Assembly (NCBI GenBank): GCA_964016885.1
Contig: CAXHJY010000437.1
Location: 186,001 to 250,000, forward strand
Source: Eledone cirrhosa
Lineage: Eukaryota
Length of the DNA: 64,000 nucleotides
Reading direction: 5' to 3'
Shown here: positions 1-64,000 of the stretch, piece by piece
Numbering within the stretch: position 1 is the first letter of the stretch
Layout: the number at the start of each line of letters is the position of its first letter
Notes under the pieces: model-generated
Database searches by the model: none
What the model was told of the DNA's origin: nothing
Seen by the model: the letters and a program-made list of their open reading frames with translations, nothing else
Made by a program: the position numbers and the translations under genes

Positions 1-22
1 GTATTAGATACATATATAAATG

Positions 23-68
<46 letters not shown>

Positions 69-80
69 CATATATAAATG

Positions 81-116
<36 letters not shown>

Positions 117-137
117 CATATATAAATGTATATATAA

Positions 138-178
<41 letters not shown>

Positions 179-188
179 TATATAAATG

Positions 189-220
<32 letters not shown>

Positions 221-240
221 CATATATAAATGTATATAAA
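1..240. repeat. (TA)n/(TACA) compound microsatellite
   Basis: Direct reading; abuts the 5'-truncated end of an RTE copy at 241. Confidence 0.95.
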
Positions 241-2148
241 GTACCACAGACGCTCTTTTCATTGTACGACAACTACAGGAGAAGTACCTAGCTAAAAGTA
301 AACCCCTATACTTAGCTTTCGTCGACTTGGAGAAAGCCTTCGACAGAGTCCCCCGTTCCATTATCTGGTGGTCTCTTAGAAAACTAGGTGTTGACGAATG
401 GCTTGTGAGAGCTATACAAGCCATGTATAAAGAAACAGTCAGTAAGGTTAGAATTAACAACGAATATAGTGAAGAGTTTAGCGTAAAAGTTGGTGTCCAT
501 CAGGGCTCTGTTCTTAGCCCCCTACTATTTATTATTGCCCTTCAGGCTATAACAGAGGAGTTCAAGACCGGCTGCCCATGGGAACTCCTATACGCAGATG
601 ATCTAACGCTCATAGCTGAATCAATGACCGAACTAGAGAAGAAATTCCAAACATGGAAGCACGGCCTAGAATCAAAAGGCCTTAAAATTAACCTGGCTAA
701 GACTAAAGTTCTAGTTTGTAGGAAAGAAAATAAGGCGGCAGTCCCATCTGGGAAATGGCCATGCTCAGTGTGTAGGAAAGGCGTAGGTAGAAACTCCATT
801 TTATGTCCCAAATGCAAAAGATGTAGTGAGATCACAGGTAAGCTAACTAAGAACATAGATTTTACATGTGGCCGGTGCTCTGGTGCAATAAGTAGCAGCA
901 AGTGCCCACAAATACTAGCTCCTTCAACTGCGCAGAGGGTTCTATAGAAATAGTGGACAGCTTCCGTTACCTGGGTGACAAAATCAGCAGTGGGGGAGGG
1001 TGCTCTGAAAGTACAGTAGCTAGAGTCAGAACTGGATGGAAAAAGTTCAGAGAGCTTATACCACTATTAGCCGCTAGAGGGTTCACCCTAAAAATGAAAG
1101 GCAGGTTATACGATGCCTGCATACGAACAGCAATGCTGCATGGCAGTGAGACCTGGGCATTGTGTGCAGAGGATATACGCAGACTAGAGAGGAACGAAGC
1201 TTGCATGCTCCGCTGGATGTGCAATAGTAATATACGTGAACGGCAAAGCATAAACGAACTAAGGAAAAAATTAGAAATAAGAGGGATCAGATGTTGTTTA
1301 CTCGAGAGAAGGCTACGTTGGTACGGTCACGTGATGCGCATGAAAGACGACAGCTGTATAACAAAGTGCAGGGCAATAAAGATAGACGGTAGCCACGGAG
1401 TAGGCAGACCCAGAAAAACATGGGACGAGCTGATAAATTCCGACCTCACACGCTTACACCTCTCCAAGACAATGTCACTGGACCGAGACCTTTGGCGGTA
1501 CTCAGTAATCGAGAAGACCCGCCTTACCTAAATACAAAGTAAAAACCTACTACACTCAGTAGGCATCTCTATCAAAACACCCCCCCCCGTCCCACCACCT
1601 CCACCCCATCCACACCGCCCCTTTCAATGTAAAGTTATGTTGGTCCCACAACATCCAGGCCGAAACAAATGAGATCATGTAGGTGTCACGACAAAAAAAC
1701 ACACAGTCCACGCTGTAAATGTGGCCGTGTAGGCAACACGGTAAAAACCTCCCAGCCCCACACTGTAAATGTGGTTGGTGTTAGGAAGGGCATCCAGCTG
1801 TAGAAAACCCGCCAGACAGTCCACGCTGTAATGTGGCCGTGTAGGCAACACGGTAAAAACCTCCCAGCCCCACACTGTAAATGTGGTTGGTGTTAGGAAG
1901 GGCATCCAGCTGTAGAAAACCCGCCAGACAGTCCACGCTGTAATGTGGCCGTGTAGGCAACACGGTAAAAACCTCCCAGCCCCACACTGTAAACGTGGTT
2001 GGTGTTAGGAAGGGCATCCAACTGTAGAAAACCCGCCAGACAGTCCTATGCGAGCAAGACGACCACTCTTGCCTCAAGTGGGAAAACCCCCATCCAAACC
2101 CATGCAAGCGTGGAACACGGACGCTAAACCTGATGATGATGATGATGA
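241..2148 (+). mobile_element. RTE-clade LINE family A, 5'-truncated, frameshifted copy (RT + 3' UTR + (GAT)n tail)
   Basis: ORFs 327-947 and 902-1531 carry [33 protein letters not shown] and GRPRKTW; short deletion near 817 relative to the 25583 copy; 3' UTR ends in GATGATGAT. Confidence 0.95.
1704..2040 (+). repeat. Three tandem 112-113 bp units in the RTE-A 3' UTR
   Basis: CAGTCCACGCTGTA starts at 1704, 1817 and 1929; the array is closed by CAGTCCTATG at 2041. Confidence 0.9.
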
Positions 2149-3315
2149 TATATATATATATATAGTGGTGATGATATATATATATCATCACCATTTAATG
2201 TGTATATATATATATAATGGTGATGATATATATATATCATCACCATTTAATTGATGTATATATATCTATATATATTTGTGTGTATGTATGTGTGTACATA
2301 CATACATACATATATATACACACATACATACAATGCTTGTGATACAATACTTGAATTGTGCACAAAGAATGAAATGAAATTGTTTATGTTAGTTTTTCTA
2401 TGGAAGATCAAAAGTGGATGATCTTACTCTTTCTTTCTTTTAATTTAATTTCTATCTGTATTTTATTTTATTTCTTCTCTCACCTATCTCTCTCCTTCTG
2501 TCTTTTTCTCTTCATCTCTCTCTCTTTCCCTTCCTCTCTGTCTAATTTTCTCTCTTTCTGTCTGTTTATCTCTCTTCTCTCTCTTTTTTTAAACCTTTCT
2601 TTACTAAATCTATTGTTCACATACATAGACAGATATATACAGAAGCCTTCTCCATACCACTCATAATGAAGATGGCTCTTGAAGCAGCACTCCTGAAAAC
2701 AAAGCTTCTTTTTTTTTACTTCCAGCTTCACATTGTACATACTCAATAAGACTTCTACTAAACGCTGGTTTAGTTAGGTCTTTCCCACTCTTCCATCTGC
2801 TCATTAACAACCTACTCACTGTCGTATCTACTAATACAAACTTTTATGTGGATGGTAGAACCCTTCATTTCTCACATAACTTAGATACCTCCTACCAAAC
2901 ATGCACTGCCTCTATGAACAGAGACCTTGAAAAATGCCCTCCAACGCAGACATAACAGCCTACTTCCCTTCAACAGTATCAACATATCACAACAACCACT
3001 AACTCACATATGTACTCGGAGCTGCTTCTAGCTACACTTCAAAGGTACCCACTTCTGAACAAGTAAGCTACACACTGCCTCCAACTAGGCCCACCCAGCA
3101 CACCAATCTCTCCTCCTCTCATCATTCTTACTGTAACTTCTTCACCACCAAATTTCCTAGTAAAGATTTTATGAAATCAGTTGTCTCCTAAGACACTGCA
3201 CTGGAGATCAGCCATTCAACACATGTAAGCTTGGAAAAATTGGTGTAAAATTATGATGATAATAATAATGATCATGATGATATTGCTTTGATATTTATAG
3301 ATGAATAAACACAAG

Positions 3316-3391
3316 TATATATATATATATATTATATATATATATTATATATATTATATATATATATATATTATATATATATTATATATAT

Positions 3392-3424
<33 letters not shown>

Positions 3425-3425
3425 A

Positions 3426-3472
<47 letters not shown>

Positions 3473-3550
3473 TATATATTTATATATATATATATTATAT
3501 ATATTTATATATATTATATATATATTATATATATTTATATATATATTTTT
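3316..3550. repeat. (TA)n/(TAT) microsatellite
   Basis: Direct reading. Confidence 0.95.
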
Positions 3551-3639
3551 TTAGGAACGATCGACTTTCGTCAAATCGGACCAAGAAAACAATGTTTCCA
3601 TCGGTCTTTCCAATTGCTAATACGATCTATCGGTCGCAA

Positions 3640-4100
3640 CTCCAGGTAGAAGGAGCAACGTGAAATAAAGTGTCTTGCTCAAGGACATAACGCATTGCCC
3701 GGTTCGAGAGACAAAATCACAACCTCACGATTGCGAATCCAATTCTCTAACCACTCAGCCACACGCCTTCACACGCCTTCATATATATATATATCATCAT
3801 TCATCATTTCATTTTACGTCCACTTTTCCCTGCTTGCAAGGGTGGGATGGGAACTGATTCTGGCTTGATTTCTACAGCTGGATGCCCTTCCTAACACCAA
3901 CCTCATTTACAGTGAGTACTGAGTGCTTTTTTGCCGTGGCACCTCCACGACCACTTTGCAGTGGAATGATAAGGACCGCAGTCCCTATCATCTCATTTCT
4001 ACAGCTGAGTAAACTGGAGCAATGTGAAATAAAGTGTCTTGCTCAAGGAAACAACACAACACCCGGTCTGAGAATTGAACTCACAACCTTTCGATTATAA
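3640..4100 (-). mobile_element. Two tRNA/CORE-type SINE fragments interrupted by an RTE-B-like 3' end (~3795-3965)
   Basis: GTGAAATAAAGTGTCTTGCTCAAGGA occurs twice (reverse complement resembles the CORE-SINE motif); tRNA-box-like TAACCACTCAGCCAC; GATGCCCTTCCTAACACCAAC RTE tail motif. Confidence 0.6.
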
Positions 4101-4217
4101 TATATATAATATATATATATATATATGTAGAAGTTCTATTTAAATTGTTGTGATACAACAAGCAAATATTTTTATAACTGATATAAAGCACTCAACAAAT
4201 TATTGGTGTAAAAATAC

Positions 4218-4633
4218 GATATATTAACAAATGGAAACTATATTTATAAAACCATATTTATTTCATTATACATATTTCAAGGACACCAAGTTAAATTATG
4301 GTGTGCTTTCATCATATAAAATATAATATAGATCAGTTTTATAAATAAATATTGACATACCCTTAAAGAATGCGGCCATTTCCGTTGGAAGCTCCCGGAT
4401 AGGGAGCTTCCAACAGAAATGGCTGCATTCTTTAAGGGTATCATCATCATTTTACGTGCGCTTTTCCCTGCTTGCTAGGGTGTGCTTTCATCAGATAAAA
4501 TATAATATGTCAATATTTATTTATAAAACTGATCTATATTATATTTTATCTGATGAAAGCACACCATAATTGAACTTGGTGTCCTTGAAATATGTATAAT
4601 GAAATAAATATGGTTTCCATTTGTTAATATATC
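4218..4633. repeat. Long interrupted inverted repeat (foldback), centre ~4399
   Basis: Left arm 4218-4396 is the reverse complement of 4402-4440 plus ~4506-4633; 5-nt spacer GGATA. Confidence 0.9.
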
Positions 4634-5265
<632 letters not shown>

Positions 5266-8200
5266 TGCTACAATAGTGCTACAAATTTTTCTGGGTGGGA
5301 AATGACGATGGGATGGGTGGTGTAGGTATACTATTAGCTGACAAGTGGGTAGATAAAGTAATCTCAGTGTACAGGGTAAATGCAAGAATCATTAAACTCA
5401 GACTAGTCCTGAATAAGACAATTACCACAATAATATCAGCTTACGCACCCCAATCGGGGCTGCCAGACGAACTTAAGGATAGGTTTTACGAGTCCCTAAT
5501 ACACACTACTGCTCTAACAGACGACAAGGACTTCCTAATCATTGCAGGAGATTTTAACGGACACGTAGGTAAACACTGCGACGGCTTCAATAGAGTACAT
5601 GGAGGCCATGGAGTTGGCACAAGGAATGAGGAAGGATTCAGACTTCTAGAATTCTGCGACGCCAATGACATGTCGATATGTAACACAAACTTTAAAAAAC
5701 CCGACAACCACCTGATCACCTATAGATCAGGGGAGCACTCTAGTCAGTTAGATTTTATCCTCATCAGAGGACGTGACAGATGGACGGTCGTAAACACAAA
5801 AGCCTTCCCTAGTGAGGAATGTACATCCCAACATAGCTTAGTTGTCAGCGACCTCACGGTCAGAACTAGACGAGCCCTGAAACAGAGGCCAACCTGGAGA
5901 AGAAAGATCTGGAAGCTGAAAGTCCCCTCAACCAGTAACAGATTTAAAGATATTTTACTCAACGCCTACGACAGTAAAGAAGAACAGATAGAGACATTTA
6001 ACGTAGAAGAGAACTGGGAGTTCCTAAAAAATAACTTACTAGAGGCGACGGATGAGGTTTGTGGCTGGAGTAAGACCTCAAGCAGGAGGAGAGTGACTTG
6101 GTGGTGGAACAATAAGGTAGATGAAGCAGTCAAGGCCAAGAGACAGGCATGGAAAGAATGGAAGAACGGGGGGAGCAGGGTACATTACATAGAGACCAAG
6201 AGGGAAGCTAGGCGACAAGTATACTTAGCTAGGAGGGAAGCAGAGGATAGAAAATTCAAGCATGTTTTACAACGTGAGGACCAGAAACAGGAGGTATTCA
6301 AGATTGCGAGGCAGTGTGTCAGAGATAGTTGTGATGTCATTGGAGAGAAGTGTATCCGGAATGATAAAGGTGAGCTTGCCCTCACAAGTGCTGAGAAGAA
6401 AGATGCATGGAAGAGTCATTATGATAGATTACTAAATGAGGAGAATGCATGGGAAGAAGAGACCCTACCCCACGTAGACCCTATAGAGGGACCAGCAGTA
6501 CAAGTCAGCGGCAGCGTAGTAAGTAAGGCAATCAGAGATATGAAGATAGGGAAGGCAACCGGTCCATCGGGTATAGCTGCCGAGATGCTGAAGGCATCTG
6601 GGTCTGTAGGTCACACTATAACCACACGTATCGTTAACCAGGTAATACTAGAGGGGGCCATACCAAAAGATTGGTGCAGTAGCATCATTGTCAACTGCTA
6701 CAAAGGTAAAGGCGATGCACTAGATAGAGGAAACTATAGAGGTATAAAGTTGATGGACCAGGTCATGAAAGTAACAGAAAGAGTTATAGCACAGCTGATT
6801 AGGGACCGGGTGAATATAGACGAGATGCAATTTGGGTTTGTTCCAGGGAAAGGCACCACTGATGCGCTCTTCCTTGTGAGGCAATTACAGGAAAAGTACC
6901 TAGCTAAAAGTAAGCCACTCTACTTGGCATTTGTCGACCTTGAGAAAGCCTTTGACAGAGTTCCACGTGCAGTAATCTGGTGGGCTCTTAGAAAACTAGG
7001 AGTAGATGAATGGCTTGTGAAAGCGGTACAAGCCATGTATAGGGGAGCAGTCAGCAAAGTTAGGATTGGCAATGAGTATAGCGAGGAATTTAGCGTACAG
7101 GTTGGGGTCCACCAGGGCTCTGTTCTTAGCCCTCTCCTGTTCATCATAGTCCTGCAGGCAATAACGGAGGAGTTTAAGACCGGATGCCCATGGGAACTCC
7201 TGTATGCTGATGACCTCGCACTCATAGCTGAATCTATGGTAGAACTAGAGAATAAATTCCAAACCTGGAAGCAGGGACTAGAGAGAAAGGGCCTCAAAGT
7301 CAACATGACAAAGACTAAGGTCCTTATAAGTAGACGAGAAAACAGAACCCAGATCCCCTCAGGGAAATGGCCTTGCTCAGTATGTAGGAAAGGTGTAGGT
7401 AGGAACTCCATTCTTTGCCCCAAATGCAAACAATGGGTACACAAGAGATGTAGCGGGATCTCAGGAAGCTTAATTAAGAATGTAGGATTCACATGCAGCA
7501 GCTGTGCTGAAACAGCAAGCAAACAGCCACAGGAAACAAGTACCACCAATCTCTGGGAGGGCCCTGTAGAAACAGTAGACAGCTTCTGCTACCTAGGTGA
7601 CCGAATTAGCAACGGAGGTGGGTGCTCAGAAAGTACAATAACTAGGGTAAGAACGGGATGGAAGAAGTTTAGGGAACTACTACCACTGCTAGCTGCAAAA
7701 GGCTTCTCCCTCAGAATGAAAGGCAGACTGTATGATGCGTGTATCCGAACAGCGATGTTGCATGGTAGTGAGACCTGGGCGCTGAAGGTGGAAGACTTAC
7801 GTAGATTAGAGAGAAACGAAGCCTGCATGCTCCGATGGATGTGTAACAGTAATATACGTGAACGACAAAGCATAAATGAATTGAGAGAGAGACTGAGCAT
7901 AAGAGGAATCAAATGCTGTGTGCAGGAGAGGCGGTTACGCTGGTATGGACATGTGATGCGTATGAAGGATGACAGCTGCATAAAAAGGTGCAGAGCACTA
8001 GAAGTTGATGGAAACCGCGGTGTGGGGAGACCCAAGATGACTTGGGATGAGGTGATAAAAGCCGACCTTACCCAACTACACCTCTCAAAGTCAATGACAC
8101 ACGACCGTGACTTCTGGCGTCACGCAGTAATACAGGGTACCCGACCTCCCATGGGTACATGCTGAAGCATATAAACAATATGCCCCCCCCCCCCCACCGC

Positions 8201-8465
8201 AAGGTGGTCGTGGAGGTGCCACGGCAAAAAAGCACCCAGCCCACACTGTAAAGTGGACGTGTAGGCGCCACGAAAAAGCACCCAGCACTCACTGTAAATG
8301 AGGTTGGTGTTAGGAAGGGCATCCAGCTGTAGAAATCAAGCCAGATCAGTTCCTGTATGAGCAAGGCATGGTCAGCCGACCAGACACTGCCCACAACAGG
8401 ACAACCCGTCTAACCCATGCTAGCGTGGAAGAACGGACGTAAAACGGTGATGATGATGATGATGA
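5266..8465 (+). mobile_element. RTE-clade LINE family B, near-full-length copy with 3' UTR and (GAT)n tail
   Basis: Contains ORF 5295-8165; 3' UTR shares GTTAGGAAGGGCATCCAGC with family A; ends in (GAT)n; flanked by TA arrays. Confidence 0.95.
5295..8165 (+). CDS. RTE ORF (APE endonuclease + reverse transcriptase with PHD-like insert), uninterrupted; only the N-terminal APE motifs are missing
   Basis: APE motifs GGVGIL, SAYAPQ, GDFNGHVG, LDFIL, SQHSLV; RT motifs [36 protein letters not shown]. Confidence 0.93.
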   Translation: MGNDDGMGGVGILLADKWVDKVISVYRVNARIIKLRLVLNKTITTIISAYAPQSGLPDELKDRFYESLIHTTALTDDKDFLIIAGDFNGHVGKHCDGFNRVHGGHGVGTRNEEGFRLLEFCDANDMSICNTNFKKPDNHLITYRSGEHSSQLDFILIRGRDRWTVVNTKAFPSEECTSQHSLVVSDLTVRTRRALKQRPTWRRKIWKLKVPSTSNRFKDILLNAYDSKEEQIETFNVEENWEFLKNNLLEATDEVCGWSKTSSRRRVTWWWNNKVDEAVKAKRQAWKEWKNGGSRVHYIETKREARRQVYLARREAEDRKFKHVLQREDQKQEVFKIARQCVRDSCDVIGEKCIRNDKGELALTSAEKKDAWKSHYDRLLNEENAWEEETLPHVDPIEGPAVQVSGSVVSKAIRDMKIGKATGPSGIAAEMLKASGSVGHTITTRIVNQVILEGAIPKDWCSSIIVNCYKGKGDALDRGNYRGIKLMDQVMKVTERVIAQLIRDRVNIDEMQFGFVPGKGTTDALFLVRQLQEKYLAKSKPLYLAFVDLEKAFDRVPRAVIWWALRKLGVDEWLVKAVQAMYRGAVSKVRIGNEYSEEFSVQVGVHQGSVLSPLLFIIVLQAITEEFKTGCPWELLYADDLALIAESMVELENKFQTWKQGLERKGLKVNMTKTKVLISRRENRTQIPSGKWPCSVCRKGVGRNSILCPKCKQWVHKRCSGISGSLIKNVGFTCSSCAETASKQPQETSTTNLWEGPVETVDSFCYLGDRISNGGGCSESTITRVRTGWKKFRELLPLLAAKGFSLRMKGRLYDACIRTAMLHGSETWALKVEDLRRLERNEACMLRWMCNSNIRERQSINELRERLSIRGIKCCVQERRLRWYGHVMRMKDDSCIKRCRALEVDGNRGVGRPKMTWDEVIKADLTQLHLSKSMTHDRDFWRHAVIQGTRPPMGTC

Positions 8466-8507
8466 TATATATTATATATATATATTATATATATATATTA
8501 TATATAT

Positions 8508-8867
8508 CATCATCATCATCATCATCATCATCAGCGTTTAACGTCCGTGTTCCACGCTTGCATGGGTTTGGACGGGGGTAGTCCCACTTGAGGCAAGAGT
8601 GATTGTCTTGCTCGCATAGGACTGTCTGGCAGGTTTTCTACAGTTGGATGCCCTTCCTAACACCAACCACATTTACAGTGTGGGTCTGGGAGGTTTTTAC
8701 CGTGTTGCCTACACGGCCACATTACAGCGTGGACTGTGTGTTTTTTTGTCGTGACACCTACACGATCTCATTTGTTTCGGCCTCGATGGCGCGGCACCAA
8801 CATAACTTTACATAGAACGGGGTGGTGTGGATGGGGTGGGGGTGGGGGTGGTGGGACGGGGTGTATT

Positions 8868-8870
<3 letters not shown>
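8508..8870 (-). mobile_element. RTE-A 3' UTR-only fragment, tail-to-tail with the RTE-B copy
   Basis: (CAT)n followed by the reverse complement of the family A 3' UTR; near-identical to 41306-41650. Confidence 0.9.
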
Positions 8871-9858
<988 letters not shown>

Positions 9859-11248
9859 AAAAACAAATAACGAAACGAAATTAAATTTCGGTACATCTAC
9901 ATATGTATACGTGTGTGTATTCATATGCATACTAGTATTTCAGTATACATATGTGGATGTACATTTTTAACTTAATTGTTTATATATATATATTATATAT
10001 ATATATTATATATATATATTATATATATATTATATATATATATTATATATATATTATATATATTATATATATAATATATATATATATATTATATATATAT
10101 TATATATATAATATATATATCTACAAACACACAAACCAACACAGACACACATACACACTATACATATTGTATAAGTATATTCTACTATCAAAGAATTCAG
10201 TAGGACAAATCCATTTACATATTATTTACAAGATAGAATCTCTTGCTAACAAACACAGTAAACTGCCAAAAAATGCAACTTGTTTACTGTAAACAACTGT
10301 ACAACTGTTTCGTTGATAATTTTAGCTAATCATAAAAACATTCCTGCAATCTATCCAACTTTCATTCTTACTTTTTTTTTTCCATTTCATATATATGTGT
10401 GTGTATGTATGTGTGTAGGTGTGTGCGTGTGTATGAAGCTTCTTGTTTTTGTAATTTATTCTTCTCAGTCTTCAATGGAAACATCTTAAAGATAAAAGGA
10501 TATATAAAAAAGGGATATATATGCAGTATAAGGAATATGAATATATCTATGAATGTATATGTGTGTGTGTGTGTGTGTGACATGAATGAACAATATGAAG
10601 ACTGGGGGACCCAAGTTCGTGTAGTCAAGATTAAGTTTATGGATTTACAAGGATGATAGTAGCAAAGGATAAGAAGAATTAACACTGGCTTAGGGGTGGC
10701 CTTCATCTTGTAAGTGAGGTACAAAATCCCTCCCCCAGCCTGCCTGGGAGGTCAGTAGACTTGCTTCAGCCATGACTCAGTCTGTAAAGACCCATCTAAC
10801 CCTTCCTAGTAGATGTTAAATGATGTTGAGGATGATGAACTTATGATGTGGACAAGTAAGAGAAAATAAAATACTCAATATTGGAAGTTTAGAGTCATTT
10901 ACTCCATTTAGTGGAAGCTAAAAACATCCCAAAACATTGCTCAAAGTTTCCCATTTTTTTATATTCAGATGATTTTGATGTCGACAATCATCGAAAAATC
11001 AAAAATGAAAAATTGGAGTAATGATTAGTGAAAGTTTTTGTTTCCTATAAATGTGTGTATGTTTGTATATCTGATTGATATCATATTTACCAGTCTATCA
11101 ATCTATCTACATGTATAAACGACCCAATGGAACTTAAGTGTCTGTGTATGTCACTGTCGTAACTGATTAGGCAAACTCGTCCTACAGACTGAGTGCTCTT
11201 ATCCTTGGATATTTAAACCAAATTTATCCTACAATATATATATATATA

Positions 11249-12830
11249 TCATCATCATCATCATCATACATTGAAAGGGGCGGTGTGGATGGGGTGGGGG
11301 TGGTGAGACGGGGGTGTATTTTGTTAGAGGTGCCTACTGACTGTAGTAGGTTTTACTTTGTATTTAGGTAAGGCGGGTCTTCTCTATTACTGAGTACCGC
11401 CAAAGATCTCGGTCCAGTGACATTGTCTTGGAGAGGTGTAAGTGTGTGAGGTCGGAATTTATCAGGTCGTCCCAGGTTTTTCTGGGTCTACCTACTCCGC
11501 GTCTATCTTTATTGCCCTGCACTTTTTTATACAGCTGTCGTCTTTCATGCGCATCACGTGACCATACCAACGTAGCCTTCTCTCGAGTAAACAACTTCTG
11601 ATGCCTCTTATTTCTAATTTTTCCCTTAGTTCGTTTATGCTTTGCCGTTCACGTATATTACTATTACACATCCAGCGGAGCATGCAAGCTTCGTTCCTCT
11701 CTAGTCTGCGTATATCCTCTGCACACATGCCCAGGTCTCACTGCCATGCAGCACTGCTGTTCGTATGCAGGCATCGTACAACCTGCCTTTCATTTTTTGG
11801 GAGAACCCTTTAGCGGCTAATAATGGTATAAGCTCTCTGAACTTTTTCCATCCAGTTCTGACTCTAGCTACTGTACTTTCAGATAACCCTCTCCCACTGC
11901 TGATTTTGTCACCCAGGTAACGGAAGCTGTCCACTATTTCTATAGAACCCTCTGCGCAATTGAAAGAGCTAGTATTTTATGGGCACTTGCTGCTACTTAT
12001 TGCACCAGAGCACCGGCCACATGTAAAATCTATGTTCTTAGTTAGCTTACCTGTGATCCCACTACATCTTTTATGCACCCATACTTTGCATTTGGGACAT
12101 AAAATGGAGTTTCTACCTATGCCTTTCCTACACACTGAGCATGGCCATTTCCTGGAAGGGACCGGCGCCTTATTTTCTTTCCTACAAACTAGAACTTTAG
12201 TCTTAGCCAGGTTAATTTTAAGGCCTTTTGTTCTAGGCCGTGCTTCCATGTTTGGAATTTCTTCTCTAGCTCGGCCATTGATTCAGCTATGAGCGTTAGA
12301 TCATCTGCATATAGGAGTTCTCATGGGCAGCCGGTCTTGAACTCCTCTGTTATAGCCTGAAGGGCAATAATAAATAGTAGGGGGCTGAGAACAGAGCCCT
12401 GATGGACGCCAACTTTTACGCTAAACTCTTCACTATATTCGTCAACACCTAGTTTTCTAAGAGCCCACCAGATAATGGAACGGGGGACTCTGTCGAAGGC
12501 TTTCTCCAAGTCGACAAAAGCTAAGTATAGGGGTTTACTTTTAGCTAGGTACTTCTCCTGTAGTTGTCGTACAATGAAAAGAGCGTCTGTGGTACTTTTG
12601 CCTGACACAAACCCGAACTGCATTTCATCTAGATCAATTCTCTCTCTGATTAGTTGCGCTATTACTTTTTCCGTGACCTTCATGACCTGGTCGATTAATT
12701 TAATGCCTCTATAGTTACTCCTATCTAGGGCATCTCCTTTACCCTTGTAACAGTTAATGATGATGCTGCTACGCCAGTCCTTCGGAACAACCCCATTCTG
12801 TATGTATATATTCGGAACAACCCCATTCTG
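11249..12830 (-). mobile_element. RTE-A decayed copy with frameshifts, an internal deletion and a shortened 3' UTR
   Basis: ORF fragments 12321-13070 (part), 11977-12249, 11701-11934, 11492-11728 and 11364-11594 match family A; (CAT)n at ~11249. Confidence 0.92.
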
Positions 12831-13149
12831 TATATATATATTGTGTGTGTGTGCGTGTGTGAAGGGAAACAGCTCACACCCATATCCTTTGTATCTCTTA
12901 TCAGAGAGTTGAGGTTTATGCTGTAGATGATATTCATCTACTGGGAAAATGTGGATACAGACGGAATGATAAAGCAATGTGTTCAGCATGGACTCTGGTG
13001 GAGAGAGAGAGAGAGTACAGATAGACCTCCCAAAAAGTACAAGGGAGGCTTGGAAAAAAGATATGATCAATTAGATTAATACTCAGTTTGTATACCTGTA
13101 GTTCAATGATAATAGGAATATATATTGTGGGAAAATTGTTGTTGTTGAA

Positions 13150-13780
13150 TCCTGTTGTCATTCATTGGGTATGACACCATCTTTCATCATCTGGTTAACT
13201 ATCCTCTGTAGCATCTTTAACCATATGGCTGTCCAGCTCTGCTGGTTCCTATGTTTGGTCTTCTGGTGGTAGTTTCTCTTTCATCCACACATTCTTCACA
13301 ATTAGTAATGTCTCATAATAACATTTATATGTCTTCTTCTGAGCATCAGTGAGGCTAAATGCACTAGAGTCGTTCCTGACACATGTTTCCCCAACAACAT
13401 CTTCAATAGCACTGACACAGTCTTCCAAACCTAAACACCTCATACTTCTGATTCTCATATTGTAGAACATTGACAAAACTCTTGTTTTCAGCCTCTCTCT
13501 ATTCTAGGCAAACCTGCTGTCTAGTGTCATTACTAACTACAAGATATTATTCTTTACTGTCACCTTTTTTCTAGACTTTCCAGGCCTGTATTTTAGCTCT
13601 ATCTACAGTACTATTTCACCACCAATCACCTTTCATCCGGCTCATACTTTACACTAGCTGCAGATTGTCTCAGAAAAAAACTTCCAGTTGTCTTCTATGC
13701 CCTAGTTATCAATCTCTTCCTCCTTATCATATGCACTACATAGAGCATCCCTGAACCTATATTTAATAGGGGGTGTTGTT
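13150..13780 (-). pseudogene. Old degenerate RTE linker-region fragment
   Basis: Translation DVVGETCVRNDSSAFSLTDAQKK..YETLLIVKNVWMKEKLP resembles RTE-A/B DIVGEKCVLNDDG..YERLLNEENKW. Confidence 0.75.
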
Positions 13781-14569
13781 TCCATATAAGTTCATACAGA
13801 TCTTCAGATTGGAGATGATAGTGGTTGTATTGTCTACAACTATCCTAAGTTTTTCAAATTCTTTCATATACTCTAACTACCCCAATAACTCCATCTATCC
13901 ACCTTTCTGCTAAGATTATACCTTCTTTGCCAACCCCTTTATTTTCATCTAATCTATCCAGAACCATTCCTACCAGTGTTCTTTCCTCTGAAAGAAGTCT
14001 GGCTGAGTTTCATCTACTTCCCACCTCTTGCACACAGTATATATCTACCTGTCTCCGCTCCAGCAACTTCACTAAAAAGGATGGTTAATAGTCTGAAAAA
14101 TCATAATCTTATTGACAACAAGCTTTGTCATACATTTGTACATTTAGTACACATATTAAACTTCCGGTATTCTCTTGTATTAGACTTATGTAACTTTACA
14201 TGTATTGTTTTGTATAGAATCATGTAAAAAAATATTTATTTTTTTCCATTCAGCTAGTTATTCAGGGTGGTGTTGTAATACTGTTTAGTTTACTCTGTTT
14301 TGCTATTTTGCTATACTATTTTTCATATTTTGTTTATTTTGTTGTTTTTCTTTTTCTTTTTTTTTTCATTTGTTTGTTGTTTTTGTTTGTGTGTTGTCTG
14401 TGTTGGCTTTGGCTTAGTTATAAAGAGATGAAGTGGCTAAGTAGATGAGGTATTGTATTACTTCATCTGTTTTTTTGGTTCACAGCCTAGTGCTAAATAT
14501 CAGCTTTATGAAACTTTGTGACACATAGGGAAACACATATATTTATCTATTTCCCTCTCTCTCTTCCTA

Positions 14570-14778
14570 TCACATACATACATGCATGCATACATACAGA
14601 CATACATACATATGTGCATGCATACATACATAAATACATATATACAGACTTACACACATATAAATACAAACATATATACACGCTTACACATACATACAGA
14701 CATACACACACACATACATACATACATACATACATACATACATACATACATACATACATACATACATACATACATACA
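14570..14778. repeat. (CATA)n microsatellite
   Basis: Direct reading; 5' flank of the RLE element. Confidence 0.9.
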
Positions 14779-17700
14779 TTTAGTATAAACAATTGAAAAT
14801 TTCCCTCAACGAAATCTTCCAGAGAGAAATTAATTCATGTATAAATATCTCTCTTGCTGAACGTATTAAAATGACAATGGTGAATAAAAAACCAAATAAT
14901 GAAATACTAAGCGATGTTTGGTAACAGTAGAACCAGAACTCTCCAATATAAGCTGATCACCCTCAAACAAGAATTGAGAGCTGTTAGCGAAAAACACAGA
15001 TACCTGAAGAAAGTAGATGAGAGAAAAGTGCTTAATAAAAGATTCAGACGAAACCAAACATCAGTCTATAGAGATATGAAGGGCAAAATAAGTGTCACTG
15101 AGGCTCCATCCCAGAAAGACATAGATTCCTTTTGGAGCAAAATATGGGGTGAAAAGAAGAATTTCAATCAAGATGCAGTGTGGCTAAGAGAAATCCAAAA
15201 GAACTATTGCTCCTACACTACAACAAAAACATACAAAATAAGTAAGGGTACTCTTGAGACTGTGATAGGAAAACTCCAAGATAAGAAAACACCAGGAAGA
15301 GACATGATTGTCGGCTACTGGTACAAAAAACTAATATTCTATCGGAGGTATCTTACTGACCTCTACCAACAAGTTCTTAAGGGAGATACACTTATACCAG
15401 AATGGTTGACATTAGCACAAACGTTACTGGTCCCCAAGAACAAAGACACCCACTTGGCAAAAAACTACCGACCCATTGAATGCCAGAACCTGATGTATAA
15501 GATGTATACAGCCTGCCTCAACCTATTCCTCCAAGATTACTGTGAAAATAATAACATCATCACAGATGAACAAGCAGCTGGAAAGAAAAGGGTTTGGGGA
15601 TGTGCTGAACAACTCCTAATCAACAAAACTGCGATGTCGGAGGTGCGACAACTTAGGAGGAATATGACTACAGTCTGGCTGGACTACAAGAAAGCTTTCG
15701 ATTCTGTTCCCCACTCTTGGATGATAGAGGCCCTCCAACTTTCTAAAGTCCCAGACATTATTGTCAGAGCCATAGAGAGGCTGTCTTCCTTCTTCTTGGG
15801 CTACTATCCTAAGGTTAAAGACAGAGAGGGAGGACTCTATTTTCACTGATAAAATAAAATATTGCAGGGGTATATTTCAGGGGGACAGTCTCTCTGTGAT
15901 ATTGTTCATCTAGTCATTAAACCCCTTGTCCTTTCTGCTCAAGAAATGTGAGGGATACATCATTGGCTCACAGGAGGACAGAAATACGAACCTAACCCAT
16001 AACTTCTTTGTGGACGATCTGAAACTCTATGCCAAGAACATGGAGGGGATGAAGAAAGATCTTGACCTGGTTACAACGTTCTCAAAGGATATAGGAATGG
16101 AGTTTGGCCAATATAAATGCTCATACATGACTGTAAAGCGGGGAAAAACAACAACCCAATCTAGCACCATTGTCATCAATGGTCTAACTGTTTCACTGAT
16201 ATCTGATGAGGACTGCTACAGATACCTGGGGATAGATGAGAACATATCCTATAATGGTATCTGTAATAAAGAACGCGTAACCAGGGAATACTACACCCGA
16301 TTAAGAAAGATCTGGTCATCGGAACTCTCTGCGCAAAACAAAACAGTGGCTCACAATGTGTTTGCTGTGCCTGTCCTAACACCAACGTTTGGAATACTCA
16401 ATTGAACGATAGACGAAATCCGAGCAGTTGATGTTGGAACTCGAAAAATACTGAACAATACCGGAAACTTCCACATCAACAGTGACATAGACCGCCTTTA
16501 CTTGAAACGTAAGCAGGGAGGCAGAGGCCTAACATCAGTCCAGACAACATTTGAATGTCACATCATATCTCTCCGACACCATCTACGAACCTCGAAGCAT
16601 AGGAGCCCGCTTCTCGAGCAAGTCTATCTGCATGAAACAGATAAGATCATAAGAGTTGGGAAGGAACTCCTTGAGAGATATTCCCTGTGTGATAATCAAA
16701 AACTCACACCCAGGGATGTCGCTCAGCAGTATCGCACTGAATCCATGGATGAAAAACTGCATGCTTATCAGCAAAAAATCATGCATGGATATGTTGCCAG
16801 GAAGCTCCAGAGTGAGAGTAATATAGATAAGGAAAGTAGTCTATCTTGGACCAACAACTGCTATATTGGCTCCCACTTTGAAGGATACGCTCTTGCAATC
16901 CAAGAACAGGAGATTAGCACGAAATACCTGATTCACAAAAGAGATAGGGATGCAGGCAAAACACCTAGATGTGATAACAAGTGCAGACTCTGCAGAACTA
17001 ACATCGAGGATATCACCCATGTCATCAGCAGCTGCCCAAAGATATCATCGCGGTACTATCTACCTATGAGGCATGATGTAGTGGCCAAAACACTGTACAA
17101 TGCAGTTCGTAAAAAAGATAACCCCGATAATAAACACATTAAAAGCTACAACAATGTGGAAGACATCCATGTAGATAATAGGAAAGAGTACTGGTGGAAT
17201 GTTCCAGTAAAAACCCCAATAAAATGCAGGCATAACAGACCAGATATTATGATATGGGACAGGGAGAAGAAAACATGCACAGTAGTGGAAATTAGCTGCC
17301 CAGCGGATGCCAATATAATATCAAAGATTAGTGAAAAGGAGAACATTTATGCAGAACTGATGAGAAATCTGCAGATACTCCACCCTGATTACACCTTCAG
17401 ATTTATGCCTGTGATTATTGGGGCACTGGGATATGTTAGTAACTGCCTCAATACAAATCTTGAGAAGCTAGGCTTCACAGGAACAGAAAGAACACAACTA
17501 GTTAGGAAATTACAAGTACAATCCATTAATGGAACAGTAAAAATATGTAAAACATTCCAAAAATTTTGCATCTAATAACTGCATATACACATGTACAGAT
17601 ACAAAGCATATACACATGCACACATACAACTCAAAACATACACATCCACACATACAATAACATCCATATCTACACATGCATGCATGCAGACATACATACA

Positions 17701-17811
17701 TATCTACCTAGTTGATGTTGTGTAAATTCCAATGAGAGAGTCTTGTGTCTATGTTAGAAACCGACTCTCTCTCTATTGGTAAAACTTTGTGAAATTATAA
17801 AACCAGAAGAA
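14779..17811 (+). mobile_element. R4/Dong-like non-LTR retrotransposon (RT + CCHC + PD-(D/E)xK restriction-like endonuclease), 5'-truncated, with a frameshift and stops
   Basis: NYRPI, WLDYKKAFDSVPH, GIFQGDSLS (15868-15894), FVDDLK, YRYLG, GGRGL, CRLC..HVISSC, RHD, RPDI..VEISCP across ORFs 14914-15849, 15926-16405 and 16502-17575. Confidence 0.88.
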
Positions 17812-17873
17812 CATACATACATACATACATACATACATACATACATACATACATACATACATACATACATACA
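17812..17873. repeat. (CATA)n microsatellite
   Basis: Direct reading; 3' flank of the RLE element. Confidence 0.95.
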
Positions 17874-18378
17874 TGGTGGCTGCCAACTCGTTTTCGAGTA
17901 CGGCCACTACTTTACATCCATGTAGGAGAACCCCTACCGATGCGCTGAACGAGTGTGACTTTTTAGTCCAGCCAGTGACTTGAAAACTCTGGTACAAACA
18001 CTACACTTGTGACAATTATTGACACATAGTGCTGGGCCCATGGTACCATGCGACGACAAGTGCAGAGAGATCTCCAGATATAAAGCAATGCCTGTGCCGT
18101 GAAGCTTTTATAGTGAGCAAAGGCACTGCACAAAGCCAGTCCCACTCTCTTAACCAAGATGATATTTACCAAAAAGAAGAACAAGTCAACATCATTGGAT
18201 ACCATCAGGGTTGCAGGTGTTATATCAGAGTTTTCCTTCTCCTAGAATTCTGCCTTCACAAAGGCTAAGGGGTCATCTCTCCCGGTGATTTTGGATGGCC
18301 ATTGACTCTTAAGAGCTCCTTTGACAGGTTTTGTTTTTAGTCCTGCAGGATGTCCAAAGTCACCGTCCTCACCAAGAA
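17874..18378. mobile_element. Unclassified ~500-bp interspersed-repeat-like insert between two (CATA)n runs
   Basis: GC-richer block bounded by CATA arrays; ends AAGAA(A)CATAC like the RLE element. Confidence 0.35.
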
Positions 18379-18409
18379 ACATACATACATACATACATAC
18401 ATACATGAT

Positions 18410-18850
18410 TGTTTTATGTTATAACATGTACTGTTTGAAGCAATGTTATCTAAACAGGAGTAAATAACCTTATTGTGTGAGTTGAAGAACTTGTGGTATT
18501 TATAATTATTTGGAAAATATTTTCTGGTTAGAGACAGGAATCTCTTAGCTATATCCATTGATATCTCTAAATTAGACAGAGGACTGAACCATGTTATTTT
18601 CTTCATTCTAACTTTTTAAGGGGTGAGTGGAGTGTCCTCCATTTCCACTTCTCACTAATGTCTCATTGTAATGGAGTCCAACCATCAAAGATCTGTTTAT
18701 TGAGTGAAAAGTAAGATATTCTGCTCCTAGCTCCATTTACAAAGTCCCTAACTATAGCTTGGGGTGGTTGGAGTTCTTATGTTTATATATAGTTTCCCCC
18801 CATTAGGCTTCCTGTAAGAACAGAGAGTACCACTTTTGAGTTTCTTAAAT
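18410..18850 (-). pseudogene. Degenerate Penelope-like element fragment (RT C-terminal region)
   Basis: KKITWFSP..DIAKRFLSLTRKYFP..YHKFFNSHNKVIYSC resembles the PLE motif IIWFNPP..NIGK.FL.L..KHFP..HKIFNRNTVKISYSC. Confidence 0.7.
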
Positions 18851-19900
18851 GTACCTGATGATTTAGATGTTTTCATCTTAAAACTGCTGGTAGTGTGGTG
18901 TTAAGTCTAACTATTGATATAAATACTTAATTTCCACGTCATGTGTTGATTGCTCTTTTCTTTTATTTTTATCCACAACTGTATATATAAATAAATATAT
19001 ATATATGTTTGTATGTGTGTGTTTCTATATCTTTACTTTGCATTTGACACCATGTTTGCTTATGTCCTTTATCATCATCATCATCATCATCATCAATTAA
19101 CATCTACCTTCCATGCTAGCATGGGTTAGACGGGTTTGTCCCATTTAGAGGCAAGTTGAGCCAGGTGAGCGTGTCTCACTCATATAGGAGAATTTCTGGC
19201 TTAGTGGCTCAACATTCAAAGATCAGTGCCTTACTTTTAAAAAATAAACAAGTAATGGTTGACATCAGGAGGAACATCTGACCATAGAACGCTGCCACAA
19301 AACTGTCCCGTCCAACTCATGGTAGCATGGAAAAACAGATGTTCAAATGATGAAGAAGGTAGCAGTGAAAACAGGGGTAGTGTTGTCAGTGATGATGTTG
19401 ACAGCAACAGTGACTTCATATACAAACTTAAACCTTTTTGTTGAATCAAACAATACCAACTAAAATTTATGCAGCAAAATAATTTCATATCAAATTCCCA
19501 ACTTTAGATGTCAAGACAGATTTTGAGGTGTTTTCTTATTTTTAATACTGATATCTTTCTTTCCTTTTGAAAATATTATTTCTCAAAGTAAAATACATGT
19601 AAATTTAATGTGGTGTGTAAATTTTCTTTGCTTTTCAACTTTTGTTTCTCACAATGTTACAAGTTTTCAATGTGTGGCTTCATTTGAAATATCTCCATAG
19701 GCAATAGACAGATTTTTCTGTAATCCAAAAAACAATTCGACTCAAGAATGAAGTTGATGTTTAGAATATTCTCTAATCTCCGATGTAAGTTATTTATGGA
19801 CCCAGACAACACTGAATACTTCCTTACTTAAGTATATGTACATATATGTGTGTGTGTGTGTAATATATATATATATATGTATATATATACATATATATAT

Positions 19901-20026
19901 AGGAACGAGTAAGACCCCGACGGCTGAGCTCAAGCCGTTTCGACGGCTAATTCTGCCCACTCTACTACCCTAAGTATTGAGTACTTAGGTGCGTTATGGT
20001 CCATCTGGTTCCTTACCACATTTCCT
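19901..20026 (-). ncRNA. Highly structured 126-nt island, possible variant hammerhead ribozyme
   Basis: Minus strand GAAA-CGGCT-loop-AGCCG-TC forms a perfect stem III with a GUC triplet; outer stems pair; the upstream core reads CAGATGG rather than CTGANGA. Confidence 0.35.
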
Positions 20027-20043
20027 TCGTTATATATATATAT

Positions 20044-20655
20044 ATACAAATTAATATAAATTAATATACGATAAACACTAATACAATTATATAAGTGTTT
20101 GTATTGCAAATGACCAAGTTAGCTAGATTGAAAAATACTAATTAAATTAATACAGTTTGCCTGTCACGATTTAAAATAATAAATCAATAAAAACAAACCC
20201 ATATTGGCAATAGCCGTGATACCTGGACAAATTTAAATTTCAAAACCCAAATCTGTTTCGCAGACAAATTTAAATTTCAAAACTCAAATTCGTTGAGAAA
20301 CCATGTGCGTTCACTTTTATCTCAGTCCTCCTAAGTATTTTGAGGTGAAACATACCAATTCTGGATACCTGCAGAAGAGCACTGAAATTGAATTTTCACT
20401 TATCGTTGCAAAACGAATTTGAGTTTTGAAATTTAAATTTATCTGCGAAATAGATTTGGGTTTTGAAATTTAAATTTGTCCAGGTATCACGGCTATTGCC
20501 AATATGGGTTTGTTTTTATTGATTTATTATTTTAAATCGAGACAGGCAAACTGTATTAATTTAATTAGTATTTTTCAATCTAGCTAACTTGGTCATTTGC
20601 AATACAAACACTTATATAATTGTATTATCGTATATTAATTTATATTAATTTGTAT
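20044..20655. mobile_element. Foldback/MITE-like element with ~250-bp inverted arms and a ~117-bp spacer
   Basis: 20044-20294 is the reverse complement of 20412-20655 with a few mismatches and one short indel; ACAAATTTAAATTTCAAAAC-like unit twice per arm. Confidence 0.8.
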
Positions 20656-20731
20656 TTCACGGCTCAGAAATATCTCTTTCTTTGAGCTATTTAATTGTAA
20701 AAGACTGTTTGAGTTTATAACTCTATATATA

Positions 20732-20791
<60 letters not shown>

Positions 20792-21056
20792 TTATAACCA
20801 TATAGAGGTGCAAACAAGACTGGTATGAGGAAACTTCCTTTGCAACCACAGGATTCTAGTCTGGATCCTACTGTGCAAGAACTTGAACTAGTGATTTCAA
20901 CTAAAATCTTGAGATGATCAAGGCTTTATTAGTGAAATTAAGTGGATAGAAACTTTGAACAAATCTGTAGTAAACCTGAAAAATATACATATGTGTGTGC
21001 GTAATCATCAACACCATCATCACTGTTTCACATCCATTTTTCCATGCTGGCATGAG

Positions 21057-21120
<64 letters not shown>

Positions 21121-21749
21121 TATGTGTGTGTGCATAGTAAAATATCTGTAGGTGTGAAACAGGAAAAATAAAAACTGCTCAATAAGGTATGAGAGCTAAT
21201 ACTTTATATTATTTATGTTGATACACGGAGCAAAAGCACTGGCTAAAGTTTCAATGTCCAATATTGACCATATCCCCAGATTGTAAGAGGGATCAAATTT
21301 GTGACTTCGTTTTCAGGTGCTTAGACTGATTTGAAGATATCATTAAAATTATAGCATGTTAAACACTTGTTTACGAAAACGTAGCATAACAAAGGGAAAT
21401 AACTCAAAAGATAAATCGTTTAGATCGCGTATGAATACATTGTTGCCGCCTCATTATAAAAACTCTCTTGGACAGCGAGGTGAAAAGACCTACCACAAGA
21501 TAACTCCTACTCTGATCCTCCTATAATCCAGTGGCGAAAGAATTAAACATTTATCAACAAAGCATTTTCCACATTTCTTGAATTGTTCTTCTACAGCCTA
21601 TCTGATATATAAGATATTCTATTGTCTGTACAGAAACTCAGCTTTCAACAATAAATTTATATTTATAGAGAATTTAGTCTTAAAGTGACATTAATTATAC
21701 CATGGATGTCAGAAGCATGTCACTGCAAGTACGAAGCCACAAACACATC

Positions 21750-22370
21750 GACTAAGGTATTTTCTTAAAATTGTTTGTAATGGATGTTTCAACTTGTAGT
21801 TGTAAAAAGGTATAAGTAATTATTTAACTTCTCATTCTACCTATAAGTTGAATCTGTAAGTGTTTCCATTTAGCAGACTTTAATTACCAGACTTTTTTGC
21901 CAGGGCCGTGCTGGTTCTCAAATCCGGATTCCTGAAGGAATGGAGATGCAAGTAAAAATGCTTTTTAAATGATCTTGCATCATATCGACATATCTTTTAC
22001 TACCTACAGAATTTTCTTTGGTGTTGTGCATAATCTCTGATTCATACACAGTGGATTTGATATTCATTTCTGTTAGACAGAGCAGTTCTTTTTAATCCTA
22101 CAAGAGCAACTTGGATTTATGTCAGGTATGTTTTTTATGGTAACTTTTAATCTGATATACAGGCCACGGGAATAGGATATCTTGACAGTATTGCAGTTGA
22201 AGATTCTACTGTATCTATGTTGTGGTTGGAAATGTCTATCTATTAAATCTAAAACCTTCTTACCTACATTAGTCTTTACTTTAATGGAAAAGGAGGGTAT
22301 GAACCAGATAATTCTTCCTTTCCTGTTAGTATTTTTAGTAAGGTTGGGTTGGGATCTTAAAACCACTACC
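21750..22370 (-). pseudogene. Degenerate Penelope-like element (RT C-terminus + GIY-YIG remnant)
   Basis: RIIWFIPSFSIKVKTNVGKKVLDLIDRHF..RIFNCNTVKISYS, CSCR..NC, followed by an HSFRNP..STALAK-like remnant. Confidence 0.75.
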
Positions 22371-22530
22371 TAGGAGGGCTTGGTTTTAGTATAGCACAGC
22401 CTTATCGAATATATATATGCATGTATATATATATATGTATGTATATATTTATGTGTATGTATATATATATCATCATCATTTAACGTCCATTTTCCATGGT
22501 AGTATGGGTTATATATATATATATATATAT

Positions 22531-22590
<60 letters not shown>

Positions 22591-22679
22591 GTACACACAC
22601 ACATATATATATGTACACACACACACACACACACATATATAATATATATGTGTGTGTATGTATATATGTGTGTGTATTT

Positions 22680-22920
22680 CATTTTTGTATTTGTTTTGCA
22701 AAATGTTTTTATCTGAAAATGTGTGTTGAAACAGATATTGTTATGCTTTGGTAGGGTCATGCTGCCAATAAACACACACGCACTGTTGGGTTTCATTTCA
22801 ATTTATTATTATAATTTCCCTATCAGTTTAATTACTGGATGGTTGTTTAGTTGTTGATTGTCAAAACTCTTTCATCACATATTCTGTGGCCTCCTCGATG
22901 ATTACTTTTGTTGTTACTTT
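22680..22920 (-). mobile_element. Old solo pseudo-LTR fragment of the PLE family at 29.5-30.9 kb
   Basis: Diverged match to 63635-63900 (ATCTGAAA..TGTGTTGAAAC.GATATTGTTAT.CTTTGG.AGGGTCATG); degraded hammerhead at 22860-22903. Confidence 0.75.
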
Positions 22921-23307
22921 TTGTCAACCAAGATAGTGAGACACAAAGTTACAACAGAACAGAAAGTATTTTCTTTGGATTGTAAATATATTTAGATGTA
23001 GTTGTATTTATAAGCAATATATATTATACAGATAGAATAAGTGATTGCGGAGGTCTGATAGTGTAGAATATAAAACCGTGTTATCTAGCATAGTCACTAC
23101 CCTGCTGGCTTGCTAGCAATGAACATATTGGCTGTGGCTACAGCAAGCATCTGATGCCAACTAACAAACAACTGCTCAGTTCTTTCATTTATAGTCAAAG
23201 GGGTCCCTGGTCACTTGCCAGAAGTGACCAAATGCCTATGATACAAAAATACAGCATATTTTCAGAAAACAACAAAAATCAATGCATGATTTTACTTGCT
23301 CTCTCTC

Positions 23308-23340
<33 letters not shown>

Positions 23341-24060
23341 AGTTATGATTTAATAAGATTGATCAGTCTTTGACACTTACCTCTATCTAGCCAGGCAGTC
23401 AACTGTGTTTATTGGCATAGAAATATAGGAAATAAAGGTTACTGGTTCAATTTCAAGAAACCGAGGAAGAAAATAGTGGATGAATATGGGTCAATGATCT
23501 TTGGCAACATACATGTTCTGATGTGACTCAGAACTTATGTTAGATGCCAAAAGCTGGCACCCACTATAAAGCTTACAATCAGTTTAAGGTTTTTACTCCT
23601 GCTTACAGAAATCCCAAATAAAATTTGCTAATTACTTTATTAATATATATAATATATTTTGGCTTTGTTTCTTGGCAAATAATATGGCTTCTTTCAGTTT
23701 ACTTGATAATGTGGGTGTATGTAAATAGATATTTCAGTGTGTATATATGATCAAGAGATAGGTGGAGATAGAGAATGTGTGTGTCTGTACAAGTATGTAA
23801 TGTATATATTTGTGTGTGTTTTCTTACTTGTGTGTATGCGTGTATCTATAATCATGTATGACTGTTTACGAATTCATGTGTATTTATGTGTATTTGTGTG
23901 TACCTGTGTATGTAAGAATGTATATTAAAATGTGTGTGTATGAAAGAAAGTGAGATAGAGAGTATGTGTGACAGTTTGGGAGAATGTGTATTCGTGAACA
24001 CATTAATTAATAGGAATGTGTATTCTGGTTTGTATTTAAAACTATGTATACATATATATG

Positions 24061-24478
24061 TGTGTGAGTGCATATGTGTATTTATGTGTGTGCATCAGTA
24101 TGTGTTTGCATGGGCTTATGTGCATACACATGCAACAGTCATTAATATATGTATGTGAATATATATATATATATGTATATGTGTATATATATGTATATAC
24201 ATGTGTATATATATGTATATACATGTGTATATATATGTATATATATGTATATATATGTATATACATGTGTATATATATGTATATATATGTATATACATGT
24301 GTATATATATGTATATACATGTGTATATATATGTATATACATGTGTATATATATATATGTATATACATGTATATACATGTGTATATATATGTATATACAC
24401 ATACATATATTAATGCCTCTGTTGCACATAAGCCCATGCAAACACATACTGTTGTACACACATAAATACACATATGCA

Positions 24479-24486
<8 letters not shown>
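24061..24486. repeat. ~90-bp inverted repeat arms enclosing a TA/TG microsatellite
   Basis: 24061-24157 vs 24398-24486, e.g. GTATGTGTTTGCATGGGCTTATGTGCA / TGCACATAAGCCCATGCAAACACATAC. Confidence 0.85.
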
Positions 24487-24536
<50 letters not shown>

Positions 24537-24825
24537 CTGGCAGTATTTCAAAAACATTTCAAAGTTGAGAAAGAGTTTTATAAAGAATGATTGAAATTTT
24601 AACCTTGCGGAATTAAGTTCCAGTTATGAATTCCTTTTCAACACGTTAAGCCCCTCCCACCCCACAATTTGAAATCAAGTCTATCACACCTGTCTCATGT
24701 GCTTAACTATCTCCCATCACATCAATAAAGGGGTGTCAATGATTGAGTTTGTACTATGAGTGCTTGACATATAGAGGTCATGTGGTCATATTATTATCTC
24801 TGTTCTTGTTGATGTTGTTATCAGC

Positions 24826-25042
24826 TTCATCATCATCATCATCATCATTGTCCTCACCACCACCGTCATCATCATCATCACCATTATCATTATCATCACC
24901 ACTATCATCACCTACATCATCACAATCATCTACATCATCATCATCATCATTACCATCACCACCATCATCATTATCATCATCATCAGCATCATCATCACCA
25001 CCATCATCATTATCATCAACACCACCATCTTCATCACCACAT

Positions 25043-25074
<32 letters not shown>

Positions 25075-25162
25075 CCATCATCATCACTACCATCACTACC
25101 ATCATCATCATCATCACCATCATCATCACTACCATCACTACAATCATCATCATCATCATCAA
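24826..25162. repeat. (CAT)n/(CAC)n trinucleotide microsatellite
   Basis: Direct reading; probably an expanded tail of a decayed minus-strand RTE end. Confidence 0.9.
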
Positions 25163-25538
25163 CATCGTGCTGGAATGGATTGTTCGATACAAGTTTGACT
25201 TTTTTTTCTTTTTTGTGGGAGATGTTCCTTTTGTAGAACTTTTTATTTTCACAGTTGCTTCATGTGATTATGTTGTTGGGCTATAGGAGTATAGGTATGA
25301 AGATGCATCTGTTTCACCAGTCAGCCATTTTGATTTAAAAGGCTGACAGATAAAACCAGTGTTACTATGCTTGTGGAAGCTTCTAGCCTGTTTAGTTTTA
25401 ACTGACCAAATTAAAGTATTTTTACCCTACTGTATTGAGTACCTTTTCTCACATTCATTACCTCCAGTGCACACACACACACACACACACATAATCTGGA
25501 CATGTTATCTGTAATAGTCTGTTATTTTAACCAGGCAT

Positions 25539-27424
25539 AAGTAATAGCGCAACTAATCAGAGAGAGAATTGATCTAGATGAAATGCAGTTCGGGTTTGTG
25601 TCAGGCAAAAGTACCACAGACGCTCTTTTCATCGTACAACAACTACAGGAGAAGTACCTAGCTAAAAGTAAACCCCTATACTTAACTTTCGTCGACTTGG
25701 AGAAAGCCTTCGACAGAGTCCCCCGTTCCATTATCTGGTGGTCTCTTAGAAAACTAGGTGTTGACGAATGGCTTGTGAGAGCTATACAAGCCATGTATAA
25801 AGAAACAGTCAGTAAGGTTAGAATTAACAACGAATATAGTGAAGAGTTTAGCGTAAAAGTTGGTGTCCATCAGGGCTCTGTTCTTAGCCCCCTACTATTT
25901 ATTATTGCCCTTCAGGCTATAACAGAGGAGTTCAAGACCGGCTGCCCATGGGAACTCCTATACGCAGATGATCTAACGCTCATAGCTGAATCAATGACCG
26001 AACTAGAGAAGAAATTCCAAACATGGAAGCACGGCCTAGAATCAAAAGGCCTTAAAATTAACCTGGCTAAGACTAAAGTTCTAGTTTGTAGGAAAGAAAA
26101 TAAGGCGGCGGTCCCTTCTGGGAAATGGCCATGCTCAGTGTGTAGGAAAGGCGTAGGTAGAAACTCCATTTTATGTCCCAAATGCAAAGTATGGGTGCAT
26201 AAAAGATGTAGTGTGATCACAGGTAAGCTAACTAAGAACATAGATTTTACATGTGGCCGGTACTCTGGTTCAATAAGTAGCAGCAAGTGCCCACAAAATA
26301 CTAGCTCCTTCAACTGCGCAGAGGGTTCTATAGAAATAGTGGACAGCTTCCGTTACCTGGGTGACAAAATCAGCAGTGGGGGAGGGTGCTCTGAAAGTAC
26401 AGTAGCTAGAGTCAGAACTGGATGGAAAAAGTTCAGAGAGCTTATACCACTATTAGCCGCTAGAGGGTTCTCCCTAAAAATGAAAGGCAGGTTATACGAT
26501 GCTTGCATACGAACAGCAATGCTGCATGGCAGTGAGACCTGGGCATTGTGTGCAGAGGATATACGCAGACTAGAGAGGAACGAAGCTTGCATGCTCCGCT
26601 GGATGTGCAATAGTAATATACGTGAACGGCAAAGCATAAACGAACTAAGGAAAAAATTAGAAATAAGAGGGATCAGATGTTGTTTACTCGAGAGAAGGCT
26701 ACGTTGGTACGGTCACGTGATGCGCATGAAAGACGACAGCTGTATAACAAAGTGCAGGGCAATAAAGATAGACGGTAGCCACGGAGTAGGCAGACCCAGA
26801 AAAACCTGGGACGACATGATAAATTCCGACCTCACACGCTTACACCTCTCCAAGACAATGTCACTGGACCGAGACCTTTGGCGGTACTCAGTAATAGAGA
26901 AGACCCGCCTTACCTAAATACAAAGTAAAAACCTACTACAGTCAGTAGGCATCTCTATCAAAACACACCCCGTCCCACCACCTCCACCCCATCCACACCG
27001 CCCCTTTCAATGTAAAGTTATGTTGGTCCCACAACATCCAGGCCGAAACAAATGAGATCGTGTAGGTGTCACGACAAAAAAACACACAGTCCACGCTGTA
27101 AATGTGGCCGTGTAGGCAACACGGTAAAAACCTCCCAGCCCCACACCGTAAATGTGGTTGGTGTTAGGAAGGGCATCCAGCTGTAGAAAACCCGCCAGAC
27201 AGTCCACGCTGTAATGTGGCCGTGTAGGCAACACGGTAAAAACCTCCCAGCCCCACACTGTAAATGTGGTTGGTGTTAGGAAGGGTATCCAGCTGTAGAA
27301 AACCCGCCAGACAGTCCTATGCGAGCAAGACAACCACTCTTGCCTCAAGTGGGAAAACCCCCGTCCAAACCCATGCAAGCGTGGAACACGGACGCTAAAC
27401 CCGATGATGATGATGATGATGATA
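25539..27424 (+). mobile_element. RTE-A 5'-truncated copy with an intact RT C-terminal ORF (25583-26917) and two 3' UTR repeat units (27087-27311)
   Basis: 444-aa ORF with RT motifs; nearly identical to 241-2148; (GAT)n tail. Confidence 0.95.
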
Positions 27425-27990
27425 TACCTCTATGCCTGAATACTTCACAACATAAAACAAGAGCTAACACCCAGCCCTACCTAACATAGAAACTCAGAGA
27501 GGTTTTATTATCTCTGTTTGGAACAAAGGGTTTTTTTTTCTGTGCAAATAAGAGACTATATGGATGAAATGTCAGCAGTGAGATGCTGTATAGTCGATGT
27601 TGAGACATGGGTATTGAATGCATACTATTTTTATTGCATTTGGCATTGTGTAGTGGCAGAATATTTGCCAGAATGCTGCATATATAACCAATTCCTTTCC
27701 CTAAACCTAATGGAATAGATAGACAGATAGACAGAGAGTGGGGGAAAATGAGAGAAAGTCAGAGAGAAGAAAAGGGTGGGAAAGAGAAATCTATTGAAAA
27801 GCAATAGAATAAGAACAATTTGAAGAGATTCAATTCTCATCGATATCTTAACAAGACATGAACCACTTATCTCTACTAATTCTTAAAATTATTCATCAAT
27901 ATCGGCACTTACTGAAACGATATCCTCCAAGAGATGCAGTTTTTTTTATGTTTTCATTTCATATTTGGACATATACAATCACACAGAGAT

Positions 27991-28300
27991 TCATAGATCT
28001 ATACACACAGTCATAGATCTATACACACAATGATATATCTACACACACAATCATATAGCTACACACACAATCATATATCTACACACACAGTCATAGATCT
28101 ATACACACAATCATATATCTACACACACAATCATATAGCTACACACACAATCATATAGCTACACACACAATCATATAGCTACACACACAATCATATAGCT
28201 ACACACACAATCATATAGCTACACACACAATCATATAGCTACACACACAGTCATATAGCTATACACACAGTCATAGTTCTACACATGCAGCCATAGATAT
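27991..28300. repeat. 20-bp minisatellite TCATATAGCTACACACACAA, about 15 copies
   Basis: Direct reading; period 20. Confidence 0.92.
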
Positions 28301-28885
28301 ATAAACACATAGATATTCAAACACACACAGACATGCACTCTCTTACATATAGACATATATATTCACACACAACATATAGTGTTGCACACAAAACACATAC
28401 ACATGTGTAAACACTGCTATAGAGTTACAGTATCTCTCTATTGATCTATTTGCTCTTCTCTCTCTTAGCCACACACAGTGTGCATTTGTATGTATGTATA
28501 TGTATATATGTATATATATGTATATTTATGTATATATGTGTATATATATATGTGTATATGTGTATATGTATATATATATGTATATATATATGTATATATG
28601 TATGTATATATGTATATATATGTATATGTATATGTATAGGTATATGTATATATGTATGTATATTTATATATCTATATATATGTATATGTATATGTGTATA
28701 TGTATATATGTATATGTGTATATATATATAAATATATATCCCACTCTTGCAAGCATGGAAAAGAGGACGTAAAATGATGATAATATATATATATATATAT
28801 GTATATATAAAAGTAGCGAAACAAACGGTTATTAAACAATTTTCTAAATAAATTAAAAAATGATTAAATAATCACCTGTTCAGAT

Positions 28886-28966
28886 GCTGTTACCGACGGT
28901 TTCATCATTCCGAAAGATTGGAAATCCAACGAATTTCCAATGGAAAGAAATGAATCTTCAGACAGC
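28886..28966 (-). ncRNA. Type I hammerhead ribozyme (copy 1)
   Basis: Minus strand GCTGT-CTGAAGA-[long stem II including ATTGGAAAT/ATTTCCAAT]-GAAA-CCGTCGG-TA-ACAGC; stem I GCTGT/ACAGC. Confidence 0.8.
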
Positions 28967-29342
28967 CCTATTTCCACGCTATAAGGTATAGCAAGTAAAT
29001 ATTATGCTCCCTGCCCAACGCATGCGGTCAAGCCGTTAAAGTGACACACACGCAAATCAGGTCGCTGATAAAAGCTGGATATTATAAACATGTCGAATTG
29101 CCACTAAAATTAGCGGCATTATTCAACGTTTTGTTCTCTACGTAAGGAGAATAAATTATAGAAGTGGATGGATACTTCAACAGGTACAATGTACTTGTAG
29201 AAATATTCAAGTTGTTTATAATACATGTGGTTCAATGGCACTAATTCGAGATACCAGAACAATATAAAAGTAGCGAAACAAACGGTTATTAAACAATTTT
29301 CTAAATAAATTAAAAAATGATTAAATAATCACCTGTTCAGAT

Positions 29343-29423
29343 GCTGTTACCGACGGTTTCATCATTCCGAAAGATTGGAAATCCAACGAATTTCCAATGG
29401 AAAGAAATGAATCTTCAGACAGC
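29343..29423 (-). ncRNA. Type I hammerhead ribozyme (copy 2)
   Basis: Identical to 28886-28966, 457 bp downstream. Confidence 0.8.
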
Positions 29424-29504
29424 CCTATTTCCACGCTATAAGGTATAGCAAGTAAATATTATGCTCCCTGCCCAAAGCATGCGGTCAAGCCGTTAAAGTG
29501 ACAC

Positions 29505-30431
29505 ATGTATATATATCTATATATCCATTATGCCAAACCCATGACTTCCAAACATCTGATCCACCGAAACTCGGCCGTTTCGGACCATACCAAAATCAAC
29601 ATACTGATTGCGGATTTGGTACGGGTGATGAGAAATGTGTCCCGCATGTGCAACCCCGAAGAACTAGAGAGACACATACAACACTTCATCCACCGTATGC
29701 AGTTCTCTAGCTACAATCAGAGAGATAAAATCACAGTGTATAGAGGAGCCAGAACCAAATGGGAAAAAATGGTAAATAATGACATAAATGGTACCTGCCC
29801 CTTGTATAGGAGCAAATTTTGGAATAGAATAGAAAGAACTAGGAACAAGGCTAATAGAATAAACTCATGGTATGATAGCAATAAATACCAGAGTGTAATG
29901 TTCATCAATACAACCCCTAGAGGTGAATTAGCTTACAAATTTAGAAGGGCCCTAGATAAACATAAACTCAATATTAAGATAGTAGAAAGACCAGGTACCT
30001 CCGTAAAAACACTTATTAGCAAGACATACCCTTTTCAAAGACCCTCATGTATGGATAAGAAATGTATAACCTGTAAAATAAGCCCCCATATTAACTGTAA
30101 AACTAGAAATGTAGTGTATAGCATAAGATGTACTGAAGGACAATGTAGAGACAAAAATATAGTGTACATAGGTGAGACAGCTCGTAGTGTAGGGGAACGG
30201 ATAAATGAACACTGGCGAGACCTTCAAGATAGTAAAGAATCATCTGTACTCTACCAACATGCTAAAATAGAACACAAGGGTAAATTAGAGAACATAGAAA
30301 TAAAAATAGAATCCACACACAGAAAAGACGCAATGTTTAGACAAATCACAGAGGCAATAAACATAAAAGAATTACAACCAAAATTAAATAGAAAATATGA
30401 GTGGAACAGCAACATCACAACTTACAATTAA
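29505..30431 (+). CDS. PLE protein C-terminal part: RT thumb, Cys-rich linker and GIY-YIG endonuclease
   Basis: CxxxxCxxC linker; NVVYSIRC..VYIGETARSVGERINEH..QH...H..RQITEAINI...PKLN; the start lies in a TA repeat, so the true 5' end is truncated. Confidence 0.88.
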   Translation: MYIYLYIHYAKPMTSKHLIHRNSAVSDHTKINILIADLVRVMRNVSRMCNPEELERHIQHFIHRMQFSSYNQRDKITVYRGARTKWEKMVNNDINGTCPLYRSKFWNRIERTRNKANRINSWYDSNKYQSVMFINTTPRGELAYKFRRALDKHKLNIKIVERPGTSVKTLISKTYPFQRPSCMDKKCITCKISPHINCKTRNVVYSIRCTEGQCRDKNIVYIGETARSVGERINEHWRDLQDSKESSVLYQHAKIEHKGKLENIEIKIESTHRKDAMFRQITEAINIKELQPKLNRKYEWNSNITTYN

Positions 30432-30872
30432 GGACAAAATGAAAACACACATAGAACAAACAACCAACCAGTAACATGTAAATAAACAAATAAATAAATG
30501 AATATAAACACACACAGACACCTGGATGTGGCGCATGCGCAGACTGAGCACACAACACACACACAGAAACAAAATGGCGTAGGACAGAACAAAGGAGAGG
30601 CACAAAAAACAAAGAAAAGAATCACCAGTCACTGAAGAGGTCACAGAGTGTGTGACGAAAGAACTATGACAATATATAAACAACTATCTGGTTGTGGAAC
30701 AAACCAACCAACCAGAAATTTATAAATTTATAAATTTATTATAATAAATTGAAGTGAAAGCAACTGGTGCGTGTGTTTCTTATTGGCAACATGACCCTCC
30801 CAAAGTATAACAATATCGGTTTCAACACACGATTTCAGATAAAGAATCTTGCTAAACAAATTCAGAAACGAA
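29527..30872 (+). mobile_element. Penelope-like element, 5'-truncated (RT thumb + GIY-YIG ORF + pseudo-LTR)
   Basis: ORF 29505-30431; 3' pLTR with a hammerhead; related pLTRs at 22.7, 62.0 and 63.7 kb. Confidence 0.9.
30628..30670 (+). ncRNA. Minimal hammerhead ribozyme in the PLE pseudo-LTR
   Basis: GTCA-CTGAAGA-G-GTCACA/TGTGAC-GAAA-GAAC-TA-TGAC; stem I GTCA/TGAC. Confidence 0.7.
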
Positions 30873-31069
30873 ATATATATATATATATATATATGTATAT
30901 AGATATGTATGTATATGTATATATATATATATATATGTATATGTATGTATATGTATACCCCCTCTCTATACATATGTATATATATGTATATATATATGTT
31001 TATATATGTATATAGATATGTATGTATATGTATATATATATGTATATGTATGTATATGTATATATATGC

Positions 31070-31545
31070 TGGTTCGCGGCCAACCTCCCCCCCCCCCTCT
31101 CTATACATATAAGATAAACCCTACCAAGTACGAAAAATTCAGAATCGCCAAATCCCTATTCTGGTATGGCTGTTTCCGTGGTATAAAGTAACGTACAAAT
31201 ATTTTTTCCATTCTCCTCTCCATTTTAATTCATTAGTCCATCCATTCGCCATTCTCTATCATTTATTTCCAATCTTTGTCTTTCTACTAGATACACTGTC
31301 GTATTTTCCAAAACAAATCTTGTATTTTTGTTTATGCTTGTTAAATTATGCCCAAAATACAGGGATCTTATTTATAACCTTACATTCTCGCTAACTACCC
31401 AACATTCCACCCCCACGCACCACCATTATTACGTGGACCAATCATAAGTCAGAGGCCTATACTATCGCTTACCTGGTTGCCTTTCGATAATATGGATGGA
31501 CTACGGAATTCTGGAGAGTTGAAGAGAGAACAATCTGGACGCTCA
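31070..31545 (+). mobile_element. Diverged second copy of the repeat at 35270-35860 (RTE-A 5' region or an unrelated non-autonomous element)
   Basis: AGAGGCCTATACTATCGCTTACCT..GGATGGACTACGGAATTCTGGAGAGTTGAAGAGAGAA matches the reverse complement of 35320-35420. Confidence 0.7.
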
Positions 31546-31555
31546 GCGACAATAT

Positions 31556-31703
31556 ATGGAAAAAGTTCAGAGAGCTTATACTATTAGCCACTAAAGGGTT
31601 CTCCCTAAAAATGAATGGCAGGTTGTATGATGCCTGCATACGAACAGCAATGTTGCATGGCAGTGAGACCTGGGCATTGTGTGCAGAGGATATACGCAGA
31701 CTA
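31556..31703 (+). mobile_element. Short RTE-A RT fragment
   Basis: GRLYDACIRTAMLHGSETWALCAEDIRRL. Confidence 0.85.
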
Positions 31704-31720
31704 TATACATTTACATATAT

Positions 31721-34700
31721 ACATCATCATCATCATCATCCTCGTTTAACGTCCATGTTCCACGCTTGCATGGGTTTGGACAGGAGTTTTCCCACTTGAG
31801 GCAAGAGTGATTGTCTTGCTCGCATAGGACTGTCTGGCGGGTTTTCTACAGCTGGATGCCCTTGCTAACACCAACCACATTTACAGTGTGGGTCTGGGAG
31901 GTTTTTACCGTGTTGCCTACACGGCCACATTACAGCGTGGACTGTGCGTTTTTTTGTCGTGACACCTACACGCTCTCATTTGTTTCGGCCTGGATGTTGT
32001 GGCACCAACATAACTTTACATTGAAGGGGGCTGTGTGGATGGGGTGGGGGGTGGGACGGGGGTGTATTTTGTTAGAGATGCCTACTGACTGTAGTAGGTT
32101 TTACTTTGTATTTAGGTAAGGCGGGTCTTCTCTATTACTGAGTACCGCCAAAGGTCTCGGTCCAGTGACATTGTCTTGGAGAGGTGTAAGTGTGTGAGGT
32201 CGGAATTTATCAGGTCCTCCCAGGTTTTTCTGGGTCTGCCTACTCCGTGGCTACCGTCTATCTTTATTGCCCTGCACATTTTTATACAGCTGTCGTCTTT
32301 CATGCGCATCACGTGACCATACCAACGTAGCCTTCTCTCGAGTAAACAACATCTGATCCCTCTTACTTCTAATTTTTCCCTTAGTTCGTTTATACTTTGC
32401 CGTTCACGTATGTTACGTATGCAAAGTATGTGTGCATAAAAGATATATTACTATTACACAGTATATAAAGTATATTACTATTACACATCCCGCGGAGCAT
32501 GCAAGCTTCGTTCCTCTCTAGTCTGCGTATATCCTCTACACACAATGCCCAGGTCTCACTGCCATGCAACATTGCTGTTCGTATGCAGGCATCATACAAC
32601 CTGCCTTTCATTTTTAGGGAGAACCCTTTAGCGGCTAATAGTGCTATAAGCTCTCTGAACTTTCTCCATCCAATTCTGACTCTAGCTACTGTACTTTCAG
32701 AGCACCCTCCCCCACTGCTGATTTTGTCACCCAGGTAACGGAAGCTGTCTACTATTTCTATAGAACCCTCTGCGCAGTTGAAATAGCTAGTATTTTGTGG
32801 CCACTTGCTGCTACTTATTGCACCAGAGCACTGGCCACATGTAAAATCTATGTTCTTAGTTAGTTTACCTGTGATCCCACTACATCTTTTATGCACCCAT
32901 ACTTTGCATTTGGGACACAAAATGGAGTTTCTACCTACGCCTTTCCTACACACTGAGCATGGCCATTTCCCGGAAGGGACCGCCGCCTTATTTTCTTTAC
33001 TACAAACTAGAACTTTAGTCTTAGCCAGGTTAATTTTAAGGCCTTTTGATTCTAGGCCGTGCTTCCATGTTTGGAATTTCTTCTCTAGCTCAGCCATTGA
33101 TTCAGCTATGAGTGTTAGGTCATCTGCGTATAGGAGTTCCCATGGGCAGCCGGTCTTGAACTCCTCTGTTATAGCCTGAAGGGCAATAATAAATAGTAGG
33201 GGGTTAAGAACAGAGCCCTGATGAACACCAAATTTTACAGTAAACTCTTCACTATATTCGTTGTTAATTCTAACCTTGCTGACTGTTTCTTTATACATGG
33301 CTTGTATAGCTCTCACAAGCCATTCGTCAACACCTAGTTTTCTAACAGCCCACCAGATATAGAACGGGGGATTCTGTCGAAGGCATTCTCCAGGTCAACA
33401 AAAGCTAAGTATAGTGGTTTACTTTTAGCTAGGTACTTCTCCTGTAGTTGTCGTACAATGAAAAGAGCGTCTGTGGTACTTTTGCCTGACACAAACCCGA
33501 ACTGCATTTCATCTAGATCAATTCTCTCTCTGATTAGTTGCGCTATTACTTTTTCCGTTACCTTCATGACCTGGTCGATTAATTTAATGCCTCTATAGTT
33601 ACTCCTATCTAGGGCGTCTCCTTTACCCTTGTAACAGTTAATGATGATGCTGCTACGCCAGTCCTTCGGAACAACCCCATTCTGTACGACTTGGTTAACT
33701 ATCCGGGTGACCATGGTGTGTCTCACCGTACCAGATGCCTTCAGCATCTCGGCAACTATTTCCGAAGGCCCAGCCGCCTTACACGTCTCCATATCCTTGA
33801 TTGCCTTACTTATTATACTACCCTCGGCTAACACTGCTGGTCCCTCTATTGGATCGATCTGGGGGAGACTGTCTTTCTCCCATTTGTTCTCCTCATTTAG
33901 AAGCCTTTCGTAGTGACACTTCCAAGCTACCTTCTTATCAGTGTCGGTGATGGCAAGTATGCCATCATCGTTAAGTACACACTTCTCCCCGACAATATCA
34001 CGGTTTTCCTTGACACATTGCCTAGCAATCCTGAACACCTCACGTTTTTGGTCCTCCCGTTGTAGAACATGCTTGAACTTTCTTTCCTCTGCTTCCCTTC
34101 TTGCGAAGTACACTTGTCTCCTAGCTTCCCTCCTGGCCCCTTGATAGTCTTCTCTACTTCCCCCATCCCGCCATACTTTCCAAGCCTGCTTTTTGGCCTT
34201 GATTGACCCCTCCACCTTACTGTTCCACCACCATGTTACTCTCCTCCTGCCTACAAGCCTGCTCCAGCCACAGACTTCGTCTGCCGCCTTCAGCAGGTTT
34301 GCTTTCAGGAATTCCCACTGCTCCTCTATATTGTACGACTCTAATTGCTCTTCCTTACTGTCGAAAGCATCAAGTAGTATGCTTTTAAATTTATTTCTGG
34401 CTGTGGGGTCCTTTAGCTTCCATATTTTTCTCCTGAGGACAGTCCTCTTCTGTTGTCTAATGCGTCTCGTCCTGACTATTAGGTCGCTGATTATCAGTCT
34501 ATGTTGGGAGGTGCATTCTTCGTGGGGGAGGGATTTATAGTTTACAACAGACACTCTGTCACGTCTTCTGGTAAGGATATAATCTACCTGGCTTGTGTGT
34601 TCCCCCGATCTATAGGTGATCAGGTGATTGTCCCGTTTTTTGAAGTTAGTGTTACAGATAGTTAGGTTATTTGCGTCACAGAATTCCAGGATTCTGGAGC

Positions 34701-35250
34701 CTTCCTTATTTCTAGTACCAAACCCATAGCCTCCATGGATTTCGTCGTAGCCGTCACAATATTGTCCAACGTGACCATTTAGGTCGCCTGCAATAATTAT
34801 ATAGTCACTGTCGGTTATTTGGGAGGTAGTGAGCATCAGTGTCTCATAGAATCTGTCTTTTATAGTGCCGGGCAGTCCGGATTGGGGTGCGTACGCAGAT
34901 ATTACTGTCACCGTAGTTCTATTGAGGACAAGTCTTATTTTAATTATTCTGTCGTTCACTCTATTTACGTCTATTATCTTATCTGCCCACTTTTCTGCTA
35001 CCATGATTTCTACTCCACCCAGCCCATTGTCATTGCCCACCCAGAAAAGCTTATAGCATCGTTTTTTACCCACAATGAATCTAGGAGACCCACCCCTCCA
35101 CCTGGTCTCTTGAATACAACAAACATCGACCTCCTTACGTTCAAGCATTTCTACAACCTCGTTAGAGCGACCCTTTAAGGTGCCTACATTCATGGTATCA
35201 ACTCTGAAGTTTTGGATTGCGTTTGGAGGGTGGGAGCGGTGGGGAGGGGG
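31721..35250 (-). mobile_element. RTE-A near-full-length copy (complete APE + RT), disrupted by a frameshift (~33355) and an insertion (~32411-32470)
   Basis: ORF 33334-35370 (TMNVGTL, CCIQETRW, SAYAPQ, GDLNGHVG, VDYIL, SQHRL), ORFs 32390-33316 and 32112-32312; (CAT)n tail at 31721. Confidence 0.95.
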
Positions 35251-35907
35251 GGGGGTTATGTTAGCCATCCGCGGCCGAAACAAGGAGGAGTGCTCGCATT
35301 CTCGTCCAGATTTTTCTGGGCGTCCAGATTTTTCTCTCTTCAACTCTCCAGAATTCCGTAGTCCATCCATCCGTCATATCGAAAGGCAACTAGGTAAGCG
35401 ATAGTATAGGCCTCTGGCTTATGATTGGTCCACGTAATAATAATTGTGGTGCGTGGGGACGGGTGTTGAGTTGTTAGCGAGAAGGTTAGGTTTAAGTAAG
35501 ATCCTCGTATTTAACAAGCAATAACAAAAATACAAGATTTGTTTTGAAAAATACGACAAAAATACAGGAGGATTTGTTTTGGAAATGCGATAGAATAGCG
35601 AGTAGCGAGGCAAAGATTGGAATCGGGTAAGAGAAAATGCTATAGAATTGTCGGATGGGGTAGACTATGGAATTGAGTGGATTGTAGAAATGCAAGAAAA
35701 ATGTGTACATTACATTATACCGTGAAGGAAAGCAGCCATGAATTTGGCGAATGTGATTACTTGTGGGGTTTATCTTATATATATAGATAGAGAGAGAGAA
35801 GGGGGGGGGAGGTTTGGCCGCATGATGTAGAGTGGGGTGGCTGACCGCGAACTCTCATGATGTAGGGAAGGGGGAGGAGATATTAAGGAGCGGGAATTAA
35901 GATAGTT

Positions 35908-37588
<1,681 letters not shown>

Positions 37589-38257
37589 GAAACCCCAGAG
37601 TTACCTCCCCGCATGCATTAACTCCCCTTAGCCACACACACACTTCCGGTATTCAATGGCGTCTCTCGAAACGTAACAACCTCCTGTATCGAACTAAAGA
37701 ACACCAGACTACGATCTCTAACTGGATTGTCGTGGATTATGTGAAAGGCATATAATCGAAATATACACTCCCTTGACCATGAAAATGCCGAAGTACATGA
37801 ATTACTTGACATCCCTGCGTTGTGCACTCCAATACTTATAACACTTTTAATGCTTGCACTATCTTTAATGCTTATAATATTTCTCCACACACAGACTACA
37901 TCAATCATATAAAGACTTTGCCACCAGATCTACCAACCTAACACTCTTATTTACCTACCTAAGTGCCTCTACCACACATATCTCTCTGCCACACTATATA
38001 AACAAGACGCACATGCGTGCCACACATATAACATTTGCACTATATAACCACTTATCTTCATGTTGTACTTTAACCTATATCTTTGATTTTTGATTGTACC
38101 TATTAATATAAATGTAATCTCGAAGTGTGTACTGCCACTCTAAATTTTGTAATGAATGTTGACCCACAATGTTTGAATATGTATCAATGTTTGAATATGT
38201 ATTGGTATGTCTCTCGGCTGAAAAGGAGGTCATATAACTGTCCATGCATTAATAAAT

Positions 38258-38304
38258 TGCTCCGAAGAATCCAAACCTCGGTTTGGAGGAAACAGCTGTA
38301 AGCA
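38258..38304 (+). ncRNA. Hammerhead-like motif (PLE-type, palindromic stem III) with a U4-to-C change
   Basis: TGCT-CCGAAGA-A-TCCAAACC/GGTTTGGA-G-GAAA-CAGCTG-TA-AGCA. Confidence 0.6.
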
Positions 38305-38342
38305 CAATAATGTTTTGAACAGTTCTTTGATTCTTATATTTC

Positions 38343-38510
38343 ATATAACTGCTCTGTAAATCATCTGATGTTTTTACATTGAGCTACTTAACTTACTGGT
38401 AATAAGGTAGTAATACATTACTGCCTACCACTATTTAGGGTGTGTGTAAAATACTTACAACTGCTTAAGGTTTTGTGTTTACATAACCATAAATAGTATA
38501 ACTAATACTA
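38343..38510 (+). repeat. AT-rich interspersed repeat (probable PLE pLTR 3' part), also at ~42573-42740
   Basis: ATATAACTGCTCTGTA..CTGATGT..TTACATTGAGCTA..CTTACTGGTAAT.AGGTAGTAATA..ACATAACCATAAATAGTAT is shared by both sites. Confidence 0.7.
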
Positions 38511-38630
38511 TATGTATATGTATATATATGTATGTATATGTATATATATGTATGTATATGTATATATATGTATGTATATATATATGTATATGTATGTATA
38601 TATATATGTATATGTATATATATATGTATG

Positions 38631-38666
<36 letters not shown>

Positions 38667-38667
<1 letters not shown>

Positions 38668-41090
38668 CATCATCATCATCATCATCATCAACGTTTAACG
38701 TCCGTGTTCCACGCTTGCATGGGTTTGGACGGGGGTAGTCCCACTTGAGGCAAGAGTGATTGTCTTGCTCGCATAGGACTGTCTGGCAGGTTTTCTACAG
38801 TTGGATGCCCTTCCTAACACCAACCACATTTACAGTGTGGGTCTGGGAGGTTTTTACCGTGTTGCCTACACGGCCACATTACAGCGTGGACTGTGTGTTT
38901 TTTTGTCGTGACACCTACACGATCTCATTTGTTTCGGCCTGGATGGCGCGGCACCAACATAACTTTACATAGAACGGGGTGCTGTGGATGGGGTGGGGGT
39001 GGCGGCGGGAGGGGTGTATTTTGTTAGAGATGCCTACTGGCAAGGCGGGTCTTCTCTGTTACTGAGTACCGCCAAAGGTCACGGTCCAGTGACATTGTCT
39101 TGGAAAGGTGTAAGTGTGTGAGGTCGGAGTTTATCAGCTCATCCCATGTTTTTCTAGGTCTGCCTATTCCGTGGCTACCGTCTATCTTTATTGCCCTGCA
39201 CTTTGTAATACAGCTATCGACTTTCATGCGCATCACGTGTCCATACCAACGCAGCCTTCTCTCGAGTAAACAACATCTGATCCCTCTTATCTCTAATTTT
39301 TTCCTTAGTTCGTTTATGCTTTGCCGTTCACGTATATTACTGTTACACATCCAGCGGAGCATGCAAGCTTCGTTCCTCTCTAGTCTGCGTATATCCTCTG
39401 CACACAATGCCCAGGTCTCACTACCATGCAACATTGCTGTTCGTATGCAGGCATCGTACAACCTGCCTTTCATTTTTAGGGAGAACCCTTTAGCAGCTAA
39501 TAGTGGTATAAGCTCTCTGAACTTTTTCCAACCAGTTCTGACTCTAGCTACAGTACTTTCAGAGCACCCTCCCCCACTGCTGATTTTATCGCCCAGGTAA
39601 CGGAAGCTGTCCACTATTTCTATAGAACCCTCTGCGCAATTGAAAGAGCTAGTATTTTGTGGGCACTTGCTGCTACTTATTGCACCAGAACACCGGCCAC
39701 ATGTAAAGTCTATGTTCTTAGTTAGCTTACCTGTGATCCCACTACATCTTTTATGCACCCATACTTTGCATTTAGGACATAAGATGGAGTTTCTACCTAC
39801 GCCTTTCCTACATACCGAGCACGACCATTTCCCAGAAGGGACCGCCGCCTTGTTTTCTTTCCTACAAACTAGAACTTTGGTCTTAGCCAGGTTAATTTTA
39901 AGTCCTTTTGACTCTAGGCCGTGCTTCCATGTTTGGAATTTCTTCTCTAGCTCGGCCATTGATTCCGCTATGAGTGTCAGGTCGTCTGCGTATAGGAGTT
40001 CCCATGGGCAGCCTGTCTTGAACTCCTCTGTTATAGCCTGAAGGGCAATAATAAATAGTAGGGGGCTGAGAACAGAGCCCTGATGGACGCCAACTTTTAC
40101 GCTAAACTCTTCACTATATTCGTTGTTAATTCTAACCTTGCTGACTGTTTCTTTATACATGGCTTGTATAGCCCTCACAAGCCATTCGTCAACGCCTAGT
40201 TTTCTAAGAGCCCACCAGATAATGGAGCGGGGGACTCTGTCGAAGGCTTTCTCCAGGTCGACAAAAGCTAAGTAGAGGGGTTTACCTTTAGCTAGGTACT
40301 TCTCCTGTAGTTGTCGTACTATGAAAAGAGCGTCTGTGGTGCTTTTGCCTGACACAAACCCGAACTGCATTTCATCTAGATCAATTCTCTCTCTGATTAG
40401 TTGCGCTATTACTTTTTCCGTGACCTTCATGACCTGGTCGATTAATTTAATGCCTCTATAGTTACTCCTATCTAGGGCGTCTCCTTTACCCTTATAACAG
40501 TTAACGATGATGCTGCTATGCCAGTCCTTCGGAACAACCCCATTCTGTACGACTTGGTTAACTATGCGGGTGACCATGGTGTGTCCCACCGTGCCAGATG
40601 CCTTCAGCATCTCAGCAACTATTTCCGAAGGCCCAGCCGCCTTACCAGTCTTCATATCCTTGATTGCCTTACTTATTATACTCCCCTCGACTAACACTGC
40701 TGGTCCCTCTATCGGGTCGATAAGGGGGAGACTGTCTTTCTCCCATTTATTCTCCTCATTTAGTAGCCTTTCATAGTGACACTTCCAAGCTACCTTCTTA
40801 TCAGTGTCGGTGATGGCAAGTATGCCATCATCGTTAAGTACACACTTCTCCCCGACAATATCACGGTTTTCCTTGACGCATTGCCTGGCAATCCTGAACA
40901 CCTCACGTTTTTGGTCATCGCGTTGTAGAACATGCTTGAACTTTCTTTCCTCAGCTTCCCTTCTTGCTAAGTACACTTCTCTCCTAGCTTCCCTCCTGGC
41001 CACTTGATAGTCTACTCTACTTCCCCCATCCCGCCATACTTTCCAAGCCTGCTTTTTGGCCTTAATTGACCCCTCCACCCTATTGTTCCC
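38667..41090 (-). mobile_element. RTE-A 5'-truncated copy with an uninterrupted 684-aa RT ORF (39024-41078)
   Basis: All RT motifs present; a small deletion at the stop gives read-through to RLASRHL; (CAT)n tail. Confidence 0.95.
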
Positions 41091-41305
41091 ATATATATAT
41101 GTATATGTATATATATGTATATATATGTATATGTATATATATGTATATATATGTATATGTATATATATATGTATGTATATATATATGTATATGTATGTAT
41201 ATATATATGTATATTAATTGACCCCTCCACCCTATTGTTCCCATATATATATGTATATGTATATATATGTATATATATGTATATGTATATATATGTATAT
41301 GTATA

Positions 41306-42430
41306 TCATCATCATCATCATCATCAGCGTTTAACGTCCGTGTTCCACGCTTGCATGGGTTTGGACGGGGGTAGTCCCACTTGAGGCAAGAGTGATTGTC
41401 TTGCTCGCATAGGACTGTCTGGCAGGTTTTCTACAGTTGGATGCCCTTCCTAACACCAACCACATTTACAGTGTGGGTCTGGGAGGTTTTTACCGTGTTG
41501 CCTACACGGCCACATTACAGCGTGGACTGTGTGTTTTTTTGTCGTGACACCTACACGATCTCATTTGTTTCGGCCTCGATGGCGCGGCACCAACATAACT
41601 TTACATAGAACGGGGTGGTGTGGATCGGGTGGGGGTGGTGGGACGGGGTGTATTTGTTAGAGATGCCTACTGGCTGGAGCAGGTTTTACTATATATTTAG
41701 GTAAGGCGGGTCTTCTCTGTTACTGAGTACCGCCAAAGGTCTCGGTCCAGTGACATTGTCTTGGAGAGGTGTAAGTGTGTGATGTCGGAGTTTATCAGCT
41801 CGTCCCAGGTTTTTCTAGGTCTGCCTATTCCGTGACTACCGTCTATCTTTATTGCCCTGCACTTTGTTATACAGCTATCGACTTTCATGCGCATCACGTG
41901 TCCATACCAACGTAGCCTTCTCTCGAGTAAACAACATCTGATCCCTCTTATCTCTAATTTATTCCTTAGTTCGTTTATGCTTTGCCGTTCACGTATATTA
42001 CTGTTACACATCCAGCGGAGCATGCAAGCTTCGTTCCTCTCTAGTCTGCGTATATCCTCTGCACACAATGCCCAGGTCTCACTGCCATGCAGCATTGCTG
42101 TTCGTATGCAGGCATCGTACAACCTGCCTTTCATTTTTAGTGAGAACCCTTTAGCAGCTAATAGTGGTATAAGCTCTCTGAACTTTTTCCAACCAGTTCT
42201 GACTCTAGCTACAGTACTTTCAGAGCACCCTCCCCCACTGCTGATTTTATCGCCCAGGTAACGGAAGCTGTCCACTATTTCTATAGAACCCTCTGCGCAA
42301 TTGAAAGAGCTAGTAGTTTGTGGGCACTTGCTGCTACTTATTGCACCAGAGCACCGGCCACATGTAAAATCTATGTTCTTAGTTAGCCTACCTGTGATCC
42401 CACTACATCTTTTATGCACCCATACTTTGC
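41306..42430 (-). mobile_element. RTE-A 5'-truncated copy (ORF 41697-42419)
   Basis: RT C-terminus, 3' UTR and (CAT)n tail; probable ~18-bp TSD at 41283-41300 / 42431-42448. Confidence 0.93.
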
Positions 42431-42808
42431 ATGTATATATATGTATATATATGTATATGTATATATATATGTATGTATATATATATGTATATGTATGTAT
42501 ATATATATGTATATGTATATATATATGTAAGTATCTATATAGATATAGTATGTATATATATAGAATATATATATAACTGCTCTGTAGAACAACTGATGTT
42601 ATTACATTGAGCTATTTATCTTACTGGTAATGAGGTAGTAATAAATTACTGACCTTCACTGTTTAGGGCTTAAAATATATATAACTATAATATGTTTTTG
42701 TATATACATAACCATAAATAGTATCCTTAATATTACGTATGTATATATATACGTATAAAAATGTGTATGTATATATATATGTGAATGTATATATATATAT
42801 ATATGTGA

Positions 42809-42846
<38 letters not shown>

Positions 42847-42865
42847 ATGTATATATATGTGAATG

Positions 42866-42904
<39 letters not shown>

Positions 42905-42939
42905 GTACATATATATGTATATATATGTGTATGTATACG

Positions 42940-43180
42940 AGAAAAAAAATACACAGTCCACGCCCTAATGTGGCCGTGTAGGTAGCACGGTGAAAAGTTC
43001 CCAGTTCCACACTTAAATGTGGTTGGTGTTAGGAAGGGCATCCAGCCATAGAAAACCTGCCAGATAGTCCTATATGAGCGAGACATGGTCACCCGACCAA
43101 CCTTGCCTCAAGTGGGACAACTCCCGTCTAACCCATGCTTTCGCGGAAAGTGGACGTTAAACGAGGATGATGATGATGAT
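42940..43180 (+). mobile_element. RTE 3' end fragment with (GAT)n tail
   Basis: GTGGTTGGTGTTAGGAAGGGCATCCAGC..GGACGTTAAACGAGGATGATG. Confidence 0.85.
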
Positions 43181-43203
43181 GTGTATGTATATATATGTAA
43201 ATG

Positions 43204-43241
<38 letters not shown>

Positions 43242-44328
43242 TATATATGTGTATATATGTATATATATGTATATGTATATATGTATGTGTATATATGTAT
43301 ATATCTATATATGTATATGTATATATGTATGTGTATATATGTATATATATGTATATGTATATATGTATGTGTATATATGTATATATATATGTATATATGT
43401 ATGTATGTGTGTGTATATATGTGTATATATGTATATATGTATATGTATGTATGTATGTGTATATATGTATATATGTATGTGTATGTGTATATATGTATAT
43501 ATGTATGTGTATATGTATATATATATATGTATGTGTATATGTATATATATATATATGTATATATGTATGTGTATATGTATATATGTATATGTATATATAT
43601 ATATATGTGTATGTATGTATATGTATACATATATATGTATGTGTACATATGTATATGTATATATGTATATGTATATGTATATATATATATATGTATGTGT
43701 ATATATGTATATGTATATATATATATATGTATGTGTATATATGTATATGTATATATATATATGTATGTGTATATATGTATATGTATATATGTATATGTAT
43801 ATATATATATGTATGTGTATATATGTATATGTATATATGTATATATGTATATGTATATATATATATATGTATATATGTATATGTATATATATATATGTAT
43901 GTGTATATATGTATATGTATATATATATATGTATGTGTATATATATCATCATCATCATCACCGTTTTACGTCCGTTCTTCCACGCTAGCATGGGTTAGAC
44001 GGGTTGTCCTGTTGTGGGCAGTGTCTGGTCGGCTGACCATGCCTTGCTCATACAGGAACTGATCTGTGTATATATATGTGTATATATATGTGTATATATA
44101 TATGTGTATATATATATGTGTATATATATATATTTTTATGTGTATATATAAGTGTATATATATGTGTATATATATATGTGTATATATATATATATGTATG
44201 TGTATATATATGTATGTGTATATATATATATGTGTATATATATATATATGTGTATATATATATATGTGTGTATGTATATATATGTGTGTATGTATATATA
44301 TATATATATATATATTTATATGTGTATG

Positions 44329-44367
<39 letters not shown>

Positions 44368-44570
44368 ATATGTATATATATATATAAATATGTATGTGTA
44401 TATGTATATATATATAAATATGTATGTGTATATGTATGTGTATATGTATATATATATAAATATGTATGTGTATATGTATGTGTATATATATATATATGTA
44501 TGTGTATATGTATATATGTGTATATGTATATATGTCTATACATGTATATACATATGTGTGTATATGTATG

Positions 44571-44600
<30 letters not shown>
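43181..44600. repeat. TA/TG compound microsatellite containing an RTE-B 3' end (43946-44065, minus)
   Basis: Direct reading; 43946-44065 is the reverse complement of 8343-8463. Confidence 0.9.
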
Positions 44601-44602
<2 letters not shown>

Positions 44603-46529
44603 CTATTAGTATCACATTAATCTGTCAAATTTTCCAATATAAAACATGTTTAAAGGCTGCTTTTCTGATGGGACGCTGCATATTTGAAATTCTATGTATA
44701 TATGCAAATGTATGCACTATACTCTGGCATATATACACTTGTATGCACATGTGTATGGAATAATATCTCTTTTCTAAACTTTTCTAATGTTGTTTTGATG
44801 TTGTAACAGTTGTTGTTCTTCCTGTTGTCTGTAAGATGCATGCACCAACTATAATACAGCTGATATATAATCTGTCTGTATTCTCATTACCAGCCAAATT
44901 CTTTTCAGTATCAGGCTTGTTTTCTACACATTCTGCGAAAATTGCAGATATTGGAATATTAACAAGGGCTATCTAACTAGCTCTGGAAAAAAATGGATGT
45001 TAGAATTGTTCATAGATAATGGCGATTATAATAATAGTATTTTTGTTACTGTTGTTGTTAGTGGTGGTGGCTAGCTTTGGTTGAGTAAATCTATTATTAA
45101 AGATGTTTTAGCTTTGAAAGTTCTTCAGCTGTAGTATACATTATCCAAAGCCTCTTTCCATTTTTTAAAAACACTAAGGTGGGATTTGAGGGAGATTTGG
45201 TTGCAAATTCTAGCAGATGACTGATCGTGAAAAGACTCCCTCATTGGCTCCTTATTGTTCATGTTGTTTAGCCTCAGGTCAACCCTAAACAAACAGATTT
45301 ATGATGAAAGGTGTTTTTGTCAGAACTTAATCATGCAGTGTGTCTTTCTTGAAACATTAGAATGCTATTTGAGGGATATATGGCTGTTATTTACTGTGCA
45401 CATCGTATAACAATGTAGCAATTCCCTTTTTGGCTCATTTTCATTGTTGACTAACACTTTTGATCATTAATTTTCTCAGTCAGTGTTGATTTAGTGCTAA
45501 ACATTAACAACATATGCATGATGTTTGTAGAAATTCATGAGAAATGAATTCAGTATGTGTAACATTGAGATGAGCTGAGTGAACAGCTAAGCATTAAAAT
45601 ATATATACAGAGAAATTAGTTGGGCCTGATCAGAGATGATAATACAAATACACAAGTGTTGGGTGAAAACCATACTGTGAGGTTACCGGTTGTGGAGGAG
45701 GATGTAGGAAAAGTGATATTAGACCTCATGGACAAGAGATGAAGGTGGAGATAAATAGGACATGATGATGATGGCAATAACCTGTTTAATACAAATGAAT
45801 GCTTTTATGTTCTGCCACACCCTACAAACTAGTTATATAGAGATAAATGAGTGAACAGGTAACTTGCTTTTCAAATTTTTGCAAATTAATGGTTGGAGAT
45901 AAAATATGGATGAGAAGGAAGCTGGAGAGGAATTCAATAACATTGTTCCAATCACTTCTAGTTCAGTTTCATTTACAAAAGAAAAAAATTAATGTGAGAA
46001 ATTAGCCAATCATTCTACTATCTGTTTTTAGTTTCCATAAATACCATTGATTTTAGCTCAGTCTCTGTGTTGTTTTTATATTATGTTGTATTTGTTTAGT
46101 TTTACAATACAATGGAAGTATTTCAGCACTTCAGTCTTTCAATTACACCCTCATGTCAAAAATATTTAGAATTTCTATCAAAAGATTTTGTTATTCAGAT
46201 GCTTAAATCACTATCTTTTAAAATCACAAATTTACGTTTTACTTTTTAGAAATGTTCATTTTTCTCTTTATTTCCTACTTGAAAAAAAGTTATCAGTTTA
46301 TGTAAATTTTTGCTTCTTTGATTAGGGTTTATTGAAAAATAAGAAGATATTAAAATCTGTAGAAATCTTTTGCAAATATATTTGTTGTTTTGGGATATAA
46401 CTATTGAAATACTTTATTTACTAGTATTGTACACATTCTTTTTACATCCCACACATATAAAGAATGAAACCTGAATTTTCCTTTAATTCATTAGTTTTCT
46501 TTTAACTGCATTATTTTTTTGTGTTAAAC

Positions 46530-46613
46530 AGCAGGAATATGTGTAGTAAAACAGGAATCTGTGTAGTAAAACAGGAATCTGTGTAGTAAAACAGGAATCT
46601 GTGTAGTAAAACA
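46530..46613. repeat. 20-bp tandem repeat GTGTAGTAAAACAGGAATCT, about 4 copies
   Basis: Direct reading. Confidence 0.9.
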
Positions 46614-46626
46614 GTCTGCAGAACAT

Positions 46627-46815
46627 TATTGGCAGTATCAGTAGAGGGTCGGACGCCATGCTTTCCAGTATAGAGTTACGCCCTTTATGGTCTGAGTTCA
46701 AATCCCGCCGAAGTTAACTTTGCCTTTCATCCTTACGGGGTCGATAAAATAAAGTACCAGTAATGCACTGGAATAATTGCTGGCCTTGTGCCAATAGTAG
46801 AAACAATTATAATAA
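46627..46815 (+). mobile_element. tRNA-derived SINE
   Basis: A-box-like TGGCAGTATCAGTAG, B-box GAGTTCAAATCC, central CTTTGCCTTTCATCCTTACGGGGTCGATAAA; a minus copy lies at 52310-52498. Confidence 0.8.
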
Positions 46816-47281
46816 TGTTGTTTCATAAAATAGCACCATATATGGCACCTGAATTATTTAGTTTCAAAATACTTCTACTTTCTGTTTGCCTTTCTCTTGT
46901 CTAGATACAAGATTGATACAGTGTAAGATTGATACAGTGTAAGAAGGTATGAGTATGTTAGTTCACATGGTTGATATGTCCCACTTGTTTTATAATGCCC
47001 TTTTCATATCCTTGCTTAAAACAATGGAGTTAAACTGCAATCAAAGGAAAGTCAAAGAGATTTTAGGATTATATTTAACTGCTTTACCCTTATTTCCTAT
47101 TCTTGCATGGATGAAATGGTTTATTTGTTTAATCAATTGTTTTTGATTATTTGAGGTTTATAGAGCTCCATACTCTTCCTCTGTTAATAATCTAGTTATG
47201 AAGTAGTAGAAGTAAAACCTTAACTTACTTTCTTGTCATGAAAATTGAAGTAAGCTTGGTTATGTGTCTTACTCAGAAACT

Positions 47282-47353
47282 CAATAGTTGCAGTGATGAG
47301 AACTCGTCTTTTATCCATGGATAAAAGACGAGTTCTCATCACTGCAACTATTG
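47282..47353. repeat. Perfect 72-bp spacerless palindrome
   Basis: CAATAGTTGC...TTATCCA|TGGATAA...GCAACTATTG; 36-bp arms. Confidence 0.95.
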
Positions 47354-48394
47354 TACTAATCTCACATAGTAATCTCTAGATTAACTGATGCTATTAACAG
47401 GATGTGGCAAAAGCAAATCGAAAGAACAAGAATACAGTGACATAACAATACTAATAATGATAATGATAAAACTACTACTACTACTGCTAAAGATATTTCG
47501 ATGATAAGTATTCCAGTTGTTCGGTCAACAGGATGGCCCACTCATTAAATATATATGTAAATATATTTGTAAATGACTGAGTATTCCACAGATCCACACA
47601 TACATATGTATACCCTTAACATAATTCTCAGAGAGGCTCATGATACAGTGTGTAACAAGGTTAGCCTTTTGAATTACCTATACAGTCAACCTAATAGACA
47701 TATGACCTGTTTATGTCCACTCAGTTTCACTTGCCATGTCTAGGTCAACCTGAGGCCATAGTAAAAGACACTTAACACTGCACACATTATGTAAGAAGAG
47801 TACTCTCAATTCAATAGAAATAACAACACTGCACATAGTGCACAGAGCTGTGACTGGTAATGCAGTGACATAATAAAAATAAGACTAATGGTGATAATTG
47901 TTTCTACTTTTGGCACAAGGCCAGTAATTATCCCAGTACGTTACTGGTACATGATGATAATAATAATAATTTTCATTGGCCATACTGGCAATATAAAAGT
48001 ATGTAGTCGACTAAAAACCTTGAAGGCAATGCTCCATGGCTGCAGTCCAATGACTGACTCAGGTAAACAGAAGTAAAGAAAAGAATATAAATATGCTTTA
48101 TAAATAGAAATATGTTCCATACATAAATGGATTTCATACATGAATATGTTTTTTACATATAGATGTGTATTATACAAATAAATATGCTTCCTACACATAA
48201 ATGTTTTATACACACATGCATATGTACACATACACATATATATGTTTTATACATAAATGTATATTATATATATGTATAATTACTATATATTCATAAATGT
48301 ACTTCACGTATATAAATATATATAAATGTGTTTTGCACTTATAAACTCTCTCTTCTGTCATTGCCAAGGTCAAAAACAAAATGATATTGAATTA

Positions 48395-49750
48395 TATCCA
48401 GTTGAAAATTGATCTACTACTTAGAAGAAACCAAAATGGGTTCTGTCCTGGAAGATTGACAGTGGCACACATTTTGGCACTTAATTGAGTGTGTCCAACA
48501 CAATAACAGAAAAGCTGTTATAATATTTGTTGATTTTAAGAATACAATATGAACATCAGTGGAAAATGTTCCATATTCACAAAGCTTCTTTTGCATACCA
48601 CCAAATCTAAATGTTATCAAGATATGTATGAAAATACAAATACGAAGGTAATTGCACCAGATAGAGAGACAGTTTTCATCGAAATAGGCACTGGTGTTTT
48701 TCAAGGAAACACCTTAACGTCACACCTCTTTGCTCTTACATTGGATTACACTATGGAAAAGGCTACAAATGAGAATGAAGAATAGCTTGGTTTCCAACTG
48801 GAGCAGATACAGAGAATTTCTCCAATTATTGTAATGGATTTTGACTTCACTGATAACATAGCATTAATTTCTTGGGGAATTAGTGCTATGCACAGCAACT
48901 ACTGCTTCCGATGGAAACAGAAGCTAGCAAAGTAGGATTACACCTAAATGCAAAGAAAACTAAAGTGTTGAGTTGCATCTATAGACCTCTCAGCATAATA
49001 TGTAGGACAGAAGATTACGCCAAGGAAGTGGACAACTTCAAATATCTAGGTGCTTGGACAGAAGGTAGTGAAAAAGATTTTTGGGTGAGAAAAGCACTTA
49101 ATCAGTGTACCACAAGTTGAAGAGGATATGAACATCATGGGTGAACACAAGACTTAACCCTTTAGCATTTACATTACTCTATATTTACTGTTATATGTTC
49201 ACAGTAAAGGCTTTACCTCACATAATATCGAATTTATGAGATCTTGATATTATTTATTTTGAGAACAATAATCAGTGTGAGCAGCCAGTTACGGCCAGTT
49301 TGAACAGAAAGAGGTGAGAGAATTCCGGCCGGATGTGGCCTGTTTACATGCTAAAGAGTTAAAGAAAGGCTTTTTATTGAAACACTTGAATCTGTTCTGT
49401 TTATGGAGCATAACAAAGCAAATAGAAAAGAGAATTAATGGCTGCTATACAAGAATGTTGTACATGACACTTAATGTTTCATGGAAACAGCAACTCGCCA
49501 GCAGAGAATTGTGTCAGCAGCTTCCACCAGTAATCGAAAAGATAAGGCAAAGGAGAATGGGATTTACAAACCAATGTGTTCATCACCATGAGAAAATAAC
49601 AAGGGATCTTGTTCTGTGAGAACCATCAGATGGATATACAAAATAGGAGTAGAAGGAAAAGAAATTACATTGATAACCTGCTAGAAGCTACAAAAATGGA
49701 TGATATAGGAAAGCTCAGAATGCTGATGATGCTTTTGAGGGCATGTGTAA
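48395..49750 (+). pseudogene. Old degenerate RTE-type RT from a third family
   Basis: RRNQNGF, IFVDFK, GVFQGNTL, DFTDNIAL, KVGLHLNAKKTK, VDNFKYLG, RINGCYTRML; many stops. Confidence 0.8.
49158..49358. mobile_element. piggyBac-type MITE with TTAA target duplication
   Basis: TTAA|CCCTTTAGCAT ... ATGCTAAAGAG|TTAA; interrupts the old RTE. Confidence 0.8.
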
Positions 49751-49859
49751 AGACAGTTGGGTAACCTGGTTATCTGCATAGGTAGATAGATAATACATAT
49801 AAATATATTTCATATATAAATGTATTATATATTACCCTATTATTTCTCTATTACATGTT

Positions 49860-50430
49860 CCAGCTGATAAGCTGAGACCATGCTGGGGCACAACTGATCA
49901 TCATCTAGTTATCTGCAGCGTGAGACTACCTAAAGCCAAAGAAGCCCAAAAAACTGGCAGATCCAGGTCGATCTACAAGATAAAGAGGGTAGCATTGGTG
50001 CATAAGGAAGTCAGGACCAGGTATGCAGATACTATTGCTGCCAACTTCAGAGAACTCTCTGTACAAACAGAGAATGTTGAAATAAGTGGAGATTGTTCAG
50101 CAGTTTCTGCTTCAGCTGTTAAATGCTGTGGTAGAAATAGGCTTGCTGTGGCACCAGATGACAAGAGGGCCTCTTGGTTCAATCAAGTGGTCAAAGATGC
50201 CATCCAAGCAAAGGAGGAGGCCTACAAAGTTTGGTTTGAAAATAAGTTCTACTTCAACATGAGGTTCAAGCAGGCACAAAGAATTGCAGCAGAGATGGTA
50301 AAGGTGCCCAAACATAAGATATGGGAGGACTTTTGGGTTGAGCTGGAATCCAACTTCAGATCAGTAAATAAAATGTTCTGGCAGACCATCAACCGACTTC
50401 GTAATAAGAAGTCCTCCTCCACACCTACTG
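49860..50430 (+). pseudogene. RTE-like endonuclease tail and linker fragment
   Basis: TDHHLV motif (~49893); WFNQVVKDAIQAKEEAYKVW; WEDF..LESNF..NKMFWQTINRLR. Confidence 0.7.
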
Positions 50431-51672
50431 GTGGTGGTGGTGGACTAAAGAGTTTTGATACACATAGATGTGCTTTATACATATAAATATGTTTTATACA
50501 TAAAATGTTTTATCCATAATGAATGTTATAAACTTACCAAAAACAATGTTTTCATATTTGATTTATTTGATTACCTGCAATTTCCATATGTATGCAGTGA
50601 ATATGTATTGTCTTACAACTTTTTTAGTTCAAATGCTATCTCAAATTTTCACTATCAGTTACAATGTCCTTGTTTTACTTGCTTCCAACTAGAAATGTCT
50701 AACAGACTACTTTGTACATACATCTCATATGATATACTTTTGTATGTCTGTGTGTACATATATTTACATATGCGGCAGATATGTTTTTAATTATTTGTGT
50801 GTATATGTGTGAGTGTATGTATGTGTAGATCTGTATGAGTGTAAATGTGTAAGAGTATGCATCTGTGTGTGTGTCTCTCTCTCTCTCTCTCTCTGTGAGT
50901 GCATGTGTGTATGTTTATTTTCATTTCTTAGAATTTCAAATTAACTGTTTAATATCTCTGGGGCAAAAATCTATTGAATTATTAATAAAATCTATTAAAT
51001 TATTCAGACCTCATTATTTGTATGTTGTAAGTGAATTTTCTTCAACTCCCTCCTCCTCGTTATCATCAATATCATACATACACACTCACACACAGAGCTA
51101 AGTATATATGTATATCTGTATATCATATATATATACATATATGTATATATACAGCTCTATTCTTCTGATGCTTTCTTCTCCCACAAAGATATATATATAT
51201 ACATGTATGTATGCACATATATATATATGTGTGTGTGTCCTTACAGTATCAAGATAAAAATTTTGGTGTATAGAACTAAATGTATGACATTTAAATTGAA
51301 CAATAGATTATGAAGAGGACCAGTTAGACCTGGGGACAAAAACAAACATAGAAAGTGATGTACAGAAAGGAAAATATTGGCTGGCAATAACTGCCACAAC
51401 TAGATGGTGTGGAAGACACTGAGATGAAAGACTAAGACAATAGTCATGTGATAGGAGAAGAGATATGGTCACAGTAAATAAGCAACAGCAAAAGAAAAGG
51501 AGGGGTAGCCCTGTGTGTCACAGATGATGTTGCAATATTGGCAACAGGTACAAACATTTGTGGTTATTAACCATGGAAATGTATGTACATTGTTTCGACC
51601 CCTACCAACTATATTGCTGTTTCATCCAGGGTTACAATGTCTGACAAAGTAGTTAAACATTGTCCTTGGAGT

Positions 51673-51674
<2 letters not shown>

Positions 51675-51707
<33 letters not shown>

Positions 51708-52240
51708 AAATATTGTGTACAGTGCTCAGATGCACTACAACTCATCAAAAAGTGCATGTATAGTACATAGGGTATGTACAAACATCAGGAAAATGAACAG
51801 CGCATGAGTCATGATATACACATGTGTGCATGTGTATGGAAGGGGTACATCAGGTGTAGTTTTGACGAATTTTGGGAAGCATGAGGGTTTTAAAGGATGC
51901 AGTGTCTCGGCAGCTAACAACTGACGCAAGCAGTTTGTTCCATGCTTCAGCAACTCTAAGCGTGAAAAAATGTTTCAGAAAGTCATGGGAGCTGTGCTGT
52001 TTTCTGACTTTGTAGGCATGTCCACGTGTATTAGACACATGGAGATCAAAAAGGTGCTCAGGGTTGTTGTTGGCGAGATGGTTAATAACTTTGTGGGTAT
52101 TTACCAAGTCCATTGCCAGACGTCGGAGCTTCAATGAATCCATGCCCAGAGAAGCAAGGTGTCAGAGTATGGTAGGTGTCTGATGGAGGGTATGCACTTG
52201 GTTGCACGTCTCTGAACAGTTTCCAGGAGGTCAATGTTCC
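51675..52240 (-). mobile_element. CR1-like LINE 3' fragment with (ATT)n tail
   Basis: ORF 51850-52143 is nearly identical to the C-terminus of 62250-63299. Confidence 0.9.
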
Positions 52241-52309
52241 TTGTTGCCATTTTTTTCATTATATCAAAGACAAAAACAAAATAAAATTTATTCATGAGTG
52301 AATAATAAT

Positions 52310-52498
52310 AATATCATAATTGTTTCTACTTTTGGCACAAGGCCAGCAAATACCCCATTACATTACTGGTACTTTATTTCATCGACCCCGTAAGGATGAA
52401 AGACAAAGTTAACCTCGACGGGATTTGAACTCAGACCATAAAGGGACGTAACAATGCTGGAAAGCATGGCGTCCAACCCTCTACCGATACTGCCAATT
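52310..52498 (-). mobile_element. tRNA-derived SINE (same family as 46627)
   Basis: Reverse-complement match to 46627-46815. Confidence 0.8.
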
Positions 52499-52840
52499 AA
52501 TATTTATTTTGTTTGCAAGCAAAAAGCCTCACAAACATCATGTGTGTTTTTTAGATGAACAACTTCATCCTGTTCCAGCGGTAGCTGAGAGAAAACAATT
52601 GTTTTGGGGTGTTTGCTCCTTATCAAGATTGTGTATTCTCGTCTCTGTTACCCACTGGAACTACTGAGAGTATATAGTATATATCGGCTGATTAGCCTCA
52701 TTTGCATACCGAGTGACTTTTGCAGCCGGCTTTGTCAAAAATTAAAAAACAAAATTTGTTTTTGTTCTTAACATGGTGGATACCTAAATGTATTCATAAC
52801 TGAATAATAATAATATTATTATTATATCATAATATTATTA

Positions 52841-55261
52841 ACGCTGATAAGAAGGTAGCTTGGAAGTGTCACTACGAAAGGCTACTAAATGAGGAGAATA
52901 AATGGGAGAAAGACAGTCTCCCCCACATCGATCCAATAGAGGGACCAGCAGTGTTAGTCAAAGGTAGTATAATAAGTAAGGCAATCAAAGATATGAAAAC
53001 GGGTAAGGCGGCTGGGCCTTCGGAAATAGTTGCTGAAATGCTGAAAGCTTCTGGAACGGTGGGACACACTATGGTCACCCAGATAGTAAACCAAGTCATA
53101 CAGAATGGGGTTGTTCAGAAGGACTGGCGTAGCAGTATCATCATTAACTGCTACAAGGGTAAAGGAGATGCCCTAGATATGGGTAACTATAGAGGCATTA
53201 AATTAATCGACCAGGTCATGAAGGTCACAGAAAAAGTAATAGCGCAACTAATCAGAGAGCGAATTGATCTAGATGAAATGCAGTTCGGGTTTGTGTCAGG
53301 TAAAAGTACCACAGATGCTCTTTTCATTGTACGACAACTACAGGAGAAGTACCTAGCTAAAAGTAAACCCCTATACTTAACTTTTGTCGACTTGGAGAAA
53401 GCCTTTGACAGAGTGCCCCGTTCCATTATCTGGTGGGCTCTTAGAAAACTAGGTGTTGATGAATGGCTTGTGAGAGGTATACAAGCCATGTATAAAGAAA
53501 CAGTCAGCAAGGTTAGAATTAACAACGAATATAGTGAAGAGTTTAGCGTAAAAGTTGGTGTTCATCAGGGCTCCGTTCTTAGTCCCCTACTATTTATTAT
53601 TGCCCTTCAGGCTATAACAGTGGAGTTCAAGACCGGCTGCCCATGGGAACTCCTATACGCAGATGATCTAACGCTCATAGCTGAATCAATGCCTGAACTA
53701 GAGAAGAAATTCCAAACATGGAAGCATGGCCTAGAATCAAAAGGCCTTAAAATTAACCTGGCTAAGACTAAAGTTCTAGTTTGTAGTAAGGAAAATAGGG
53801 CACCGGTCCCATCTGGGAAATGGCCATGCTCAGTGTGTAGGAAAGGAGTAGGCAGAAACTCCATTTTATGTCCCAAATGCAAAGTATGGGTGCATAAAAG
53901 ATATATTACTATTACACAGTATATAAAGTATATTACTATTACACATCCAGCGGAGCATTCAAGCTTCGTTCCTCTCCAGTCTGCATATATCCTCTGCACA
54001 CAATGCCGAGGTCTCACTGCCATGTAACATTGCTGTTCATATGCAGGCATCATACAACCTGCCTTTTATTTTTAGAGAGAACCCTTTAGTGGCTAATAGT
54101 GGTATAAGCTCTATGAACTTTTTCCATCCAGTTCTGACTCTAGCTACTGTACTTTCAGAGCACCCTCCCCCACTGCTGATTTTGTCACCCAAGTATTCTA
54201 AGAATATAGATTTTATATGTGGCCGGTGCTCTGGTGCAATAAGTAGCAGCAAGTGCCCACAGAATAGTAGCTCATTCCATTGCACAGATGGTTCTAGTGG
54301 ACAGCTTCCGTTACCTGGGTGACAAAATGAGCAGTGGGGGAGGGTGCTCTGAAAGTACAGTAGCTAGAGTCAGAACTGGATGGAAAAAGTTCAGAGAGCT
54401 TATACCACTATTAGCCGCTAAAGGGTTCTCTCTAAAAATAAAAGGCAGGTTGTATGATGCCTGCATATGAACAGCAATGTTACATGGCAGTGAGACCTGG
54501 GCATTGTTTGCAGAGGATATACGCAGACTGGAGAGGAACGAAGCTTGCATGCTCCGTTGGATGTGTAACAGTAATATACGTGAACGGCAAAGCATAAACG
54601 AACTAAGGAAAAAATTAGAAATAAGAGGGATCAGATGTTGTTTACTCGAGAGAAGGCTACGTTGGTATGGTCACGTGATGCACATGAAAGACGACAGCTG
54701 TATAATAAAGTGCAGGGCAATAAAAATAGATGGTAGCCACGGAGTAGGCAGACCCAGAAAAACCTGGGACGACTTGATAAATTCCGACCTCACATACTTG
54801 CACCTCTCCAAGACAATGTCACTGGACCGAGATCTTTGGCACTACACAGTAATACAGAAGACCCGCCTTACCTAAGTACAAAGTGAAACCTACTACAGTC
54901 AGTAGGCACCTCTAACAAAAATACACCCCGCCCCACTACCCCCACCCCGTCCACACCACCCCTTTCAATGTAAAGTTATGTTGGTACCACAACATCCAGT
55001 CCGAAACAAATGAGGTCGTGTAGGTGTCACGACAAAAAAACACACAGTCCACGCTGTAATGTGGCCGTGTAGGTAACATGGTTAAAACCTCCCAGTTCCA
55101 CACTGTAAACGTGGTTGGTGTTAGGAAGGGCATCCAGCTGTAGAAAACCCGCCAGACAGTCCTCTGTGAGCGCGACAACCACTCTTGCTTCAAGTGGGAA
55201 AACTCCCGTCCAAACCCATGCAAGCGTGGAAGACAGGCGTTAAACGAGGATGATGATGATG
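52841..55261 (+). mobile_element. RTE-A 5'-truncated copy with an internal inverted duplication (~53903-54192)
   Basis: ORFs 52951-54027, 54288-54470 and 54477-54875; minus-strand RT piece 54037-54285; (GAT)n tail. Confidence 0.93.
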
Positions 55262-55806
55262 TATAGAATTAAATGTACAACATTTAAGTCAAACAATGTG
55301 TGACAAAGAGGGCCAGTTACACCAGGAGAAGAAAACGCACAAACAAAGTGATGCATAGAGGGGGAAAATGTTAGCTGGTAGAAATATGGCAGTGACTTCA
55401 AAGTTTCAACTTGATTGCATCATCTTCATATATATAATTTCTTTCTCAACTCTGAGTCAATGAAATAATTATGTGCATATATTGATTAAATCAGCTATGT
55501 ATACATCTCTGCCTTACAATAGTTTCCTGTCAATACAATATAAGCTATTGTCGTTTTTGTGTTACGAAAAATATCAATTGAATGTGCCTTAAGCACTTAA
55601 CCACCTCACCATTTATTTGACAGCAACATCTAGTGCTTCATTGGGAAATATAAACTATGTATGGTTCCCTTAAAACCCTTTAAAGCAAAGGATACATTTC
55701 TTGTCATTTTATATATAACTGTTACCATCTACATACATTTGTAATGAATTTATATGTAACTCATTTCTTATATAAAACTTTTCTCTTTCTGTTTATAGGT
55801 AAGATA

Positions 55807-56103
55807 TTATTTACTATCTTCATTCAGGAATGTAAATTCCTTTGAGAGATTGGTAAGTAAAGGCATTTTTATCCAAAGAAGCTTTTTGTGGATGTGGAAT
55901 CTCATCTTTGTTGAAAACAATTTTCTGATGTGAGTTATTGAGTGAGCCTTTAGATGGCTAACAAAGATGTTTGATTTTTGGAGAAAGTATTTAAAATCAG
56001 TCTTTCCATTGGGTATAGCAATGTTCTTTGTTGAAATATCTATGGTTTGACTTCTGTGTGAGCACACAACAAGATTGTGTACTGATTTAGTGATCTTAGA
56101 AGC
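55807..56103 (-). other. Candidate host exon (unknown protein)
   Basis: Polypyrimidine acceptor TTTTCTGCTTTTGTAG|G at 56103 opens a 98-codon stop-free frame in non-repetitive DNA; no recognisable domain. Confidence 0.2.
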
Positions 56104-56606
56104 CTACAAAAGCAGAAAATCTCAATATTTATAATAGGGTATTATATAAGTTTATTCATTTATTTCCTTACAACATAGCAGCAATGATGTTTGAATAAAT
56201 CAACTTACATGTTTATATAGAGTGAATAGCTTGGAAATCAGATGGTTGCTTCTGACAGGATCTGTTGGAAGGAGTCTTTGATGACTCTTCCCCCATGACC
56301 CTTACAGGAATAAGTATTTATAGGCAAAGAAGATTACATACACATACACATACACACACACATATATATATATGATTGGGAGGACTCGTCAACTATATCA
56401 AAGTCATGACAGCCTCCATAGTGCTGGTGTTATGATAAGATAAACTCACTAGAGCATGGCAATGTATATAAGCAAGAATTGAATCGTCAGCCTGTCTGAT
56501 AGGTGAGTAACTACTGCTTGAGTACTGACTCAATCTGAGAGGACACCTGTAAACAAATGTTAAATGATGACAATGATGAAGATGATGATGTGTATATATA
56601 TATATA

Positions 56607-57977
56607 TCATCATCACCGTTTTACGTCCGTTCTTCAATGCTAGCATGGGTTAGACGGGTTGTCCTGTTGTGGGCAGTTTCTGGTTGGCTGACCTTGTCTT
56701 GCTCATACAAGAACTGATTTTGGCTTGATTTCTACAGCTGGATGCCCTTCCTAACACCAACCTCATTTACAGTGAGTGCTGGGTGCTCTTTGCCGTGGTG
56801 CCTACATGACCACTTTACAGTGTGAGCTGGGTGCTTTTTTGCAGTGGAAGGGTGTGGGGGGCATATTGTCTATATGCTTCAGCTTCAGCTTGTACCCATG
56901 GGAGGTCGGGTACTCTGTATTACTGCATGATGCCAGAGGTCATGGTCATGTGTCATCGCCTTTGAGAGGTGTAATTGGGTAAGGTCGGCTTTTATCACCT
57001 CATCCCAGGTCTTCTTGGGTCTCCCCACTCCGTGGTTTCCATCGACTTCTAGTGCCCTGCACCTTTTTATGCAGCTGTCTTCCTTCATACGCATCACATG
57101 TCCATACCAATGCAACCACCTCTCCTGCACACAGCATTTGATTCCTCTTATGCTCAGTCTCTCTCTCAATTCATTTATGCTTTGCCGTTCGTGTATATTA
57201 CTATTACACATCCATCGGAGCATGCAGGCTTTGTTTCTATGTAAGTCTTCCACCTTCAGCGCCCAGGTCTCACTACCATGCAACATCGCTGTTCGTATAC
57301 AAACATCATACGGTCTGCCTTTCATTTTGAGGGAGAAGCCTTTTGCAGCTAGCAGTGGTAGTAGTTCCCTAAACTTCTTCCATCCCGTTCTTACCCTAGT
57401 TATTGTACTTTCTGAACACCCACCTCCGCTGCTAATTCGGTTACCTAGGTAGCAGAAGCTGTCTACTGTTTCTACAGAGCCCTCCCAGAGATTGGTGGTA
57501 CTTGTTTCCTGTGGCTGTTTGCTGCTTGCTGTCCCAGCACAGCTGCTACATGTAAAGCCTACATTCTTAATTAAGCTTCCTGAGATCCCGCTACATCTCT
57601 TGTGTACCCATTGTTTGCATTTGGGGCAGAGAATGGAGTTCCTACCTACACTTTTCCTACATACTGAGCAAGGCCATTTCCCTGAGGGGATCTGGGTTCT
57701 GTTTTCTCGTCTACTTACAAGGACCTTAGTCTTTGTCAGGTTGACTTTGAGACCCTTTCTTTCTAGTCCCTGCTTCCAAGTTTGGAATTTCTTCTCTAGT
57801 TCTACCATAGATTCAGCTATAAGTGTGAGCTCATCTGCATACAGGAGTTCCCATGGGCATCCGGTCTTAAACTCCTCTGTTATTGCCTGCAGGACTATGA
57901 TGAACAGTAGAGGGCTAAGAACAGAGCTCTGGTGGACACCGACCTGTACGCTAAATTCCTTGCTATACTCATTACTA
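56607..57977 (-). mobile_element. RTE-B 5'-truncated copy
   Basis: ORF 56885-58084 matches the C-terminal part of 5295-8165 (YADD changed to YADE); B-type 3' UTR. Confidence 0.93.
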
Positions 57978-58138
57978 TACAGATATATATAATTGGTGGT
58001 AGCAGTAAGATAGCATTTTGATATAATGGAGGAGTATATGAAAACATATAATAATTCGCTGCTGAAGAAAACTATTTTTTTCATAACGGGGAAAAAAATA
58101 CTTTCTCTATTTTCCTCTGTGAATGTATAAAAGAGTTG

Positions 58139-58181
58139 CCAAACAGTGCTGTTTCAAGATTACTTAATCTTTCATCAGTGA
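58139..58181 (-). ncRNA. Minimal hammerhead-like motif
   Basis: Minus strand TCA-CTGATGA-AAGATT/AATCTT-GAAA-CAGCACTG-TT-TGG; stem I is weak. Confidence 0.55.
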
Positions 58182-59139
58182 TACTCATTCATAACTGGCA
58201 TTTTATTGGCATGAAATAGACTATATTTTATATAGAATTTTGCATGATGACCATTTGCAGGAGATGTTCATTTGTATATAGCATCAACTGACATGTACTC
58301 TCTCTCTCTTACATATATAATGTTTAGTCTGGTTCTCCAGGCTGGGATGGGTTGGAGAACATTTTTTGAGGCAAAATTCTATGACTAGAACAAATCAATA
58401 AAACAGAACAAAACAAAAATCGAAATCCTTATTATTGTTACTATTATTTTTTTTATTTTGTATTAAAACATATTAGTAACTGGAAAAAAAACTTGGGTAG
58501 ACAGGGAGCATGTAAAATGTATCAGTGGACTGGGGGATAAAAGTGTTATCCTTGTTTTATAATTATAAGTTCTAGGTTTAAATCCTGCCAAATACTATGT
58601 ACACATCTTGGGATAAGACACCTGATAATGATCAGAGATTAAACCTATCAAGAAATCATAAAATATATAAATAATAAAACATATAAATAATAAAACATTT
58701 TTCATCTTTAATGATGAGGTTAATAGTCTGAAAAATTGTAATGATTATAACAATAACTCATCTCAGACATTTAATCAATGATTTCTCTGATATCTTACTT
58801 CCGAACAATATGTCTGGTTTATAGAGAAGTGTAAATGAGATGGTGAAATGATGATGATGATTTTTTGCGGGTTTTTTCTTTAAGTAAAGATTGTTTGTAA
58901 GATAGATGAATGTTAACAAGTAAAATGATTTCAATCAAGAAATGAAATTTAGTGTTAGAGATTCAGTTCTGAGAGAGAATATATCTAATTTAACTTTTGT
59001 CCTGACTACTTTTACTTTTGTCTAGACATAAGGTAATACTGCTATTATCAGCCTTGACTGAGTAGATTTATGAGTAGAAGCATTCAAGATTTGATCATCT
59101 AGTCTTTTTTTAAAGGTATAATATATCAAGAACTACATT

Positions 59140-59520
59140 CTTCTTCTTATTCACCCACTTATTCCTGTGAGGGTTGTGGGGGAACAGTCCTCAAACACTC
59201 CCTCCAGTGAGTCATGTCAGAAGCAACTGTCTCCAACTGATTCAGCTGGATTCCCAAGCATGACCAGACAAGCTCATGGATGTTATCCAACTATCTTGCT
59301 TGGAGTCTACCCCTGGATCTCTTACCTGTTGGTTTTGCCCATAAAATCTGTCCAGCAATTCTTTCCTGAGATATTCTAACCACATGCTCATAATATTGGA
59401 GCTGTAATCTCTCAATTCGGAGAAGTAGTGGCTCTACCTGGAATGACTCTCTGATCTCAAAGCTATGCACTTTATTGAGTAACGTTACACCAAAGACCCT
59501 TTGGCAGAACCCCATTTTGG
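59140..59520 (-). pseudogene. RTE-like C-terminal fragment
   Basis: RVFGVTLLNKV..EIRE..VEPLLLRIERLQLQYYEHVVR..GKRSRGR. Confidence 0.8.
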
Positions 59521-59699
59521 CCAAGAACTACATTATACTAGATATATATGACTCTTCATTTTATGATGGTTGGGTGTGATTTGGCTTCTATTTATGGCAG
59601 TTCAAGTGACTGCATAGAGGCTTGTATTTTGTGGAAGCAGGAGGTGGGGTTGTCTCTGAATTGACTGCTATATATTAGTTATTTATGTAATAAACATAG

Positions 59700-60250
59700 A
59701 GCATGGCAAAACGGGAATAGAGGTCCACAATCTAGATATCATAAACAGACATCTAGTAGGCACCTCTTAACCACTATACCCCTTCCATACACCTCCCATG
59801 GCCCAACACCCACCCACCCACTTCTGACCACACCACCCTTACACTGTAAAACTATGTTGGTATCATAACAAAAAATCACCCAGCCTCCACTGTAAAGGGG
59901 TTGTGTGGGTGTCACAACAAAAAGCACCCAGCCCCACACTGTAAAGTGGTCATGTAGGTGTCATGACAAAAAGCACCCAGCACACACTGTAAAGTGGTCA
60001 TGTAGGTGTCATGACAAAAAGCACCCAGCACACACTGTAAAGTGGTCATGTAGGTGTCATGACAAAAAGCACCCAGCACACACTGTAAATGTGGTTGGCT
60101 TTAGAAAGGGCATCCAGCCATAGAAACCTAGCCAGAAACAGTTCTATATGAGCAAGACATGGTCATCTAACCTGACTTGCCTCTAATGGGACAGCCCGTC
60201 TAACCTCTGCTAGCGTGGAAAAATGGTTTTTAAACGGTGATGATGACGAT
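59700..60250 (+). mobile_element. RTE (third related family) 3' UTR with a 48-bp tandem module and (GAT)n tail
   Basis: CACACTGTAAAGTGGTCATGTAGGTGTCATGACAAAAAGCACCCAGCA three times from 59935, plus a diverged upstream unit; TTAGAAAGGGCATCCAGC. Confidence 0.85.
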
Positions 60251-60590
60251 ATATTGATATAGATATAACTAAATAGTTCAGTTTTCTTTGGTTCAATCTG
60301 TGTGGCATCTTGGGAAAGTCTTTATTACCACAGAATTAAGCCACTTTGTGTATAGATGAAAACTGTTTGAAAGCCCATCAGACGTATTATACCAATAATT
60401 CAAAGAGCCAGCCTTGTCACATACTATCTCATACTAACTTTTCCTGAGAATTACATTAAGAGAACAGATGCCTATGCAATAATCAACCACTTACATGTTA
60501 ATTTAATAACTAAGCCACTCCATTGATAAAATAGTTGGAATACTCATCCATTCAGGAATATACATATAGAACAAAATCATCAGACGTTAA

Positions 60591-60625
<35 letters not shown>

Positions 60626-61909
60626 AAAAAGAACATGAAATCATAATTTAGCATTTCTCTACATTTGAAGCAGTCTGAATCCTTTTTCAAACAAAGTTAT
60701 ATGGAAGTCAGTTCTGCTAAACGTTTTAGCATTAATTTAATTTCTGTTGCATTTCTCAATAACATTTAAAAAGAGATAAAACTGGAAGGGGAGAGAAATG
60801 AAGAAAAATATCAAAATAGAAAAAATAAACATGATGAATTTTTACACCTTGATGTAGTTGGATTGAGACTAATGCAACACTTCCTATTGAACTATCAAGG
60901 TTTCGAAGGTATGTCCTGCTTAGCTGTTCCAGCTAGTAGAAATAGTAGTCAAATCACACTCCTAATAACACTCTACTATCCTGAAAAAGAAATAACTGCA
61001 TTGGATAATCTAGTTTTAAATAGATTGTCTGAATACTTAAAAAGGGTGAGATGGTCATAGCTGGAATGACTTTGATAATAATTTTGTTGTATCAGAGTTT
61101 ACCTTGGACTAAATAACAACAATATAATTAAACCAGTTAGGGAGCCATTCTGTGGTCACTAAATCAGCTGGCAAGAACAGACAATTCTTCCACAAATTCC
61201 ACCCTAAAAGACATGCTGAATAATCTAGTCCTAGATATATTAGGACAAAAAAGATGGTTTAGTCATAATTGGAACACATTTGAAGATAGGTCTACTTTAT
61301 CAGGACTGACCTAGGGTTGAACAAAAACAACAATATTCCTCTTGACTATCAGCTATAAACTTTCAATTTTAATTGTATATGTGGAATTAGATATGCTAGC
61401 TCAGCCCTTCATAGATTCTTTCCACTCACAAACATACGATACACCATTAAAAAAGAACAAGAATTTACAAGGAGTTTCATTATGAAATGCTGATGGCATA
61501 TATAATGAATATAAATGGCACCAACCATAGATCCAAACAGTGCCGAATTACATAAATAAGTAAATATGTAACTAAATATAGAAGTAAAAAATACAAAAAC
61601 AAAAATTCAGCTGCTTCTCCTCAAAGAAGTAAAATTTCTATCATAATCTATTTAGTTTCAATTGCAATGTTTTTTTTTTTAAATTGTATTCGTGAAATAT
61701 ATCTGTAGGCTACAAAATATCGACCCAGTGAATCTATTCAGAGTACTTGAAAATGAAATAGTTAATGTATGTATGTACATATGCATGTATACATACAGAC
61801 ACACACACGAGTGTGTATATATGTATGTACATATGCATGTATACGCACACACACACGAGTGTGTATATATGTATGTATGTAGATATGTTTTGTTTGTTTG
61901 TTTGTTTTT

Positions 61910-62210
61910 TTGTGCCTCTCCTTTGTTCTGTCCTACGCCATCTTGTTTGGTGTATGGCGTAGGACAGAACAAAGGAGAGGCACAAGGGGAGAACAAAGAA
62001 AATAGTCCCCAGTCATTGAAGAGGTCGCAGAGTGTGTGACGAAGGAGCTTTGACAATATATGAACAATCGTCTGGTTGTGGAACCAACCAACGAACCGGA
62101 AATTTGTAAATTCCTAAATTTATAGATTTGATTTGTGATAAATTGAAGTGAGAGTGGCTGGTACGTGTGTTTCTTGTTGGCAGCATGACCCTCCCAAAGC
62201 ATAACAATAT
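61910..62210 (+). mobile_element. PLE pseudo-LTR fragment with a 32-bp 5' inverted duplication and a mutated hammerhead (62012-62054)
   Basis: Matches ~30574-30816; arms 61910-61941 and 61954-61985. Confidence 0.85.
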
Positions 62211-62230
62211 GTATATATATATATATATAT

Positions 62231-63590
62231 TGCTAAGGCTTTTAATTCTGTGCCACACAAAATACTTATGGCAAAACTCTCTGCAATGGGTGTGAGGGAT
62301 GATCTTTTCGACTGGTTGAAATCCTTCATTCTCAGCCGAAAAGAAGTAGTCACGGTTCTAGGACAGCATTCTTCACCATATGAGATGTCATCTGGTGTAC
62401 CACAGGGATCTGTTCTTGGTCCCCTTTTGTTTGTGGCATATATTAATGACATAGATGCCAACTTACAGAATGCCACGGTACTGAAATATGCAGATGACAT
62501 CAAGCTGTACCTTGAAATCAAAAGGACTGATCCTGAAATCTACAACTCTTTCCTACAATCAGACCTGGACACAATGCAGCAATGGATCACAGACTGGCAA
62601 CTGAATCTGGCTGTGGGCAAGTGTACCACCATGTATTTTGGGAGGAAAAATCCAGCGTCCACATACTCCCTCCACAACACTGATATCAAGAAGTCCTCTT
62701 GTGAACATGACCTGGGCATTACTGTCAGCAGCGATTTGCGTTGGACAAAGCATGTCTCTAAGATTGTCAAGAAGGCCGAGGGTGTCTTGGCATCACTCAG
62801 CAAGACCTTTGTTAGCCGCTCTCCAGCCATCTATTTAAAACTGTTTACAGCTATGGTACGACCACACTTGGAATTCACATCATCAGTCTGGAACCTCTAT
62901 CTTGCTCAGAACATTGACCTCCTGGAAACTGTTCAGAGACGTGCAACCAAGCGCATATCCTCCATCAGACACCTACCATACTCTGAACGCCTTGCTTCCC
63001 TGGGCATGGATTCATTGAAGCTCCGACGTCTGGCAATGGACTTGGTAAATACCCACAAAGTTATTAACCATCTCGCCAATTGCAGCCTTGAGCACCTTTT
63101 TGATCTCCATGTGTCTAACACACGTGGACATGCCTACAAAATCAGAAAACAGTACAGCTCCCATGACTTTTGTAGACATTTTTTCACGCTCAGAGTTGCT
63201 GAAGCATGGAACAAACTGCCTGCGTCAGTTGTTAGCTGCCGAGACACTGCATCCTTTAAGACACTCATGCTTCCCGAAATACGCCAAAACTACACCTGAT
63301 GTACCCCTTCCATACACATGCACACATGTGTGTATCATGACTCGTGCACTGTTCATTTTCCTGATGTTTGTGCATTGTCCTATGTACTGTACATGCACTT
63401 TTTGATGAGTTCTGGTGCACCTGGGCACTGTACACAATATTTCATTATTATTATTATTATTATATCATGACTCATACACTGTTCATTTTCCTGACATTTG
63501 TACATTATTCTATGTACTATACATGCACCTTTGATGAGTTGTAGTGCACCTGAGCACTGTACACAATAATTTCATTATTATTATATTATA
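62231..63590 (+). mobile_element. CR1-like LINE, 5'-truncated, with a duplicated 3' end
   Basis: ORF 62250-63299: SGVPQGSVLGPLLF, YADDIKL, RPHLEF..VW, VQRRATK, TRGH; (ATT)n tails at ~63445 and ~63575. Confidence 0.92.
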
Positions 63591-63634
63591 TGTATGTATA
63601 TATATATTGTATATATATATGTATGTATATATAT

Positions 63635-64000
63635 CGTTTCTGAATTTGTTTAGCAAGATTCTTTATCTGAAATCGTGTGTTGAAACCGATATTGTTATAC
63701 TTTGGGAGGGTCATGTTGCCAATAAGAAACACACGCACCAGTTGCTTTCACTTCAATTTATTATATATTTATAAATTTACAAATTTATAAATTTATAAAT
63801 TTCTGGTTGGTTGGTTGGTTCCACAACCAGATAGTTGTTTATATATAGTCATAGTCCTTTCGTCACACACTCTGTGACCTCTTCAGTGACTGGGGATTCC
63901 TTTCTTTGTCTCCGTGCCTCTCCTTTGTTCTGTCCTACGCCATTTTGTTTCTGATTGCGGGTTTGGTGCGGGTGATGGGAGATGTGTCCCGCGTGTGCGG
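63635..64000. mobile_element. PLE copy: inverted pseudo-LTR (minus, 63635-63953, hammerhead 63848-63890) joined to plus-strand ORF sequence (63951-64000, continues beyond the window)
   Basis: Reverse complement of ~30564-30870, then a match to 29604-29653; CTG microhomology at the junction. Confidence 0.88.

Follow-up and report, generated by a model that had tools for sequence, protein, structure and literature searches.

Sense-strand A-to-G clusters in copies of a Penelope-like element point to reverse transcription of ADAR-edited hairpin RNA

Near the end of the window analysed here (the whole stretch of 64,000 nt, from a genome of 3.0 Gb) lies a pseudo-LTR (pLTR) of a Penelope-like element (PLE) that an initial annotation had described as carrying many A-to-G (A>G) changes, one of them in a hammerhead ribozyme core. 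The locus raises the question of whether these changes are subfamily variants or traces of an editing event, and, if editing took place, on which molecule and strand. The features concerned are the following.

29525..30872, plus strand: unedited copy of a sister subfamily, an ORF end followed by a pLTR with tail
61898..61948, minus strand: short pLTR arm, inverted and facing the edited copy head-to-head; its end is abrupt and unusual, fused to a (TTTG)n tract
61949..61953, no strand: junction of arm and sense copy; tried as a search pattern, it had one genome match, itself
61954..62210, plus strand: edited Penelope-like pLTR in sense orientation; it bears 14-17 private A>G and an A-run rich in G
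61984..61993, plus strand: A-run read as AAGGGGAGAA; A4-A7 in the family
62211..62231, no strand: (TA)n tract, the family's usual target, 3' of the 62 kb pLTR
62232..63580, plus strand: 5'-truncated LINE fragment with an RT frame, a tandem 3' repeat and an (ATT)n tail; unedited, an internal control
63634..63969, minus strand: inverted pLTR arm with a 60-nt tail (the "63.7 kb copy")
63951..64000, plus strand: beginning of a hyperedited PLE ORF body extending past the window (G000:C464:249950-251200; L071:952-2200)

The A>G cluster at 62 kb and its neighbourhood

Because the pLTR follows the ORF end in the copy at 29.5-30.9 kb, the plus strand is the sense strand. All the individual changes named in the initial annotation were present (GTCGC at 62027, GAAG at 62044, TTTGTA at 62106, TGAGAG at 62152, CTTGTT at 62176 and AAGGGGAGAA at 61984-61993), as was the single G>A, at 62163. 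Its caution that a few changes might be subfamily variants was also borne out: ATATGAAC, TCGTCT and ACCGG, among the differences from the 30.6 kb copy, are of this kind. Since that copy belongs to a sister subfamily, the reference was switched to whichever base prevailed in each alignment column among the 29 genomic copies closest to the 62 kb copy, a choice of comparators by likeness that biases against the result. Against this majority, 61954-62210 showed 23 substitutions (17 A>G, 1 T>C, 1 G>A, 2 C>T and 2 transversions), and besides these its A-run was 5 nt longer, with three further G. Each of the six non-A>G differences was common to 2-13 of the 29 relatives, and 9 of the 17 A>G occurred in none of them. 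The relatives themselves carried 0-3 A>G each, and the background rate of 29/2918 As predicts 0.99 A>G in the 62 kb copy (P(>=15) = 3e-13). A binomial test of 15 A>G against 1 T>C gave p = 0.006, and under a stricter two-subfamily profile 14 A>G were still private, the G at 62032 being common in the sister subfamily. The strand-specific A>G excess thus persisted in the multiple alignment after subfamily control. Judging from the letters of the A-run at 61984-61993, where the alignment is ambiguous, this is likely an A10 run bearing five edits.

None of the 19 As that follow a G had changed in the 62 kb copy, compared with 17 of the 81 other As (Fisher p = 0.019); a preference for G on the 3' side was absent from this copy (1/15). 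Upstream-G depletion appears in passages of PMC4365171 and PMC5625713, the former giving it as the standard ADAR mark. TpA-directed hypermutation on two strands was considered for this copy and rejected, as 5 of the 17 changes come after T and there is just 1 T>C. The adjacent LINE at 62232-63580 showed 3 A>G among 18 differences in 1349 columns, and the copy at 29525-30872 showed 1 A>G in 1346 columns.

Beyond the LINE, the 63.7 kb copy had been treated as a stand-alone edited pLTR. It belongs instead, as a mirror arm, to a larger hyperedited element crossing the window end: the arm at 63634-63969 corresponds in sequence to its own body's 3' pLTR, whose few A>G it repeats. In the first 550 nt of this neighbour's ORF, 119 of 217 As had changed, and the body held 125 A>G against 5 other private changes in 1225 columns. 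Sorted by 5' neighbour, the changed As numbered 42/60 after T, 51/79 after A, 13/32 after C and 13/46 after G, the last compared with 106/171 for all others (p = 4e-5). The hyperediting of this ORF is far stronger than that of the 62 kb copy and has a sharp end, and its duplex partner is absent from the locus; arm and body join at 63951-63969 with a 3-nt microhomology. The earlier view that the 62 kb copy had an origin separate from that of the 63.7 kb copy was upheld by the difference in subfamily and in changed sites and by the unedited LINE between them. Part of its reasoning did not stand: the A7 of the 62 kb arm (61898-61948) is indeed retained on the minus strand, but it reads as U7 on the edited strand, beyond the reach of an adenosine deaminase, and so says nothing on independence. 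The same arm can hardly show edits at all, because its plus strand has just 2 As.

A single long edited transcript over 61.9-65.2 kb was rejected as stated, because the LINE carries no editing and plus-strand A>G are absent from the 63.7 kb arm. Two separately derived hyperedited elements thus lie 1.4 kb apart, both edited on the plus strand. This spacing may be due to chance at a frequency of about 3%; bait-derived frequencies leave it unexplained. The idea that C464 is a hotspot of editing was likewise rejected, since 0 of 10 further family segments were flagged in 196 kb of the contig (265-282 kb left out).

Neither the junction pattern, which matched only itself, nor an allele-combination pattern (0 genome matches) revealed a source locus of the 62 kb copy, and an allelic counterpart of its left flank was not found elsewhere in the genome. 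Among contigs of four runs (at most 2 samples, from 1 study), no piece spanned the edited haplotype at 61895-62300. Elsewhere in the window, 22690-22924 on the minus strand is an older pLTR relative, 82% identical and without substitution bias, and 61220-61330 weakly resembles a tandem repeat of 129 nt that is found mainly on C25 and C1666. Young LINE copies with long open frames for endonuclease and RT occupy 5277-8165, 33334-35373 and 39024-41213, where they sit among very long (TA)-type microsatellites.

Recurrence in the family, hairpin stems and mirror arms

The ORF end of the 29.5-30.9 kb copy, read by eye, holds a CX4CX2C linker and a GIY-YIG-like motif; the string VVYSIRC..YIGETAR we take to be this GIY-YIG-like endonuclease motif. 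Pfam models run on a relative's frame returned RVT_1 under the cut-off (E = 3.6e-4) and 0 hits for GIY-YIG, and none of 46 homologues was informatively named. The ORF is followed by the pLTR, which is often accompanied by an inverted copy truncated at its 5' end, and the family uses TA-tract targets and has two 3' end points (reference positions 1750 and 1810), the inner of which is the 3' terminus of the 61954-62210 pLTR. The segment CMDKKCITC fits the CX2-5CxxC RT-EN linker given in a passage of PMC8557442. On these sequence features the element is likely an EN+ PLE of the Neptune clade.

This family has at least 23,007 genome matches to one 31-nt pLTR motif, with arms counted separately. 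A two-site A>G bait recovered 10 places, 7 of which (the 62 kb copy included) had 7-27 private pLTR A>G and the rest 2-5, whereas the matched G>A bait recovered 8 places with 2-5 G>A each and no cluster. Another A>G bait performed less well (at least 11 changes in 3 of its 11 matches, two of these three already known), and all five matches of an antisense bait were inverted arms directly 5' of a sense copy, with 6-18 changes each. Independently of baits, 74 stretches were taken around the first-listed matches on C1, a positional and not a random sample, and 2 of them were hyperedited (95% interval 0.3-9.4%), both with sense A>G; T>C, G>A or C>T hypermutation was seen in none of the 74. As these two cases were edited upstream of the bait sites, the bait counts are lower bounds. 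An abutting head-to-head arm was present in 32 of the 74 stretches. The A>G pattern recurs on the large contigs C1, C2, C3, C5, C15, C18 and C19. Among the cases examined, sense T>C clusters were confined to arms upstream of a sense copy, and in every solo or mirror case the change was A>G in the pLTR sense, which points to a sense RNA template for at least these copies. APOBEC-type sense G>A clusters were also looked for and rejected, with none in the 62 kb copy, the G>A-bait matches or the 74 sampled stretches.

Where edited copies retain a hairpin shape, the changes follow its stems. Five such loci were compared (L062, L065, L067, L068 and L089), leaving aside the bait sites and the loci L085 and L086. 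Of the 466 As that lie in paired stems of the edited strand 96 had changed, compared with 3 of the 399 outside the stems (p = 2e-24). L068 (G000:C19:14489370-14490142) has the same junction as the unedited L059 (G000:C2:106390772). The two differ by 41 substitutions in 777 columns, all 41 being A>G, although at one of these L068 has the family base, so that this difference is probably a later change in L059. The L068 edits lie in both arms on one physical strand, with 0 in the 370-nt loop. L068 also carries the 5' flank of L059 (406 nt, 99.75%), and its 3' flank differs, which is what a read-through transcript would leave if copied from the pLTR 3' end. The pair has the form of source and daughter, with a 5' transduction of ~2.4 kb of flanking repeats and microsatellites. 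L062 (C3:222207078) and L067 (C18:38625540) share one composite structure with different edits; their shared non-PLE flanks on both sides mark a larger mobilised unit. One locus counts against a hairpin origin, namely L086, whose arm has 11 changes and whose sense partner has 0, which is unexplained.

Sequence context in these other copies was less uniform. Unlike the 62 kb copy, they showed a preference for G on the 3' side (p = 0.005). The ten other edited loci pooled showed a weak 5' G depletion (18/194 vs 128/898, p = 0.038), against which L215 had 5 of 15 As after G changed, and in background copies the test for a 5' G effect gave p = 0.24, in a count that excludes L007, an older diverged segment.

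A second class of loci carries mirror arms, in which the changes of the body are repeated. At L215, 27 of the 28-29 changes within the overlap are common to arm and body; the figures are 32 of 39-40 at L166 and 5 of 5 at L064, so that each arm likely derives from the same edited molecule (RNA or cDNA) as its body, or both inherited the edits of a parent. The mirror arms of L215:2666-3403, L166:6324-8588, L064 and L071 carry a 60-nt tail that is absent from their bodies, and the L215 arm also has two G missing from its body. Tailed mirror arms fit two priming events on one RNA at two start points.

Origin of the changes

Taken together, these results very probably reflect ADAR hyperediting of a sense-strand hairpin RNA that was then reverse-transcribed into the germline. 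Roughly four in ten elements have a head-to-head inverted arm, so that read-through transcripts would fold into long hairpins. ADAR would edit the stems of these hairpins, and the element's RT would copy inosine as G into germline DNA, beginning at the sense pLTR 3' end on a nicked (TA)n target. Two routes to the inverted arm could then be distinguished: RT may continue into the RNA's own arm, leaving both arms edited on one physical strand, or a new arm may be built from the same edited molecule, giving a mirror arm. A candidate enzyme source is encoded in the genome, which has 12 matches above cut-off to PF02137 (adenosine deaminase); the deaminase domain on C6 (G000:C6:13644405-13646174) has intact catalytic motifs HAE, PCG and SCSDK. 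At least three or four adenosine-deaminase-domain loci can be told apart (C6, C1:146.45 Mb, C25:17.35 Mb and C1:320.73 Mb), of which C6 had its motifs checked.

For the 62 kb copy itself, the duplex partner was likely a longer arm that 5' truncation reduced to 51 nt. The surviving arm at 61898-61948 and the start of the pLTR at 61954-62000 are predicted to fold into a hairpin (-71.6 kcal/mol, z -12.6). The edits span the whole pLTR and lie mostly beyond this 51-nt arm, and for this reason the partner has to be inferred; the first 30 nt of the pLTR, paired with the arm, have no edit, which counts against a hairpin origin here. The arm breaks off away from any natural end point, and the A-run is not mirrored in it, a combination compatible with 5' truncation of a hairpin transcript.

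A more far-reaching claim, towards which we lean only slightly, is that ADAR has been a germline mutagen of the family, with hundreds of insertions bearing single-molecule editing barcodes. Such barcodes would show sense-RNA copying and two routes to inverted ends, one in which the same RNA molecule, or its cDNA, was copied twice, and one in which a ready-made hairpin transcript was retrotransposed with its upstream flank.

The alternative that survives best, though we hold it improbable, is adenine deamination acting on DNA, with ADAR or another deaminase working either on the DNA strand of RNA:cDNA hybrids or on the copy once integrated, perhaps with an antisense RNA template. It would likewise produce strand-specific A>G, and ADAR acts on the DNA of hybrids. 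Antisense templates have moreover been proposed for PLEs in part of PMC3846280. A hybrid would span the whole copied length, yet the edits end at the stem boundaries (3/399 outside); in addition, the edits of L068 lie on one physical strand in both arms, and the LINE separating the two edited elements was left unedited.

An artefact of assembly or sequencing was suggested by the setting, as C464 is an unplaced 282-kb contig, its flank is without an allelic copy, and it holds two edited elements 1.4 kb apart. We regard this as very improbable: the adjacent LINE and 10 of 10 further family segments on C464 are without the pattern, which is also found on large contigs, and errors would follow neither stems nor 5' context and would not be mirrored in arms. 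The artefact described in a passage of PMC2873906 concerned G-to-A in Sanger traces.

Least probable are two explanations that place the changes outside editing altogether. A diverged subfamily, GC-biased conversion or ordinary decay might account for the six differences and few G alleles common to relatives, in a pLTR that is 40% A, but is largely refuted: the nearest copy is just 90% identical (2341 candidates, 40 scored), relatives stand 2-13 changes from the majority, T>C, A>C and T>G are not in excess, and few site sets are identical among edited copies. RT infidelity under an imbalanced nucleotide pool would be expected to give template-strand clusters but predicts neither stem confinement nor the upstream order T>A>C>G, and it would need the A:C mispair, the less favoured type, to yield A>G.

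The hammerhead motif and comparison with known systems

The annotated hit on the ribozyme concerns the following motif.

62012..62054, plus strand: minimal type I hammerhead-like motif, by its sequence, fold, family tally and a layout as in passages of PMC4209133
62012-15/62051-54, plus strand: stem I
62016-22, plus strand: core, with C3>U at 62016, a family variant
62023, plus strand: unpaired G
62024-28/62036-40, plus strand: stem II
62041-44, plus strand: GAAA box, with A15.1>G at 62044
after 62050, plus strand: predicted cut

The family pLTR has the parts of a minimal type I hammerhead (CUGANGA, GAAA, a UH site and stems I and II), and both core boxes were intact in 52 of 70 unedited family segments, with U3 in 8 of 70. 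An Rfam scan of the motif gave 0 hits at the gathering threshold, and fold z-scores were not significant. In the 62 kb copy the core is not intact, owing to C3>U and A15.1>G. A15.1 is a conserved hammerhead core base. The combination of U3 and G15.1 makes self-cleavage unlikely, and by its sequence the hammerhead of this copy likely would not cleave. The A15.1>G change that had been annotated is therefore real, but its reading as a meaningful event fails, as it shows no enrichment in matched contexts, C3>U was already there, and the copy is a solo fragment. The rate of change at A15.1 was 6/9 in the edited copies, where other AAG sites stood at 10/30 (p = 0.12), and some core A had changed in 8 of the 9 that span the core. 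Targeting of the hammerhead was considered and rejected: a post hoc count of A14 and A15.1 (11/18) against As after A (77/287) gave p = 0.005, an enrichment lost against matched triplets (p = 0.12 and 0.15). The change is thus likely an incidental by-product of editing. Ribozyme mutants of an anole PLE were without effect on in vitro insertion, according to a passage of PMC11167929. The ribozyme contributes little here, and it is the family-wide evidence that carries the finding.

RNA editing is usually not heritable; here it has apparently been written into the genome, with a measurable share of a 23,000-match family scarred (8 or so by tight baits, 2/74 by position). If the ADAR origin is correct, genomes would bear witness to germline mutation of retrotransposons by ADAR; the more far-reaching claim above would in addition document ADAR-driven inactivation of a non-viral retroelement. 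The edits also form a strand- and molecule-specific label that bears on the sense or antisense template of PLEs and on the formation of their inverted ends, two points named as open in passages of PMC3846280 and PMC8557442, and the more far-reaching claim, if true, would settle both in vivo. The mutational role of ADAR in retrotransposon (Alu) evolution was called undetermined in part of a 2016 review (PMC4982230). No report of genomic PLE or LINE copies with fixed ADAR edits was found in a literature search whose coverage lay outside subscription papers and supplements.

Compared with known systems, the element resembles the EN+ PLEs described in passages of PMC8557442, PMC11167929 and PMC3846280 in its pLTR, inverted 5'-truncated copy, one-end tail, (TA)n targets, linker and minimal hammerhead. 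It differs from them in a tail of about 60 nt, where theirs is given as 30-40, in its editing scars, which those passages do not mention, and in its sense-strand polarity, opposite to the antisense template proposed in that part of PMC3846280. The hammerhead shares with the minimal type I PLE motifs in passages of PMC4209133 the CUGANGA and GAAA boxes, a short helix I, an unpaired base 5' of stem II and a 2-bp helix III; unlike these, the 62 kb copy has U3 without A8 covariation and G at 15.1. Massive hyperediting of Penelope RNA in a lizard appears in a passage of PMC5625713. Our copies share with the hyperedited repeat RNAs in passages of that paper and PMC4365171 the A>G clusters, the depletion of upstream G and the long inverted-repeat duplexes; unlike the RNA-versus-DNA mismatches reported there, the changes here stand in the genomic DNA.

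Retroelement DNA with APOBEC scars is described in passages of PMC2873906, and these scars too are single-type hypermutation clusters fixed in retroelements and found by comparing copies. Those scars are G>A and arise by cytidine deamination of cDNA, whereas ours are A>G, on the RNA strand and tied to RNA structure. APOBEC editing of retroelement DNA was reportedly treated by Carmi in 2011 and by Knisbacher and Levanon in 2016. An A>G hypermutated avian RAV-1 LTR is said to have been described by Felder in 1994 and by Hajjar and Linial in 1995, and A-to-G hypermutated retroviral proviruses reportedly by Kim and co-workers in 1996. As in those proviruses, changes of the ADAR type made in RNA would here have been fixed in DNA by reverse transcription. 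Unlike the proviruses, which were exogenous and found in cells, the copies described here belong to a non-viral retrotransposon in an animal genome, with a source-daughter pair and edits confined to stems.

What the first reader, a model, noticed from the sequence alone, without database searches (positions are those of the whole stretch)
63848..64000. Penelope-like copy with a strong A-to-G signature: a possible genomic fossil of ADAR hyper-editing
Seen: aligning 63951-64000 to 29604-29653 gives 7 mismatches in 50 nt, all A to G (7 of the 11 As). The adjoining inverted pLTR shows about 5 more A-to-G changes in element-sense orientation (e.g. CACAAAAAAC to CACGGAGAC, GAAAGAAC to GAAAGGAC). The A-version keeps a PLE-like peptide (LIADLVRVMRNVS), so A is probably ancestral. 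Known: coleoid cephalopods have very extensive ADAR A-to-I editing, and inosine is reverse-transcribed as G. Inference: hyper-edited PLE RNA was retrotransposed, so editing acts as a heritable mutator or restriction mechanism on these elements.
Basis: partly seen in the sequence, partly recalled or inferred. Interest (0 to 1): 0.85.

Follow-up and report, generated by a model that had tools for sequence, protein, structure and literature searches.

The report
RNA-editing scars fixed in jumping genes
A copy of a young jumping gene in this genome has over half of its A letters turned to G on one strand over 540 bases, as do at least 14 other copies, likely because the RNA-editing enzyme ADAR altered the RNA before it was copied back into DNA, which would make RNA editing a heritable mutator of these elements.

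Summary
The core observation is real and larger than reported. The copy runs past the window end: 117 of 216 As are G over 543 nt, with 2 other substitutions. The family has A at these sites, and the G version is unique (next best 84%). About 6,235 places hold a family 26-mer. Fifteen insertions carry independent sense-strand A>G tracts; a mirror T>C search gave 0 hyper-mutated of 21 hits. Editing is 54% after T, 47% after A, 24% after C and 17% after G, the ADAR pattern. One RTE-like LINE copy shows the same (247 A>G, 6 other). In three insertions both inverted arms share the edits, so editing preceded insertion. Best reading: ADAR hyper-edited RNA was reverse-transcribed into the germline (about 0.2-1% of copies). 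Not shown: edited RNA, read-level support, the dsRNA partner, meaningful restriction. Precedents are somatic proviruses; ten literature searches found no germline transposon case. The scan noted one L1 case in another genome (e1-8045548).

The parts
63951..64000 (+). Start of the 5'-truncated sense arm of the Penelope-like copy; first 7 A>G edits (63961, 63968, 63978, 63981, 63993, 63999, 64000). The arm continues beyond the window to G000:C464:251199; the hyper-edited tract is C464:249961-250503 (window-equivalent 63961-64503), followed by a nearly unedited GIY-YIG end and 3' pLTR without tail.
63634..63953 (-). Inverted short arm (pLTR with the about 65-nt tail), ending in a (TA)n-type microsatellite. 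Not hyper-edited; its G variants are subfamily alleles.
63951..63953 (.). Junction of the two diverging arms; 3-nt overlap (CTG) shared by both alignments.
   Evidence: BLAST ends (63573-63953 inverted; 63951 onward direct)
63858..63886 (-). Hammerhead-like core in the pLTR (CTGAAGA, stem II hairpin, GAAA). Candidate only.
   Evidence: seen in sequence; stem II folds (z -0.28); no Rfam hammerhead hit
29525..30880 (+). Unedited 5'-truncated copy of the same family, used as comparator; open frame 29502-30431 (RT C-terminus, CX4CX2C linker, GIY-YIG-like domain) and pLTR with tail.

Best explanation
This is a 5'-truncated copy of a young, high-copy Penelope-like retrotransposon with a one-stranded A-to-G tract that likely records ADAR hyper-editing of its RNA template before reverse transcription. 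Shown: the tract, its direction, strand, neighbour bias, uniqueness, recurrence in 15 independent insertions and one LINE, and identical edits in both arms of inverted insertions. Inferred: (1) part of the sense RNA was double-stranded, most likely paired with antisense RNA from the family's many inverted or antisense-transcribed copies; (2) ADAR deaminated about half of the As there; (3) element protein supplied in trans or from earlier translation bound the mostly unedited 3' end and primed at a nicked (TA)n target; (4) RT put C opposite inosine, fixing G; (5) RT often stopped inside the edited or still-paired segment, giving the truncation; (6) the same template gave both arms; (7) this happened in the germ line or early embryo.
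For: 117 of 216 As G and 2 other changes. Family has A. G version unique, next best 84%. In 228 de-duplicated arms from 144 loci, single-type clusters were A>G in 8 arms and 0 for the other 11 types (most found with an A>G-biased query). Matched motif test: 13 of 26 sense hits hyper-edited (11 insertions), 0 of 21 mirror T>C hits. Pooled over 15 tracts: 5' T 396 of 727, A 530 of 1119, C 132 of 560, G 90 of 541; 3' G 325 of 584 against 823 of 2363. 5' G depletion is the shared ADAR motif (PMC5625713, passages). Patterns differ between insertions (Jaccard 0.20-0.59). Arms share edits: 32 of 32 with 5 other differences (L036/L162), 62 of 62 plus 29 of 29 (L179), 44 of 48 (L035). RTE-like LINE L206: 247 A>G and 6 other over 2.3 kb, 9 of 110 after G. 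PF02137 deaminase domains at four places in the genome. Run contigs X1 and X2 hold 0.97 and 0.94 of 78 sampled words.
Against: No edited RNA was seen and no reads were laid. X1-X3 are one sample and may be the assembly's source. The dsRNA partner is not identified: in a read-through hairpin of a diverging pair the 3' end should be edited most, yet it is spared (13 of 756 As at reference 2301-2447). PMC5625713 reports downstream A rather than G enrichment for invertebrates and reduced 3' G for octopus (20-25% of sites); here 3' G is 325 of 1148 edited sites (28%) and is favoured per opportunity, so the 3' side is not a clean match. In cell culture ADAR1 restricted L1 without detectable editing (PMC5224506, passages). 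The focal copy lies on a 282-kb contig; germline status is inferred from presence in the assembly.
Confidence: 0.86

Rival explanations
1. An adenine deaminase (ADAR on an RNA:DNA hybrid, or another enzyme) acted on sense-strand DNA during or after insertion, not on the RNA. ADAR activity on the DNA strand of hybrids is recalled, not checked here.
For: Would also give A>G with ADAR-like neighbours.
Against: First-strand cDNA deamination would read T>C on the sense strand: 0 of 21 mirror hits for the PLE, 0 for the LINE. Deamination after insertion would not give the same pattern in both inverted arms, unless one arm was copied from the other later.
Confidence: 0.07
2. Error bursts of the reverse transcriptase under a skewed dNTP pool (dC opposite rA) produced the tracts.
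For: Explains sense-strand polarity and a link to truncation without an RNA editor.
Against: Needs about 50% misincorporation with almost no other errors. Does not predict 5' T/A > C > G, a sharp tract edge at reference 1778, the same pattern from an unrelated LINE RT, or identical sites in both arms if the RNA was read twice.
Confidence: 0.04
3. Sequencing or assembly artefact at a low-quality spot.
Against: 0.97 and 0.94 of 78 words are in run contigs. The change follows element sense on either contig strand in 15 insertions. Isolated As (47 of 85) and As in runs (70 of 131) are hit alike.
Confidence: 0.02
4. G is ancestral and the 29.6 kb copy decayed G>A, or the G form is a subfamily.
For: True for the pLTR variants only.
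Against: A in 74-79 of 80-81 arms at the 7 sites; G form unique; A form keeps a 691-codon open frame with a 68% identical relative.
Confidence: 0.01

Closest known systems
ADAR-type A-to-G hypermutation in retroviral proviruses (BLV 3' LTR, PMC8025556 passages; RAV-1, ALV, HTLV-2/STLV-3 as cited in PMC8586724 passages)
   Same: Clustered sense-strand A>G fixed in DNA by reverse transcription and ascribed to ADAR.
   Different: Those are somatic or cell-culture proviruses, with about 70-bp clusters in BLV. Here tracts run 50-1100 nt in assembled-genome copies of a Penelope-like element and a LINE, with no virus involved.
APOBEC DNA editing of endogenous LTR retroelements (PMC4866542 passages; PMC2873906 passages)
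   Same: Deaminase scars on a retroelement intermediate, fixed in the germline, strand-biased, polarised with the family majority.
   Different: Those are G-to-A from cDNA deamination in vertebrate LTR elements; the screen selected G-to-A and found 19 invertebrate genomes depleted. Here the change is A-to-G, at the RNA stage, in non-LTR and PLE classes of an invertebrate. Its supplements were not read.
ADAR hyper-edited RNA clusters in metazoan transcriptomes, extreme in octopus (PMC5625713 passages)
   Same: Dense A>G clusters in repeats with strong 5' G depletion.
   Different: Those are RNA-only differences from the genome; here they are in the DNA. The reported invertebrate 3' preference (A) is not clearly matched.
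Canonical C-terminal-endonuclease Penelope-like elements, Neptune-like linker (PMC8557442 passages; PMC11167929 parts 1-2 of 4 of the text)
   Same: RT then GIY-YIG-like domain, pLTR, 5' truncation, inverted 5' copy, tail on one end only, microsatellite targets.
   Different: Tail is about 65 nt here against 30-40 bp described; clade not placed on a tree; the edits give a per-molecule barcode not used in the passages read.

Membership tests
Penelope-like element (EN+) | Single ORF with RT followed by C-terminal GIY-YIG endonuclease | tested here: met
   691-codon frame in L002; weak RVT_1 hit below cut-off; YVDD and VVY...YIG motifs seen directly; homologue P0113 passes the Pfam GIY-YIG cut-off. 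The query's own GIY-YIG had no Pfam hit.
Penelope-like element (EN+) | pLTR with partial-tandem or inverted 5' copies, and a tail at one end | tested here: met
   33 of 89 loci diverging-inverted, 11 tandem (a few are two views of one insertion); two 3' end classes about 65 nt apart.
Penelope-like element (EN+) | Hammerhead ribozyme motif in the pLTR | tested here: inconclusive
   Core letters and stem II present; Rfam gave no hammerhead match.
Penelope-like element (EN+) | RT groups with PLE/telomerase RTs; clade assignment (Neptune, Penelope/Poseidon, Nematis) | not tested
   No tree built; a CX4CX2C linker before the endonuclease fits Neptune per PMC8557442 passages.
ADAR hyper-editing signature | Clustered, nearly pure A>G | tested here: met
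   117 A>G, 2 other; 14 more insertions, three of them with 8-40 other differences.
ADAR hyper-editing signature | On the strand that was RNA | tested here: met
   13 of 26 sense hits against 0 of 21 mirror hits.
ADAR hyper-editing signature | 5' G depleted, 5' U/A favoured | tested here: met
   90 of 541 after G against 926 of 1846 after T or A; same direction in every one of the 15 tracts and in L206.
ADAR hyper-editing signature | Lineage-typical 3' neighbour | tested here: inconclusive
   3' G favoured per opportunity (0.56 against 0.30-0.37) and 28% of edited sites; PMC5625713 gives 20-25% for octopus.
ADAR hyper-editing signature | Long dsRNA substrate covering the edited tract | tested here: inconclusive
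   Family is rich in inverted copies, but the parent locus is unknown and the 3' end is spared.
ADAR hyper-editing signature | Inosine in the RNA and dependence on ADAR | not testable with these tools
   No RNA holder listed; deaminase domains are encoded but were not typed as ADAR1, ADAR2, ADAD or ADAT.

The most novel reading that the evidence does not exclude
ADAR hyper-editing is a recurrent germline mutator of retrotransposons in this genome: edited RNAs of Penelope-like elements and LINEs are reverse-transcribed into heritable DNA, giving a dated fossil record of germline ADAR activity. Editing or the underlying duplex aborts RT and disables the copy. The edits barcode single RNA molecules and show that both arms of a Penelope inverted insertion come from one template, probably primed twice at the two cut DNA ends, and that this class is favoured because its own inverted insertions supply the antisense RNA.
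Probability: 0.5. Interest if true: 0.85.

Novelty: new variant of a known kind. Interest (0 to 1): 0.72.

Why it matters
A-to-I editing is normally treated as non-heritable. Here it appears written into the genome repeatedly, as the RNA-stage counterpart of APOBEC scars in vertebrate endogenous retroviruses, in an invertebrate group that the APOBEC screen used as a negative control. It makes three things testable from assemblies alone: ADAR activity and specificity in the germ line over time; whether editing limits retrotransposition through catalysis (cell-culture L1 work found no editing); and how Penelope inverted structures form, since edit patterns trace single template molecules. The effect on copy number is probably small.

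Tried and rejected
pLTR A>G changes as edits: rejected, subfamily alleles. G-ancestral or G-subfamily: rejected. Edited copies as one expanded lineage: rejected, Jaccard 0.20-0.59; the closest pair, L159/L181 (61 shared of 104), still differs at 43 sites. TpA-specific hypermutation as in the diatom notes of the scan: rejected, As after A are hit at 47% and only one strand is affected. Homopolymer error: rejected. Searches with edited 3' and 5' stretches brought no new edited copies among 58 other loci. Rfam: no hammerhead, only low-complexity matches. Pfam: nothing on the 309-aa window frame. No read pile-up was obtained. Pairwise scan of 424 repeat alignments of 80 nt or more inside the window: no other single-type cluster. 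Rows dropped: L090 (divergent, mixed changes), L171 (poor alignment), L205 (no arm over the site in the truncation test), and repeat fetches of the same place. Literature: ten searches (listings and abstract starts) found no report of germline A-to-G hyper-edited transposon copies; the library lacks most subscription papers. PMC12548423 (passage) considered ADAR for an endogenous MMTV and rejected it on context. PMC5974252 (passages) had nothing on fixed edits. No supplements were read.

Full report
OBSERVATION. The 50-nt comparison is as reported: 7 mismatches, all A>G, at 7 of 11 As. The window is G000:C464:186001-250000, so I fetched the next stretch. The copy continues for about 1.2 kb. 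Against the 29.6 kb copy the alignment shows a dense A>G run and then an abrupt return to about 97% identity. Using a natural copy (L002:320-2766) as coordinates and only near-invariant columns, the tract spans reference 1236-1778, window-equivalent 63961-64503: 117 of 216 As are G and 2 other bases differ. The family background is 335 A>G in 107,071 As, so chance is about 1e-230. Of 185 codons, 95 are changed, 78 non-synonymously, with no stop; all three codon positions are hit. The second claim fails: the pLTR G variants occur in 11, 42 and 60 of 89 loci and the 29.6 kb form GGCACAAAAAAC in 1 of 89.

THE ELEMENT. Unedited copies are 99% alike (40 listed) and 6,235 places hold a family 26-mer. 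[quoted passage not shown] The best protein match is from Octopus vulgaris, 68% identical, and a homologue passes the Pfam GIY-YIG cut-off; the query itself gets only a sub-threshold RT hit. An octopod host is inferred from that match; the species was not determined. Structure fits a Penelope-like element as described in PMC8557442 (passages): 33 of 89 loci have diverging inverted arms and 3' ends fall in two classes about 65 nt apart. The focal insertion is an inverted pLTR with tail (63634-63953), a 3-nt overlap, then the truncated sense arm and a tail-less pLTR, in a (TA)n-type microsatellite. A hammerhead-like core is visible but Rfam did not match it.

DIRECTION, UNIQUENESS, RECURRENCE. 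At the 7 reported sites 74-79 of 80-81 arms have A. The G version has no second copy; the next best match is 84%. The top matches proved to be other A>G copies. In 228 de-duplicated arms from 144 loci, clusters of one substitution type were A>G in 8 arms (7 loci) and absent for the other 11 types. Six of those loci were found with an A>G query, so I ran a matched test on one 26-nt site. Requiring G at a TAG adenosine gave 26 hits, of which 13 (11 insertions) are hyper-edited, 12 are not and 1 was unclear. The mirror pattern requiring T>C gave 21 hits, none hyper-mutated. In all, 15 insertions carry tracts; three (L037, L019, L183) are short or patchy and three (L159, L164, L181) belong to more diverged copies. 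Their patterns overlap only partly (Jaccard 0.20-0.59), as shared site preference would give. From 13 of 6,235 at a site type edited about 60% of the time, and 1 further edited match among the first 100 listed, I estimate 0.2-1% of copies; this rests on one site.

SIGNATURE. Pooled over the best tract of each insertion (1148 of 2947 As): 5' T 396 of 727, A 530 of 1119, C 132 of 560, G 90 of 541; 3' G 325 of 584, others 0.30-0.37. Tracts were chosen as maximal-scoring segments, which inflates the overall fraction but not the ranking. PMC5625713 (passages) gives 5' G depletion as common to all ADARs and octopus as the strongest hyper-editor. It reports downstream A enrichment in invertebrates, which my 3' result does not clearly match. 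The genome encodes PF02137 deaminase domains at four places; I did not type them.

A SECOND CLASS. For an RTE-like LINE of the window (APE, RT and PHD hits on a related window frame), a two-site pattern found 1 of 9,007 places and the mirror 0. That copy, L206, differs from window copy 38794-41089 by 247 A>G and 6 other changes over 2.3 kb, with 67 of 114 after T and 9 of 110 after G. Two-site counts for the PLE are 5 hits or 10 insertions of 6,235, depending on the second site (read off; Fisher p 0.045 or 0.0009). This hints at a higher rate in the PLE, but the sites are not equivalent.

MECHANISTIC CLUES. (a) Both arms of one insertion share the edits: 32 of 32 with 5 other differences (L036/L162), 62 of 62 and 29 of 29 with none (L179), 44 of 48 (L035, where the 4 lie in a patch with other differences). 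Editing therefore came before the arms were made, and one template gave both. L179 alone could be later homogenisation or a palindromic assembly. In L035 and the focal copy the short arm has the tail and the long arm lacks it, which simple fold-back from the long cDNA cannot give without trimming; PMC11167929 (parts 1-2 of 4 read) reports cutting and extension of both strands and two RT start sites. Two primings on one RNA is my preferred reading; it is an inference. In the focal copy the short arm lies outside the tract and carries no barcode. (b) Edited copies are more truncated: 10 of 11 against 14 of 32 start beyond reference 1000 (Fisher p 0.012 with a cut-off chosen after seeing the data; Mann-Whitney p 0.007), and in 10 of 15 the first edit is within 31 nt of the 5' junction. 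RT seems to stop inside edited or still-paired RNA. (c) The last 150 nt are spared, 13 of 756 As against 20-30% in the ORF 3' half. This fits shielding by protein or a need for an intact start site, and argues against a simple read-through hairpin as the substrate.

ARTEFACT CHECK. Contigs of runs X1 and X2 hold 0.97 and 0.94 of 78 sampled words of the stretch; X3 holds 0.59. They are one sample, possibly the assembly's source, so this speaks against a consensus error but not for inheritance. No reads were laid and no RNA holder was listed. That the change follows element sense on both contig strands, in 16 places, is hard to get from a sequencing error.

KNOWN WORK. A>G clusters ascribed to ADAR are known in proviruses (PMC8025556, PMC8586724; passages). 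Germline deaminase scars are known as APOBEC G>A in vertebrate LTR elements, with invertebrates as negative control (PMC4866542, passages). ADAR1 restricts L1 in culture without detectable editing (PMC5224506, passages). Ten searches showed no germline transposon case; coverage of subscription journals is poor and no supplements were read. The scan holds an unchecked note on one L1 copy in another genome (e1-8045548), which suggests this is not cephalopod-specific.

VERDICT. Real and recurrent; ADAR-edited RNA fixed by reverse transcription at about 0.86. A new variant of a known kind. A meaningful restriction role is unproven. Interest 0.72.

Noticed in passing
L206 = G000:C7:81237598-81240623: RTE-like LINE copy with 247 A>G and 6 other differences from window copy 38794-41089 over 2.3 kb, ADAR-like neighbours.
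   Followed up: yes
G000:C1:42797031-42797056: Another PLE copy with six A>G in a 26-nt site (listed); not fetched, not among the 15.
   Followed up: no
L179 = G000:C22:15914452-15917477: Near-perfect palindromic insertion: both arms start at reference 1523 and carry identical edits, including 26 in the pLTR start; tail on one arm only.
   Followed up: partly
L035:2334-2446: Patch in the long arm lacking 4-5 edits of the inverted arm and carrying other alleles; possibly gene conversion by another copy.
   Followed up: partly
window 61900-62215: Short diverging pair of pLTRs of a related, more diverged PLE family (about 84% to the 30.6 kb pLTR), forming a palindrome without coding body.
   Followed up: no
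window 28805-29048 and 29262-29505: 244-nt direct repeat at 99.6% identity just upstream of the 29.5 kb PLE copy.
   Followed up: no
window 5277-8165: 962-codon RTE-like frame with endonuclease, RT and a PHD finger after the RT; many nested truncated relatives across the window.
   Followed up: partly
L153/L154 = G000:C6:13644405-13646174: Adenosine deaminase domain in two pieces within 700-codon open frames, unlike the multi-exon loci on C1 and C25.
   Followed up: no
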